Source: Mantamonas sphyraenae STR306
Taxonomy: Eukaryota > Protista > CRuMs
Assembly: GCA_026936335.1 (NCBI GenBank)
Contig: JAPMXV010000061.1
Coordinates: 62,001-126,000 of the forward strand
DNA length: 64,000 nucleotides
Direction: 5' to 3'
Positions 1 through 64,000 of this stretch are shown one piece after another. How positions within the stretch are numbered: the first letter of the stretch is position 1; each line of letters begins with the position of its first letter. The notes under the pieces were generated by a model that was not told where the DNA came from, made no database searches, and was given only the letters and a program-made list of their open reading frames with translations. The translations under genes were made by a program, and so were the position numbers.

Positions 1-3000
1 CGCCTCGCCCACACCCGTGTTGCCTAGATCAGACACATTCACCGCCACCCAGTCACTGCCTACGTAGTTTGGCGCCGATTGGTACTCCAGCGACGCCAGT
101 GCGCCCTGCAGCTGGGTCAGCGTGCCTGTGAACAACATGTCCATCAGTCCGCCGTCACCTGATCCTTCGATGAATCCCAGTCCGCCGCTGCTGCCGATCC
201 ACACGCGCCCCCCCTGTCGAGTCTGCACGCGTGCTTCCAACACACCACTCAAGGCGTCCAGGTCGGTCACGTTTACAGCGGGCAACGCTGTGCGGATGTC
301 CTCATCCAGCACAAACACTCCTCCAACCGCGTTCACGGTGGGAGCATCGTTCACCGCACCCACATTCACTGTGCTTGAGCCCACGGCCACCAAAAGACCG
401 TCTCCCAACCGCACTGTCACTGTGTCGGCTCCGTTAAAGTGCGCAGCGCTCGTGTAGCGCACGCCGCCCACCATCGACGCCTGCAGCGCCGTTTGCGTGC
501 CTCGCAAAACAAGCGTGCTACCCACGGTGGTCAATTGCACACTCGGGTCGACGGCCACCACAGACATGCTTCCCGACACCGCGGTGAAGTTCAACGTCAT
601 CGTCGCATTGAAAGCGTCCACATCCGATACGTTTGCCCCTGGCAGCACCAACACACCGTCTTCAGACACAGAGAACGGTCCCGAGGCCACACTCAGCACA
701 GGGGCGTCGTTGACTGCCTGAACAGTGACACTCACTTGCTTGGTTTTCGTGGTTTCTCCCGGGGTTCCCGTGAACCCTTGGTCGCCGGCAAACAGCGTCA
801 ACTCGTCGCTACCAAAGTAGTCTGCGTCACCACGATACACCATAGAGCCCAAGGCCGCGTTGACATCGGTCAGAGTGCCCTTGAAAGCGTGCACACGGTC
901 GGCCACGCCGTCTCCTGTGCTGAACGTCAACCCCGTGGTGCTTCCCAGCGTCAAGACACCGCTGGTCACGGAGACTTGCATGCGCAACGGGTTGCCAAAA
1001 ACATCGGGATCTGTCACAGAGATGCCACTGAGTGTGAGATCCACATCCTCGGCCGCTGTGGCGGTGCCCGGTGCCAGAATATCGATGGGGTCGTTGATCG
1101 GATTGATCGTCAGCACCATGACCTTGGTGTCACCCTTGGGTCCATCCACAGCCGTTGTGTCCTCGTCGTTCATGCTAACTGTCAGTGGATCCTGGCCAAA
1201 CGAACCCGGTGGCGCAAGGTAGCGCACTCCCGACGTTGCGATCGCGTTGTTGATTGCCGCCAGGGTGCCCCGCATCGAAATGAACTGATCCTCCACTCCG
1301 TCGCCGACCAGAAACGTGACGCCGGACAAACCACCCAGAATGGTCAGTGTGCCCTTGGTCACGGTCATGTTCACCTGGATCGGCTGGCCCGCGCTGTCCA
1401 CGTCAAACACAAAGAACAGATTGACAAAGTCACGCGGCACGTTTTCGTTCACGTCCGTGTTGCCCGGCACACTCACGGTTGGCGGGTCGTTCACGCTCGT
1501 CACTGTGATCGCCAAGGTCGTGTTAACCTGGTAGCTGCCGCCTGCGCCCGTGTTGCCCAGATCGTCCACTTTGAAGAACAGCGAATCTGGCCCGTTGTAG
1601 TTCAGAGTGCCTCGGTACACCAGTGTGGCCAGTGCCGCGTTCAATCGGGTCACTGTGCCCCGTGCGCGAAGGCTGCCGTCCAGGTATCCGTCGCCCTGCA
1701 GGAACGTCAAGCCCGTTGTGACGGACATCGACAGTTGGCCGTTGCTTGTTCCCAGGGTTAGCTCCATGCTTCCAGTGCTGGAATCGATGTCCGACGTGCT
1801 GAATCCAGTCAGTGTCAGATCCGTGTCTTCACTGATCGTAAACGGTCCCGCCGGATGGGTGATTGTCGGCGCGTCGTTCACGGCCGTCACAACCACGTTC
1901 ACCACAGACGCACTCTGAAGCGCGCCTCCCACGCCCGTGTTTCCTTGGTCGTTCACAGTTACCGTGATCCCGGCCGTGCCAAAGAACTTGGCCGCAGGCG
2001 TAAACTTCATGTTGGCCAACGCGGTGGCCAGATTGGCCAATGTGCCACGCAACTGCATGAATGCGTCAACGTCGCCGTCGCCTGAAAGCATGGTCACACC
2101 GCTTGTCGTTGACAAGGTCATGGCTCCATTTGCAGACGACAACGTCACCAGTAGCTCTGCGGCTGGGCCTGCGTCTGTGTCGCTCACGCTCAGCCCAGAA
2201 ATGGTGATGTTTGTGTCCTCGGCACCTGTGGGTGTGCTTGTGGGCAGTACCACCACTGGCGCGTCGTTGATCTGGCGAATGTCCACTGTCACCGTCTTTG
2301 TGGTGATCAGCGTGCCACCCAAGCCCGTCACTCCGAAATCGGACACGCTCATCGTCAGCGTATCGGTGTAGTTGGCCACATAGCGGTTCTGGTACAGCAG
2401 TGTGGCGATGGCACCATTCAGCACGCTTGCGCGTCCGCGCATGCGCAGCACTTGGTCCTCAAAGCCGTCGCCCGCGTCAAACGTCAATCCGCTTGTGTTG
2501 TACAGCGTCACGTTGGCCAGTGCGCCCACGGTGATGTTGACGCCCAAGTCAAATGTCTCGCCTGCCTCTTGATCGCTCACTGCAAACCCGCTGATGTTCA
2601 GCGCTTTGCCTTCATCCACCAGCTGTGCGCTGGGAACACTCAACGCGGGCGCGTCATTCACCGCGGCAATGGTGATGGCTGTCGACTGCGAGCAGTCGTA
2701 CAGTTGGAGGTCGGTGACGCACATGGCCAGTGTGTCGCTGCCTGACCACGTGGGTGGGGGCACGTATGCAACGGGGTTCAGTGCAGCGTTGATGGCTGTA
2801 CGCGTGCCAACAATTGTCTTGGCACGTGCGGTATCCACTACAAAAGTCAACCCGGCCGTCGATGCAAGTTGCAGCGACCCTTGCGTCACGCTCATGTTCA
2901 CACGCAGGGGGTTGCCAAACACATCCACGTCGCTCACGGACACGCCAGCCACATTCAGCGTCACATCTTCCAGACCCGACGCTGTGCTGGGCATGCTCAT

Positions 3001-6000
3001 CACTGGTGCGTCGTTCACAGGAGTCACAGTCACGGTCACGCCAGCGGATGCCGATTCAGCTGCGCCGACGCCACTGTTGCCCTGATCGTTCACCAGCAGG
3101 GTGACTGTGTCTGTGCCAAAGAAGTTCACACTGCCCTGGTACTGCAGAGTGGACAGGGCCGCATTGATGGACGTCAGGTTGCCTGTGAAGCGCTGCAAGG
3201 GAGCAAAGACAACACCGGTGCCCGCGCTAAAGCTCAACCCGGCCGTGCTCGACAGGCGCACCTGCCCACTGGTACCGCTGAGATCGACCTGCACAAGGGC
3301 AGAACCAGCATCCACATCCGAGATGCTGAAGCCGGCCAGTGCCACAGCAGTGTCCTCGGCCACGGTGGCGGCGGGCGGAACAGTTGCCACAATCGGAGCG
3401 TCGTTCACAGCCACAACAGAGATGATCACATTGGCCATGCCCTGCAGTGCCGTGCCGTGCCCCGCGTGGCCACGGTCATCAATGTGCAGCGACAACAGAT
3501 CGGCCCCGTTGTAGTGCAGAGGCGCAGAGTACGCCACAGAGGCAAGCGCAGCCTGCACACGTGTCAACACACCCATAAACTGCAGTGACGCCGCTGCTTG
3601 GTGGTTGCTACTGTTAAAGAGCAGACCCTGCGTGGTGGCCAGCGAGATGTTGCCCACGCTGACGCTGACGTTCACTGCGTACATGTGCGTGGCCACGTCG
3701 TCGACATCGGACACGCTCAGACCAACCACCGCGCCCACTGTGTCTTCGTTCACAGACACGCTGCTGGGTCCCACGGCCGAAGGGGCGTCGTTGACCGCCT
3801 CCACATGAATGGGCAGCGTGGCTGACGCCGTGAGAGTGCCACCTGCACCTGTCACGCCCTGGTCGTCCACCGTCAGTGCAATGTCTTCGTTTCCGTTGAC
3901 GTGCAGGTTTCCTTGGTACACCAGTGTGGCCAGGGCACGGTTGAACGCAGTCACCGAGCTTGTGAAGCGCATCTCTGCGTCCTGCACTCCGTCGCCGAAC
4001 GTCCACGTCAAGCCTGTGGTGTTGGCCAGCCACATGACGCCCGAGGTGGCCTTGAGTACCACGTTGAGTTCCGATGCGCCAATGTCTGCATCTGTGACGC
4101 GATGGCACTCAATGTGAGCTGTGTGTCTTCGCTGACTGCAAAGCGGCTCGGCGTTGTTGGCACGGAAAGCACGGGCGCGTCGTTGATCGAGGCCACATTG
4201 ATGGGCAGGATCTTGGTGGCTGTGTTGGTAACAGATGTGCCGTTGCCCAAGTCGGTGGCAGCAAACTCCAGCTGATCCAGGCCGTAGTAGTGAGGTGTGC
4301 CAATGTAGCGCAGGGTGGCCAGCGCCGCGTTGGTCGACGTGATGTTGGCCTCAAAGACCATGCGTGTGTCGTTTGCGCCGGTGCTGCCCGACAGGAATGT
4401 CAGTCCCGCGGCGCTGCCCAGGGACAACAGGCCGTTTGCTGTGGTCATGTTTGTGCGCACGACGTTGTCGGCGATGTCAATGTCAAAAAGCACGATGGGC
4501 AACAGTGCGCTGAATGTGTCCTCGTCCACTGCCACGGGCGGAGGCAATGTGATCTTCAGGTCGTCGTTGACATTGTTCACAAACAGAGACAGAGCAAGGG
4601 GCGGCGATGCTTCCAGGGCACCGCCTGTGCCCGTGTTTCCGTTGTCACTCACTCGCACCAGCACGCTGTCTGCTCCGACATAGTTGGGTGCAGAAAGATA
4701 CAGGAGGGAGCCTAGCGCCTGGTTCATGGCCGTGATGGAAGTTGTGGAGAACAGCAGCGCCTGTGTCGAGTTGCCCATGTTGCCGCCGGATCCGTAGGTC
4801 ACCGACACACCCGACACGTTGAGCCACACACTGCCCACACCCACGGTGATGTTTGCACTCATGCCGCCCGATCCAACGTCGACGTCGGACACAGCCACGC
4901 CAGGCAGCGCGGTCACAGTGTCTTCGTCCACAGGCGGCGGCGCAGTGTTGCTGAGCGTGGGTGCGTCGTTCACGGCACTCACGGCGATGGCCACCGAGGC
5001 GGAAGCCGTCAAGACGTTGCCTTGTCCCACAGCACCGAGATCGCTGACCCACACACTCAACACGTCTGCGCCAACGTAGTCTTGGTTTCCTGTGTAAACC
5101 AGTCCCGGATTGGACAGGGCGTTTTGTAGCACAGTACGTGTGGCTACGATCTGCATGGCCGCGTCATCCAGTCCGTCACCCACCACAAAGGTCATCCCTG
5201 TGGTTGAGCCAAACGGCAGGCTCAATGTGCCCGACGTCACGCTGATGTTGAAGGCCATGAGATGAGTGCCCACGTCAACATCGCTGATGTTGATGCCACC
5301 AATGGTCAACGCCGTGTCTTCAGCCACTGCCTGTGCCCCCGGCACAGACAGCGTTGGCCCATCGTTCACAGGCAGCACCGTGATGGCGAGCACACGTGCA
5401 TCGGTGAGCACACCGCCTGCACCAGCGCCGCCTTCGTCACTGACCCGCACCTGCAGGCTGTCTGAGCCGTAGAAATCCACGTTGCCGCGGTACACAACCG
5501 ACGCCACGGCCGTATTGACCTGTGTGCGTGTGCCGCGGATGCTGATGGCGCTGCCGTTGTAAATTCCGCCCGCATACAGCACGCCCGAGCTCACACTCAT
5601 GTTCAGGGTCATGCTACCAGCTTCGACGTCGACGTCGCTCACAGACAGGCCCGTCACGGTCAGGTCGCCCTCTTCAAGAACCGAGGACAGCGACGCAGGG
5701 ACGGTGAGCACAGGAGCATCGTTCACAGCCGTGACGGTGATTCCCACGCTGGTGGCGTCGCTTTTGATGCCTCCCAGGCCGCTGTTGCCCTGGTCGTCCA
5801 CAACCACCGTCAGCGTGTCGCTACCCGTGTAGTGCAGGGCGGGACGGTAGACGAGCGAGCCCAACAGTGCGTTGATGGCTGTCAGATTGCCTGTCAGTTG
5901 AACCTGTCCCCCGCCTCCGTTCAGTGTCCCTTGTGTCACGTTGGCCACCAACGCCATGTTGGAACCGTCCACATCCACATCCGTCACCGACAGGCCCACC

Positions 6001-9000
6001 AACGTCAGCACTCCGTCTTCGGACACGCTTTGGCTGCCCACGGAGGCCGTCACGTTCGGCGCATCGTTCACAGGCGCCACCGTAATCACCACAGATGTGC
6101 TTGCGCTCAGCGACACGTACGGCATTCCCGTGTGGCCCCTGTCCGTAATGCTCGCGGCCAGTGTGATGTTGCCGTTATATTTGTCCGGAGGTGTTAGGGT
6201 CAGATGCGTCAGGGCAAGTTGCAGCTGTGCAAGGGTGCCCTGCACATTCCACGCCGCTGCTCCGTTGCTGCTCCCGTCCACAAAGTACAATCCGGTGGTG
6301 TTGCCCAGCTGCAAGGATCCTACCGTTGCGCTCATGTTCAACACCATGTCGCCCTGCCCCACGTCGATGTCGCTTATGCCAAACACGCCGTTCAGGCTCT
6401 GCACAGCGCCTTCATTCAGCTGCATGTATGCAGGCGATGCGGATATGGTCGGTGCATCGTTTACGGCGGTCACGGTAATGCCCAGAGTCAAGATATCGGT
6501 CAGACCGAGTGGATCACGAGCTACCACAGTGAGGACGTCGCCGCCGACGTAGTTACTGGGTGGGGTGTAAACCGTACCGTTGAGAGTGCCATACAACACG
6601 CTGTAGGTAATGGTCACATTTGTGTCGTCGACATCAGTCGCATTTACCGCCGGCAGTGTCACGCTGGTGTCTTCCGCCATGGTGATGTTGGTCGTGTTGG
6701 CGTCGACAAACCGCAGCACCGGGGCGTCGTTCACAGCCACCACCGAAATGGCAACCGTGGCATTTGCCCGTAGTCCTCCGCTGTCCTGAACATGGATGCT
6801 CAGCGTGTCTGCACCGTTGTAGTTTGCGGCGTACGTCACCCTGAGGGTGGACAGTGCCGCGTTGATGGCGGTAAGGGTGCCCGTCAGTTGTGTGGCATTT
6901 GCTGGCGACAGGGTGCCCACCTCCACGCTGACGTTGCATGACATTGTGGTGGCTGCAGCGTCCACGTCAACCACGGTTAAATTGCCCGCCACCAGCTGCA
7001 GAGGTACGTCCTCCAGTGTGCTCCACGCCACCGGTTCCACCGAGATCGTTGGAGCATCGTTCACCGCAAACACAAAGATCGGCTGGATGTACTTTGTGTC
7101 TGTGAGGGCGCCGTCGCTCACCTGCAACGTGATGATGGCTGCTCCGTTGAAATCCTGATCGCCCTGGAACACGAGACCACCGCCGAGTGCTGCGTTGAAG
7201 GCTGCCTGTGTGGCAGTAAAGCGCATCTCTTTGTCCAGATTCCCGTCGCCTGTGCCAGCGGAAAAGTTGAATCCTGTCACGTTGGCGATGGTCAGCGTGC
7301 CAAAGTCGCACTGCAGCACAAACGACAGTGGCTCGGCAAACGCATCCACGTCAGACACAGAAATGCCGTTGAACGTCAACGGTTGGTCTTCCTGTGCAGA
7401 CAGGGCACCCGGCACGGTGAGGACCGGTGCGTCGTTGACGGGGGTCACTGTGATTGGAGTGACAAAGGCGTCGTAGCTTGGGCCACCCAGGCCTTGCGCA
7501 CCGAGATCACTCACGCGCACGCTCAGCGAGTCCGGTCCGTTGTAGTGCAGGTTGCCGCGGTACACAAGCGTGTTGAGTACGGCGTTCGTGGCCGTGAGGT
7601 TGGCTACCAGCTGGATAGACGCTTGTCCGTTGATGGTTCCCTGGCTCACAGAGATGTTTGTGGACAGCATGTATGCGTCGACATCTACATCAGTGATCGA
7701 TGCGCCACTCAGCGTCAGATCTGTGTCTTCAGCCACTGTTTGTGCGCTTGCTGCGGCGCCGGCGAAAAGCTGCACCGGATCGTTGACGCTCTGCACCACC
7801 ACCGCGATGGAAGCGTTGCTGCGCAGGCCCTGCTCGTCCGAAAGAACCAGCCACACCGTGTCACTGCCGTAAAAGTGAACTTGAGAGGGCGTGTAGGTCA
7901 GGGCTGCCAGAGCTGCGTTAATGTTGACGAGCGTGTCATGCAGAAATGCCACGCTCAGGTTGCCGTGGTTGCTGCTCACGTTAAGACGTACGCGGTTAAG
8001 CCCCACGTCCACATCCGACACATTGATGCCAGTGATGTGCAGCACCGTATCCTCGCTCATCACTTGCGGGCCGGGAACGAAAATGACAATCGGATCGTTG
8101 ACCTCGAGGACAGCCACAGCCAAGCTGGCTGTGGCGTTGGCTCCCACGTTGTCATACACCGTGACAGCAATGGTGTCAGTGCCGTTAAAATGCAGGTTCG
8201 GGGTGTACACGAGGGTGGCCAGAGCAGCGTTCAGCGCCGTCAGGTTGGCCGTCAACGATGTCAGCGACAACGTCCCGTGACTGGCACTCAGCAGCACAGA
8301 CAAGTCGTGTGCGTACACATCTACGTCGGTGACGACGATGCCGCTCACGAGGAGGCTTGTGTCTTCCGAGGTATTGAGAGGCAGCGGCGACGGAAGCGAA
8401 GAAAAGGCGGGCGCGTCGTTCACCGGGACGATGCTCAGTGGCACGTGCACGGTGTCGTTAAGCCCGAGATCGTCGACGATTGAGATGATCAAGGTGTCAT
8501 TGCCGTAGTAGTGGGTGTTGGGCGTGTAGACGATGCCCGCACCGAGAGCAGCGTTGATCGCCGTCAAGTTGCCCGAAAGTGATGGAATAGACACAGAGCC
8601 GTGCATGACACTGGCTGTGAGCTGCATGGTGTTGGTAGTCACGTCCACGTCGCTGACAGCCACGGGCGAGAGCGTCACAGAGGTGTCTTCATCCAGAGTC
8701 AACAGCGACGCGCTGGCAAACAGTTGCGGCGCGTCGTTGACGGCTTGCACAACGATCACACTGGACGCATTGGCCGTCTTTTCTCCGCCGACACCAAACT
8801 CGCCTTGGTCGCTGACCCAGTAGCGGATGGTTTCGACGCCAAACGCGTGCGTGCGGGGACGGTACACGAGCGAAGCCAACAGGGCGTTCAGGTTGGCGAT
8901 GGAGTCGACGCGACTGAACGAGGAAACGTTGAGTGGCAACAGGACGCCAAGGGTGCCGTTGAGTGACAGCGAGACGTTGAGGCGAAGGGTGCCGCTGCCG

Positions 9001-12000
9001 AGGTACGCGTCGCTGTCGGACACGGCCAGACCGACCAGAGGCAGGTCTGTGTCCTCAGATGTGGTGATTGTGGACGCAGTGCTGTTCAGCGAGGGTCCCT
9101 CGTTGAAGTAGTCCACGCGGATGTACACAGAGGCAGCAACCGAGTAGTCCTCGTCGGCCAGGCCAATGTCGATCCGTGCGGGGCCAGCATAGCCTGGCAG
9201 CGGACGGAACACGAGGTTTTGCAGCAACGAGTTGGTGGCGTTCAGGGAAAGAGAGGCGTTGAAGGCTGGCAGCGCTGGCAAGGAGCCGTTGTGCACAGTG
9301 ATGTTCAGCGTCAGCAGCTGTCCAATATCCACGTCCGAAGCGGCGATGCCTGCAATGGTAAAGTCAAAGTTCTCCAGTGCCACCTGGAGCGGAGGCACAG
9401 TGAGGGAGGGCGGATCGTTGACGGCCGCGATGCGCACATGGATGTACGCTGTGGATTCACCACCGGCTGGGTCGCGCACTGTGTACTGGAACACATCGAG
9501 CCCGTTTGCGTTGGGCGCAGGCGTGTAGTACAGAGTGATGTTGCGATCCGTGGTGGTATTGGCAAACACCGCCGTGCCCAGGGTGGGCAGGAGCGGGCCG
9601 ACATGAAAGGTAAACAGGGAGTGGTCGGCGTCCGTGGTGTTGATCTGTACGCTGAACGGCGTGTCTTCGGTTGCGTTGTAGGTGTGGTTGTTGGCCAGCG
9701 GCAGGTCATTGACCGACGTGACGTTGACAACGACGACGCCGACGAGCGAACGCGCCTCAAAGATGTCATCCACGTAGTAGGTAAAGTTTGCGACGCCGTA
9801 GACGTGTGCCAGGGGCGTAAAGGTAAAGAGACCAAAGTTGGTGTCTGTGACAACCACGGTACCGAGCCCAACGGGTTGGCTGGCAACCACAAAAGTGAGC
9901 GGGTGCGCTTCCTTGTCGAACCCAAAGAGGTTGCCCGTGTAAGGCACGTCCTCAGGCGTGTGGATGTACGTCAAGTTGGCAATGACGGGGGCGGTGTTCT
10001 CAATGGCCACGAGGATAAACACGGTGGCGTTGGTGAGGGAATTGAGCGGCGGATCGCCACGATCACGCACGTCAAACACAAAGCTGTCTGTGCCGTTGTT
10101 GCCATCTGCTGGCAGGTAAACAAATTCCCCAGTCTGGTTGTTGGTGATATTGAGCGAGCCGAGCTTGGGCTGCTCCAGGATGCGAAACTCCAGCGTGTCA
10201 TCTTCGACGTCGGTGGCGTTGAGTTTGCCCACGTACGCCGTGTTTTCGTCCGTCTCCAATTTGCCGTTGAGTGGCACGGGAGGGTCGTTGACGGGCGTGA
10301 CAACAAAGGTAAAGACGGCTGTGTCACAGAGGCCCTCGACGTCGCAGACCTTGAGGGTTGCGGTTTGGTTGCCGTTGAAATTGAGCGAGGGCACAAAGGT
10401 GACGATTCCGGTGGACGGATTGATGGTCAGGGTGCCATTTGCTGGCAGTGTGAGAGCTTGGGCAGAGGCCAGGTTGATGGCCGAGTCTGCGTCGTAGGTG
10501 TAGGGGCTGATAGAAAACTGAAGGGTGGTGTCCTCGGCGACGATCTGCAGGCCGTCGGAAAACTGCGGGTAGCAGTTGCAGTCGTCGTTGTCCTTGACAC
10601 AAGCCGTCTCGCAGTGCGAACCGACGTAGCCAAAGTCGCAGAAGCACTGGCCGTCACTGAGGCACTGTCCGCGAGCGCTGCAGTTTGTGGTTGCGTTGCA
10701 CTGGATGGAACACTGGGCAGTGAGCGGACCGACCCAACCGTCGTCACATGAGCACAGATTGTTGCCGATACATGTGCCGTGGCCGTTGCAATAGGTGTCT
10801 CTGGAGCAGTTGTACTGACACAGGCTGCCCGTGAACCCGTCGGGGCAACTCTTTCCGGTGGCCGGGTCTTCGCACTCACCGTTGATGCTGTGGCAGACGG
10901 CACCGTTTTGGCAGGCACAGGACGTGCAGTCGTCGCCAAACCAGTTGCCTGCACAGCTGCAGGTTCCGCAGTAGCACTGGCCCTTTGCGTTGGGACAGCC
11001 CGCAGGACAGGGTTTCTTTGTGCAGACGGCAAACTGGCTCAACGTCTGCGAGCACTGCTCACAGGTGCATGTGCCGTCGGAGTTGCATGTGCCAAGGCCG
11101 CCACAGATGGAACCTGAGCCGTCGGTGGCGCTGATGCCGGGGCATGCAGAGAGACAATTTGCGCCGTAGAAGCCGTCGCGGCACTGGCAGGTGGTGGTGT
11201 TGGGCAACAGGTAACCCGACATTTGCGAACAGTCTGCGTTGAGGCAGCGTCCACACGTGGTTGCACACGATGGGCCCGTTGTGCAATCCGAGGTGGTTGC
11301 GTCGCGCCCGCAGGGTGTCGAGGCCGTCTCGTTGCAGTAGGTGCCCTTGAATCCACAAGCGCACTGGCAAGCGCCGGTGGTTTGATTGCAGATGCCGTTG
11401 CCATAGCACGGGCGCTGGGAGCCGTCTGGCATGGAAACGACAAAGGGGCAGGTGAATTGGCAGCCGTCGCCGTAGGTTGTGTTGCTGCAGGAGCATGCCT
11501 TGTCGCCTGCAAAGTTGCAAGTGCCATTGTTGGAGCAGTAGCTGGCGTGTCCACGCTTGTTGACACCAACGAGAGGTTCCGGGGCGCCGGACGGGCTGAT
11601 GGCGCCTGCGCAGGTGGTGCACGTGTCTGTGGCAAAGTAGGTGCAGTTCTGACAAGGTTTGCCTGCGGAACCCGAGAGACACTTGCCTGTGTCGTGGCAC
11701 CATCCGCAGCCAGCGCGAGAGACGCAGTCGCCGCAGTTGCAGAGATCGGAGCAGGTCTGGCAGCACTCGGTGTTGAAGGATTGGGGAAATCGAGAGCCGA
11801 TGCACTGGGTGGGGCCAAACTCGCGTCCAAGACACACGAGGTTTTCGTTGCACCAGCCGCAGATGGGATCTGCGGTGCAGTCGCCACAGAATTGATACTG
11901 GGAGCAGTATTGAGCGGTTGCAGCGCTGCAAGTTTTGTCGATGATGCGGATCCCTTTGCGGGCCTCGTCGAGCGGGATGTCAAAGAAGGAGATTGCGTTT

Positions 12001-13979
12001 GTAAAGGCGTCGTACTCAGCGAGACGGAAGCCCGTGAGACCTCCCTGAACATCCATGGCGTAGTTCATGTCGACGGAGCGAGGCATGGTGCCCAAGACCA
12101 TGCCGTCGGAGCAGCAGGCAACCCAACGGAAGTAGAAATCACCCACGCCCGTGTTTGTGTTCCAGAAGTAGCAGTCGTTGCTGGAGCCAACACAGCTAGC
12201 GGTCGAGTCGGGCGCGTTGTCGTCCTTGACGAGGACGCTGACACCTGTGCCGCCGACGATTTTGGAATCGACGTTGACGAGGACATTGCCGCCGTCTGCA
12301 TTGCCAGCTTTGTCGAGGATCCAAAGGACGGAGCTATTGTAGGTCTCGTCGATGGCAATGACGAGGGTGGCGTACTCTGCAGTGGCAAGTCCTGTGTTTT
12401 CGGAGGAGCTCGAGGGAAAATTGTACGAGTAGAACATGGTGGCTCCAGACACGGTGTTGCAGTCGTTGGGGTTGGGGCCTTGAGACGGGATACGGTATCG
12501 ACCGCGGTTGTCCGGGGCGGCCCCGACGCCGCTGCATGTCTTTGTGGTCATGGGATGGCCGGGGGGAAAGTGGGTCACAGGGGTGAAATCGCGCTTCTGC
12601 GGGCCGCTAGGATTGGAAAGATCCCATTGGACCTCGTAGCAGAAGTTTGATTCACCCGTGTCTGTGAGGGTGGTGTGTGGGATGGGCGAGCGATGTGAGA
12701 TAGGGCTGCGGGTGGGGGTGTGGGCAGACGAGAAAATCCGTACAGGTTTGGCATTGGTCGCCAGTCCACGGGGAGATGCAGCTGCATGTCTTGATGGTGG
12801 TACCAACGCAGGTGCCATGGTATGATCCGCCACAGGGGGCGTTCTGGTGGCCCGGGCAGGTATCTGTGTGGAGAATCGGGGCCAGGTCCGGGTCAGGGTT
12901 GGGCGTTCGGAAACGGCTGCTGGGTGCAACGAGCGGGCTGTGGGGTGGAGGAGGCAGCAACTGACCCGAGTAGTTGTGTGCGCCATATTTGGTGTCGAAA
13001 AAGGCGTCGAGAAGCAGGCGCTGCTGGTCAGGAAGAGCGTAGTTGAAGTAAAGGAGCTCTGCAAGGTGGCCGTCGAAGTAGCTGCCCTTGGCGGCAATGA
13101 CCCCGTCGTGGAAGCGTGTGTTTGTGCCGGCACAGCCGATACGCACATCACCTGTGTATGTGGCGGAGGGAGGATTTGGGCAGTTGTGGGCGGGTGGGCG
13201 GTCAGGGTGAGCGTGCTGCAGGGCGGGATAAAGCTTCTGGGCGGTTTGGGGCCGGCGGGAAACAAGCAGGCGGACGGACCTGTGTGCTGGGAGAGGTAGG
13301 AGACGCCGGTTGCAAGCTCCATGAGCTGGCCATTCATGTAGAGGGAGAGCTGTGTGGAGGCGCCATCAAAGATGAGGACGAGCTTGTATGGTGTGTTGGT
13401 ACGTAGTCCCGGGAAGCGCCAAAAGTCGGCTTCGCGATTGTCAATGAGGTATTTGGAGTAAGGGCTGGCACCTGTGGTGGACCACATCATGGCATAAAGC
13501 ATGTGCGAGTGGATGTAGATGCTGACACCAGCCGTTTGGTCGCCCTGCTCCCAGAGTAGCTGGCGGGTTGTGAGGTCGCCACTGGTTTGAAAGACCATGG
13601 CAATGGTGAGGGCTTGATACCCCGCAGCATTGTCGTTGATGTCGTTGTTGGGGTTCTTTGTGATTTCGTAGCACTCGGAAGAGGTGCGGACAAAGTTGAG
13701 AGCCCGCCGGCTGTTGATGACGTTGTTGGTGTTACTGGGCGGGTTGTTGGACTGCGTGGCGTCGTTGCTGTTTCCAGAGACGTCTGTCCATGTGGCAAGA
13801 TTGCCTGTGTTGTGATTGTCCGCACAAAACCATGCTGTGGCATTGAGGTTGAAGGATTCAATGCCCGCGTGGCAGGTGTTGTGGCTGGCGTATGCTGCGG
13901 GCAGGGTGGCCCAGAGCACAGCCAAACAGCCAAACAGCATGGTCCATGTCCATGCGTTGGAGATGCGGCGCCTTGCCAT
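1..13979 (-). CDS. Giant secreted/surface adhesin-like protein: signal peptide, LamG/ConA-like domain, EGF, PSI and EGF-like repeats, then at least ~30 cadherin-like (VNDAP...EDT) Ig-fold repeats; 3' end lies beyond the window
   Basis: ATG at 13979 (MARRRISNAWTWTMLFGCLAVLWATLPAAYA, signal-peptide-like). GT-AG introns 13279-13152, 12965-12864 and 12743-12662 restore LSQHTGDVRIGC...YSDTCPG...CQTYTGESNFC. PSI-like CGDCTADPICGWC and CGDCVSRAGCGWC. Repeats of ~100-130 aa (VNDAP, EDT, vsDVD, Y..n..G.D.l.v.v.D) continue after an apparent 1-bp deletion near 4100 and stay open to position 1. Confidence 0.9.
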
Positions 13980-14067
13980 GGCGGTAGTTTGGATTTGTGT
14001 TGGGTTGGCGGGTGGAGCCGCGCGCCGGGGGACGAAGCAGAAAGGCGTTGACACAGGCGGGGACGTG
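13980..14067. promoter_or_regulatory. Putative bidirectional promoter (88 bp) between the giant adhesin and the nucleotide-sugar transporter
   Basis: Head-to-head ATGs at 13979(-) and 14068(+); location inferred, no motif proven. Confidence 0.5.
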
Positions 14068-15034
14068 ATGGCGCATGGCGAGGTGCTGTTGGCCACATTG
14101 ACGTATGGGTGTGTGAGTGCTGCCATGACACTGTTGAACAAGAGCGTGGTTGGCGCATGGGGTTTTGACGGGGTGTTTGTGTTGATGCTGTGCCAGCAGG
14201 TGGTGACGGTGGTGCTCATGTGGACGCTGCGTGCATGGTCTGTGGTGTCGTTTGCCACACAGGTCAGTGAGAGTGGGATGGAGCTGTTTGGGATGGCGTG
14301 TCTGTATGTGGGAAACGTGGGGGTCGCCCTGGCGGCCATGGCCCGCGTGACCCTGTCTGCGTACGGGGTGCTGAAGCGAGTGACCATTGTCCTGGCCATG
14401 TTTGCCGAATGGCACTTCCTGCACGCGGTGCCGAGCCTGCGCGTGCGCGTGAGCGTGGGTCTGCTGCTGTTCGGGACGCTGGTGTCGGCTGCCGGCGACT
14501 TGCGCTTCCGTGCCGACGGGTACGCGTTGGCGCTGTGCAGTTGTGCAATGCAGTGTGCGTACATGGTTCTTGCAAAGAAAACGGGCGTGCGTGGACGGCT
14601 GGGCGTGTTTGGCGTGACTTTCTGGAACTCGTTTCTGGCTGTCCCTGTGACGCTCTTGCTGATCGGCTTGCGGGACGAGTGGCAGACGACGATTGCCTTT
14701 GAGGCGTGGGCAGAGCCGCAGTTTGTGTGGTCTGTGATGTGGAGTGTTGTGCTTGGGGTCGCGCTGACGTTTTCGATTTTCTGGGACCAACGCTGCAGCT
14801 GGACCGCTGACGGTCACGGTGGTGGGTCAGCTCAAAACTGTGGTGGTGACAATCATTGGCATGGTTGTTTACGGCGTCCACATGGACCGCACGGGAGTGC
14901 TGGGCTTGCTTTTGAACACAGCGGGCGGTTTCCTGTTTGTGCAGGCAAAACACGGCGTGCAAGCAGAGAGCGCTGTGGGGATGGGGGCATCTGGAGGCGA
15001 CGGTCAAGATGAAAAGGCAAAGGCCAAGGTGTGA
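14068..15034 (+). CDS. Nucleotide-sugar transporter, SLC35D/TPT (DMT) family
   Basis: MAHGEVLLATLTYGCVSAAMTLLNKSVV...YGVLKRVT...FWNSFLAVP...GPLTVTVVGQLKT, multiple TM helices; one extra G at ~14784 (TGGG) joins ORF 13816-15012 to ORF 14819-15034. Confidence 0.85.
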
Positions 15035-15103
15035 CTGACTGAAGGAGCAAGGTGTGACTGATTGTTGGAACAAAACTGCAGTGAATTGGTTGTGAGGCCA
15101 AGG

Positions 15104-16408
15104 TCACGCGGCCAAGCCATCCTCCTCAAGGGCCTTGACCTGCTTGTAGGCCTCTTTGACAAAGTCGCTATCGTCGTCGTTGGCGTCCATCCACTCGGGG
15201 GTGACAGGGTTGAAGCCGTTAATGAACCCTTCCACGTTGCACGCGCCACAGCAAGTGCAACAGGTGTACATACAACACATCATGACAGGAAACATGCATC
15301 GCTTTGCAGCAGGGGTGCGCGGAGGCATTTGAAAGTCGAGGAGGCTCGTGGCGCTCGGGGTGTCCGGCACCTCGACGGTCTTGGAGGCCCCCTCCATGCT
15401 GGAGAGCACACAGAGCCAGATGTAGGTAGGAAGCGGGCGGGCAACGAGACCAGCCGACTTTGGGCTTTCGGGATCGTCGATCCACTTGTACAGTTCTTGT
15501 GTGAGGAGGTCCTTGCCGTGAAGACCCGACGAGCTTGCGTTCTCCGGGCGCTGCAGGGCAATGACTCCCGGCCACAGCATGCCGTGTTTGTACTCGTCTG
15601 GGCAGTAGTCTGGAATCATGCGTTCTTTGGCAGAGAACTTGATGCCAAATGTAGTTGCGACCTCCAGGTTGGTGTCAGCAATGCCGTTGAACGGGTACGC
15701 TTCGTAATCCAAAGCCATGTTGTCTTTTGTCTGCGAGCAAACGCCAAGCACCCTGCCTCCCTCCTCTTCGATTTCCTCCTGTGTGTTGTGATCGTGCGTG
15801 GTGGGGGGGGAGGTGAGCTTGCGAGCGCGAGCACCTGCGCGGTTCCTGCCCTGCGCGCGGGCTCCATGGACCACGGGAGAAAGTAAAGACCACATAAATG
15901 CAGTGGCATAGTAAGTGTACGTGTGTGCATGCATCTGCAGTGTGTCTGGGCGTGCGTATCGAGGCGCACGGGGCTGTTGCGGTGTGGCGACGTGCGTTTC
16001 ACAAGCAAAAAGCAAGGTGTCCACGTCGGACTTGGAGAGGACGGAAACACGCGCGGGACGAGCGTCGGGGGGGCAATCCATGGTTGTGTGGGGTACGTAC
16101 GTTCAATTTCGACCATTCAAGGCAGTACTGGCGGCAGTATTGGCACCAGGAGCCTGAAAAAACAAAAAGGGGCGGGGGAACTTTTTTGTCAGCGTTTGTG
16201 TTTGTACGAGGAGGAGATGGGCGCAGCTCGTTGTAGAGGTGCACATCCAAGGCGGCCGATGCAAAAACAGCGTGGTGCACATACCCTTGTAAACAACGAG
16301 AATGAGAAACTCCACTTCCAGGAGCTGCTCTGCGAGGTGGTCCACAACGCTCTTGTCGTCTGTAGGCTCAAAGATTTTGCCCGGTTCCAACTGGTAGCTG
16401 TCACTCAT
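15104..16408 (-). CDS. Peroxiredoxin-like/AhpC-TSA thioredoxin-fold protein (WCxxC) with Cys-rich C-terminal tail, paralog 1
   Basis: Exons 16408-16285, 16153-16101 and 15778-15104 give LILVVYKGSWCQYCRQYCLEWSKLNEEIEEEGGRVLGVCSQ...IADTNLEVATTFGI...WPGVIAL...ARP; tail MMCCMYTCCTCCGAC. Confidence 0.8.
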
Positions 16409-16497
16409 GGTAATGGATGCGTGCGGATGAGCGCAGAGGACAGAAGCACAGGTTGGGATGCGTGGGCGGGCGGGACGACGGCGGACCCAAGTCGCAG

Positions 16498-17052
16498 ATG
16501 AGCCGCAAGCTGCTCGAGACGGAGGTGATGGTGGAGGAGGAAGAGGGGGAGAGCGACGAAGAGTCCGGTGACAGACAGATGTCTGCGATGCGGCGGTTGT
16601 TGATGTCGTCTTCGTCGCTTTCAGTGAGCTTGTCAATGGAGTCGCTGGAGGAGATTGGCGTCGACGAGGAGGAGGACGAGGAAGAGGGGGACGAGATGGA
16701 CACGGAGAGCAGCCACGTGGAGTACAGCATCGCGTGGAAGTCGCAGGTGTACTCAGTGCGGCTGCACGAAGAGGCGACCGTGCAACAACTGCAGGAAAAG
16801 CTGGAAGCAAGCACAGGAGTACAGGCGCATCGGCAAAAGCTGATTGGCCTGCGCATCAAGGGTAAAGACACGCACGTGAGCCTGCGCACGGCGTGTCGCG
16901 GCAAGACCAGCTTCAAAATGGTGGGCACACGGGACGAAAATGTGGCCAAAGATCCGCGGCAAGTCGGTGCGTTGAAGTGCAAAGGAAAAGCAGTCCCGCT
17001 CCTCGCTCCAGACACACCCAACGCTGGAACGCCGTCCCTGCTGATGGACTGC

Positions 17053-17084
<32 letters not shown>

Positions 17085-17836
17085 CATACTTACACGCACG
17101 CAAACATACACACACACACACAGAGAATGTACCGAGGGTGGTCAACGACTTTGTGCCGACGCTGTGGCAAGTGGAGAACGAGCCAGAGTGGCAGGCGGCG
17201 CTGCAGGAACACATCGAACGGGTGGAGGTGCGGCTGCTGAACGAGCCGCGGGCAGGCAAGAAGCTGCTTGTTCTGGACGTGGACTACACTCTGTACGATA
17301 TGAAGTCCCAGGCGGAGGAGTTTGAAACTCTGCAGCGACCCTATCTGCACCGGTTCCTGGCGGCGGCCTACGAGCATTTTGACATTGTGATCTGGTCCCA
17401 AACGTCGCGTGCCTGGCTCCGTGCAAAGCTGGTTGCTCTGGGCATGCACAACGAGGGCGGGGCCAGCTCGAACGCCCCGTACAAACTGTGCTGCGTTTTG
17501 GACAAGAGCAGCATGTTCAAAATCGAGAGCGACTACCGCAGGAAGCGCATGGGTGTGCATGCCATCAAACCACTGCAGCTACTGTGGTCGAAATTCCCCA
17601 AGCTGTGGGACGCCACAAACACGATCCACGTCGACGACTACGCGCCCAATTTCGCCCTGAATCCAGGCAACGGACTCAAGGTGCATGCATTTCGCAACGC
17701 CGTTTCCACGGCATCCACAGACAACGAGCTGCTCATGCTGGGCATCTACTTGGCACAGATAGCAGATGTCGAGGACGTCTGCACACTGGATCTCGAGCGG
17801 TGGCGAGACGACGCCATGGACGAGTTTTACGGGTGA
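16498..17836 (+). CDS. UBLCP1: Ubiquitin-like domain-containing CTD phosphatase 1
   Basis: UBL (AWKSQVY...STGVQAHRQKLIGL...FKMVGT), intron 16967-17123, then VVNDF...PRAGKKLLVLDVDYTLYD...RPYLHRFL...IWSQTS...VDD, an FCP1-like HAD domain with intact DxDxT. Confidence 0.92.
17058..17122 (+). repeat. (CA)n microsatellite at intron 3' end; similar CA/TG tracts at ~24330, 28580, 38175, 49620, 55330, 57710 and 62665
   Basis: Direct reading of dinucleotide runs, mostly just upstream of acceptor AGs. Confidence 0.9.
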
Positions 17837-17855
17837 GAGAAACCAAAGAGCATTG

Positions 17856-19906
17856 TTACATTTCCAGCACAGATGCCACTCGTGTGCGATCTTGGTCGTC
17901 CAGATGCGGCTGCAGGATATCCAGGAGCTGAGAGGCGAGCGGGCGGATTTCTTGCTGGGCCTCCTCTGTGGTGGCCGTGAGCCAGCAGCGGCACGCCTTG
18001 ACAGCAAAGTCGTGTGCGTGGTGAGGCAGTCGCTGAGTGCAGACGTCAGCAAAGGCGAGGAGGACGCGCAGCGAGGCAGCCATGACATCTGTGTGGCCGA
18101 GATCGATCCGGCGTACAGCCACTCCAGGATGCGCCGCAGATACGGCAATACATCGAGTTGGACTTCGGGAAGGATGCAAAGTAGCACGTCCAGGAGCAGA
18201 ACGCGCTCAGGACGTCTGTCCATGTACAAGAGCCGGGATTCCAAAACGTCCAGCAGTGCCTGTGCATCGTGCGGCTTGCCCAGACGTGTGGTGCGCACAA
18301 GACACATCCACACGGCACGTTGCACGCTTTGCTCTTTGCACACACCCACGCAACTGCGCAGGGCGTCCAGTATCACGTCGGCAAACCAGCGAAACTGGGT
18401 CGGTGTGCTTTGGTTGCTCATATGCTCCACCATACGCACGCCAAGCTGTACATCCTCGTCCATGTGCCTGTCCAGAAGCTCCAGCAGCATCGGCAACACT
18501 GTGTCGACGTGCTCGGGCACCTGTGACCCTTGCAGCGAATCGTAGATCCAGATCAGCTGCCATTTGAGGCCCGCACCCTTTGCTCGCTTCCACTCCCCCG
18601 AGCGGAACCCTTGCTGGATGATAGCCAAGGCATCTGCGGCCAGCTCGCCCACACTCAGCTCCACGCTGTTTGCAAGCACCTGCTCAGCTGCCTTCCACAC
18701 GGCGTCATGAGATGACGCGTGTGCTCCGTACCACGCCAGTTCCACCAGCCACAGGGCCTGCTGTGACTCGTCCCCGACAGACAAGCGGCTCTGCAGATGC
18801 AGTAGAGCAGCTGCACGTGCGCACCACGGCTCTGAGGATGTGTTCCGCTCGCGCAGGATGTCCAGAACGCGCTCACTCACGCGTGCGTGGTGTGTGCGCT
18901 CAATGATGGCGCTACACGCCGCCTGTGTGTCTACTGTGTCCATGTCGCCCGATGCGAATGCATTCAGAACAGTGTCCTGGTCCACGGCGAAGGACAAGGC
19001 CTGCAGACAACTTGCTGGCAGGTCTGCACGCAATGCACGCACACACCACGCTTCGTCGAGCATCTGCGCCCATGGCCAAATGTCTTTGGAGCGTAGCAGG
19101 GAGGTGGCAAGGCGCAGATGGGTCTCGTCGGCGAGGGCCAGCTGAGTGTCCAGCAGCGCCGTGCCGTCCAGCGCCTGCACAGCGTCCCGGTGTGGATTGA
19201 GCAACTGCACGTCCCACTCCGCGTGTGCGACAATGAGCCAAGGTGCCAGTCGTGCAAGCAGTGTCGATGTGTCCTGCACGACAGCGTCTGCGACTGCAGC
19301 TTCGTAGAGCGCAGTGGCCACACGCAGCGCACTGTTGCCTGCAGCTCGTGCTCGCTGGCTGTCCTTGTGCAACAGCGCAATGGATGCGTTGAAGCACGAC
19401 AGCAATGTGTCTGAGGACAGGTCGCCCCGCCGCAACAGCGCATACCAGACGACCAACGCCTCTGCCCGCTTCCGCCATTGCCCTGCGCCTTTGCACACCC
19501 GCTGCAGCCAAACCAACGTCTGTTCACGTGACTCTTGCATGCCTGTGCCTGTGCATACACTCATGGCCAGAACCAGGGCCCCTTCCATCGACCCGACCGT
19601 GTGCAGCTCGTCTTGCACGGTTTCCTGCCATGCTGCTGTCCGTTGAAGCCGCGCAAGCGTCGTGTCATGCCCTCCTCGTGCACAAAGACAGCGGCACGCA
19701 GTGGCCCACACGTCCTTGTCGCCTTGCCGGTCGTCCAGGGCCTCCCACAGGGACTCCGCACTGGGCAGCTTCTCGTCCGTGTCCTGGTGCTCCGTATGCA
19801 CCGGTGCCGCCACAAGACCGTGCAGATCCACATGGACGTCGACCAAAGGCCCAAACTCGTGCTGGAGCTTGTCAATGTATGCCTGGGCACCAGTGGACTG
19901 GGACAT
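17856..19906 (-). CDS. TTI2: TELO2-interacting protein 2-like (TTT complex) HEAT-repeat protein
   Basis: C-terminal half resembles TTI2 (WKR..., HVDTVLPMLLELLD...LGVRMVEHM, PYLRRIL, LRVLLAFADVCTQRL); apparent 1-bp deletion near 18108. Confidence 0.65.
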
Positions 19907-19973
19907 GGAAGTGCTGGTTCTCGCTGCGCTGCGCTGCGCATGCGATGCCAACTGTGTGCGTCCCCGTCCAATC

Positions 19974-20633
19974 ATGTTTGCACGACGTCCAACCACGTCG
20001 TCTTTGTCATCGAGTGTGTGTGGTGGTGTGCGAGTGGTGCACGGCGTGTGCACGCGTTCGCTGTGCGCATCAGCGCACGATGCAAAAGGCCGCAGCGGCA
20101 ACGTGTTTTCATTCAACGGCAAGACGCCCAAGCTGGGCAAGGATGTGTTCATTGCACCCACAGCGGTGGTATTGGGCGACGTAGAGATCGGCGACGACAG
20201 CTCGGTGTGGTACGGCTGTGTGCTGCGAGGCGACGTCAACGCCATTCGAGTCGGCGCACGCACAAACATCCAGGACATGACCATGGTGCACGTGACCAAC
20301 TTTGCCGAGGCGGGTCTGGATGGACGCACCATCATTGGCGACGATGTGACCATCGGCCACAAGGCCATGCTACACGGCTGCACCCTCGAAGACCAGTCCT
20401 TTGTCGGCATGGCTGCCACCATCCTTGACGGCGTCACCGTCAGCCGGGGCGCCATGGTGGGAGCAGGTTCTCTTGTCAGTCCTGGCAAAACCATTCCTCC
20501 CAACGAGGTGTGGGCAGGCGTCCCCGCACGCAAGATGAAGGAGCTCCAGGGAGACCAGATCGGCTTCCAGACAAAGCATGCGGAGCACTACACACGTCTG
20601 GCCAAGGCACACATCGAGGAGTTTCAACAGTGA
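19974..20633 (+). CDS. Gamma-class carbonic anhydrase (left-handed beta-helix) with mitochondrial-type presequence
   Basis: R/S-rich N-terminus MFARRPTTSSLSS; FIAPTAVVLGDVEIG...WYGCVLRGDVN...NIQD...VHV...IGHKAMLHGC, with three Zn-ligand His present. Confidence 0.92.
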   Translation: MFARRPTTSSLSSSVCGGVRVVHGVCTRSLCASAHDAKGRSGNVFSFNGKTPKLGKDVFIAPTAVVLGDVEIGDDSSVWYGCVLRGDVNAIRVGARTNIQDMTMVHVTNFAEAGLDGRTIIGDDVTIGHKAMLHGCTLEDQSFVGMAATILDGVTVSRGAMVGAGSLVSPGKTIPPNEVWAGVPARKMKELQGDQIGFQTKHAEHYTRLAKAHIEEFQQ

Positions 20634-20722
20634 GCAAGACAGGCATGGAGTGCGCCGGTGGAGAGTGCACAGTGCAAAGCCCCGGCGGTTTTTCTGCGGC
20701 TGGACGCCATCACACGACCAGA

Positions 20723-21722
20723 TCACACAATTTCTTGCTCCAGCACCGCCTGCCCTTTCTTGAAAGCCTCTTGCAGACGCTCGTCTTCATCCTCGGTGAC
20801 GGTGAGAAAGTCCTCGTCCGGAAGGAACGCCGTGAGGAAATTCGCCTCGAGATTCTTGTTGCACGTGCCGCAACACATGCACACATTGTACACACAACAA
20901 GCCATGCACGTGTAGACACTAGCTGTACAGCATGGGGTCCCCTTCACAAAGTCGTAGTCGTTCTGCATGCGGATGGTGGTGGACGTGTCAGCGCTACTTT
21001 TGCGCCGGCTCTCACTCTCGCCACTCACCAGGTGTGTCACTTCAGCGTTGTCAGGGATCTCCACCGTGCGCTTATCGGTGGCTTCCAGGATCAGCAACCA
21101 GCTGTAGCTGGGCAACGGCCGGGCAATCACGCCCGCGCTCTTTTCGCCTTTGATTGGGTTGTCTACCCACGAATACAGGACGCCTTGACGTCCAATCACC
21201 ACAGTGGCAGGCCAGTACATGGATCTAGTGTACAGCTCCTGGTTTCCCAGAACAACCTCGTGCTTGATGGTGCTGAACCGGACGCCAAAGTGTTCCGCGC
21301 AGTACAGCGCGTCGTCAAGCAGCACCAGCATCCCCTGCTCGACAAACTCTTGCAATGTGTCTTCGACCAATTCCCGTTTCTGGCTGCTGACCTGGATCAG
21401 CTTGCCCCCCTCTTCCTCCACCTCCTCCTGCGAGCGGAATGGAACGTCAGCAAAAGTGTGGAACAATTCGGGAACCCCGCCCCCGCACGACACAACCTAC
21501 CCTCAGCTTCAACCACTCGGATGTGTACCGATGGCAGTATGCACACCATGTGCCCTTAACGACGACGAGAACAAGGAATTCATGCGTCTCCAGGAGCCCA
21601 TCCAAGTATTGCTGCACATCCTCCGGCTCGGAGAAGTACACGAGCGCCTCCTCCTTTCCCTTCTGCCCCTTTTCTACTACCTCCCCATCACCGTCGTGCG
21701 GACCCTGCTCATACTTTTGCAT
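20723..21722 (-). CDS. Peroxiredoxin-like/AhpC-TSA protein (WCxxC) with Cys-rich C-terminal tail, paralog 2
   Basis: LVLVVVKGTWCAYCHRYTSEWLKLR, intron 21500-21428, EEVEEEGGKLIQVSSQ...WPATVVI...KSAGVIARPLPSYSWL; tail PCCTASVYTCMACCVYNVCMCCGTC. Confidence 0.8.
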
Positions 21723-21767
21723 GGGTTCGCTGCTGTATTTCTTGTCGCAAAAGGCGCGCCCTCCGCC

Positions 21768-24700
21768 TCACGCGTCGCTGCTGCTGCTGCTCTCGCCACC
21801 CTCACTCACATCCTCACGCACCCAAAAGTACACGTAACCATGCTTGGCCACACGCGTCTCGCTTCGCGCCACGTCCGAGTCGTTGAAAATGACCCAGTCG
21901 TCGCCCACCTTGACGTGTGCGACGTAGTGCCCGCTGCTTGCCGAGTTGCCTCGGTGCGTGATGAATCCCAGCAGCCTGTACTTCCCAGCCGCATCCTCCT
22001 TCATGACAGGGCCCTCCAACTCGCCCGGCACACTGCATGTGTCCTCCACACCCAGCGCTGCTGCAAATCGCGTTGCCTGCTCCACGTTGCCCGCACACGC
22101 AGCCACCGCTTTGTGCGCAGCTCCCAGACCCACTCCAGTCGCCTCCATCACCGCTGTCACCGCTGCCTCGTCCACAGACCCGCTTCCGCCTGCTGCCTCC
22201 ACCACCACCGGATCGTTCACTCCGGGGTCGTCCATGTGCTCAAACACCCACATCGACGCCGTCTCGGCGTTGTTGTCGCATTCCAGCAGAGCACGGATGC
22301 ACGCGTTCTCGTTCAATCCCATCCCCACCAGCTGAGCCAGCGCCGCCTCGTCCACATTCGGCTTGCCCGCGCCCGCTCCGCTTCCGCCTCCACCCAGACC
22401 CAGCATCTCATCCGTCACCGTCATGCCCATGTTCTCAAACACCCACGCAATCGCCATCTCCACGTTGTTGCTGTTCTCGATCAGCGCGTACTTGCTCAGC
22501 CGCTCGTCCAGATCCATCCCCTTCATCATCTCCAGACCCTCCTCACTCCATGCGGGCGCTCCTCCGCTGCCCTTTGCCTCCTCCTCCAGTGGGTCGTTCA
22601 CTCCGGCGTCCTCCATGTGCTCAAACACCCACATCGACGCTGCCTCCGGGTTGTTGTCGCACGCAATCAGCGCCCGCTTGCACGCGTTCTCGTTCAGGCC
22701 CATCCCCACCATCTGCTCCAACGCCTCCTCATTCCACTTGGGTCCACCTCCCTCTTCCTCGCCGCTTCCGGGCATCAGCGCCTCGCCTTCCTGCGGCCCC
22801 GTGCTCGCGAATGCGCTCAGGTCCAGCGAGTCGCCCGTCTCAATCTCCACGTTCAGCTTCACCGGAACCCATCCGTTCAGGTAGAACTTCATCGCACGGC
22901 CCACAAGCACCTCGGGGAAACGCTTGAATCCAACCGTGCGCTTCACAACCACGTTGGCGTTGCACACGGGGCAGTGGTACCCGTCAATCATCGCCTCGCT
23001 GTGCGTCGCCTCCATACACTCCTCCATGGTCACCGAAATCACAGGCGCCTCCTCGGGCGTCGCCTGCAACAGCTTCCTCTCCGCCTCCTCCGTCTCTGCG
23101 TCCACCGCACTCTCCACAGACATGCCCTTTGCCTCAGCCTCCGCAGCTTCCGCCGTGCGCTTCTGCCGTGCCGCACGTGCTTCCTTCTGCGCCTGCTTCA
23201 GGTCATTTGCCGCGTTGATGGCGTCCAGCTGAGCTTGGATTTGCCCGTCCGTCTTTGGCACAGCCACGTCGATGTTCGACACCCCGCGGGTCGTCCTGTA
23301 GTTCACGCTGTGGCACTGCAGGCACTCGATGCGCTCTTCCTGGTCGAAGCGGCACTGCTCGCTCGGATCAAACCCGGAAATCGCCTCGTTCTTCGCCACC
23401 TGCGCAAGCATGAACTGCACAAACTCCATCGCGTCCTGCTGCTCCACCGTTTTAAAGTCCACGTGCTTTCCGCACACCAGCGCCTTCCACATGCGCGGGA
23501 TGATTCCCGGCTGCAGAGGCGACTTTTCCGCGTCCGCAAGCTCCTCTTCCGTCTTGCCGTCCACACGCTTTGCATACTCCCGCACATAGTCCAGCGACGA
23601 GTAGTCTCCGCTCAGCACGCCGTGTGCCAGCTTGCCCATTTGGCACTCCCAGCACTTGTAGTGCTCTTTGCGGCACACCGCATGGTGGAACGCCGCGTCC
23701 CCGTATCGCTGTTGGAACGCAGGCAGCTTCATGAACAGCTGCAGGCTCGAGTTCATGTAGCACGTGTTGCCCATGTTTGCCAGTCCCGTCAGACCCGGTC
23801 CGTACAGCTGCTCCACGGCCTTGCCCTCCTCCACTGGGCTGTTTCCAATCAGCAGCTGCGACTGCACCTCCTTCTCACTCGTGCTCGCCTCTGTCTTTTG
23901 CTGCTCCGCCACAGCGATGCCCAGGTGCGCAAGGTGGTCCGGCAGCGCCTTGTCCAGCCTCGGTTCGTCGCACGCGTAGCAGTACACGTCTCCCTTGCCC
24001 TCCGGTGTGATCGTGCCCACCTTGACCACCGTCGGGTGACCCGTCTCCTGGTGGTGCATCAGTGCATGGTTGTTGCCAGGGTCTCCTCCGTACTGCTCGC
24101 GTCCACAGCCCAGGTTTCCACACGTCAAGCAGATCCAAAAGTTCCGGTCCAGGTCGCACTTGCTGCAGTGCGCAAGCTCCTTTGCGTCCAGCTGCTCCGG
24201 CGACTCGGCCTGCACAAGCTCCTCGCAATGCATGCACGGCACAATCTGCGTCTCCCAGCTCTCCTGCATGTCGTTCTTTTCAAACGAATCGGCCGCCACC
24301 AGCTGGCTCACCATGTCGCCCACCTATCATACACACACACACACAACACACGCACGATTGCGCACACATGCCGTTCCGTGTCTGTGTTAGTGTGATGCAC
24401 CAACGCCTCCTCCATTTGTGCTCGCCCACGTCTCTGGGCCCGTGTGCTTGGGAGCCACTCAACGCCAAAACGGAATTCGTGTAAAACACCCTCCCGCGCT
24501 CCCGTGCGCCACACTCAACTCACCGCCGCCAGCGACGACTCGGTTTGGTCAATCACCACGTCACACACACGACAAAACACAGTCACTTCTGTCTCGCGGT
24601 TGGCCCCTTGCAGCGGAGCGCCGCCCTCAACGCCAATCGCCACCTTGGTCAACTTCTTCGGTGCCTCCTGACCTTCTTCAGGCTCCACCAGCACCGACTT

Positions 24701-24916
24701 GAAGTTGGCCACCAGCGGGTGGTCAAACTTCAGCGCATGCTGCTTGCTGTGCAGACCCGGGCATGCGCCGTTGAAGCACGACAGGCACACATCCACTCCT
24801 TCTGCAGACTTGTCGCCCACAAAGCACTGCGTGCACTCCTCCTTGAACACCACACGGTCGCCCACGGCGCCGCCTGCAAACTGGGATGCATGTACACACA
24901 CAGATCCAGCGCTCAT
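21768..24916 (-). CDS. USP5: Ubiquitin C-terminal hydrolase, isopeptidase T family (USP5/USP13/Ubp14)
   Basis: N-terminal cryptic ZnF (KEECTQCF...VCLSCFNG), intron 24523-24324, ZnF-UBP (CSKCDLDRNFWICLTCGNLGCGR...GNNHALMH), Cys box GLANMGNTCYMNS, QQDAMEF, His box HRGNSASSGHYVAH...WVIFND, UBA repeats. Confidence 0.95.
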
Positions 24917-25029
24917 TGTCTTTCGTTTGGCTGAAATCGCTGTTTGTTTTTCGTGCCTGTGGCAGGGCTGCCTCTCCGCTCCGAACAAACCCAACCCGCA
25001 CGACCGTCCGTCCTCCACATCGCCAACGC

Positions 25030-26307
<1,278 letters not shown>

Positions 26308-26493
26308 CTTTTGGCAATTCCCTTGGCTCAGCTTTCGCCCCCGTCGCTTGCCCACCCTCTCCTGGCCCATTCCACACCCACTGCCTCCCAAATCCTCACT
26401 CATCGCTCTTCATCAACCCGTCCCCCCACTCCATCCACTCGCTCTTCCCTCCACGCGCCTCCACCCAACCCAACAGCCTGCTTTGCCGCCCCC

Positions 26494-27198
26494 ATGTTCT
26501 TTGTCAAGACCTTGACGCGCACCGTCAAGCTGCACCCGCAGTACTTTGGCAGCAACCTCAAGCGCACCCTCATGCAGGAACTCAAGTCCCGCGTCGAGGG
26601 CTCCATCGAGGGACGTGAGGGCTTCATCATCGCTGTCGTCCAGGTGCTCGAGCAGGGCAAAGGCAAGATCCAGGAGGGCTCTGGTTACGCCTTGTTCCCC
26701 ATCACCTTCAACGCCATCGTGTGCCGCCCCTTCAAGGGCGAGGTCATGGACTGCGTCGTGAAAAGCGTCAACCAGGTATGCACCCATCCCGTCCCAACCT
26801 CCTCCGGCCTCTGCACACGGCCCTAAAGAACCAGTCGCTGCCTCGACTCCGCGCCACGCACACACCCGCCAAACCTCGCCCGCCCCCGCCTCGCTCACCC
26901 TTCCATCTGCACTCTCGTGGCTGCTCACACCTACGACTGTCCCTACCCACACGTGCACCTTTCCCCTTTCCAGATGGGTTTCTTTGCCCAGGCTGGCCCC
27001 CTCGAGGTCTTTGTCTCCCAGCACTGTATTCCCGCCGACTTTGTCTTTGACCGCAACAACCAATGGTTCGCCACCTCCGACGGCCTGAAAATCGAGGAGG
27101 ACACAGAGGTACGCACAAAGGTCGTCGGCCTTTCCTTCCAAAGCTCCTTCATCAGGATCATTGGCACCATCAAAGAGGACTTTCTCGGAGTCGCCTAG
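26494..27198 (+). CDS. POLR2G: RNA polymerase II subunit RPB7
   Basis: MFFVKTLTRTVKLHPQYFG...VEG...GFIIAV...RPFKGEVMD..VNQ, intron 26776-26973, MGFFAQAGPLEVFVS...IGTIKEDFLG. Confidence 0.96.
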
Positions 27199-27363
27199 CT
27201 CGCCCCAAATACCCAGTAAACATATTCCATCATGCCTCCCACATCCCATCCAACCTCGAACCCCACCACACCCATTCTCTTTGCTTTCCATCCCATGCAC
27301 GCCTGTGCGACCAAACACAAAGAAAGGGCAACCGCAGCCACCCTCCCAGACCGCACGTCCCCC

Positions 27364-30300
27364 ATGCAATACGTGCGCCAGCGTTGGGCTGCCCATCGTA
27401 CATACAAACGAGTCCGCCGGCTATGGGAGGAATACAAGGACGCCGCAGAACTCTCGTACGTGCCCCTGCGACCCAAATCCTCGAGTCCGCCAGCCCAGCG
27501 CCCAACACACCCCCCCCCCGAACTGACCTCCCGTCCAACCACGCCCCACCCACCCATCCCTGGCGTACCCGCATCCTCATCACCCTCCCCACAGCGAGAC
27601 CGACAGCAGGGTCGCCCTCGAGAAGCTCAACTCGTTCCTCGACAGCTTCCAAAGCGCCTACAGCGAGCTCCAGCTCGAAAGCGAACTCCAGCTCGACAAG
27701 TTCTACGGCGACTGTACAGACATCCTCGTTGGCCTCTTGGACATTGTCGACAGGTATGTCCTTGTCTCGCCACGCCCCCGTATACCCTTTCCCTTGCCCA
27801 TTTTGGCTCTCGTGGAATCCCGCACCTTTGCAGCATGCGAGCCACTCCTCCTCTCACACCCACCATGCACACACGTCGCCCCTCGCCCCGCCACCCGGAC
27901 GCCTCTGCTCTCTCTCCTCCAGGACACAAATGGCAGACGCTTCCAGCAAAACAGACGACGGTATCGTCTTTCTCGGCGAGGTCGTGAACAAATGCCTGCG
28001 CGTCGCAGAGCTCCTTCTCAAAGACGACAAGTACCGCGTCCTCGTCAAGGACACTCCTGACCTCATTGCACGCATCCTCTCTCTCCTCGACACACTCGAC
28101 ACCCCAGAACTAAAGTCACAGACCCTACGCGTCATCACCAACCTCGGCGAGCTCGAGGACAACAAACTCGAAATTGGTCGGTGAACACCCGCCAGAACGG
28201 CCCCCAATGGCCCCTTTCTCCGCCCCCGCACGCTCACACCCTCCCACGACCCGCCCTCCCGCCCTCCCACTTCCCTCTCCCGTCGTACACACAGGCCGCC
28301 TCGAGGGCTTCCGCAAGATGTTCCGTCTCCTCCTCGAAGGCGACGAAGAGCTCAAGCGCGAAATTCTGCGCACCTTGCAGCACTTTCTTGTCCTCAACAC
28401 GCCCCAGCCCCTCAACGCTGCCATCCGAGAGGTCAACCAGGAGCGCAAAGACCTTGAGGCCAGCGAAGACGTCGTCTCATCCATCACAGGCATCTCAGGT
28501 CCGTTCCGCTTTCGCTCCACCCCTGACGTCACGCCACCTCCTGCGACTCTTTTGTCCGCTCACGCCACGTGTCCACTCCAACCACACACACACACACACA
28601 CACACAGAGGTCGTACGTTCCAAGATCACAGATGTCTTTTCCGACGTTTCGGGCGTCATGCTCAACGAACTCCAGCGTGTGTTTCCTGCGGCCGCCGAGC
28701 ACGACGACGACGAATACTGGTGGGACGCTCAGCCCACCATCTCCGACACATCCTCATTTGCTTTTGCCTCTTCCGCATCATCCTCCTCATCCTCATCATC
28801 CTCCTCCTCATCCTCTTCCTCTTCCTCTACTTCCTCATCATCCTCTCTGGCTTCCTCTACCTCCTACACAGCCTCCACCGACGGTCCCCTCTCGTTTCCT
28901 CCTTCCAGTGTTTCCATCCAAGAGAGCCTCCTCGCCATCGACGCACGCGAACGCAAACAGTTTGCCAACGACGACGAGGACGAGGACGACACCGAATCGT
29001 CCGCAACAACCAGCACAACAGACGCCGCAGACTCGGACAGTGGCACCGGAAGCGACAGGGACGACCAAGAACAGCAAGACTCTGACGATGCACATAGCGA
29101 AGGCAGCAGCGCAGGTGATGCCAACAGCAGCGAAGAGGGCGACGGAAGCCCAAAGCCAATCTCAACTTCGCCCACAAAGACCAAGAAAACACGCCGCCGC
29201 AGCAGCAACGACAATAAGCCAAAGAAGCAACCCAACGTCGTTGCAGAGTTTATGCGTGTCCAGGGTGCCCTGCGCACACTCACCACAACCCTCAAGGAAG
29301 CCGCTCTCGTTGTACAGCTCGATCTCGTCGACACCATCTCACACCTTTTGTTTTCCAACGAGGGTTACCAGGAGGAGTTCCGCCGCATGAAGGGCTACTC
29401 CTTCTTCCTGCGCGTCTTTGACCGCGTCGTGGATCCCTCAAACAACGAGGCCCAGGCCCTCATCGACCACAGCTTCAACCTGTTTTTCACCATTGCCCTC
29501 GACGGCAACAAGAACCGCACCATCGGCAACCTCGACGTCCTTATCCTTCTCTTCCAGGTCATCCAGTACAGCAACAACCTCGACGTACGCACCCAGGCTC
29601 TCCGTTGCATCCGCGACCTCGTCGCCGTCAACCCGGCCAACGTCACCGCCATCAAGTATGTAGGTGGCATCCAAGTTCTTGTGTCATTGCTCTCTCGCAG
29701 CGGCCAGTCTTTGCCCCTGCCTGCCATGGACGGCGACGACCACGACGCCGACGACGACGGGCACACCTCCCGCCGAGAGTCTCCCGTCACCATGCAGTTC
29801 CTCCTCGAGGTGGTCCGCTTTGTCGAGTACTGTGCCGTGCTGCTCTCCAACCACGACAGCGACGCCCTCCTCGAGTTTGCCGAGCTCCTGGACGCCCAGA
29901 ACGATTGGAACTTTTCAAAGTTCAACACCGCCCGCTTGCGCCACGAGACCCCGTGGAAGGGCCTACCTGAGATCGCACAGTCACTGCCCAACAACACCCC
30001 AGCCTACGAAAAGGACCTTGGGCCGCACGTCAAGTTCCTCGTCCTCGCCTCCATGGCAAACATCATGGCAGACGCCGCCTCCCGCAACGCACCCATCTCC
30101 CGCTCTCGTGACATTGTGCGCTTCCTTGTCGATCAGATCGAAGAGTGGAACAGGCTCGTCAGCGCCATGCCCGGTGACGCTGTGCCCTCGCCTCTCTCGG
30201 TGGCCACGCACACCGCCGCCCCACCCACCGACCCCCCGCAGCTGCACACTGCATCCGCTTCTGCCTCTGCCTCTGCCGCAGACAACTCCAGCCCCAACGA

Positions 30301-33300
30301 CCCTTCGCCGACCACAGGCTACCTCAAGGCTGCGCGCAGGCTCCTCAGCGAGGACGATCTCGAACCGCTCGAAGTGCCCAGAACTTCCGAGCATCAGGCC
30401 CAGCTCCAAGAGCAGGAGCAGGACTTTGTACAGGAGACTCCGTTTGGCGGCGTCTCGGACACCACAAATCTTCTCGAGCAAATCATTTCAGCCATGGAAA
30501 TCCTCGCCCTCATGCTCAAGGGCATCCCTGCGTGTCGCTCGGTGTTTTACGCTCGCCGCGGCTACGAGCTCCTCGCTGACCAGGTGTACTTCTACCACAT
30601 GTCCTGCGCAGAAATTGCCTACTTTGCTCTCTGGATGATGAAGGATCTCGCTGTGCAGGACGCCTGCTCAAACGACAACATCAAATGGTTCTCCTTGCTC
30701 CTTGCCAGCGACCGCATCGGCGACGAGACCAAGGCAGTTTGTGTGCCGTGCTCTCCTCCTCGTCCTCCAGCAGGTTGGTGTTGCCAAAACCCACCTGCGC
30801 GACACAGGCGGTCTCCTAACCTTGGTGAATCTGATGGCCCAGGAACGGGACCCGCTCCTGGCCGAGTTTGCCACGGCCACTCTGTACGAAGCTGTGCTGC
30901 ATAACAACGACAACAAGCTGTGTCTTGCCACACATCTCTCGTTCCAGGGCTTTGCCAATGCTCTCCTCGAGGTCCCCTGTGCCAACCGCGGCTCCCTCCT
31001 CCTCCTTCTCACCGAGGTGGCTTGTGTCGGTTCACTGCCAGACAGCCTGCGCGCTGCACACATGGCCGATCCCAGCCGCGCCACCGAGGCAGCCGGCGAG
31101 ACGTGGCTGCTCCACCCGGACATCCATCACATTTTCAGCAGCGTGGTTCCAGAAGCCCCACAGGCCTTTTTCAACCTCTCCGATGCCATCACACAGACCC
31201 AGTCGCCGCAGGCGTTGTACTCCGAACCCATCCCATCGTCCCGCGACGCGGCCAAGTTCCTCTCTCTTGACTACAGTGATGCAAAGAGCAACTCGGGAGC
31301 AGACGCAGACACTGTGGCCTCTGCACGATCGCGCCACTCCAGTAGCAACGCTAGTCTGGACGGCCACGAAGATGCAGACGTCTCGGACGTCAAATCCATG
31401 CTGTCCAGCGGCTCGGGACGCGATTCGCCTCCTGCATCGGGGACGAGCAGCGGCAACGGAGGCAGCACCGGCAAGCCAGCCGTAATCATCAGCAGCAGCA
31501 CGACCGAAGCAATCGCCCCTGTGGCAGGCGCCGCAGCACTCATGAGTGGTGTGGCCAAGGATGGCCAGGCAGAGGACAGTTTGGTGGTGGAAATCAGCGG
31601 CGACCATTCAAGCATTCCTTCGGACCACGCCGCGGCGGCGGCAGCTGCCACAGCGGCGGCTGTTGAGGCCGAACGTGCCTCCAAGGTGCGCCAGGGGATC
31701 TTCCATACAGACAGTGCACGTGTGGAGCTCAGCAAACAACTGACCGGTGTCACTCTGCGCAGCGCAGAAAGCGCGTACGCAGTGCTGTCCTTCATGGAGG
31801 CGTGCGACGCAGCCACGTGCAAAGACGCATTGTGGATCCTTCGTGTGCTGCTACAGCTGGACGCTTGCAACTGCCGCGCGCTGGCAAACGCAAAGTGCGT
31901 GCGATGGCTCGTGGAGCACACACGGCACGCAGACTACCAACTGCGCCACGATTACATCAGTCTCCTTATTCTCGTCGCCTCGTACGACATGTCGCCTGCT
32001 CTGGCAGACCTTCTTTTCCGCCTGGTCTCCATCGGCGACGACGACACCTTTCCCGCCTTCCAGGGCTCGGCCAGCTACCAGCAACGCAAACGCAGGAACA
32101 AGAGCTCGAGCAGCACCACGCCTCGCTCCCACTCGTCGCTTAGCAACAATACGCCCACAGACGGTGACACCACCGACACAGATGCAGATACCGATGGCGA
32201 CGGCGATGATGACGCAGGCAGCGCTACAAGCGGCACCACGGGTGAATCCTGGAGCTCAGCAGGCCGCCAGCAGAGCCAAGATGGAGTGCACACAGACGAT
32301 GGCGACGAGCACCAACGTGAGGAAGACGATGACGATGACGACGACGACGATGATGACGAGTGGCAGGAAGCATCCACATTCGACGCCGAGCTGCAGGTGC
32401 AGATGCTCAGCGTGATTGGTGCGGTGACGGAAACCCTTGCTCCGCGTGCCTACTTTTCGTTTGACGGCAGGCGCGGCGCCCTTCGGTTGGCTCCGTTGGA
32501 AAAGTTCCCGGCAAGCAAGACAGGTTTCACACTGGCTCTGTGGGTGCAAATGGGCTCGTTTGTGGAAGAAGCCGGATGCGGCCTTTTTACATTGCGCGAC
32601 GCAAACGACAAGTTGCTTGCGTCAGTGTGCCTCGCTGGCAAACAACTTGTTACAGGCAGCAAGCGGCAGCTGTTCTTGGTCATCCATGGCGACGAAGAGA
32701 TGGAGGAGGAGTCTGGATCACATGCCAGTGGCAACAACAACGCCAACGATGGCGTGCGTGTCGAGTTTGGCGAGTATTCGTTCGACAGGCACGGTGGGTG
32801 GCATCATATGTGTTTTCGCACAAACGAGACTCGGTGAGTATGCACGTGGACGGGCGGTTGGCAGGCAAGCACACAGGGGTGCCGTACCCTGTATCCCGCA
32901 CTGTCACGCGCACAAACTCACTGCACTGCACGCTGGGCGGTGGTGTGCAAGGCCGTACCATGAACCTGCCTCCGTTTGGAGGTAATGTGGGCAGCCTGTA
33001 CGTCACCGAAGGCGTGTGGAGTGAGGAGGCACGACAGGCTGTGCACGCGCACGGTCCCTCGTTTGAAGGCAAGCTGAAGAGCATCGGTGTGGAGAACCGT
33101 GTGACTGCAGAGTGTCTGCCACGCGACTATAAGGATGTGATGGAGGCGCTCGTACACAACGAACGCGTGCGTAGTGGCCTGTTGACCAACGAGCAGATCG
33201 GCGTGACACCCGAGGTATTCCAGCTGCGTGCAGCCACGCTCAACGTGCTCACAGATCTCATTACAGGCGCCCCCACGGGAACGACCGACACGGATGACGC

Positions 33301-35612
33301 ACAGTCGCCTGCAGCCGACGTGGATGACTCTTCGGAAGTGCACGACACGGTCGTTTCCGATGAAAACGCATCGCACACACAAGACCACGACGATGATGAA
33401 CGCGCAGCACCAACCGACACGCCTGCGGCTTCCACAGCCACGGACGATGCACGTGGTGACGAGACGGCACAGCAAGCCTCTCAGAACGTCGAGGCTGTCG
33501 ATGAGGTTGCAGACGTTGCTGACATGCCGGTCACGCCGCTGAAGCTGGTGGATTCGCCGCTGCCGTCACTGGCAACGATTGCAGAAAGCATGCAGACACC
33601 TGGAAACACAAGCACGACCGCCGGTGTTGTGGGGCTTCTGTCTGGATCGGTGGCACAGCCTGTCGAGGTGCCGGAACTGGGTGTGATGATCCCTGCTGGG
33701 AACCCGCGTGTGCTGCAAATCGTGCACAAGGCCTTGCAGCAGACACTGGCTAGCCAGCAAAGTCTGGAGCAGCTGAGCGGCGACGAAGACCTGGCCGACA
33801 TGGCAGATGCCGCCGTGGCGCGTGCCACGCGACAAAAGACAAGCAGCATGTGGGCAAGCCAATCCACAGCGCTGAGCCTGGCAGCCACCACGTCGTCCTC
33901 ATCCATGTCCGTGCTGTTGGGCGAGCCAGGCAGCAATGCTTCTTCGACACAGTCGTCGCCGCGTGGCAGCCTGACTGCAGACCAGCCGCAGCCCAGCCCA
34001 GCAAGCGAGAGCGACGAGCACCCGCAGACAAGTGTCGGCAGCGAGACAGCGTTGATCAATCCGGATGAGTTGGCGGCAGAACAGTCGCGTTTCTTCGGCG
34101 AACATCCACGCTTGATGCCCGTGGACGACGTGATGCGAGCAGGCAAGGGCGAGTGGAGCGATGAGGGCTTCTCTGTGCACGTGCGCAGACTGACTCAGGA
34201 CCACGTGGACACAGTGGGAGTGTTTCACGTGTGCCTTACTCTCCTGGGCCGTGGTAAAGGCCACACCGTGGCCGGGCTGCGCATTGTGGCAAACCTGATT
34301 GCACGCAACCCAATCATGCAGCAGCGGTTCGAGGAAATGCACGGATGGGACACCATCCTGTACGTGCTGTCTGCCAAGGTGCACCTGCTTTCCCTGGAAG
34401 TGTTTGACGTCCTCTTTGAGATGCTGATTGACGGCGAGTCGGAGCGTGGCGAACCGACCATCAAGAACATGAACGTTCTGCGTGTGGTGCTGGAGCTGCT
34501 CACACAGTGTCCGCAGGTTTCACTGCAGACACATGTGCTGGAGTATGTCGTGGGCCTCCTCTCGGGCAACGAGGCAAACCTTGCCTTGTGGCGCGGCAAG
34601 GATGGCCCCGGCGTGCTGGGCATCCTCGATCTGATGACTGTGCTCACGCCCAAGCTGCACATCCAACTGCGCAAGTTGCTGCGCCTGTTTTACTCGCGTG
34701 ACTTCCGCCTGGATGAGGCCGAGGTGCTGCTCAACTTTCTCGTGGCCGACCGCAACATGTACCTTGTCATCAAGCACACGGTGTTGCAGTCCATTGTGGA
34801 GCGCATGAGCAACGTGCACGTGCGCACCGTGCAGCTTGCTGACCACATCCGCAGCTGTGGCGGCTGCCTCATCCTGTTTGAATTGCTCGACTCGCCACGC
34901 GAGGGCATCCGCGTGTGTGCGCTGCAGCTGTTGGGCCTGCTCCTCGACGCAAACCCAAAGAACAAAACTGCCTTTAACAAGCTGGGCGGTTTTGACACCG
35001 TGTCGGCCGTGCTGTGCCAGTATCCGCTCACCAGTGAGATCAGCGGCACGCTGCTCCAGCTGGCCGTCAACGCTTACCACATGGCTGACGCCAGCGCCAT
35101 CCGTCTGGATGTGAGCCAAGCTGGAGCCAGCTCATCTCGTGGCGCAAAGAGCAGCAGCACAGACGACGACGACGCCACTGGATCCAGCCCATCCAAACGT
35201 TTGGCCTCTGCAGACAGTGAGGATGGCGAGCAGGCATCGGGCAATGCACAGGACTCTTTGGAAGGCGCCAAAGGCAAGGCTGTGTCCACGACGAGCAGCA
35301 GCAGCAGCAGCAGCAGTGGTGGAGGTGGTGGTGGAGGAGGGGAAATGCGGCGTGTGCCATCCGTGGTGCGTCTGCAAGAGAAAGCGATGCCATTCTTGCG
35401 CCCACGTCGAGCAGCGACAGTGAGAGTGGCCGATCTGTGATTGTGTATGCGGATGCCATCGGAGTGATCTTTGATTTGCTGAAGCAGCCTGGTGCGGTGC
35501 GTGCGGATGCCTCGGGAGGCCTAGGGCCCAGCAAGAGCAGCGGAAGCGTGGGAAGCAGTGGCAGCGGAGGCAGCGATAGCCAACGTGAAGCAAGCAGCAG
35601 CAGTAGCAGTGA

Positions 35613-35652
<40 letters not shown>

Positions 35653-37156
35653 GCTGGAGCTGGCACCGTGATGGGCGACTTTTCCGTGCACACGCGTGTG
35701 CTTGTGGAGCTCCAACACCTGCTGCAGTTGGAGGAGAACCGCACAACCATGTGGGACAACGACTGGTTGGAGTGGATGTGGTCGTTTGTGGCGGTAGTGC
35801 ACGAGCGTGACGAGCACAACGACGTGGAGTTTGTCAAGCAGACGCATGCTCTGTTCCGGCACATGTTGCTGTGCGAGCTGAGCAAAAAGAGCTCGCAATC
35901 GCGACTGGTGAAGTTGCGCGAGATGGTGGACGCGGACGTGCTGCACATCATGGCCATCGAGCTTGTGTGTGCACACTTTAGCGAGCGAGCCCACCTTTCG
36001 GAGAAGCGTGGCGGCGACATTGTGCGCAATCTCGTGCAGCTGTTCAAGAACGTGGAGGACATCCACAACCTGCCGTGGTCAGTGGGCTTTATCATTGCCG
36101 ATTGCATCAACGCCCTGGCGGTGAACAACACAGGCGCCATCCGAGCCGATCTGAAGAATGCCGGTCTGTTGGATTTGCGTGACCAGGTGGTGGTGCAGCT
36201 CCTGCGACTGGTCATGACGCAGGAGGCGCCCGTGGAGATTGTGCGCGACTTTGCATTTGACTCGATTGCGGAGCAGAGCAAGTTTCGCGACGCGGACGGC
36301 CTTCTGTTCTTGCTTTCGCTGGCGCACGAGGAGCACGTGGACGTCGACTCGCAGTTTCTGCTGTGGGACGTCATCTGCAACGTGTTTGCTCCGATCGAAG
36401 AGAACCGCAAGACGCTGCAGCGGTACGTAGACAACGAACAGGTGCTGTCAAGGTTGCCGCATGGCCAGGAGGACGACGCCGTGCTGGAGTTTCTCGAGTG
36501 GTACGACAGCGACGACGGGAGTGCACATCAGCAGAGCGTGCGAGCACGCATCCAGAAGCTGATGTCGCCCATCATTGTGTCGTGGGCAAAGTACCAGGAA
36601 AAGTCGAGCAACAAAAAGACCAAGCGGCTCAAGTCGCGGCTGACTGCGCTGAACAAGGCCGCGCACGCACGGGAGGGCCGTGTGGGCGACTGGCAGGCCA
36701 AGCGCAAGGTGTTTATTGCAAAGGCGCAAAAGGTGGTGCTGGAGACGGAAGAGGCAATGGTGAAGCTGCTGAAGAGCAAGTATGTGAACGGCGAAGAGGG
36801 CTGGGCGATGGTGCGACGCGAGCAGTTTGCTTCCATGGCGCGTGTGGTGACCCGCATGTATACACTGGGCATCGCACGTAGCGTGAGTGTGGAGGAGGAC
36901 CTTCGCAGCTGCAGCCATGATCGAGGCACACGTGGACACGGGCGAGGACGAACTGGGCTCGGCCTGGGTCGAAGTGCGACGCGAGGATCTATTGCACGAG
37001 GCGGGCGGCAAGGCCAGCGAGGCTGAGGGACGTCTCAGCTGGGAGAAGCACGACCCATACTTGCAAGAGAGGGCCTACTGTGTGGCATGCTCCCAACGCT
37101 TTGCCAGCCCCACCGACAGGATCTTCCACTTGTTTTTGGACCATGCCGAGGAGTGA
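27364..37156 (+). CDS. Very large ARM/HEAT + ConA(LamG) protein resembling the N-terminal part of neurobeachin/LRBA/ALFY; no PH-BEACH-WD40 seen; C-terminal C2H2-like motif
   Basis: Introns 27456-27594, 27754-27922, 28177-28294 and 28499-28607. NQ/EEFRRMKGY-type ARM, PRAYFSFDG...KFPASKTGFTLALWV...WHHMCFSH...MHVDG (ConA), NPIMQQRFEEMHGW, NKTAFNKLGGF. Apparent indels near 30733, 32815, 35380 and 36904. Ends YCVACSQRFASPTDRIFHLFLDH. Confidence 0.7.
35292..35650 (+). repeat. Trinucleotide (AGC/GCT) coding repeats giving poly-Ser, poly-Gly and poly-Ala tracts
   Basis: agcagcagc... at 35293-35316 and gctgctgct... at 35617-35649. Confidence 0.85.
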
Positions 37157-37204
37157 GGCGTCATTGCAGCACTTGAAATGTGCATTCCTGTCCGTCCATG
37201 TTGT

Positions 37205-38092
37205 TCATTGGGGGTTTGATGATCCAGTGTCTGTTTCGCGGCGTTTCCGCCTCCTCTTGGTTCTGTGGGCGTTTGTGACGGTGTCTTGGATAGCTGCGAC
37301 CGCAGTTTGCGACAACGGAGCGCTGAGCGGGGTTGAGAGAAGGGCGCCCGGGGAGGAGGTGGAGGAGGATGAAGATGAAGAAGATGACGATGATGTGCGT
37401 GCAACAATGCCCGAGGTATCCACAAGGAGAGCGTCGTCGTCGTCGTCGTTGTCGTCGTTGTCGTCGTCGCTCAGTTCCTGGGCACGTTCCTGATCCGCTT
37501 TCCCGCCCTCTGTGTCCATCATCTCGGCCATTGTGCGTTTGCGCGACGGTGTCGCCTGTAGCATTGTGTGCACCTGTGCCAGCAGTTGCTTTTCCATTTC
37601 CATACTGAAGGTGTGCAATGAACGGGGTGAGCGGCTCGCGCACATAAACAAACAACAAACGGGTGCCAAGCACGCTGGGGCAACCTACACGGTGGTCTTG
37701 CGACGCAAGAGGGCGTCGCTGTGATCGCCTTCGGAACGCAGCTCGGCGATGAAACAGTTGTTGCTGTGAATCTGATCAGAGAGCTGTTCTGCAAGGCGGC
37801 CAAGTTTGGCGCGGGCAGCCTGGAGCGCGTGAGTGAGCTGCAAAAGTCGGCGTTGGAGTCGAAAGAGTTTTTGGGCCATGCAAGGGATGAGAGTGGCCAG
37901 TTGGGGCGCCTGTGACGCAGCAGCCTGATGGAGCATGGACAGGGCGTGTTGGAGCAGAGCGACATGTTTGGCAACACTCTGGAGCTCGGTGCCATGGCTG
38001 TGTACGGCGTTGCACCACAGCACACATTGTACGGCGCAGCGAGCCTCAGCGGGATTACGCAGATGAGTCAACAGGCCAGGTGGGAGCTGCAT
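37205..38092 (-). CDS. Hypothetical protein, coiled-coil N-half and disordered C-half with NLS-like basic clusters
   Basis: ORF 38092-37689 joined in frame by intron 37688-37605 (GTAGGT...TTCAG) to MEMEKQLL...TPSRKR...KRRRKRR. Confidence 0.5.
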
Positions 38093-38244
38093 GGCTGGGA
38101 GGTCAGGGTTGGTGCGTCGTCGCAGCCAAACCCACGGCCTGCTCTTCTGTGACCTGCATTGTCCACATCATCCACACACACACACACACACACACATACT
38201 ACATACACACACGTGCGGCAGCATCCAGAAGAGACAAGGAGAAG

Positions 38245-41168
38245 ATGAGCACACGGGTGAACGAGCGCTTCTTTGGCTTGTTGAGTGACGACGAAGATGA
38301 CGACCAAGGCAGCACGGGACACGGAGACAGCAGCAGCGGCGAGCCAAGCCGAGGCGAGGAGAGCCATAGCACGACGAACAAGGTCGGGTCAACAAGTGGC
38401 GACGGCGCGAGCAAACACAGAGTGACGCGAGGACCGGGAGGCAAGACACGGATTGTGCGCAACGGCAAAGCTGAAAAGGCGCGCTCAGGGACGACGGACG
38501 GCAGCAGCAAGAGCGGAGACGCCGGCAAAGCAGGCGGATCGGATGGAACACACAGTTCAAGTGGGCAGGGGAAAACGGGAGGCAGTGGGAATCGCAAGGC
38601 CACAAGCAGCAGGAGCAAGGGCAAACGCACAGGCAATGGAGGCGTAAGCGGAGGCGCGGTTCAGCCGTCGGATTTCAAGACGGCGTACCTGGAAGCATGT
38701 GCGCAGCGTGGCAACCAGAGACCCAACACATCGGTGATGCGGAATCTGGCACAGGGATTCATCGATGCCAATGTGGATTTGATGACGGTGAGCCATTGGG
38801 CGCCCGTGTTTGGGGCGTTGGCCAAAAACACGTCGCTGAACGGGGTGCGCTTCCAGTCGTCGCATGCAGACAGCTACGTGGAGGTGGCGGGTCCTCCTTC
38901 ACGTCTTCTCCAGCCTGGAGCGGCGTCGACGTGGAACTACACGGTGCGTGTGGCCAAGGGAGAGCACGGCGAAGACGGAGAAGAGGAGGTGGTGGACGCC
39001 CTGGAAGACGCCAGTGGCACACGGGAGGTGGTCAAACAGAGCGCAAGTGCAGGCTTCTTCATTGGACAGCTTCAGGCGCAGCGCAAGGCTGTCAAGGCAG
39101 CCAAGCCGTTTGACGAGGCGAAAAAGAACGAGGTGTTGGCACACAGTGCGTTCAAGGCGGACCCGGACCTGTTTGCAGGCTCGACGTCGGCAGGCATTGA
39201 GTTGCACCCGTTGGATCGGAGCAAGAACAAACGTGTGTCGGCCAAACACCAGCGACACCAGTTGGAAGACAAGCAGCCGGTGGTGTTTGAGTCTGCCCAC
39301 TTGCGTCGCCTGACACGCTCGCTGGCAGGCTGTCTGCGTGTGAGCCAGAAACTCAGTGCCCTCGAACTCGTGGGCATTCCCATGAGTGTGGACGCGTGCA
39401 AACAGCTGGGCCGCGGGTTGGCTGACAACCAATCGCTGGCAGTGTTGTGTCTCAACACGGTGGCCTGCGGCGACGACGGCTTTGCAGCCATTGTGGCGGC
39501 CCTGAGGAGCACGCAGGTGGAAACCCTGTATGCGGTGAATTGCAAGCTGACCGACAAGGCGGTGGGGGCGCTGGCGACCTTTTTGCGCGAGCGAGCGGTT
39601 ACCTCGCAGTACGACCTGTGGAAGGAGCAGCTGCGCGAGCCCTTCCAGAAGGAACAGAACCTGAGCATGGTGATGAAGCAGAAGCAGCGTTCCCTCAGCT
39701 GTGTCGATCTGTCGTTCAACAGCCTGAGCGATCGCAGTGCGGACGAGCTCGGCTACGCCCTGAAAACCGACTTTCTGCTGCGCGAGATGGACCTGTCGCA
39801 CAATTTCATCACCAACACAGGCTGTGCATACCTGCAGGAGGCCATGGTGGACAACACCTCGGTGGCATTCTTGGACCTGAGTCACAATCCCATCGACCGT
39901 GAGTCATGCGCTCCTATCCTGGCCTACCTCGCACGCAACCAAAAGTTGCTGGCCAAAGTCGACCCAGTGTACGCCAAGGAACTGCGTGCCATGCAGGACC
40001 TAGAAAACAGCCTGCTGACGGACCATGAGGCCCTGGAGGCCAGTGCAGTCAGTGCCGAGGAGATGCTGGACGAATCGTGGGACGTCGATGGTCAAGGCAT
40101 GGTCCACGCGGAGAGCGAGTGGGCGGGTGCAAGCAGCAGCAGCAGCAGCAGAAGCAACGGCAACGGCAACAGTGGTGCCGGTGCAACGAGGAAAGACACG
40201 GAACGAGGAGGACGCAGGAAGAGTGGCGGACCAGCGGGATCGGACACCACAGCACGCTGACGGCACGACGCAAGTGGATGGAAGACCAACGACGCAAAGA
40301 GGAGAAGGAGGCACGGCGGAACAAGAGGAAGCAGAAACATGAGGGCAAGAGCGGCAAGGGCAAAGACAAGAAGGGAGCCAAGGCGAGCGGCACGGCGCGC
40401 AAGAAGCGATCCGGGACCGGTGGTGGACAGCACCACGACACATCGCCGCTGAGTGGCAAGGAAAGACTGGCGGGTTTGTTGTCGTTGGACGGGTCGAACC
40501 AGGGAAAGCGAAAGAGCAGCGGGAAGAAGCGGCAGCAGCAGCAGCAGGGGCGAGGACGGGACCGGACGCAGGCATGGGCAGAGGAACAGGAGCAGGAGGC
40601 GGTGGCACGGTTGTCTTTGAGTGACCTGGGCGACGGGGATGTGGTGGCGAACGGCGAGGTGATGGAGGAGCTGCTGACGTTGTCGACGGCTCTTGCGGAG
40701 CAGCACAAGGCGAGCGAGGCGCAGCACAAGCAGTACTACGACGAAGTGGCGCAGGAGTTTGAGCAAGTGTTGGAAGAGGTGCGTGAACTGGAGGCAGCAC
40801 ACGTGGAGGAGGCCATGGAACGGGTGCGCGCAGAGACAAAAGCCAAGGCTTTGGAGATGGAAAACGAACGGCTGCGGAAGGAGAACGAGGCGCAGCGAGA
40901 AGAGTTGGAACAGCTGCGGCGTCAGCTGCGGATGTCAAAGAGGCACGGAGAGGAGACGGAGGCACAGGAGGAACGCGGCAGCAGCAGCAGCAACACCACG
41001 GCGACCACGAGCAGAGTGGCAAGCGACCACGTGCACATCGATGGGGCAGGGACGCCATTGAAGGAGGATGAACAGGTGCTGCACGTGGTGGAGCAGATGG
41101 AGAGCCATTTGGAGCGTTTGGACCGGATGATGGCAAAGGTGGAGAGAGAACGCGATTGGACCCATTAA
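38245..41168 (+). CDS. CEP78: Centrosomal protein CEP78-like LRR protein with C-terminal coiled coil
   Basis: DFKTAYLEAC...IDANVD...WAPVFGALAKN, LAGCLRVSQKLSALELVG, LRRs and WKEQLR match the CEP78 pattern; a frameshift in ~40140-40260 joins the coiled-coil ORF 40077-41168. Confidence 0.8.
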
Positions 41169-41185
41169 AATTTTGGTGCTGCGTC

Positions 41186-42475
41186 ATGAGTTCATCCATC
41201 CTCAACTTTTTCCGCAAGAACAAGGTGGGAGCGGAGCCCCTGATCAAAGTGGCAGGGGTCACGGACGGGGCAAGCAAGACGACGTGCGATTCCGTTTGGG
41301 CAACGCTGGGCGACTTGGGCGTAGATGTGGTGGAACTGGTTGCCATGGAGGGAGGCATGGACGAGGTGGACATCATTGTGGAGTTGGGAACGGTGGATGC
41401 AGTGGACGACGCCGTAGAGGCGCTGGGCAAGCTGGACGTAGGCACGGTCACAGGACCAGCCGCAGTGCCGGAAAACTGGAGCTATCGGACGCCAAAGATG
41501 CGCATTAGCAGTGGGTATGTGTACGACGCGGAGGAGAAGAGTTGGAGGAGCAGGCGACACAGTGACGCGGTGCTGGATGGGGAGAAGGAGGAGAACGCGG
41601 ACGGCAGGCTGCAGACAATCACGTACAACGTGTGGTTTGCCATGGAATCGTTCCAGATGCGCGTGGAGGCATTGTTGGGGTTTGTAGAAGAGCATCGACC
41701 GGATGTGGTGTGTTTTCAGGAGGTGTTGCGGGAGTTCATTGCGCTGGCGAAGGAGAACGATGTCGTGCGAGACCTGTATGCGATCTCGGACGTGGACGGA
41801 CGCACACTGAACCGATACGGCAACATGATCATGGTGAAGCGCACGCACGAACTGCATGCGTTCCAATGGGCGCGGTTTCCGAGCAATCAAGGACGGCAGC
41901 TGGTGCTGGCGGAGATGGGGTGGCCCCAGGGTTCGCAGAAACGGCTCCATGTGGGTACAGTGCACCTGGAGTCGCTGTCGGGCAACGAAAAGTACAGGCA
42001 AACACAGCTGGGGATCAGCAGGGAGGTGTTTGCACGTCGACGGGAGGCAGTAGAGGCACAGGGGGGCGAGGTGGTGTGTGAGTTGCTCATGGGCGATTTC
42101 AACCTGGACAGCAATTGGGCAGAGAACGCCGTGGTGGCCGACGAGGGCTTTGTGGACAACTGGGACCGATTTGTTGCCAGGGACGACTTTCAGGGCAATC
42201 CCAGGGGCCTGACGCGCAACTACCAGGACAAGAATCCATGCCGCATCGACCGTGTGTGCAACACTGCCGAGACTGCGTCCAAGTTTATGGTGGAGGCAAT
42301 GGAGATCCTGGGTCGGGAGGAGATTGCTCCGGGCGTGTTTCCCAGCGACCACTATGGCTTGCGGTGCGAGTTCATGCCAATGGAGACGAGCGAACAGGAA
42401 AAAGAGGAGGAGGGGGTGGTGGAGGAGGGGGTGGTGGTGGCAGAGGGAGAGGATGGAGAGGAGGGAGAGGTGTAG
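41186..42475 (+). CDS. TDP2-like EEP phosphodiesterase with N-terminal ACT/ferredoxin-like domain
   Basis: TYNVWF, PDVVCFQEV, YGNMI, S.QGR.L, TVHLES, GDFN, RIDRV and PSDHYGL are EEP catalytic motifs of the TDP2 type. Confidence 0.85.
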   Translation: MSSSILNFFRKNKVGAEPLIKVAGVTDGASKTTCDSVWATLGDLGVDVVELVAMEGGMDEVDIIVELGTVDAVDDAVEALGKLDVGTVTGPAAVPENWSYRTPKMRISSGYVYDAEEKSWRSRRHSDAVLDGEKEENADGRLQTITYNVWFAMESFQMRVEALLGFVEEHRPDVVCFQEVLREFIALAKENDVVRDLYAISDVDGRTLNRYGNMIMVKRTHELHAFQWARFPSNQGRQLVLAEMGWPQGSQKRLHVGTVHLESLSGNEKYRQTQLGISREVFARRREAVEAQGGEVVCELLMGDFNLDSNWAENAVVADEGFVDNWDRFVARDDFQGNPRGLTRNYQDKNPCRIDRVCNTAETASKFMVEAMEILGREEIAPGVFPSDHYGLRCEFMPMETSEQEKEEEGVVEEGVVVAEGEDGEEGEV

Positions 42476-42506
42476 CGGGTGCTGAACCACCGCGAAGGCT
42501 GCCGAC

Positions 42507-45500
42507 ATGAGCAAATCGAACTATTCCAACTCGTTCTTTGCGCTAATCAAGGCGATCGGCGAGGCACGAAGCAAGCAGGAAGAGGTAGGCGACATGAAGC
42601 AAACGCGGGGTGGAGGGGGGGGGAGCGGTGTGTGGAATGAAGACTTGTGGACGGAACAAACCGGGTGCGTGCGGCCATGCATATGGGCAACGGAGATTGA
42701 CACAGGTGCACCGGGCATACACTACAGGACCGCATTGTGCAAAAGGAGGCTGCTGTGCTGAAGGCCAAGCTGTCGTCCGGCAAGAGCGACCTCAGCAAGG
42801 CGGAGGTGCTCGTTCGGCTGCTGTACTGCTCGATGCTGGGCCAGGACGTGGAATTCGCATACATCAACGCAGTCAACATTGCGCAAGAGAGCTCATTGGC
42901 GGAGAAGCGCGTGGGTAGGTTTGCACAGGTGGCCTGGAGCAGGCAGCGGAGGGCGGCGAAGCTTTGCGGAAGAGGGGAAAACGGGGTTCGATGCTGACGC
43001 ACAAAGGCACCGGCACACACGGAACACAGGATACCTGACATGCTCGCTGCTGCTGCACGAGAACCACGAGTTTATCTTTCTGCTGATCAACACCATCCAG
43101 AGGGTAGGTTGCACAGGGAAAGGTGGACGGCGTAGCATCAGCAGCAGGCAGAAGGGAGCAACTCACGTTGGGACACAACACGCGCTCGCAGGACCTGAAA
43201 AGCACAAACCATCACAAGCAGATTGCGGCGCTGATTGCAGTAGCCAAGCTCATTGGCGAGGAGATGATCCCTGCGGTGCTGCCGCTGGTAGTGGATCTGC
43301 TGGAGCATAGCAAGTGAGTTGCAAAACGCAGGGCGCGAGAGAATGACGCCGCCGCCGACGATTTCCCCTCTTCCGAAAGATGAACACCGAAGCTGACTCG
43401 CAGTGCGTGTGGATACGGCGGCTGGGTTGGCTTGGGAACGTACGTGACGACTGCACACTGACCATACGCAGGGCCTCTGTGCGTCGCAAGGCTGTTGCAG
43501 CAATGCATCGTATGTACACGCGTTCGCCGGACGCGGTGGCGGAGTACGGAGATGCGTTCCGCCGTGCGCTGTGCGACAGGGATCCGTCGGTGATGGCGGC
43601 CAGCCTGTGCATCTTCCACGAGATTGCACTGAGCGACCCCATGGAGTGCAAGGATCTGGTGCCGAGCTTTGTGTCGATTCTGAAGCAGGTGGCCGAACAC
43701 AGGCTTTCCCGAGACTACGAGTACCACCGCGTGCCTGCGCCGTGGATTCAGATCAAACTGCTCAAGTTGCTCTCCATTCTGGGCAAGGACGACCAAAAGA
43801 CGTCCGAGGGCATGTACCAGGTGCTGAACGACGTGATCAAGGCCGCAGACACGGGGATCAACGCAGGCTACGCCATCATCTACGAGTGCGTGCGCACCAT
43901 CTGCAACATCTACCCGAACAAGGACCTGATTGAGACGGCCGCCAACAGCATCACGCGGCTGATCACCTCGGACATCCACAACCACAAGTATTTGGGCATC
44001 ACCGGCCTGGCGTCCATTGTGCACGTCAACCCCAAGTACGCGCAGCAGCACCAGATGGTGGTCATCGACGCCCTGGAGGATCCCGACGACACCCTGAAAC
44101 GCAAGACGCTGGACCTGCTGTACAAAATGGTCACCAAGGCCAACGTGACTGTCATTGTGGACAAGAAGATCGAGTACCTTCGCACCACGGTTGACACCTA
44201 TCTGCGCACAGAGCTGGTGTCACGCATCACCCATCTGGCCGAACGGTACGCCCCCGATACGGCGTGGTTCATCGAGACCATGAACACCGTGTTTGAACTG
44301 GGCGGCGATCTGGTGCGGCCCGAGGTGGCACACAATCTCCTGCGCCTGCTGGCCGAGGGTGCCGGTGGCGACGAAGAGCAGGACAACGAACTGCGCGCCT
44401 TTGCCGTCGACTCATACATGGATCTGCTCGAGAAGAGCGTGCTGCCCGAGATTCTCATCCAAGTCATCTGCTGGGTGGTGGGCGAGTACTCGTACCTTGG
44501 CAGCCACGAACCCGAACAGGTGGTGTCGGCCATGTGTGAGCTGGTATCGCGTCCCTACGAAAACCAAGAGCCGCGTTGCTGGGGTATCACAGCCCTGATG
44601 AAGATCTGCTCGCAAAACTCGTTCTACTACCCGGAAGTCAAGGATCTGGTGACCAAGTACAAGAACAGCTCGTCGGTGGATCTGCAGCAGCGTTGCTACG
44701 AGCTGGAGATGGTGATGCAGGACGTGGCCAACACAGAGGTGATGGACGCCGTCATGCCCATCGACGCCAGCTGTGAAGACCTCGAGGTGGACGAGGGCCT
44801 CTCCTTCCTGGATTGGTACGTGCAGGATGCACTCAACGACGGCGCAGAGCCGTACCTGACGCAGGACGAGCGTCGGGACCTGGACCTGGAGGAAGAGCTG
44901 GGCGGCACGACCGCGTCGCTTCTGTCCATGAACGCAGGGCCGGCGAGTCCGTCTCTGCGCTTTGACGCCTACGAAACACCGCAACGACCCAAGCACACAC
45001 CCAAGTACGACACGACGCTGCCGGAAGCACCGAAACCGACGTTGCACAACTCGGCACACACGGGCTCGACCATTGCGGGCGTTTCGGCGGGCGCCGGAAG
45101 CGCAGGCAGTGCGGGCGGCCTGTCGGGACTCAACACGAGCGGTGTGAAGCGTGTTTGGGGCAAGAAGAAGGAGGAAGAGGAGGAAAGCGGCAATGTGGTG
45201 GACCAGACCCTGTCGCAAATCAACTCGTTCGCAAACCAGACGCAAGGAGGCAACCAGAGCGGCGGTGGAGGCGCCGGCAAACAACAGGGCGAGCTGGAGC
45301 TGGAGTTTGATTCGGACGAAGAGGAGGAAGAGCGTGGCCAGGGCGCAAACAGCGGTGGATCGCGTGCAAACAGCTTTGCCAAGCACGAACCTGCCAAGCC
45401 GGCCAAGACGGCGGAGCAGCTGGAGAAGGAGCGCCTTGCAGCGGGTCTGTTTGCAGGCCTGGGAGGAGGCGGAGGAAGCGACACGGGCAGCGGAGGAGGT

Positions 45501-46814
45501 GGAGGTGGCGAGGAGGGCCGTCGCTTTGCCGGTAGCGGACGACGCGCGGGACGCACGTCGGCAGGATCGCGCCGCGGCGGACGCACGCCTCAGAAGAAGG
45601 CACAGCAGCAGCAGAACCAGCAGAGGTCGTCAACCCAGGACGAAGACCTCATTGGTGGCAGCGATGACCTTTTGGGCGGTCTGGATCTGTCTGGCGGAGG
45701 CGGCAACACGACCAGCAGCAACAACAACAACAACAACAGCAGCGGTGGCTCGGGGTTGGATCTGCTGGGTGGCCTTGGCGGAGGAAGCAACAGCGGAGGC
45801 AACAGCGGGGGCAACTCGGGCATGGACGAACTGGATCTGTTGGGTGGCATGGGCGGAGGCAGCAGCAGCAGCAGCGGCAACAGCAACAACAACAACAACA
45901 GCAAGGTGGATCCGTACAGCGTGTTTGGCACAGGTGACCTGTTGGACCTGGGCGGCAGCGGAGGAACGTCGTCGAGCACAGGCAGCCTGTTTGGCGAGAC
46001 TGCGTCGACGGTGTCTGGTGTGTCGATGCACTCGGGCCTCGGTGGTGTGGGTGGCGGCGGTGGAGGCAACACGATGCCCATGGACGTGGCAAACGAGGTT
46101 GGCGAGGCGCCGCTCAAGTTTGTGCAGGGCGTGCAGCCCGTGAGCAGCAACTCGACCGTGAGTGCTCAGTATAACGCCGCGTACCGCGACGATGCTCTGC
46201 TGCTGCTGGTGTGTGTGCAGAACGTCACGTGGAACGCCCTCAAGGACGTGCGTCTCTCTGTGTCCCTGCCCGACTCGCTGTCGTGCACCGTGCGCGGCAG
46301 CCCCGACGTGTCGTCGAGCACGTCGAGTTCGCTGAGCTGGCACAGTTGTGCTGGCAACAGCTCTGTGTGGGCGGTGATTACGGCCACCTTTGTGTCGCAC
46401 GCCATGAACCACTCCATCAGCTGCTCCGTCAGCTACGGCGGCGGCTCCCTTAGCTTCACCGTGCCTGTGGAGATCCGCGACTTGCTGCGTCCGTTCCCCA
46501 TGCAGGCGAGCGGCTTTGGAGAGCAATGGGGCGCCCACTCGGTTGAACGCCAGGTCACTGTGTCGCCAAGCAGTGTCCAGACGCCCCAGGCCATGCAGAA
46601 GGCCATTGGCGACTCGCTGCAGGTGAATCCCATCCACATCATTCAGGTCGAAGGCATCAGCGCGGGTCAGATCCTCAACACGGGTCGCCTTGTGCTCATC
46701 CACGCAAAGGTTGCTGCCTCGGGCAGGAGCTCCACCGTGTATGTCACCCTGCGCAGCAAGGACAGCACCTTTTGCTCCGCCGTCAGTGGAGCCCTTGAGC
46801 AGGCACTTGCGTGA
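42507..46814 (+). CDS. AP4E1: AP-4 complex subunit epsilon
   Basis: FFALIKAIGEARSKQEEDRIV..., EKRVGYL, DLVPSFVSILKQVAEHRL..YEYHRVPAPWIQIKLL, LRFDAYETP, G/S hinge with DLL motifs and an ear domain; introns 42585-42727, 42915-43029, 43104-43191 and 43314-43471. Confidence 0.95.
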
Positions 46815-46883
46815 GCAAACGCTTGCATCAGCTCAGCAACAAAAACGACCACACGTCGGTCATTGAATCAGAATCAGCGCTCT

Positions 46884-48245
46884 TCATTCCTCGTTCGCCT
46901 TGCCACCCTCGGCTGCCTCTTGCTCAGCACGAAGCTCGCGGCACAGCACCTCCAGGTAGTCCTTTGTCTTGACAAGCTTGGCAATGCGCTTCTGGTCTTC
47001 CGCTGTCTTTTTCTTCATCTGAGCCAGCGCCTCTGCAGCGCGGTCCTTGTCGCGCTTCACATTCTTCAGCTCAGTTTCGCGGCGCTTCAGAAGCTTTCCC
47101 TGCAGTTCCAGTTGCTCCTGGTACTGGCTGGTGATGCTCCCATGGTTCTTCATGCTGTGTGTGTGTTCGTGAGAGTAAGCGCCAGATCTCCCTCTCCCAC
47201 CGCCCCACCTCACACAGCTTACAAGTCTTGGAAGGTCTGCACCTGTTCGCCATACTTGACCATCTCCTGGCGCAGTGCGACTTCGGCCGATTTGCTCTTG
47301 TTGAGCTCCTCCAGGAGCGCTTTGTTGGCCGACACCATCTCCTCGTTGATTTTCCTCTGCTGCTCGAGCTCAATTTGGGCAATCTGCACCTCCAGGCCCT
47401 TGGCTTTGGTGTGCTGCTCAATTTGCTGGTCTCGCATCTCGCTGTGCTCCACAAAAGCCTTGATCTGCTCGCGCATCTTTGTGTTTTCCTCGATCAAGGC
47501 CACCCGTTCGTCCTCGTACTGGCCCTTCATGTCCTCGATACGCTGGCCAAGGTCGGCCAGGGTGCCGTTCAGCTGCTGCTGCAGTGAATCGCTCTGTTCT
47601 GCGTGCACCTTGGCCTGGCGCTCCGACGCCTCTTTCAACTCTGCGTTGTTGGTCTGCAACACCCTGCACAGTCGCTCCAGATTCTCCTTCTGCTTGCCCA
47701 ACAGGTCAAACCGCTCCTGAAGCGACGTCAGCTGCGTGTTCAGATCCGCGTAGCCTCGAGACAGCTGCAAGTTCTGCTGGCGCAGCTTCCATTGCTCGCC
47801 CATCTGCTCCTTCAGAATCGCCCACAGCGCATCTGCCGTCTCGCTTGCCTCACTCGGAGCCTCGTCCACCACGCTCTTTGCTCGTTGCAGCACCTGCTTG
47901 TGCTCGCTCTCTGTTGGCCAACCGCCGCCCAATTCGTGTGAGCGCGCTCTTCTCTTTCGCGCCAAAACCGAGTCGCCCACCGCCACCAGGCGCCGTGACA
48001 CACTGAACAGGCATTGTCATTCCACTGCTGGCTCTCTGCGGCCCCTTTGTGGATTGCGGGATGGGTAGGATGGGTTGGACAAACCTACTCAACCTTGCGT
48101 TTAGTGTCTTGGGGTCCTGCTGCGTGGTGATCTCCGTCATCTTGGCCAGCAGCAGATGCTGCACACCCTCCTTGTTAGAACTCTCGTTCCCCACTTCCTG
48201 TGTGTTGGCCGTGTTCTTGACGTTCTCCAAATCCGTGCTGCTCAT
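46884..48245 (-). CDS. Taxilin-family coiled-coil protein
   Basis: KENLERLCRVLQ..N, ENTKMREQIK, RDQQ...K.LEVQI, Y.E...FQD and LEVLCRELR are taxilin signatures; two introns (~48088-48003, ~47223-47155). Confidence 0.8.
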
Positions 48246-48417
48246 GGTGTTGGTGATGGCTGGTTGCGTGCGCTTGCGTGCGTTCTGCGGTTCTGCCATG
48301 CCACAGGCATCGCAATCGTCTGTACATTTCCACGGGCCAAAGAACCCCACCCCCAAACCTCTCTCTTTAACACATCCTCAATTCCCTGCACCTGTGTGGG
48401 GATCGTCGCGACCCGAA

Positions 48418-49281
48418 TCAGCGACGCAGGGTCGTCCACAGGCTCATCAGAAGACGCAGATGGTCACGGACGCCGTGGCGACCAGAGGAAAGGCCCACAG
48501 AGACACTCTTGAGCCGAAGAAACATGAGCAATCCGAAAAACAGGGCGATGCGTGCGAGCTGTGTGATTGGGAATGTGGGTCAGCGCACGTACAGCATCAC
48601 GCAGCGCACCATGACACCTCTCCATCCGTGGTTTACCTTGCCAATCACAGGGCGCACGTGTTGTGGGACTATGTGCAGTACGACGTTGACGACGACGTCA
48701 ACGAGCGGGTTGCGCGTTCCGGCGGTGGCGGTGACGGCACACAGGCAATCGACGGCAAAGTCCTGCAGCATGGAAAGCTCCATACGTTGTCTCTCACTGG
48801 CCTCCAATTGTCTCTTGTGTGCTGTGAGTTCCTGTTGGTGTGCGTGCAGCTGCTCACCAAGCTCTTTTTGCTGCCTCTTCAACGCCACATCCAGTGTGCG
48901 TGCAGCTCGTCCCTGCTGGTCCACGTCCTCTTTCAACATCTCCACAGACGATTCCAGTGCGCGGATGCGTTTCTTGCCAGCCTCCACCTCCAGCTGGCCC
49001 ACTTCCATCGCTTCCTGCAGCGTCGTTACGTCCTTCCGCAACTTCTTGCTGTTCCATGCATTTACCACACCCGTCATGCTATTCACACAAATCACCTTGG
49101 CGTGCAACTGGCTCCCTCGTCTCAGGCGTCAGAACTCCGTATGCATTGTTTCTCTGGCTCTGAGGGTTGCTGCCAATCAACTCACGTCGTTAATCTCCTC
49201 CTGCCGCTTCACAGCACGCTCCATTTCCTTCCTCCACACCAATGCGTTCTGTTCCCGCTGTTCCAAGACGGTCAGACTCAT
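48418..49281 (-). CDS. Hypothetical coiled-coil protein with C-terminal hydrophobic helices
   Basis: MSLTVLEQREQ..EEIND, intron ~49185-49108, LHAKV..coiled coil..VDVVVNVVLHIV..GK, intron, LARIALFFGLLMFLRL..TLRR stop. Confidence 0.55.
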
Positions 49282-49347
49282 GGCGAATGCACACAAGATG
49301 CCCAAGAGGCGGTGTTTTGTTTTGCCCGAGCGGTCGCTTCCCTTCCC

Positions 49348-49779
49348 CTACGACTCCACTGCACCCCCATCTTCCCGCAGCGAGCCCAACACAACCATCC
49401 ACTTGTCTACAAATGCACGCTGTGCCTCCAGCAGCGCTGTCTTGCGCTCCAGCGCCTGCTCCAGCGCGTTGATCTCCTCCTGCAGCCGTTCTTCCTCCGT
49501 CCCGCTTTTCTTTTCCCGCTGGCTCTCGACAAACACACGAACCTGCTGCATGTGTCTGTGGAACGCTTCTGTGTCGTATCGGATGTCTGTGCAGAGTGCC
49601 ACAACCGCGTCCGCGTGAATGTGTGTGTGTGTGTGAGTGCGCGATTGTGTGTTGATGACCCTTGCTGCAGCTCCCAACCTACCCGCCAGCACCATTTCGG
49701 CCTCCTCATCGCTCTCCTCCAAAACCCTCTGTACCACTTTATACAGGTGCTCGTTTGCCTGTGCCAGATGATGCGACAT
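49348..49779 (-). CDS. Mediator subunit MED28-like
   Basis: Intron 49682-49587; EERLQEEINALEQALERKTALLEAQRAFVDKWMVVL resembles the Med28 C-terminal helix (EL.RK..L......W..VL). Confidence 0.6.
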   Translation of the reverse strand: MSHHLAQANEHLYKVVQRVLEESDEEAEMVLAGRLGAAARVINTQSRTHTHTHIHADAVVALCTDIRYDTEAFHRHMQQVRVFVESQREKKSGTEEERLQEEINALEQALERKTALLEAQRAFVDKWMVVLGSLREDGGAVES

Positions 49780-49963
49780 GCCCCCGACTGCGTGTCCCGC
49801 TCTTCACAAAAGTTTGCACTGCCCCTCGACGCGCAATGACACACAGGCTCACACGCATGCAGTCCCGACAGTCATCCTTTCCGTGCACCTCGTCCCGCTC
49901 GTCCCTGTGTCTTTACAGTGCACGCTTGCACCACCACGTTGATGGATCAACCTCCCTGCATCT

Positions 49964-50671
49964 TTATTCGCTCTCGGCAGTGCCCAACACCTCTTTGATG
50001 CTCGTGCGCATGCTCTCCATGTCTGCCTTGGGGTCGGACGACTTGAAAAGGGCGGATCCACTGACAATGACGTTTGCACCGGCCTGAGCGGCGACTTTGG
50101 TGGTTTCCACATTCAATCCACCGTCGACCTGGATGTTCAACTGCGCATCCATGGCTCGCAGCGTGTTCACCTTGTCCATCATGTCCACCATGAACTTCTG
50201 GCCGCCAAAGCCAGGCTCCACAGTCATCACCAGCACCATATCGACCAGCGGCACAAGCTTCTCCACGCTCGACACGTCTGTGCCGGGCTTCAGAGCAACT
50301 CCCACGCTCACTCCGTGTGCACGCATGTCTGCAATCAGCGCCTCTGCATCCTCCGTGGCCTCCACGTGGAAGGTGATGCTGTTTGCGCCCGCCTTGGCAA
50401 ACGGTTCCACCCACATTTCCGGCTTGCTGACCATCAGGTGCACGTCCAGCGGTACACGCTCCTGCGCCGCCTCCGCCACTGCCTTGAGGATGGACGGGCC
50501 CATGCTCATGTTGGGCACAAAGTGACCATCCATCACGTCGTAGTGCAGCGAGTCTGCACCGGCCTCAATCATGCGCTCCACGTCGCTCGCCAGGTTGCCA
50601 AAGTCGGCTGCCAGCAAGCTCGGCGAAATGTTGGGAGACACCTGCGTGGGACGTTCTGCAATCTTGGACAT
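49964..50671 (-). CDS. RPE: Ribulose-phosphate 3-epimerase
   Basis: SPSLLAADF, LHYDVMDGHFVPN, DVHLMV, TFHVEA, VLVMTVEPGFGGQKF, IQVDGG. Confidence 0.97.
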   Translation of the reverse strand: MSKIAERPTQVSPNISPSLLAADFGNLASDVERMIEAGADSLHYDVMDGHFVPNMSMGPSILKAVAEAAQERVPLDVHLMVSKPEMWVEPFAKAGANSITFHVEATEDAEALIADMRAHGVSVGVALKPGTDVSSVEKLVPLVDMVLVMTVEPGFGGQKFMVDMMDKVNTLRAMDAQLNIQVDGGLNVETTKVAAQAGANVIVSGSALFKSSDPKADMESMRTSIKEVLGTAESE

Positions 50672-50724
50672 TGTGTGTGTGTGTGTGTATGACAAAGGGA
50701 TTTGTTGCCTGGACTCACGAACGC

Positions 50725-51903
50725 TCACCCTTCTTGTTCCATCCACATGACATGCAGATTGGTCAGCGACTGGTCCACTTGGTCAAACAGAACAGTGGGT
50801 GGCCACACCACGTCCAGGCCCACGTCTACCAGGGCTTGGGCTCCATCGTCGGGACCGAGAGTGATGCGTTTGACACCCAGCCCCGCAAGGGTGTCCAGGA
50901 AGAGGGAGTACGTGTCATTGTTTCGCACACGGCCAATCATGATGGCAGGCATGACGTGGAGGGTGCTGCTGGCCTCTGTGTGTTTGCTCAAGCAGGCCTG
51001 GAGGACGTTGGCAATGCACTCGGCCACACCGCTCGCCAAATCGGGACTGTACAACACGTCTGCAAACAGCACCAGATCTGGGTTGAACGCATGCATAATG
51101 CGCTGGTCCACATCACTCTGCATGTCCAAATCCAGGGTGAGGACGCCTGTGCGTCGTTCCCAAAACGCCTCCTTGCCCATCGTCTCTTCACCCTCCTCGT
51201 GTGTCAGCTCCTCAAACGCAACCCCATTGATGCCCAGGTTGTACTTGAGGTTGTCCATGACTCGCACGTACAGGTCGCTGACCAGGAAGGCTGCACACGT
51301 GGGAGTGCCCAGCTTCAGCGCACACGGCGTCATGCCCAGCCCTGCGCCAAGTTCCAGCACCCGCTTGTCTTGAAACAGGCCATGGTTGCACAGCATCCAT
51401 TCCACCAGGCGGAAGCCAGCCTCCCACGTGGTCAGACCCACCTCGTTGAACGAAACATGCTTGCGCACCACAAGCACTTCCTCGTCGTCCTCACCCTCGT
51501 CCTGCAGCCCTTCTGCTCCTGGCAGTGCATAAATGAGATGTGCTGTCTCTGCTTTCGCTTCTTCGTTTCCCTGTGCTGCCGATGTGCTCGCCAGCTGCTC
51601 CATGGCCGCGTCGAGAAGCGTCTCGTTGACTTCGTCGGCCACGTCTTCCACCAGAGTCACCACCCGCTTGAGCAGACGCTGCCAATAGCTGTTTGCAGGC
51701 GGAAACTTGGCCATCAGCGGGTCCTGCAGCACATATTTCACAAACAGGTCCTGCTGGGTGGCCAGCAACTCGCTATACTCCTGGACAATTTCTTTCACAG
51801 GGGCCATCCGACGTACCATGCCACGCACACGCAGCATGCTTGCACACACATCCTCATCTCCCTCCTTCTGCGCCACCTTGTTGGTGCCCTGTTGGCTGCT
51901 CAT
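50725..51903 (-). CDS. EEF2KMT: Protein-lysine methyltransferase EEF2KMT/FAM86-like
   Basis: FAM86-like KFPPANSYWQRLLK; GLTTWEAGFRL, KRVLELGAGLG, SD, ADVLY (METTL21-class motifs). Confidence 0.8.
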   Translation of the reverse strand: MSSQQGTNKVAQKEGDEDVCASMLRVRGMVRRMAPVKEIVQEYSELLATQQDLFVKYVLQDPLMAKFPPANSYWQRLLKRVVTLVEDVADEVNETLLDAAMEQLASTSAAQGNEEAKAETAHLIYALPGAEGLQDEGEDDEEVLVVRKHVSFNEVGLTTWEAGFRLVEWMLCNHGLFQDKRVLELGAGLGMTPCALKLGTPTCAAFLVSDLYVRVMDNLKYNLGINGVAFEELTHEEGEETMGKEAFWERRTGVLTLDLDMQSDVDQRIMHAFNPDLVLFADVLYSPDLASGVAECIANVLQACLSKHTEASSTLHVMPAIMIGRVRNNDTYSLFLDTLAGLGVKRITLGPDDGAQALVDVGLDVVWPPTVLFDQVDQSLTNLHVMWMEQEG

Positions 51904-51962
51904 GCCGTGTGGCCTGGGGGCGCTGGCTCACTTCGCGCAGCTGCGCAGACCAGTGCACGCCA

Positions 51963-54326
51963 ATGCTCAAGTCTTCGCTCGTGCTAGTGCACGTGCTGGC
52001 CCTTCTGCTCGTGTGCGGTTGGGCGCACGCGTCAACCCCATTGTCGAGCGTGTACGAGCCCGTGTATGCGACGACCTCATCGCAACCCGTGGATCCAGAG
52101 GACATTGAAAAGGGCAAGGCGTGGTACGCGGGTCACGAACATGCCGTGGTTGTCTTTTGCGCCGTCGTCGGCTCCATCTACTTCCTTTGCCTCCTCTACT
52201 TTGGCTACAAGTTCTACAAACAGCAGTGGAACGCCTCCATTTTCCGGCGCACCGACGAGCTGCTGCAAGGCGTCGAAGAGGCCAATCGCAAACGATGGCA
52301 CAGTTTCCCGGCCAATGTGCGCGGCCTCACATTGCCCGATACCGAGCTGCCCGACGACCAACAACTGGCCAAGCCCGACGACACTGTCCACATCTACGAC
52401 TTTCCCATCTACTGCAGCAAAGTCATTCGCAAATCCTTGTTCAAGCCCGCCTACTTCCCGGACGAGCTCGACATGTTGCCCGCCGGCATGCATGAGCTGC
52501 TCCATGTCGCACCCCACCTGCGGGATGTTGTCCTTCAACAGCTGCGCTGGACCAACAGGACCCTCAGCTTCCGTGTTCAGCTCTACCTGGCCATCCTCGT
52601 GGCTGTGTTCATGCCCTTTGCTGCAGTCGGCCTGAAGATCCAAAACAAGTTTTGGGCCTTCTTTGCACCCGTCATGAGTGCCTCTGCCGCCATTCCTCTC
52701 ACCATGTTTGTCGTGCGCAAGATCCAAAACATGGTGGTGGCTGCTCGCCTCAACAACCTTTACCTGCGACCCGACTTTATCGATCTGGCCATGCGCTGGG
52801 AGTTTCACTACCAGACGGGCTTCCCCTACCCAAACCCTGTTGCCCAGTACATTCATGTGCACTTTGGCGAACGTTCCGAGGGCCAGCGCTCTGCAAAGAC
52901 GCTGGCGCCGGCTCGTCTTCTCCCGTTGCAAATGTGCATGCCTCGCAACACCTCACGCATCCCCGTGCTGCCATCCAACAGCGTGCCTGTCATGCTGCCC
53001 GCCCACTGGTACATGCTGATCCTGCGTGGTATCCAGGCGCGATTCGAGGTGAACCCCATCGAGACGGAAAAGGCCGGTCCCGAAGTGTGCAAGCTGCTCG
53101 ATGCCTGCAACGCACACTTTCGTCACATCGACCTGCCCGTGCGCATCATGTTTGGCTACTTTGGCATTCGCAACCGTTCCAAGTTCGACAAGAAGCCCAT
53201 GTGCGCTTGCACCTGCTTCTTGAGCTGCAAGAGCTGCCAGATGCGTCCGCTTCGCTTTTCGTGCAAGGGCCTGCTTCTACTGCCCAGTGTGCCAGCTGAC
53301 GCAGACGTGGGCGTGGATGATGCGACGGGCGAGGGCTCGCAGAGCCTGCTGACGGACGAGCGTGCCAGCAGCAGCAGCAGCATGGAAGGCCAGGAGCACG
53401 ACGTGCCACTTCCGTATGACACATGCTCCCTTGACGCCATGAATGAGCAATTCCCGGGCATGCTGGCGCATATCGAAAGAACGCGTGACTACTATGCGGG
53501 CAAGGCGCTGCAAAAGGCAGAGAAGAAGTGGAAGCCCGGGAAGCAGGCAAGGCAGGACAACACCGAGAGTCTGCTGCACGGAAAAGCTTCGAGCTCGGTG
53601 GAGCTGAGCCCCTTGGAAGAGGAAGAAAGGCGCGTCAAGTCTGTGTCTGCATGCATGCGGATGTGGGCTGCGGCGATGAAGATGCTGCCTGCAAAGGACT
53701 GGTTTGTCCCCTTCCAGGTGCTTCCTGCCGAGTCGACACGTGCGGACATGCAGATTGGCAGCGTGTCGTCCAACCCCATTTCGCAGATCAAGGTGTTTGT
53801 GACCATTGTGGTGGCGCTCACAAAGGGCAAACAGCGGCCCAATGGACGGCTGCTGGCTTCGTTGCAGGGTGCCATGCGCTGGTTCTTTATTGTTAACATG
53901 CTTCTGTGCATCAGCTTGGTGCTGACTGGCTTTGCGGCCTCCTGGTTTGTCTCGTTGTGGTTCATGCCGGCGGTGCTGATGCACGGGTTTGCCGGAATGC
54001 TGGTCATGGGTGCGCCGCTGCAGGTCGATTCGTACTCGCGCAACGTCAACGCAGGTCAACTGGTCATCGACTGGGCCCTTGTGCTTCAAGTGATGATCCT
54101 GTGGTATTCGCTGTTGACCATGCTGCCCAACGTGTTTGCGTTTGTACCGGCCGGCTTTGCCGTGATCAACTTTTGCCTGTTGTGGAAGTACAGCCTGGCC
54201 AGCAACCAGCTGCGTTTGAACCTGCTGTATCCGGACCCACGCATCCTCAGCAACGACCCCGTCGAGTTTTTCCAGGCAGTGCCGCTGCTCAGTGTCGACG
54301 ACATGGAACAGGATTGGATTGCGTAG
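51963..54326 (+). CDS. Hypothetical multi-pass membrane protein with signal peptide
   Basis: Intronless ~790-aa ORF; MLKSSLVLVHVLALLLVCGWAHA signal; roughly 8 hydrophobic segments; Cys cluster CACTCFLSCKSC. Confidence 0.7.
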   Translation: MLKSSLVLVHVLALLLVCGWAHASTPLSSVYEPVYATTSSQPVDPEDIEKGKAWYAGHEHAVVVFCAVVGSIYFLCLLYFGYKFYKQQWNASIFRRTDELLQGVEEANRKRWHSFPANVRGLTLPDTELPDDQQLAKPDDTVHIYDFPIYCSKVIRKSLFKPAYFPDELDMLPAGMHELLHVAPHLRDVVLQQLRWTNRTLSFRVQLYLAILVAVFMPFAAVGLKIQNKFWAFFAPVMSASAAIPLTMFVVRKIQNMVVAARLNNLYLRPDFIDLAMRWEFHYQTGFPYPNPVAQYIHVHFGERSEGQRSAKTLAPARLLPLQMCMPRNTSRIPVLPSNSVPVMLPAHWYMLILRGIQARFEVNPIETEKAGPEVCKLLDACNAHFRHIDLPVRIMFGYFGIRNRSKFDKKPMCACTCFLSCKSCQMRPLRFSCKGLLLLPSVPADADVGVDDATGEGSQSLLTDERASSSSSMEGQEHDVPLPYDTCSLDAMNEQFPGMLAHIERTRDYYAGKALQKAEKKWKPGKQARQDNTESLLHGKASSSVELSPLEEEERRVKSVSACMRMWAAAMKMLPAKDWFVPFQVLPAESTRADMQIGSVSSNPISQIKVFVTIVVALTKGKQRPNGRLLASLQGAMRWFFIVNMLLCISLVLTGFAASWFVSLWFMPAVLMHGFAGMLVMGAPLQVDSYSRNVNAGQLVIDWALVLQVMILWYSLLTMLPNVFAFVPAGFAVINFCLLWKYSLASNQLRLNLLYPDPRILSNDPVEFFQAVPLLSVDDMEQDWIA

Positions 54327-54395
54327 TGGAGAGGAGGGTGGCTGTGCAGGTTGTTGGGAGGTTGGGAGAGGATGGCAGGAAGGAATGGAGTGTCA

Positions 54396-55043
54396 TCACT
54401 TTGGCGATGCGGACGAGGAGAAGGGTGGCGTCCTGCTGTTGTGTGCTACACTGCCCACAGCGGTGACGGAAGAGGATGATGAGGATGACGATGAGGACGA
54501 GTGGTCGCCAGAGGGATCATTGAACACAGTTTGCAGGTTGCGTGCAGTGTTGCTGGTTTTGGAAAGCTCGCGGAGGGCGGGAAAGTCGCGGAATGGAGAT
54601 TTGATGGGTGACAAGGGTCCATCACGGTGTGCTGTGGGCGCGTACAGCGTAGCATCCTGTTGGACGTCGCCCTGGTGCGCTTCCTCGAGAGGTTGGGGAG
54701 TGGGGAACAGGTGGCTGTGAGGCCCAAGCTTTGTGAGAAGAGGCGATGTCAAGGCGACGCTGCTGCCGCCGCTGCTGTTGGAGGGAGGCGAGGAGGAAGC
54801 CGAACTATGGTGATACAGGGTGCCTCCAGACGGTAGAGAGGGCACAAGGACGGTGGGTCGCACGGTGGAGTTCTGTGGCTGCTCGTCGTCTGCACCTTCT
54901 GCAAGTTGGTCTTCGAGCAGGGCAAGGTCAAACAGAGCCTGGGTGTCTGCATCTTGCAGGATCTCCTCAATGGTGTCCTGCTCCTGCTCGGCTTGTTCCA
55001 GCAGGGCATCCATCTGGGAGGAAAAGGAGTCTTTGTCGTCCAT
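54396..55043 (-). CDS. Hypothetical disordered protein with acidic N-terminal helix and SP-rich C-half
   Basis: Open ORF filling the gap between neighbouring genes; MDDKDSFSSQMDALLEQ...LSPIKSPFR...SPK. Confidence 0.55.
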   Translation of the reverse strand: MDDKDSFSSQMDALLEQAEQEQDTIEEILQDADTQALFDLALLEDQLAEGADDEQPQNSTVRPTVLVPSLPSGGTLYHHSSASSSPPSNSSGGSSVALTSPLLTKLGPHSHLFPTPQPLEEAHQGDVQQDATLYAPTAHRDGPLSPIKSPFRDFPALRELSKTSNTARNLQTVFNDPSGDHSSSSSSSSSSSVTAVGSVAHNSRTPPFSSSASPK

Positions 55044-55102
55044 GGGGCTGATTTGGGTCCACGCGCGCAGTGGGAAGCAGTCCACTCAATCCAATTGTCG
55101 TC

Positions 55103-55513
55103 ATGGGCATCCTGAACGACATTGTATTCTTTGGTGGCATGGCCGGTGGCGCATACGGAGGCTACCGCATTGTGCATCGCTTTCCGGTGGGTAGAAAGAG
55201 CGTGTGTGGGGCGGTGGGACACGGGAGAAGAGGGTGGTCTCCCTCTGCGGAAGTGACGTGGCGCTGACACACACATACACACCCTTGTGCGGTCGCAACC
55301 ACCCTATGGATGCACCACATATTGTGTTTGACACATACACACACACACATGCCTCGTTCCTCGGCGGTGGAGCAGCAATACGGACGCACAAACGCCGGGA
55401 AGCTGCGCGTGATGGGGATTGGAGCAGTGGTCGGCCTCGCTGCAAGCGTGTTCACAGCCCGACACATCGACAAAATGATAATGGAGGGTCGCATGGTGGA
55501 ACCGGATGATTGA
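55103..55513 (+). CDS. Small (~70 aa) two-TM glycine-rich membrane protein
   Basis: MGILNDIVFFGGMAGGAYGGYRIVHRFP, intron 55187-55375, QYGRTNAGKLRVMGIGAVVGLAASVFTARHID... Confidence 0.55.
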
Positions 55514-55574
55514 TGAGGGGGCAATGTACACCAAAAATTTTGCACATGCGCACGGGGCGCACTTGAACAGAACG

Positions 55575-56509
55575 ATGAGCTCCGGAACTATCTTGACGCG
55601 ACGTGTGCGCTTGGGGGCCATGTTGACCGTGGGGGTGGGTCTGGGAGGGGTGGCCTTTTACCAGACCAGAAGCGCCTGGAGCAGCGAGAGTAGGTGGAGG
55701 GGCGTGTGTGAGGCTGTGGTGGGCTGTTGGAGAGTGAAGAAGTGAGTGGAGAACACGGACCTGACACCAAGGGGACTGTTGGCGGCGTGTGGGGTGTTTG
55801 GTGAAACCACAGCGTACGAATACGTGGCTCTGGCGAAGAAGCAGGACGAATTCCAGGATACGCTGATTGTGTCGATTCTGGGTAGGTGTGTGGCCCGAGC
55901 GGGCAGGTAGAAAAGAGGGCCGCAAAGTGCGTGTGTGTGTGTGGGGTTCGACGCTCACACACGGGGTGCACAGGCGGACCGGGAAGCGGAAAGGGCACGC
56001 AGAGTGCACAGCTTGTGAAGAACCACGGATTTGTGCACTTGAGCGCGGGTGACCTGCTGCGTGCGGAGCGCAAGAGCGGCAGCAAGGACGGCGAACTGAT
56101 CCAGAGGTACATCGACGAAGGAAAGATTGTGCCCGCACAGATCACCATCGACCTTTTGATCAAGGCCATGCGGGAGAGCGGTAACAAGCGTGTGCTGATT
56201 GACGGATTTCCGCGCAGCATGGACAACGCAACCATGTTTGAGGAGCAGGTGGGTCTGTTTGACGTGATCCTCTTTTTCGAGTGCTCGGAAGAGGTGATGG
56301 AGAAGCGTCTGCTGAAGCGCAGCGAGAGTTCCGGCCGCTCCGACGACAACATCGAAACCATCAAGAAGCGGTTCCGCACGTTTATCAACACCAGCATGCC
56401 CGTGGTGGACATGTACGAGGACCGTGGTATTGTGCGACGCATCAACGCCGAACAGAGCGTGCAGAACGTCACCAAGGATGTGGAAAAGGCCATCCAGGAG
56501 TTTGTGTGA
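55575..56509 (+). CDS. CMPK1: UMP-CMP kinase (adenylate kinase family) with N-terminal basic + hydrophobic extension
   Basis: ILGGPGSGKGTQ, GFVHLSAGDLLRAER, LIDGFPRSMDN, RLLKRSESSGRSDDNIETIKKRF; introns ~55690-55812 and ~55882-55973. Confidence 0.9.
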
Positions 56510-56641
56510 GGGTGTGATCATATGAGATCATGCACACACAGGCACACATGCAACGCAAACAGGCAGTGCAGAGTGTGTGCCGCAACGGGAGCAGAACCAA
56601 AAGAAACAAACGAGACCGTAAAAAAGAACACCCCTCTTTCC

Positions 56642-57564
56642 ATGTCCTCCTTGCAGTTTGTGTTTGTGAAAACGATGTGGAACGACGCGCTGGTGCCGCT
56701 GGAGTGGAGTGGCGGCGAAACGGTGACGGACATGTTGGACAAGCTGGTGGTGCAGGTGCTGAACGACGACGGAGTGGACCTCACAGGCACCAAGCTGGTG
56801 ATGTTTCCCCCAGGCAGCGAGGAGGGTCAGCCCTTGGATGAGAGCAGCGACTTTGCTTCGCACTTTGCGGAGGGCAGCCCCGTGAACCAGGAGGTGGCGG
56901 TGGATCTGGGCGATGCGGAAACGGGCGCGTCGTCAAAAGAGGACGGCGAGGGCGAGGGCCTGGGAGCACAGGATGGAAACAGCGACGATGAACCATTGTG
57001 CAGCTCCAATTGCCCCAATCTGGCACACTGGTGGCGGTGAATGTGAATGTGACCATCGACACGGCCGAGTCGATGCGCGAAGGGATGTACGAGGAGCTAG
57101 GCTTTGAGGATGCGCAGTGCAGCTACCTGTGCAGCACCGACGACCTGGAAGCATCCGTGGCCGAGGAGTTGATGGGTGTCATTGGTCAGGACCCTGGCGA
57201 GTACAAGCTGCGCACAGCCGACGACGCTCACCTGGTTCTCGTCGACTCGTTGACCCTGGCTGAGGCTGCCGCTGCCCTCAACATCTCCTCTTGGTCCGAT
57301 GTCGTATTGGAAGCATTTGAACGCACTGCCTTTGAGTTTGACGTCGTCCTGTCCCATCCCGAGGCCGGCGAACGAAGCATCACCCTCGACAGCGGGGCAT
57401 ACACAACCATTCGGCAGCTGGACGCAGATGCACATGCGCTTTACGGCGAAGGAGTTGGCTGGAAGGCCATGCGCTTTGAACGGGCGGGCATGCGGCTCAA
57501 CGCCGACGATGTGCTGTGGGACTACGGCATCGGTCCCGACGACGTCATTACGCTCGAACTGTAA
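56642..57564 (+). CDS. Tandem ubiquitin/SUMO-like (beta-grasp) domain protein
   Basis: C-terminal MRFERAGMRLNADDVLWDYGIGPDDVITLEL is Ubl-like; two weaker upstream modules (ETVTDML..KLV..G.PL; DTAESMR..YKL..DSLTLAE); 1-bp deletion near 56991. Confidence 0.55.
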
Positions 57565-57808
57565 TCTCTGAGGTCGTCTGGATCCGGTCCAAGAGAGACC
57601 ATGTGTGGAAGGAAGGGTTGGACGAGCAGAGGATGGGCGCGAGTCAATGGTTGGAATGTGGGACGAGTTTAAAGATGTGAATTGGAGGGATCATCTTCCA
57701 GTGTGTAGGAGTGTGTGTGTGTGTCTCTCTCTCTCTCTTGCGCGCGGTGCCCATTGTTGTGCTGCGGTGTAGATTATGCTGTGTGTATGTGTGTATGCGT
57801 GTGTGTGC

Positions 57809-58282
57809 TCACCACTCGAGGAGGAGGTTGGAGTCGCTCATGCTGACGCTGATGGTGAGGGTGAGCGAATAGTTTGCCTTTTTGGCGATGGAAAAGATCA
57901 TGGAGATCTTGATGCGGTAGGCGACGGTGAAGGAGATGACGCAGGAGACAGGCATTGGGGTGAAGAAGAGGACAGAGTTCCAGATCCAGCCGGCCGGGAC
58001 GGAAAGCAGTTCGACGGTGTGCTGGAAGATGGGCAGACCCGTGCCGGCGGCTGCAGTGGGCATCACATCTACAGCGACACCAGAAGCACTGCTGACACTG
58101 CTGGAGGCAGGCAACACAGCGCTGCCGCCGTCCGACGTTGCATTGTTGTTCAGCACGCCGTCCGCTGGCGGGGCCGAGGCCGAGGCGAGCAGTGGACCCT
58201 CCGAAGAGGGCGTGGCGACGGGCACGGGCTTGTCGTCCGCTGCCACGGCAGTAGAGCGGTCATCCGAGGCCGATGTAGACAT
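57809..58282 (-). CDS. Hypothetical protein (first exon; 3' exon unresolved)
   Basis: MSTSASDDRS low-complexity N-terminus then a hydrophobic segment; GTGAGC donor at ~57812 followed by a CA-rich intron-like stretch. Confidence 0.45.
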   Translation of the reverse strand: MSTSASDDRSTAVAADDKPVPVATPSSEGPLLASASAPPADGVLNNNATSDGGSAVLPASSSVSSASGVAVDVMPTAAAGTGLPIFQHTVELLSVPAGWIWNSVLFFTPMPVSCVISFTVAYRIKISMIFSIAKKANYSLTLTISVSMSDSNLLLEW

Positions 58283-58397
58283 TGGATGGAAAGAAGCAAG
58301 TGGGGGACGAGTGCGCGGGTGGCGGAGGAGGAAGGGGGGGTTGGGACGGGAGAAGCTCGAAAGTCGGGAAAGCCTTGGCGAAGGCAACGCATCGTGA

Positions 58398-61300
58398 ATG
58401 GCCTGCTACGCCTTTGGCCATCTGTGGCACGAACAATTGGGCAATGTGGCAGCGCCACACGCACGCGAACTGACCGTACCATGTGTGGCAGAGGGGCAAT
58501 ATGTGGTGCATGTGGACAGCGGCGAGCGGCACGTGATGGCCTTGAGCAGTGAGTTGCCGTTTTGTGCCACATCTCCTCTACGGTGTGACCACGGCGAATC
58601 GGGGTGCTGACACACAGAGCAACCATGACACCATGCACATGTGGTCACAGACGAAGGGGACGTGTACATGTGGTATGGCGGCGCACGGGCAGCCGACGAG
58701 CTGGCCGAGTTTTTGGACAACGGTCAGAAGGGCCCCGCCTGGACTCGCGACTCTAGCATCGATCCTCTGGCCATGGAGACACAAGGGGTGCCCCACAGCG
58801 GCCTCCACGACAACGGACGGCCCCACTCGCCGCCTATGCACCGTGACATGGGCGTGTCGAGCCGGGAGGAGAGCCACGAGGCAGCGAGCAGCGGGGACGA
58901 ATCCAATCCCGCCGGCGTGCGCTTCATGGACTTTAACCCCGACGAGAGCAAAGGTGGCGCAGAGGGAGAGGAGGGAGAGGAGGAAGAGGAAGAGGAAGAC
59001 GGGAGGAGGAGGAGGAGGAGGAAGAGGAGATGGAGGCGCTGGGACAGGCGCAGGCGGCGTTTTTGGATGCGGAGCTTGCGCTGCTGGGCTGGTTTGAAAA
59101 AGTGGAAGCGCTGGAAGGGGTGCATGTGGAGATGGTGGATTGTGGTGGGGGCCACCAGGGAGCCATTACTGTGGATGGGGACCTGTGGATGTGGGGGGAG
59201 AACAGCAGCGGGCAGTTGGGACTGGGACACTGCTTCAGCACGCAGCAGCCGCAGCTTGTGCAAGTGCTGGAGGGCAAACAGGTGTGTGCGCTGTCGTGTG
59301 GCAAGTCGCACACAGCAGCAGTGACACGGTCGGGTGACCTGTACACGTGGGGTCAGGGGGTGTTTGGCCAGTTGGGCCAGGGCCGTTTGCAGCGCACGTT
59401 TTGCAGGCGGCCGCGGTTTGTGGGCGCGTTGCTGGGGGTGCCGATTGTGGATGTGGCGTGTGGCACGGACCACACGCTGGCACTGAGTCTGGACGGCAGT
59501 GTGTACGCGTGTGGCAACAACCAGTTGGGCCAACTGGGCACGGGCGACTGCAAGCGACGGGACACCTTTGTGCGCCTGGAGTACTTTCACACCCACGGCA
59601 TACGCGTGCGTCAGATTGTGGCTTCCAACGCCTTTTCCGCCGTGGTGGACGAGCAGGGCACGCTGTACACGTTTGGTGACGGCTACTTTGGCCAGCATGG
59701 CGACGAGGAGAGCGAGCCCGCACACCTGCCCAGCACAGAGTGCATGTCACGCATTGTGGCATGGAATGCACACCTGGAAGAGTTTGACCACGAGCGGTCG
59801 GCACGTGTGGTGCAAGTCACCTCGGGTGGCAACTACCTCGCAGTGCTCACCGACGACAACTGCGTGTGGAGCTGGGGCTGTGGCGAACACGGACGCCTGG
59901 GCCATGGGTACCCTCGTGCCACCACCACCGAGAGTGACGATGACAATGATGACAGTGATGAGGAGGGTAGCAGCGGTGAGGGTGTCCACACGCAAACGGC
60001 CACGGAACGCACGCCCCGGGTGGTGGAAACACTGCTGGAAACACAGGTGTTGGCCATCAGCGGTGGATTGCGCCATCTGGTGGTGCTCACGGGCGAGCCG
60101 ATTGTACGCAAGATGGACGCTGCGTTGGTGGCAGCCATGCAGGAGGAGGATGAGGACGTGCTGGGGGACTTGGTGACGAGCATGGAGCACGAGGAGGCGT
60201 TGCGGACGGCGTACAACGAGGCCATCCGAGAGTGCTACGCACACTTTGAGGCGATGGAGAGCAGTGCACGACAGAGCATCGAGGAGGAGATGTGGCGTAA
60301 CGTGGATCTGGACATGGCGTCGATTCACGCCGCGTGCGACCACAAAGTGGCGGCTGAGAAGCGGGCACACATGATTGCGGTGGCAGATCCGGAATTGTCC
60401 GAGGCGCAGGAGGACCGCATGGTGGAGGAGCACGAAGCACGGCTGCAGGCGGTGGAGGAGGAGCGTGCGCGTGCGCAGCAGCGTGTGGAGAAGCGCATGG
60501 AGAGGCAACTGACGGTGCAGCTGCTCAACGCAAAGAAGGAAATCAAGAGTCTGCGCAGCAAGGCCCTGAGGGAGGTGGAATATCACTTTGAGCAGCAGCT
60601 GCACGACCACGGCTACGACAACCACGACGACCACGACCGCCACTCGGTGCATCCCATGACGCCCGAGCCGCACGAGGACGGGCCTTCGGTGAACTTTTGG
60701 CCGGTGGCCGAGGAGGACGAAGAGGAAGAGGACGAAGAGGAGGAAGAGGGACGGCATCAGCAGCGGGGCAATGGCACGGATGGAGGAGGAATGAGCAGGG
60801 CGGAACAGTTGCGGATTGCCTCAAGCGCATGGGGGGCTCATTTGATGGAGGAACGCCTGCAGGGCAAGTCGTTGCGCAGGGAGGTGGAGAATGTGTTGGC
60901 ACGTCCGGATGACATGCACATCAAGGTGTGCCAGGCCATGTTGCTCCTGTTTGGCGGGGAGGTGGGCAGCCATGCAAACGCACGTGGGTGGCGCGAGTGG
61001 CAGGATGTGTTGCGGGAAGTGCACTCGGCAGCATTGCAGCAACAGCGACAGAGGCAACAGCGGCCACAGAACAATGGGGACGGAGACGGGGCAGGCAACA
61101 GTGACGACGAGGAGGAGGAGGGTGCGGTGGAGCAGGACACCGGAAGCGTGACGTCGTCGGCGGTGGGCAGCAGCCACGACGGCGACGCAGACAGAGAGGA
61201 GGACACACGCAACAGCAGCCGTGGCGGGGAGGATGGTGATGATGAGGAAGACGAGGGTGGAGAGGACGACAACGAGGACGCACAAGAGAGTGTGGACACA

Positions 61301-61741
61301 GACTTGCTCACGGCCATGCTGCAGTTTGACAAGTCGGCTGTGAGCTACGAGACGTATCTGCAGATGAAGGCGTACCTGAGTGACGAGACGCTGACGATGG
61401 AGGCGTTGTGCAGGCGCGCGCCCGTGTTGGCCATGATGTGGAGCTGGGTGGTGTTCCTGTTCCGACGCATCCGCCTGGACCTGGACATTGCCGGCATGAT
61501 GGCGTTGGACGTGACCATTGAGCAGCAAGAGGCAGAACGAGCCGCAAAGGAGGCGGAGATGGCAGCCGCACAGGCATTGGCCGCAGAGCAGGACGAGCAG
61601 CATCGTTCTCGAAGCAGCACGTCACGTGCAAGCAGCAGCAAACGCAGCGGCACGGCCTCGAGCAGCACAGGCGGACGAGCCACGCGCAGAGTCAAAGGAG
61701 AGTCCCGTGGAAGGAGCCGGCAGGGTGGAGCGAGGGAATGA
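58398..61741 (+). CDS. RCC1-repeat protein with coiled coil and C-terminal dynein-stalk microtubule-binding-domain-like module
   Basis: RCC1 blades (GDLWMWGENSSGQLGLG, SCGKSHT, LYTWGQGVFGQLG, ACGTDHT, WSWGCGEHGRLGHG); intron 58549-58650; indel in the GAG run at ~59002; C-terminal MTBD-like motifs. Confidence 0.85.
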
Positions 61742-61855
61742 CCATGAAGATGAACGATGGGAGACCACACACACTCCTCCACAAACAACCCCACAAGAAA
61801 AGGCGAACCCAACAGTGCAATCATCATTGTGTGTGTTCATCAAACAACCATCCAT

Positions 61856-63036
61856 TTACTGGTCGCCAGAGTACTTGGTGCGGCGCGCGGGGCCCTTGGT
61901 GGGCTTGGCCAGGAAGTCGGTAAACTCCTGGTACGGGGTCTTGCGCAGCTCGTTCTGCTCCCACAGCTCGGGGCTCAGGTAGGCGTACGTGTTGGCAATG
62001 GCGTAAAAGGTAGCCTTGATCAGGTTGCCCATGGTCTTGGTGCGACCGGAGGTCTGGGTGTACACGTCACCCACACCAGCCATGCTCAGCAGCTTCTTGG
62101 GCACAAGGGCGGCCACCAGACCGGTACCCTTGGGTGCAGGCACCAGACGCACAGTCACGGAACCGCACTTGCCGCTCACCTTGGTGGGCACAGTGTGCGG
62201 GGCACCGATGTTGTTGCCCCAGTAGCCCAGACGCACAGGGATCACAGACAGCTTGGCCAGAGTGATGGCACCACGGATGGCCGTAGCCACCTCCTTGGCG
62301 CACTTGACACCCAGACCCACATGGCCCGAGTAGTCACCCACAGCCACAAACGCCTTGAAGCGAGTGCGCTGACCGGCACGCGTCTGCTTCTGCACAGGCA
62401 TGATCTTCATGACCTGTTGGACACGGGAGTCGAGAGGAGGGTGGGTGGGTGGGGAGTGGGATGTGTGAGTGGGAGGCACACGGGTGGGTGGGGGAAAGGA
62501 CAGTCAAACAGACACCCGCAGCGCTCAGCTGCATTTTCCCACACACAGCGCACACACAAAAACGCACCTCGTCCTTCAGCGTGGGCAGGAAAAAGTCGAT
62601 GATGGGAGCTTCCTTGATCGGCAGAGAGAAGAGGTAGATCTCCTCAATGCTCTTGATCTTGCCACTGTGTGTGTGTGTGTGTGGCGGGTGGGGGGTGTGA
62701 GATTGTGGGTCGGTGGAAAAGCGCATGCGATGCAATCCCTCTCTCGCACACGGTCACACAGGACACAGGACAACCGCGACCCATGCCACACTCTCAAACG
62801 TACGCCTGCACCAGACGGCCCAGCTTGGTAGCGGGCACCCAGGCCTCCTTGTCGTCGCCACGACGGCCACGGCCGCGGCCACCGCCACGTCCACCGCCAC
62901 GGCCACCACCACGGCCTCCGCCACGGCCACCGCCACGGCCTCCACCACGGCCACCACGCTCACCGCGCTCGCCGCCACGGCCGCCGAAGCCACCGCCGAA
63001 TCCGGATCCAGAGTTGTTCGATGCACCCTCGCTCAT
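61856..63036 (-). CDS. RPS2: 40S ribosomal protein S2 (uS5)
   Basis: RGG-rich N-terminus, [58 protein letters not shown]; two introns (~62803-62665, ~62567-62414). Confidence 0.98.
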
Positions 63037-63220
63037 GTTGAAGAAAAGTCAGGTATTTGCGTGGGAGGAGCAGCGCAGCGCATGCTCCCTCTGTGTGGTC
63101 ATCATGGACACATGTGTTCCCCCCAGAATGGAACCACATCTTCCATCCACACGTCTGGGAACAATGGTGTTCATTGTTGGCTTCACATCTCACCCCGTGG
63201 ACACCAACTGCGAATCACCC

Positions 63221-63928
63221 TCACAACTTTGCCCCCCTGGGGAACGGCCCATCATACTCCTCGCCAATCAAGGCAGCGACGGTTTCCATGCGATCATGGC
63301 CAAACACTGTGGCGACCTGGGGCGTGTCCTCGTCCTTCTCTTCGCCGGGCATGACGTCTGGGGTGTGGATGACAATGAACGGAGCCCCAAAGGCACCCAG
63401 ATCGATGGCCACCTGAGTCATCTCTTTCAACGCCTCCTTCACGTGTGTTTCCGTGCTCAGGCCCAGCAGCTCGTCAGCACTGTTCTTTGAAAGGCCTGCA
63501 CTGAGCATAGCGGCTGCCAGGGACTCCTCCGTGGTGATGTCCTCGTCGCGCGACCAGATGCGTGTCCACAACTCACGTGCCAGAGGCTCCACGTCCATGG
63601 GACGAGTGAGGCGCGTGGCTGTGAGCAGGCGTTCGGCCTTGAGGGTGCCCTGCATCACAGAGGCAAAATCTTCGGGCTGCTTCAGCGGCACGTCGTACAG
63701 CATGGCCAGGCGTTCAACATCCCGACTCATGTAAACCCCTTTGGCCGGGTTGTATGCCGGAGGCCGGTTGTTGGACGCCTTCATGATGCCGCCGAGAAAG
63801 ATGGGCTGCAGCTCAAGCGAAATCGCCCACTGCGATCGGTAGCGGCACAGGGTTTCAAAGGCCAGCCAGCTGTATGGTGACACAACGTCAAAGAAGAGTT
63901 GGATGACGGTTGGTGATTTCTGGCTCAT
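63221..63928 (-). CDS. GSTK1: Glutathione S-transferase kappa (DsbA fold) with PTS1
   Basis: IQLFFDVVSPYSWLAFETLCRY, LGGIMKASNNRPP..PAKG.YM, GAFGAP, FG.DRME; C-terminal AKL. Confidence 0.93.
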   Translation of the reverse strand: MSQKSPTVIQLFFDVVSPYSWLAFETLCRYRSQWAISLELQPIFLGGIMKASNNRPPAYNPAKGVYMSRDVERLAMLYDVPLKQPEDFASVMQGTLKAERLLTATRLTRPMDVEPLARELWTRIWSRDEDITTEESLAAAMLSAGLSKNSADELLGLSTETHVKEALKEMTQVAIDLGAFGAPFIVIHTPDVMPGEEKDEDTPQVATVFGHDRMETVAALIGEEYDGPFPRGAKL

Positions 63929-64000
63929 GATGGGGAAGGAGTTGGCACGGGTGGCGCTGTCGTAGGCAACTCATTGGCAACACAAGACCCACCTGCTGCC

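What the first reader, a model, noticed from the sequence alone, without database searches (positions are those of the whole stretch)
60850..61480. RCC1 beta-propeller fused to a stand-alone dynein stalk microtubule-binding domain (motor-less microtubule tether?)
Seen: after the RCC1 blades and a long coiled coil comes RREVENVLARPDDMHIKVCQAMLLLFG...W...DLLTAMLQFDKSAVSYETYLQMKAYLSDETLTMEALCRRAPVLAMMWSWVVFLFRR, then more coiled coil. Knowledge: the dynein heavy-chain MTBD consensus is roughly ELKS..KPP..V..VMEAVCILLG...W......FL..L.NFDKDNI......LK.YL.DP.F....V...S.AA..LC.WV, flanked by the stalk coiled coil. Inference: this is an MTBD with no AAA ring, carrying a ~90-aa Q/acidic insertion (about 61030-61300) after the conserved Trp. 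It could anchor an RCC1 propeller (GEF or scaffold) on axonemal or root microtubules, with the acidic insert mimicking tubulin tails as a regulator.
Basis: partly seen in the sequence, partly recalled or inferred. Interest (0 to 1): 0.8.

Follow-up and report, generated by a model that had tools for sequence, protein, structure and literature searches.

The report
RCC1 protein with motor-less dynein MTBD
A gene of the gliding flagellate Mantamonas encodes an RCC1 beta-propeller protein whose tail carries a divergent copy of the small domain that dynein motors use to grip microtubules, with no motor attached, so it is probably a microtubule tether of a kind not yet described.

Summary
One open frame (59030-61741, +, 903 aa) holds an RCC1-like propeller (Pfam E 7.8e-61), a coiled coil, and a C-terminal domain homologous to the dynein microtubule-binding domain (MTBD). 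The MTBD is split by a 91-aa disordered insert (61025-61297).

Evidence for MTBD homology:
- An exhaustive phmmer search finds tandem stand-alone MTBD proteins at E 3e-10. These match Pfam MT at 4e-34 and dynein structures at 1e-11.
- MTBD profiles built without this protein hit it at E 1e-5 to 1e-7, in two colinear pieces.
- hhalign gives P 1.4e-7.
- An AlphaFold model made from only two Mantamonas sequences has dynein MTBD-type entries as its nine best PDB matches (eight dynein structures and one Toxoplasma microtubule-MAP chain, Z up to 8.8; next hit 4.5).
- The hallmark Pro and both Trp are kept.

There is no AAA ring and no long stalk. The insert lies between H3 and H4, not at the axonemal flap site. 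It is acidic here (net -25) but not in the M. plastica orthologue (+4), so the tubulin-tail-mimic idea is not supported. A basic Ser/Arg tail (+10) is conserved.

Microtubule binding is inferred, not shown. The same genome has at least three further motor-less MTBD genes. No RNA data could be laid on the gene.

The parts
58398..58549 (+). Probable first coding exon (ATG; one RCC1 blade), ending at a GTGAGT donor
   Evidence: Read directly from the sequence. The Pfam RCC1 repeat match is below threshold (E 0.0094, 17 bits against a cut-off of 21.7). The main ORF's RLD match starts only at profile position 84 of 363, so N-terminal blades are expected upstream.
58550..58649 (+). Probable 100-nt GT..AG intron with a ctgac branch-like site
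   Evidence: Sequence reading. It removes two in-frame stops between two RCC1-like segments. It is not confirmed by RNA.
58650..59029 (+). Probable second exon (rest of a blade, then an acidic low-complexity stretch). It needs a frame change inside a GAG/GGA repeat (about 58954-59024) to join the main ORF
   Evidence: Either a 71-nt purine-rich intron (58954-59024, GT..AG, length = 2 mod 3) or a 1-nt assembly error would restore the frame. This is undecided. The joined product was not built or searched.
59030..61741 (+). Main open frame, 903 codons plus stop
   Evidence: The stop-to-stop open frame is 934 aa.
59102..60100 (+). RCC1-like beta-propeller domain (residues about 25-357)
   Evidence: Pfam PF25390 E 7.8e-61, PF00415 E 1.7e-49, PF13540 E 3.8e-35. 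The closest solved relatives are UVR8, HERC2, HERC1 and RPGR (E 1e-61 to 1e-52), well above Ran-GEF RCC1 (7e-27).
60110..60640 (+). Charged helical or coiled-coil region (residues about 361-537)
   Evidence: Judged from sequence composition. It was not modelled here. No Pfam family matches it.
60587..60787 (+). Linker with a conserved Pro-rich motif (PMTPEP..NFWP) and an acidic run
   Evidence: It aligns with the first 50 residues of the M. plastica transcript product P0001. This shows that the coding sequence continues upstream of the MTBD module.
60797..60871 (+). Helix before the domain (the CC1 position), low model confidence
   Evidence: AF2 helices at model residues 4-21 or 4-23, with pLDDT 43-63. 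It is partly missing in P0001.
60872..61024 (+). MTBD-like domain, first half: H1 (with the conserved Pro), H2 (..LLLFGG), a 10-aa H2-H3 loop, and H3 (GW..WQDVL)
   Evidence: hhalign of A3 against the MTBD alignment A2: P 1.9e-4, template columns 30-53. HMM piece: profile 15-47. In the 20-row alignment the Pro is invariant and the H3 Trp is nearly invariant. The structural alignment spans it.
61025..61297 (+). 91-aa disordered Gln/Asp/Glu/Gly-rich insert in the H3-H4 loop (net charge -25)
   Evidence: pLDDT below 50 in both models. An insert of 75 aa at the same site in the M. plastica transcript product has net charge +4.
61298..61486 (+). MTBD-like domain, second half: H4 (DLLTAMLQFDK), H5, and H6 (..MMWSWV..)
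   Evidence: hhalign P 1.4e-7, probability 94%, template columns 62-121. Own-genome profile search E 1e-5. Pfam MT positions 152-249, E 0.056. Best non-self match in the genome is a dynein heavy chain MTBD, E 0.006.
61487..61612 (+). Helix continuing from H6 (the CC2 position), about 45 aa
   Evidence: One AF2 helix over model residues 212-275. It is shorter and not conserved in P0001.
61595..61738 (+). Basic Ser/Arg-rich disordered tail (net +10)
   Evidence: The M. plastica orthologue has a tail of the same composition and charge (net +10).

Best explanation
This is one protein-coding gene of Mantamonas (most likely M. sphyraenae). Its product combines four parts: an RCC1-like seven-blade-type propeller, a long charged helical region, a divergent but genuine homologue of the six-helix dynein microtubule-binding domain (MTBD), and a basic Ser/Arg tail. 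There is no AAA+ ring and no long antiparallel stalk. The MTBD is interrupted in its H3-H4 loop by a long disordered insert. The most likely mechanism is as follows. The MTBD-fold domain, helped by the basic tail, docks on the microtubule lattice. It thereby holds the propeller, which is a protein-interaction platform of the UVR8/HERC/RPGR type rather than a close relative of Ran-GEF RCC1, on cytoskeletal or flagellar microtubules. The insert would act as a lineage-variable, probably regulatory, loop near the binding face. Shown here: the domain composition, the homology, the fold, and the continuity of the open frame. Inferred: microtubule binding, the tethering role, and any role for the insert. 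The domain belongs to a wider set of motor-less MTBD proteins, which is not named in any library or source consulted here. That set includes at least three other genes in the same genome and tandem-MTBD proteins from other eukaryotic contigs.
For: Homology by sequence:
- phmmer of residues 587-862 against 1.84 billion representatives returns three proteins. One is the M. plastica orthologue (E 1.7e-24). The other two are tandem-repeat proteins (E 3.1e-10 and 9e-7).
- Those two repeat proteins are clear MTBDs: Pfam MT E 4e-34 and 2e-28, and solved dynein MTBDs down to E 1.2e-11.
- An MTBD HMM built without the window protein scores it E 1.7e-6 (Z=10,000), in two colinear pieces on either side of the insert.
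- The whole-genome profile search gives E 1e-5.
- hhalign gives P 1.4e-7 for the second half and 1.9e-4 for the first half, at adjacent template columns.
- In its own genome the best non-self match is a dynein heavy chain MTBD.
- The hallmark Pro (H1), Trp (H3) and Trp (H6) are kept.

Fold:
- An AF2 model from a two-sequence Mantamonas alignment, without templates, has dynein MTBD-type entries as its top nine of 48,161 PDB representatives: eight dynein structures (one, 9fqr_Xl, of uncertain chain identity) plus a Toxoplasma intraconoidal-microtubule MAP chain. The best are 3err_B (Z 8.8, rmsd 3.7, 123 residues, spanning both halves), 8i3j_A (8.7), 5ayh_A (8.5) and 6l4p_B (7.5). The next hit scores 4.5.
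- With a 20-row alignment the core pLDDT rises to 82-94 and Z to 12.9.
- In the ESM Atlas the only good row is a PF12777 cluster.

Fusion:
- There are no stops between the propeller and the MTBD.
- The orthologous transcript product aligns from residue 520 onwards, upstream of the MTBD module.

Support for binding:
- The basic tail (+10) is conserved in both species.
Against: - Pfam MT is below its gathering score (12.9 against 24 bits).
- Foldseek E-values are weak (1.5 and 0.16), although the top rows are all dynein.
- The H1 region is acidic or neutral where dyneins carry Lys, and the near-invariant Ser of H6 is Ala.
- The domain core is about neutral (-2), while most dynein MTBDs of this genome are +4 to +9.
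- A 91-aa insert with net charge -25 sits in a loop next to helix H3, which contacts tubulin in dyneins. It could hinder binding to the acidic microtubule surface.
- The stalk that sets dynein's affinity state is absent.
- The M. plastica product starts at the position matching residue 519, so conservation of the RCC1 fusion is not shown.
- No RNA evidence is available for this genome.
- The 5' part of the gene model needs a frame change.
Confidence: 0.6

Rival explanations
1. The domain is a real MTBD homologue by descent and fold, but it no longer binds microtubules. It has been re-used as a helical protein-interaction module, or as a binder of some other filament or partner, in an RCC1 scaffold protein.
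For: H1 lacks the basic residues of dyneins and the H6 Ser is replaced. The core net charge is about -2, against +4 to +9 in most dynein MTBDs of the same genome. There is a strongly acidic insert next to H3. There is no stalk to set a high-affinity register. The stem branch to the two Mantamonas sequences is long (2.6 changes per column).
Against: The Pro and both Trp, and the hydrophobic core, are conserved between two divergent Mantamonas species. A conserved basic tail typical of lattice-binding proteins follows the domain. Some bona fide dynein MTBDs of this genome are also neutral or acidic.
Confidence: 0.25
2. Gene-model artefact: the propeller and the MTBD module are made as separate proteins, through an internal transcription or translation start near residue 520-587. 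In that case the 'fusion' does not exist at the protein level.
For: The M. plastica transcript product is only 330 aa and begins with Met at the position matching residue 519. No RNA run could be laid on the window. The genome has other small stand-alone MTBD genes, for example a 174-aa ORF.
Against: The frame is uninterrupted for 903 codons, with no stop between the domains. The region just before residue 520 is a continuing charged helix with no sign of an intergenic break. Trinity contigs are often truncated at the 5' end.
Confidence: 0.1
3. Chance resemblance: this is a generic helical bundle with a few dynein-like motifs and no common ancestry with the MTBD.
For: Single-sequence matches to Pfam and PDB are weak (E 0.056 to 1.8). 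Helical models can reach a middling Z by chance (notes).
Against: Independent profile, profile-profile, whole-genome and exhaustive-database searches are all significant, and colinear for both halves. The nine best of 48,161 structural matches are all dynein MTBD-type entries, with a gap from Z 8.8 to 4.5. The hallmark residues are conserved.
Confidence: 0.05

Closest known systems
Dynein heavy chain microtubule-binding domain (Pfam PF12777 'MT'; structures 3ERR, 5AYH, 8I3J, 6L4P, 2RR7)
   Same: The same six-helix fold (Z 8.8 to 12.9). The order of H1-H6 is colinear. The H1 Pro, H3 Trp and H6 Trp are conserved. Helices enter and leave at the CC1 and CC2 positions.
   Different: There is no AAA+ ring and no long antiparallel stalk. 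The match is below the Pfam cut-off. H1 is not basic. There is a 91-aa insert between H3 and H4. The domain is fused to an RCC1 propeller.
Unnamed tandem stand-alone MTBD proteins (P0002 746 aa, P0003 479 aa, P0006; the own-genome C62 gene, L023)
   Same: They are motor-less proteins made of MTBD-type domains. They are the closest sequence relatives outside Mantamonas (E 3e-10). A profile of them scores this protein higher (30.9 bits) than a profile of the genome's own dyneins does (18.8 bits). The tree places it weakly among them.
   Different: They carry 3-5 canonical, basic, uninterrupted MTBD repeats, pass the Pfam cut-off, and have no propeller. This protein has one divergent, split copy. 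None of them has a name or a described function in the sources seen.
Axonemal dynein 'flap' (DNAH7, dynein-c)
   Same: It is a lineage-specific insertion in an MTBD loop that changes how the domain meets the lattice (PMC6629372). The Mantamonas proteins also have about 10 extra residues at that same H2-H3 site.
   Different: The flap is a 13-residue beta-hairpin between H2 and H3. The large insert here is 91 disordered residues between H3 and H4.
RPGR (retinitis pigmentosa GTPase regulator) and other RCC1-like-domain proteins (UVR8, HERC1/2)
   Same: The propeller is of this type (E 1e-52 to 1e-61). Like RPGR-ORF15, the protein combines an RLD with long Glu/Gly-rich acidic stretches and a basic C-terminus. 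RPGR homologues are common among the word-based hits.
   Different: There is no evidence of orthology. RPGR has no MTBD. None of the 27 RCC1 relatives listed carries PF12777.
Toxoplasma intraconoidal-microtubule MAP chain 9YA2_L
   Same: It is a solved, lattice-bound, non-dynein chain whose globular domain is among the structural matches (Z 6.4 and 7.4, 111-114 residues). The paper describes a globular ICMAP2 domain binding between protofilaments every 8 nm (PMC12819142).
   Different: No sequence similarity was detected. I could not verify which protein chain L is. The paper does not call the domain MTBD-like. This is a lead only.

Membership tests
Dynein MTBD / stalk (Pfam PF12777 MT) | Score at or above the Pfam gathering threshold (24 bits) | tested here: not met
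   12.9 bits, E 0.056, profile positions 152-249 only. The locus was not picked up by the PF12777 genome scan.
Dynein MTBD / stalk (Pfam PF12777 MT) | Significant profile-level homology to bona fide MTBDs | tested here: met
   HMMs built without this protein: E 1.7e-6 and 1.3e-7 (Z=10,000), and 1e-5 genome-wide. hhalign P 1.4e-7 and 1.9e-4, colinear. phmmer E 3e-10 to MTBD-repeat proteins.
Dynein MTBD / stalk (Pfam PF12777 MT) | Six-helix H1-H6 fold | tested here: met
   AF2 model plus VIA-align: the top nine PDB representatives are all dynein MTBD-type entries (eight dynein structures, one Toxoplasma MAP chain). Z is 8.8 for the two-sequence MSA and 12.9 for the 20-row MSA. This is a predicted structure, not an experimental one.
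Dynein MTBD / stalk (Pfam PF12777 MT) | Hallmark residues: Pro at the CC1/H1 junction, Trp in H3, Trp in H6 | tested here: met
   P40 is invariant, and W68 and W220 are nearly invariant, in alignment A4. All three are present in the window protein and in P0001. The near-invariant H6 Ser is Ala.
Dynein MTBD / stalk (Pfam PF12777 MT) | Long antiparallel CC1/CC2 stalk joining the domain to AAA4/AAA5 of a motor ring | tested here: not met
   There are no AAA_8 or AAA_9 matches anywhere in the ORF, unlike the genome's dyneins. The flanking helices are about 25-45 aa and not conserved in the orthologue.
Dynein MTBD / stalk (Pfam PF12777 MT) | Binds the tubulin intradimer interface through H1, H3 and H6 | not testable with these tools
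   A complex job with alpha- and beta-tubulin plus the domain exceeds the 1000-residue limit. The charge pattern is ambiguous.
RCC1-like domain proteins (PF25390 / PF00415) | Repeated RCC1 blades scoring above the Pfam cut-offs | tested here: met
   206.8 bits (cut-off 150), 166.6 bits (cut-off 21.7) and 119.2 bits (cut-off 22).
RCC1-like domain proteins (PF25390 / PF00415) | Guanine-nucleotide exchange activity on Ran or another GTPase | not tested
   The domain is closer to UVR8, HERC and RPGR than to Ran-GEF RCC1. The catalytic residues were not examined.
Motor-less MTBD proteins (unnamed: P0002, P0003, L023, L025, L026) | An MTBD-type domain in a protein without a dynein motor | tested here: met
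   This protein is the only one of the set with an RCC1 propeller and a split domain.

The most novel reading that the evidence does not exclude
The dynein MTBD is not confined to dynein. It would be an autonomous, ancient microtubule-binding module that exists as a family of motor-less MAPs. These include single-domain, tandem and fused forms, with at least four genes in Mantamonas and tandem forms in other eukaryotes. This RCC1 fusion would then be a new class of microtubule tether, and the family would bear on how dynein acquired its track-binding tip.
Probability: 0.45. Interest if true: 0.8.

Novelty: new variant of a known kind. Interest (0 to 1): 0.66.

Why it matters
The MTBD is usually treated as a part of the dynein heavy chain, with its affinity set by the stalk and the ATPase ring. 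A stalk-less, motor-less copy fused to a propeller would show that the fold can work, or be re-used, on its own, especially alongside several other motor-less copies in a deep-branching eukaryote (CRuMs). It would give a small, tractable system for asking what the MTBD does without register control. It would add a candidate family of microtubule-associated proteins. It would also open a testable route to the origin of dynein's microtubule contact. For Mantamonas, which glides on a trailing flagellum, it points to a candidate linker between microtubular structures and an RCC1-type interaction platform.

Tried and rejected
- The word-based homologue search of the C-terminal part found nothing. 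This says little, because low-complexity words dominate the query.
- A two-sequence profile that included the insert, searched against PDB, gave only a chance hit. The halves had to be treated apart.
- Foldseek on both models ranked dynein MTBDs first, but without significant E-values. The insert breaks local alignment.
- hmmalign in glocal mode pushed the first half into an insert state and was not used.
- RNA evidence: none was listed for this stretch.
- Literature searches found no description of a non-dynein MTBD. The terms were non-motor MTBD, PF12777, dynein-like MTBD, the Toxoplasma ICMT paper and the bovine sperm axoneme paper. This is absence in the held library only.
- The identity of PDB chains 9fqr_Xl and 9ya2_L could not be established.
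- No RCC1+PF12777 architecture appeared among the 27 RCC1 relatives listed. That sample is small and biased towards acidic proteins.
- A tubulin complex prediction was not sent, because it exceeds the size limit.
- Trypanosomatid origin, my first impression from GC content and TG repeats, was rejected because the genes have introns and because of the assembly statistics.
- Steps left out on purpose: no insert-deleted or exon-joined sequence was built or searched. The exons and the domain halves were searched apart, by reference.
Full report
**Source and gene context.** The window is G000:C61:62001-126000 of a 25,061,354-base genome in 78 contigs, with about 60% G+C. These figures equal those published for the FALCON assembly of Mantamonas sphyraenae: 25.06 Mb, 78 contigs, 59.19% GC (PMC10492846). 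The only close relative of the C-terminal part in 1.84 billion representative proteins is a Mantamonas plastica transcript product. I therefore take the organism to be M. sphyraenae. This is an inference. The genome has introns. The neighbouring RPS2 gene on the minus strand is in three pieces, and this gene has a clean 100-nt GT..AG intron at 58550-58649.

**The observation.** ORF 59030-61741 (+) encodes 903 aa.
- Residues 25-357 are an RCC1-like propeller: PF25390 E 7.8e-61, PF00415 E 1.7e-49, PF13540 E 3.8e-35. Its closest solved relatives are UVR8, HERC2, HERC1 and RPGR (E 1e-61 to 1e-52), not Ran-GEF RCC1 (7e-27).
- A charged helical region follows (about residues 361-537), then a linker with an acidic run.
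H1-H3 are at 60872-61024, a 91-aa insert at 61025-61297, and H4-H6 at 61298-61486.
- A helix of about 45 aa follows, then a Ser/Arg-rich tail.

**Is it an MTBD? Sequence evidence.** Single-sequence evidence is weak but points one way.
- Pfam MT is the only family matched by the last 346 aa (E 0.056, 12.9 bits, below the 24-bit cut-off, profile positions 152-249).
- The only PDB sequence hits are dynein MTBDs (E 0.8 to 1.8).
- The best non-self match in the organism's own genome lies in the MT region of a dynein heavy chain with AAA_8-MT-AAA_9 (E 0.006).

Stronger tests settle the question.
- An exhaustive phmmer search with residues 587-862 returned just three proteins. One is the M. plastica orthologue P0001 (E 1.7e-24). 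The other two, P0002 (E 3.1e-10) and P0003 (E 9e-7), consist of three to five tandem, canonical MTBD-type domains without any motor. They match Pfam MT at E 4e-34 and 2e-28, and solved dynein MTBDs down to E 1.2e-11.
- An HMM grown from one P0002 repeat over the genome's dynein loci, without the window protein, scores the window ORF at E 1.7e-6 (Z=10,000). The match is in two colinear pieces, profile 15-47 before the insert and 43-100 after it. The next best of 572 window frames has E 24.
- A whole-genome six-frame search with a 26-row MTBD alignment (A2) hits window positions 61292-61456 at E 1e-5.
- hhalign of the two-species alignment against A2 gives P 1.4e-7 (probability 94%) for the second half. 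For the first half alone it gives P 1.9e-4, at the immediately preceding template columns.
- In a 20-row MAFFT alignment both halves fall into register. The H1 Pro is invariant, and the H3 and H6 Trp are nearly invariant and present here.

**Is it an MTBD? Fold evidence.** An AlphaFold2 model was made from only the two Mantamonas sequences, without templates. Its core pLDDT is 70-85 and the insert is disordered. It was aligned to all 48,161 PDB representatives.
- The nine best matches are all dynein MTBD-type entries: eight dynein structures (the chain identity of one, 9fqr_Xl, is unverified) and a Toxoplasma intraconoidal-microtubule MAP chain (9ya2_L).
- The best are 3err_B (Z 8.8, rmsd 3.7, 123 residues, model 4-239, so across the insert), 8i3j_A (8.7), 5ayh_A (8.5), 6l4p_B (7.5) and 2rr7 (7.4).
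- The next hit scores Z 4.5.
- In the ESM Atlas the only good row is a PF12777 cluster (TM 0.58 by target).
- A second model used a 20-row alignment that includes MTBDs, so it is not independent. Its core pLDDT reaches 82-94 and Z reaches 12.9, 12.8, 12.1 and 10.8 against the same structures.
- Foldseek ranks dynein MTBDs first for both models, but with E 1.5 and 0.16.

I conclude, at about 0.9, that the domain is a divergent homologue of the dynein MTBD.

**What it is not.** The ORF has no AAA module. The helices at the CC1 and CC2 positions are short, poorly predicted and not conserved in P0001. 'Stand-alone MTBD' is therefore accurate and 'dynein stalk' is not.

**The insert.** The large insert lies between H3 and H4. 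The known axonemal flap lies between H2 and H3 and is 13 residues long in DNAH7 (PMC6629372). The Mantamonas proteins also have about 10 extra residues at the flap site.

The insert is 91 aa with net charge -25 here. In M. plastica it is 75 aa with net charge +4 and an Arg/Ser/Lys-rich centre. Its position and disorder are conserved, but its acidity is not. This argues against a conserved tubulin-tail-mimic role. Because P0001 comes from a transcriptome, the insert is coding sequence and not an unspliced intron, at least in that species.

**Function.** Points in favour of microtubule binding:
- The fold and its core residues are conserved across two species that share only 31-38% identity here, depending on the alignment.
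- A basic Ser/Arg tail of net +10 follows the domain in both species.
- The nearest relatives are basic tandem MTBD proteins.

Points against:
- H1 lacks the dynein lysines.
- The H6 Ser is Ala.
- The core is about neutral, while most of the genome's dynein MTBDs are +4 to +9.
- The acidic insert sits next to H3.

I put microtubule binding at about 0.55-0.6. The propeller type suggests a protein-interaction platform rather than a Ran exchange factor, but that was not tested.

**Relation to other motor-less MTBDs.**
- A profile of stand-alone MTBDs scores this protein higher (30.9 bits, E 1.3e-7) than a profile of the genome's own 15 dynein MTBDs does (18.8 bits, E 6.8e-4).
- A maximum-likelihood tree puts the Mantamonas pair, on a long stem, among the P0002 and P0003 repeats. 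Support is weak (62/87).
- The same genome holds further motor-less loci: a gene on C62 with three MTBD repeats (L023; Pfam MT E 1.9e-8), a gene on C13 with one MTBD plus a basic low-complexity region (L025), and a 174-aa ORF on C58 (L026).
- P0002 is a single-exon gene on a 51-kb eukaryotic contig from an environmental assembly.
- None of these proteins carries a functional name.
- I found no paper describing a dynein-type MTBD outside dynein in the held library.

**Gene model.**
- Upstream of the ATG at 59030, frame 0 holds an RCC1-like first exon (58398-58549; RCC1 repeat E 0.0094), the intron, and a second exon.
- Joining that second exon to the main ORF needs a frame change inside a GAG/GGA repeat at about 58954-59024. 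The cause could be a 71-nt purine-rich intron or a one-base assembly error. This is undecided.
- I did not build or search the joined product. The exons and the domain halves were searched apart, by reference.
- The fusion of propeller and MTBD rests on the uninterrupted 903-codon frame. P0001 aligns from residue 520 onwards and begins with Met at the position matching residue 519. It therefore shows coding continuity upstream of the MTBD module, but it does not show the RCC1 fusion in M. plastica.
- No RNA run was listed.

**Verdict.** The core of the interpretation, a motor-less MTBD on an RCC1 protein, is supported. The stalk and the acidic-mimic ideas are not. The tethering function remains an inference. 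Earlier first-stage notes on this genome mention other MTBD-like proteins. I checked two such loci myself.

Noticed in passing
L023 (G000:C62:34751-38056), ORF 91-2256 + and the next exon: A second non-motor gene in the same genome, with three MTBD-type repeats (Pfam MT E 1.9e-8; profile E 1e-25 to 3e-34). The third repeat is split by an intron-like frame change.
   Followed up: partly
L025 (G000:C13:182400-185800), ORF 1400-2737 +: A protein with one MTBD-type domain (profile E 2e-16), a long Lys/Arg-rich low-complexity region, a coiled coil and a YDALTDPH motif. It has no motor domains.
   Followed up: partly
L026 (G000:C58:282000-283800), ORF 709-1233 -: A 174-aa ORF that is little more than one MTBD-type domain (profile E 4e-8).
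   Followed up: partly
L021 (G000:C60:196067-199876), minus strand: A divergent dynein-like frame with weak MT (E 1.8e-10) and AAA_9 (E 5e-11) matches. Its MTBD is strongly acidic (net -18).
   Followed up: no
window 58954-59024: A frame change is needed inside a GAG/GGA repeat to link the upstream RCC1 exons to the main ORF. The cause is either an odd purine-rich 71-nt intron or a 1-nt assembly error in a low-complexity run.
   Followed up: partly
window 61856-63036, minus strand: A ribosomal protein S2 (uS5) gene in three exons, with a Gly/Arg-rich N-terminus. It converges on this gene, with about 115 nt between the two stops.
   Followed up: no
window 60587-60700 (residues about 520-557): A short motif (PMTPEP..NFWP) in the otherwise variable linker is conserved between the two Mantamonas species. 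It may be a docking motif.
   Followed up: no
PDB chains 9ya2_L and 9fqr_Xl (structural matches): Two chains of microtubule-bound assemblies, Toxoplasma intraconoidal microtubule and bovine sperm doublet. They match the model at Z 6.2 to 9.2, at residue numbers that do not look like a dynein heavy chain MTBD. They may be solved examples of non-dynein MTBD-like folds. Their identity was not established.
   Followed up: partly
window 4008-14564, minus strand: A 3518-aa open frame, the longest in the window. It was not examined.
   Followed up: no
window 60980-61009 (H2-H3 loop): Both Mantamonas proteins have about 10 extra residues, ending in a conserved N.RGW, at the site where axonemal dyneins carry the flap.
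   Followed up: no
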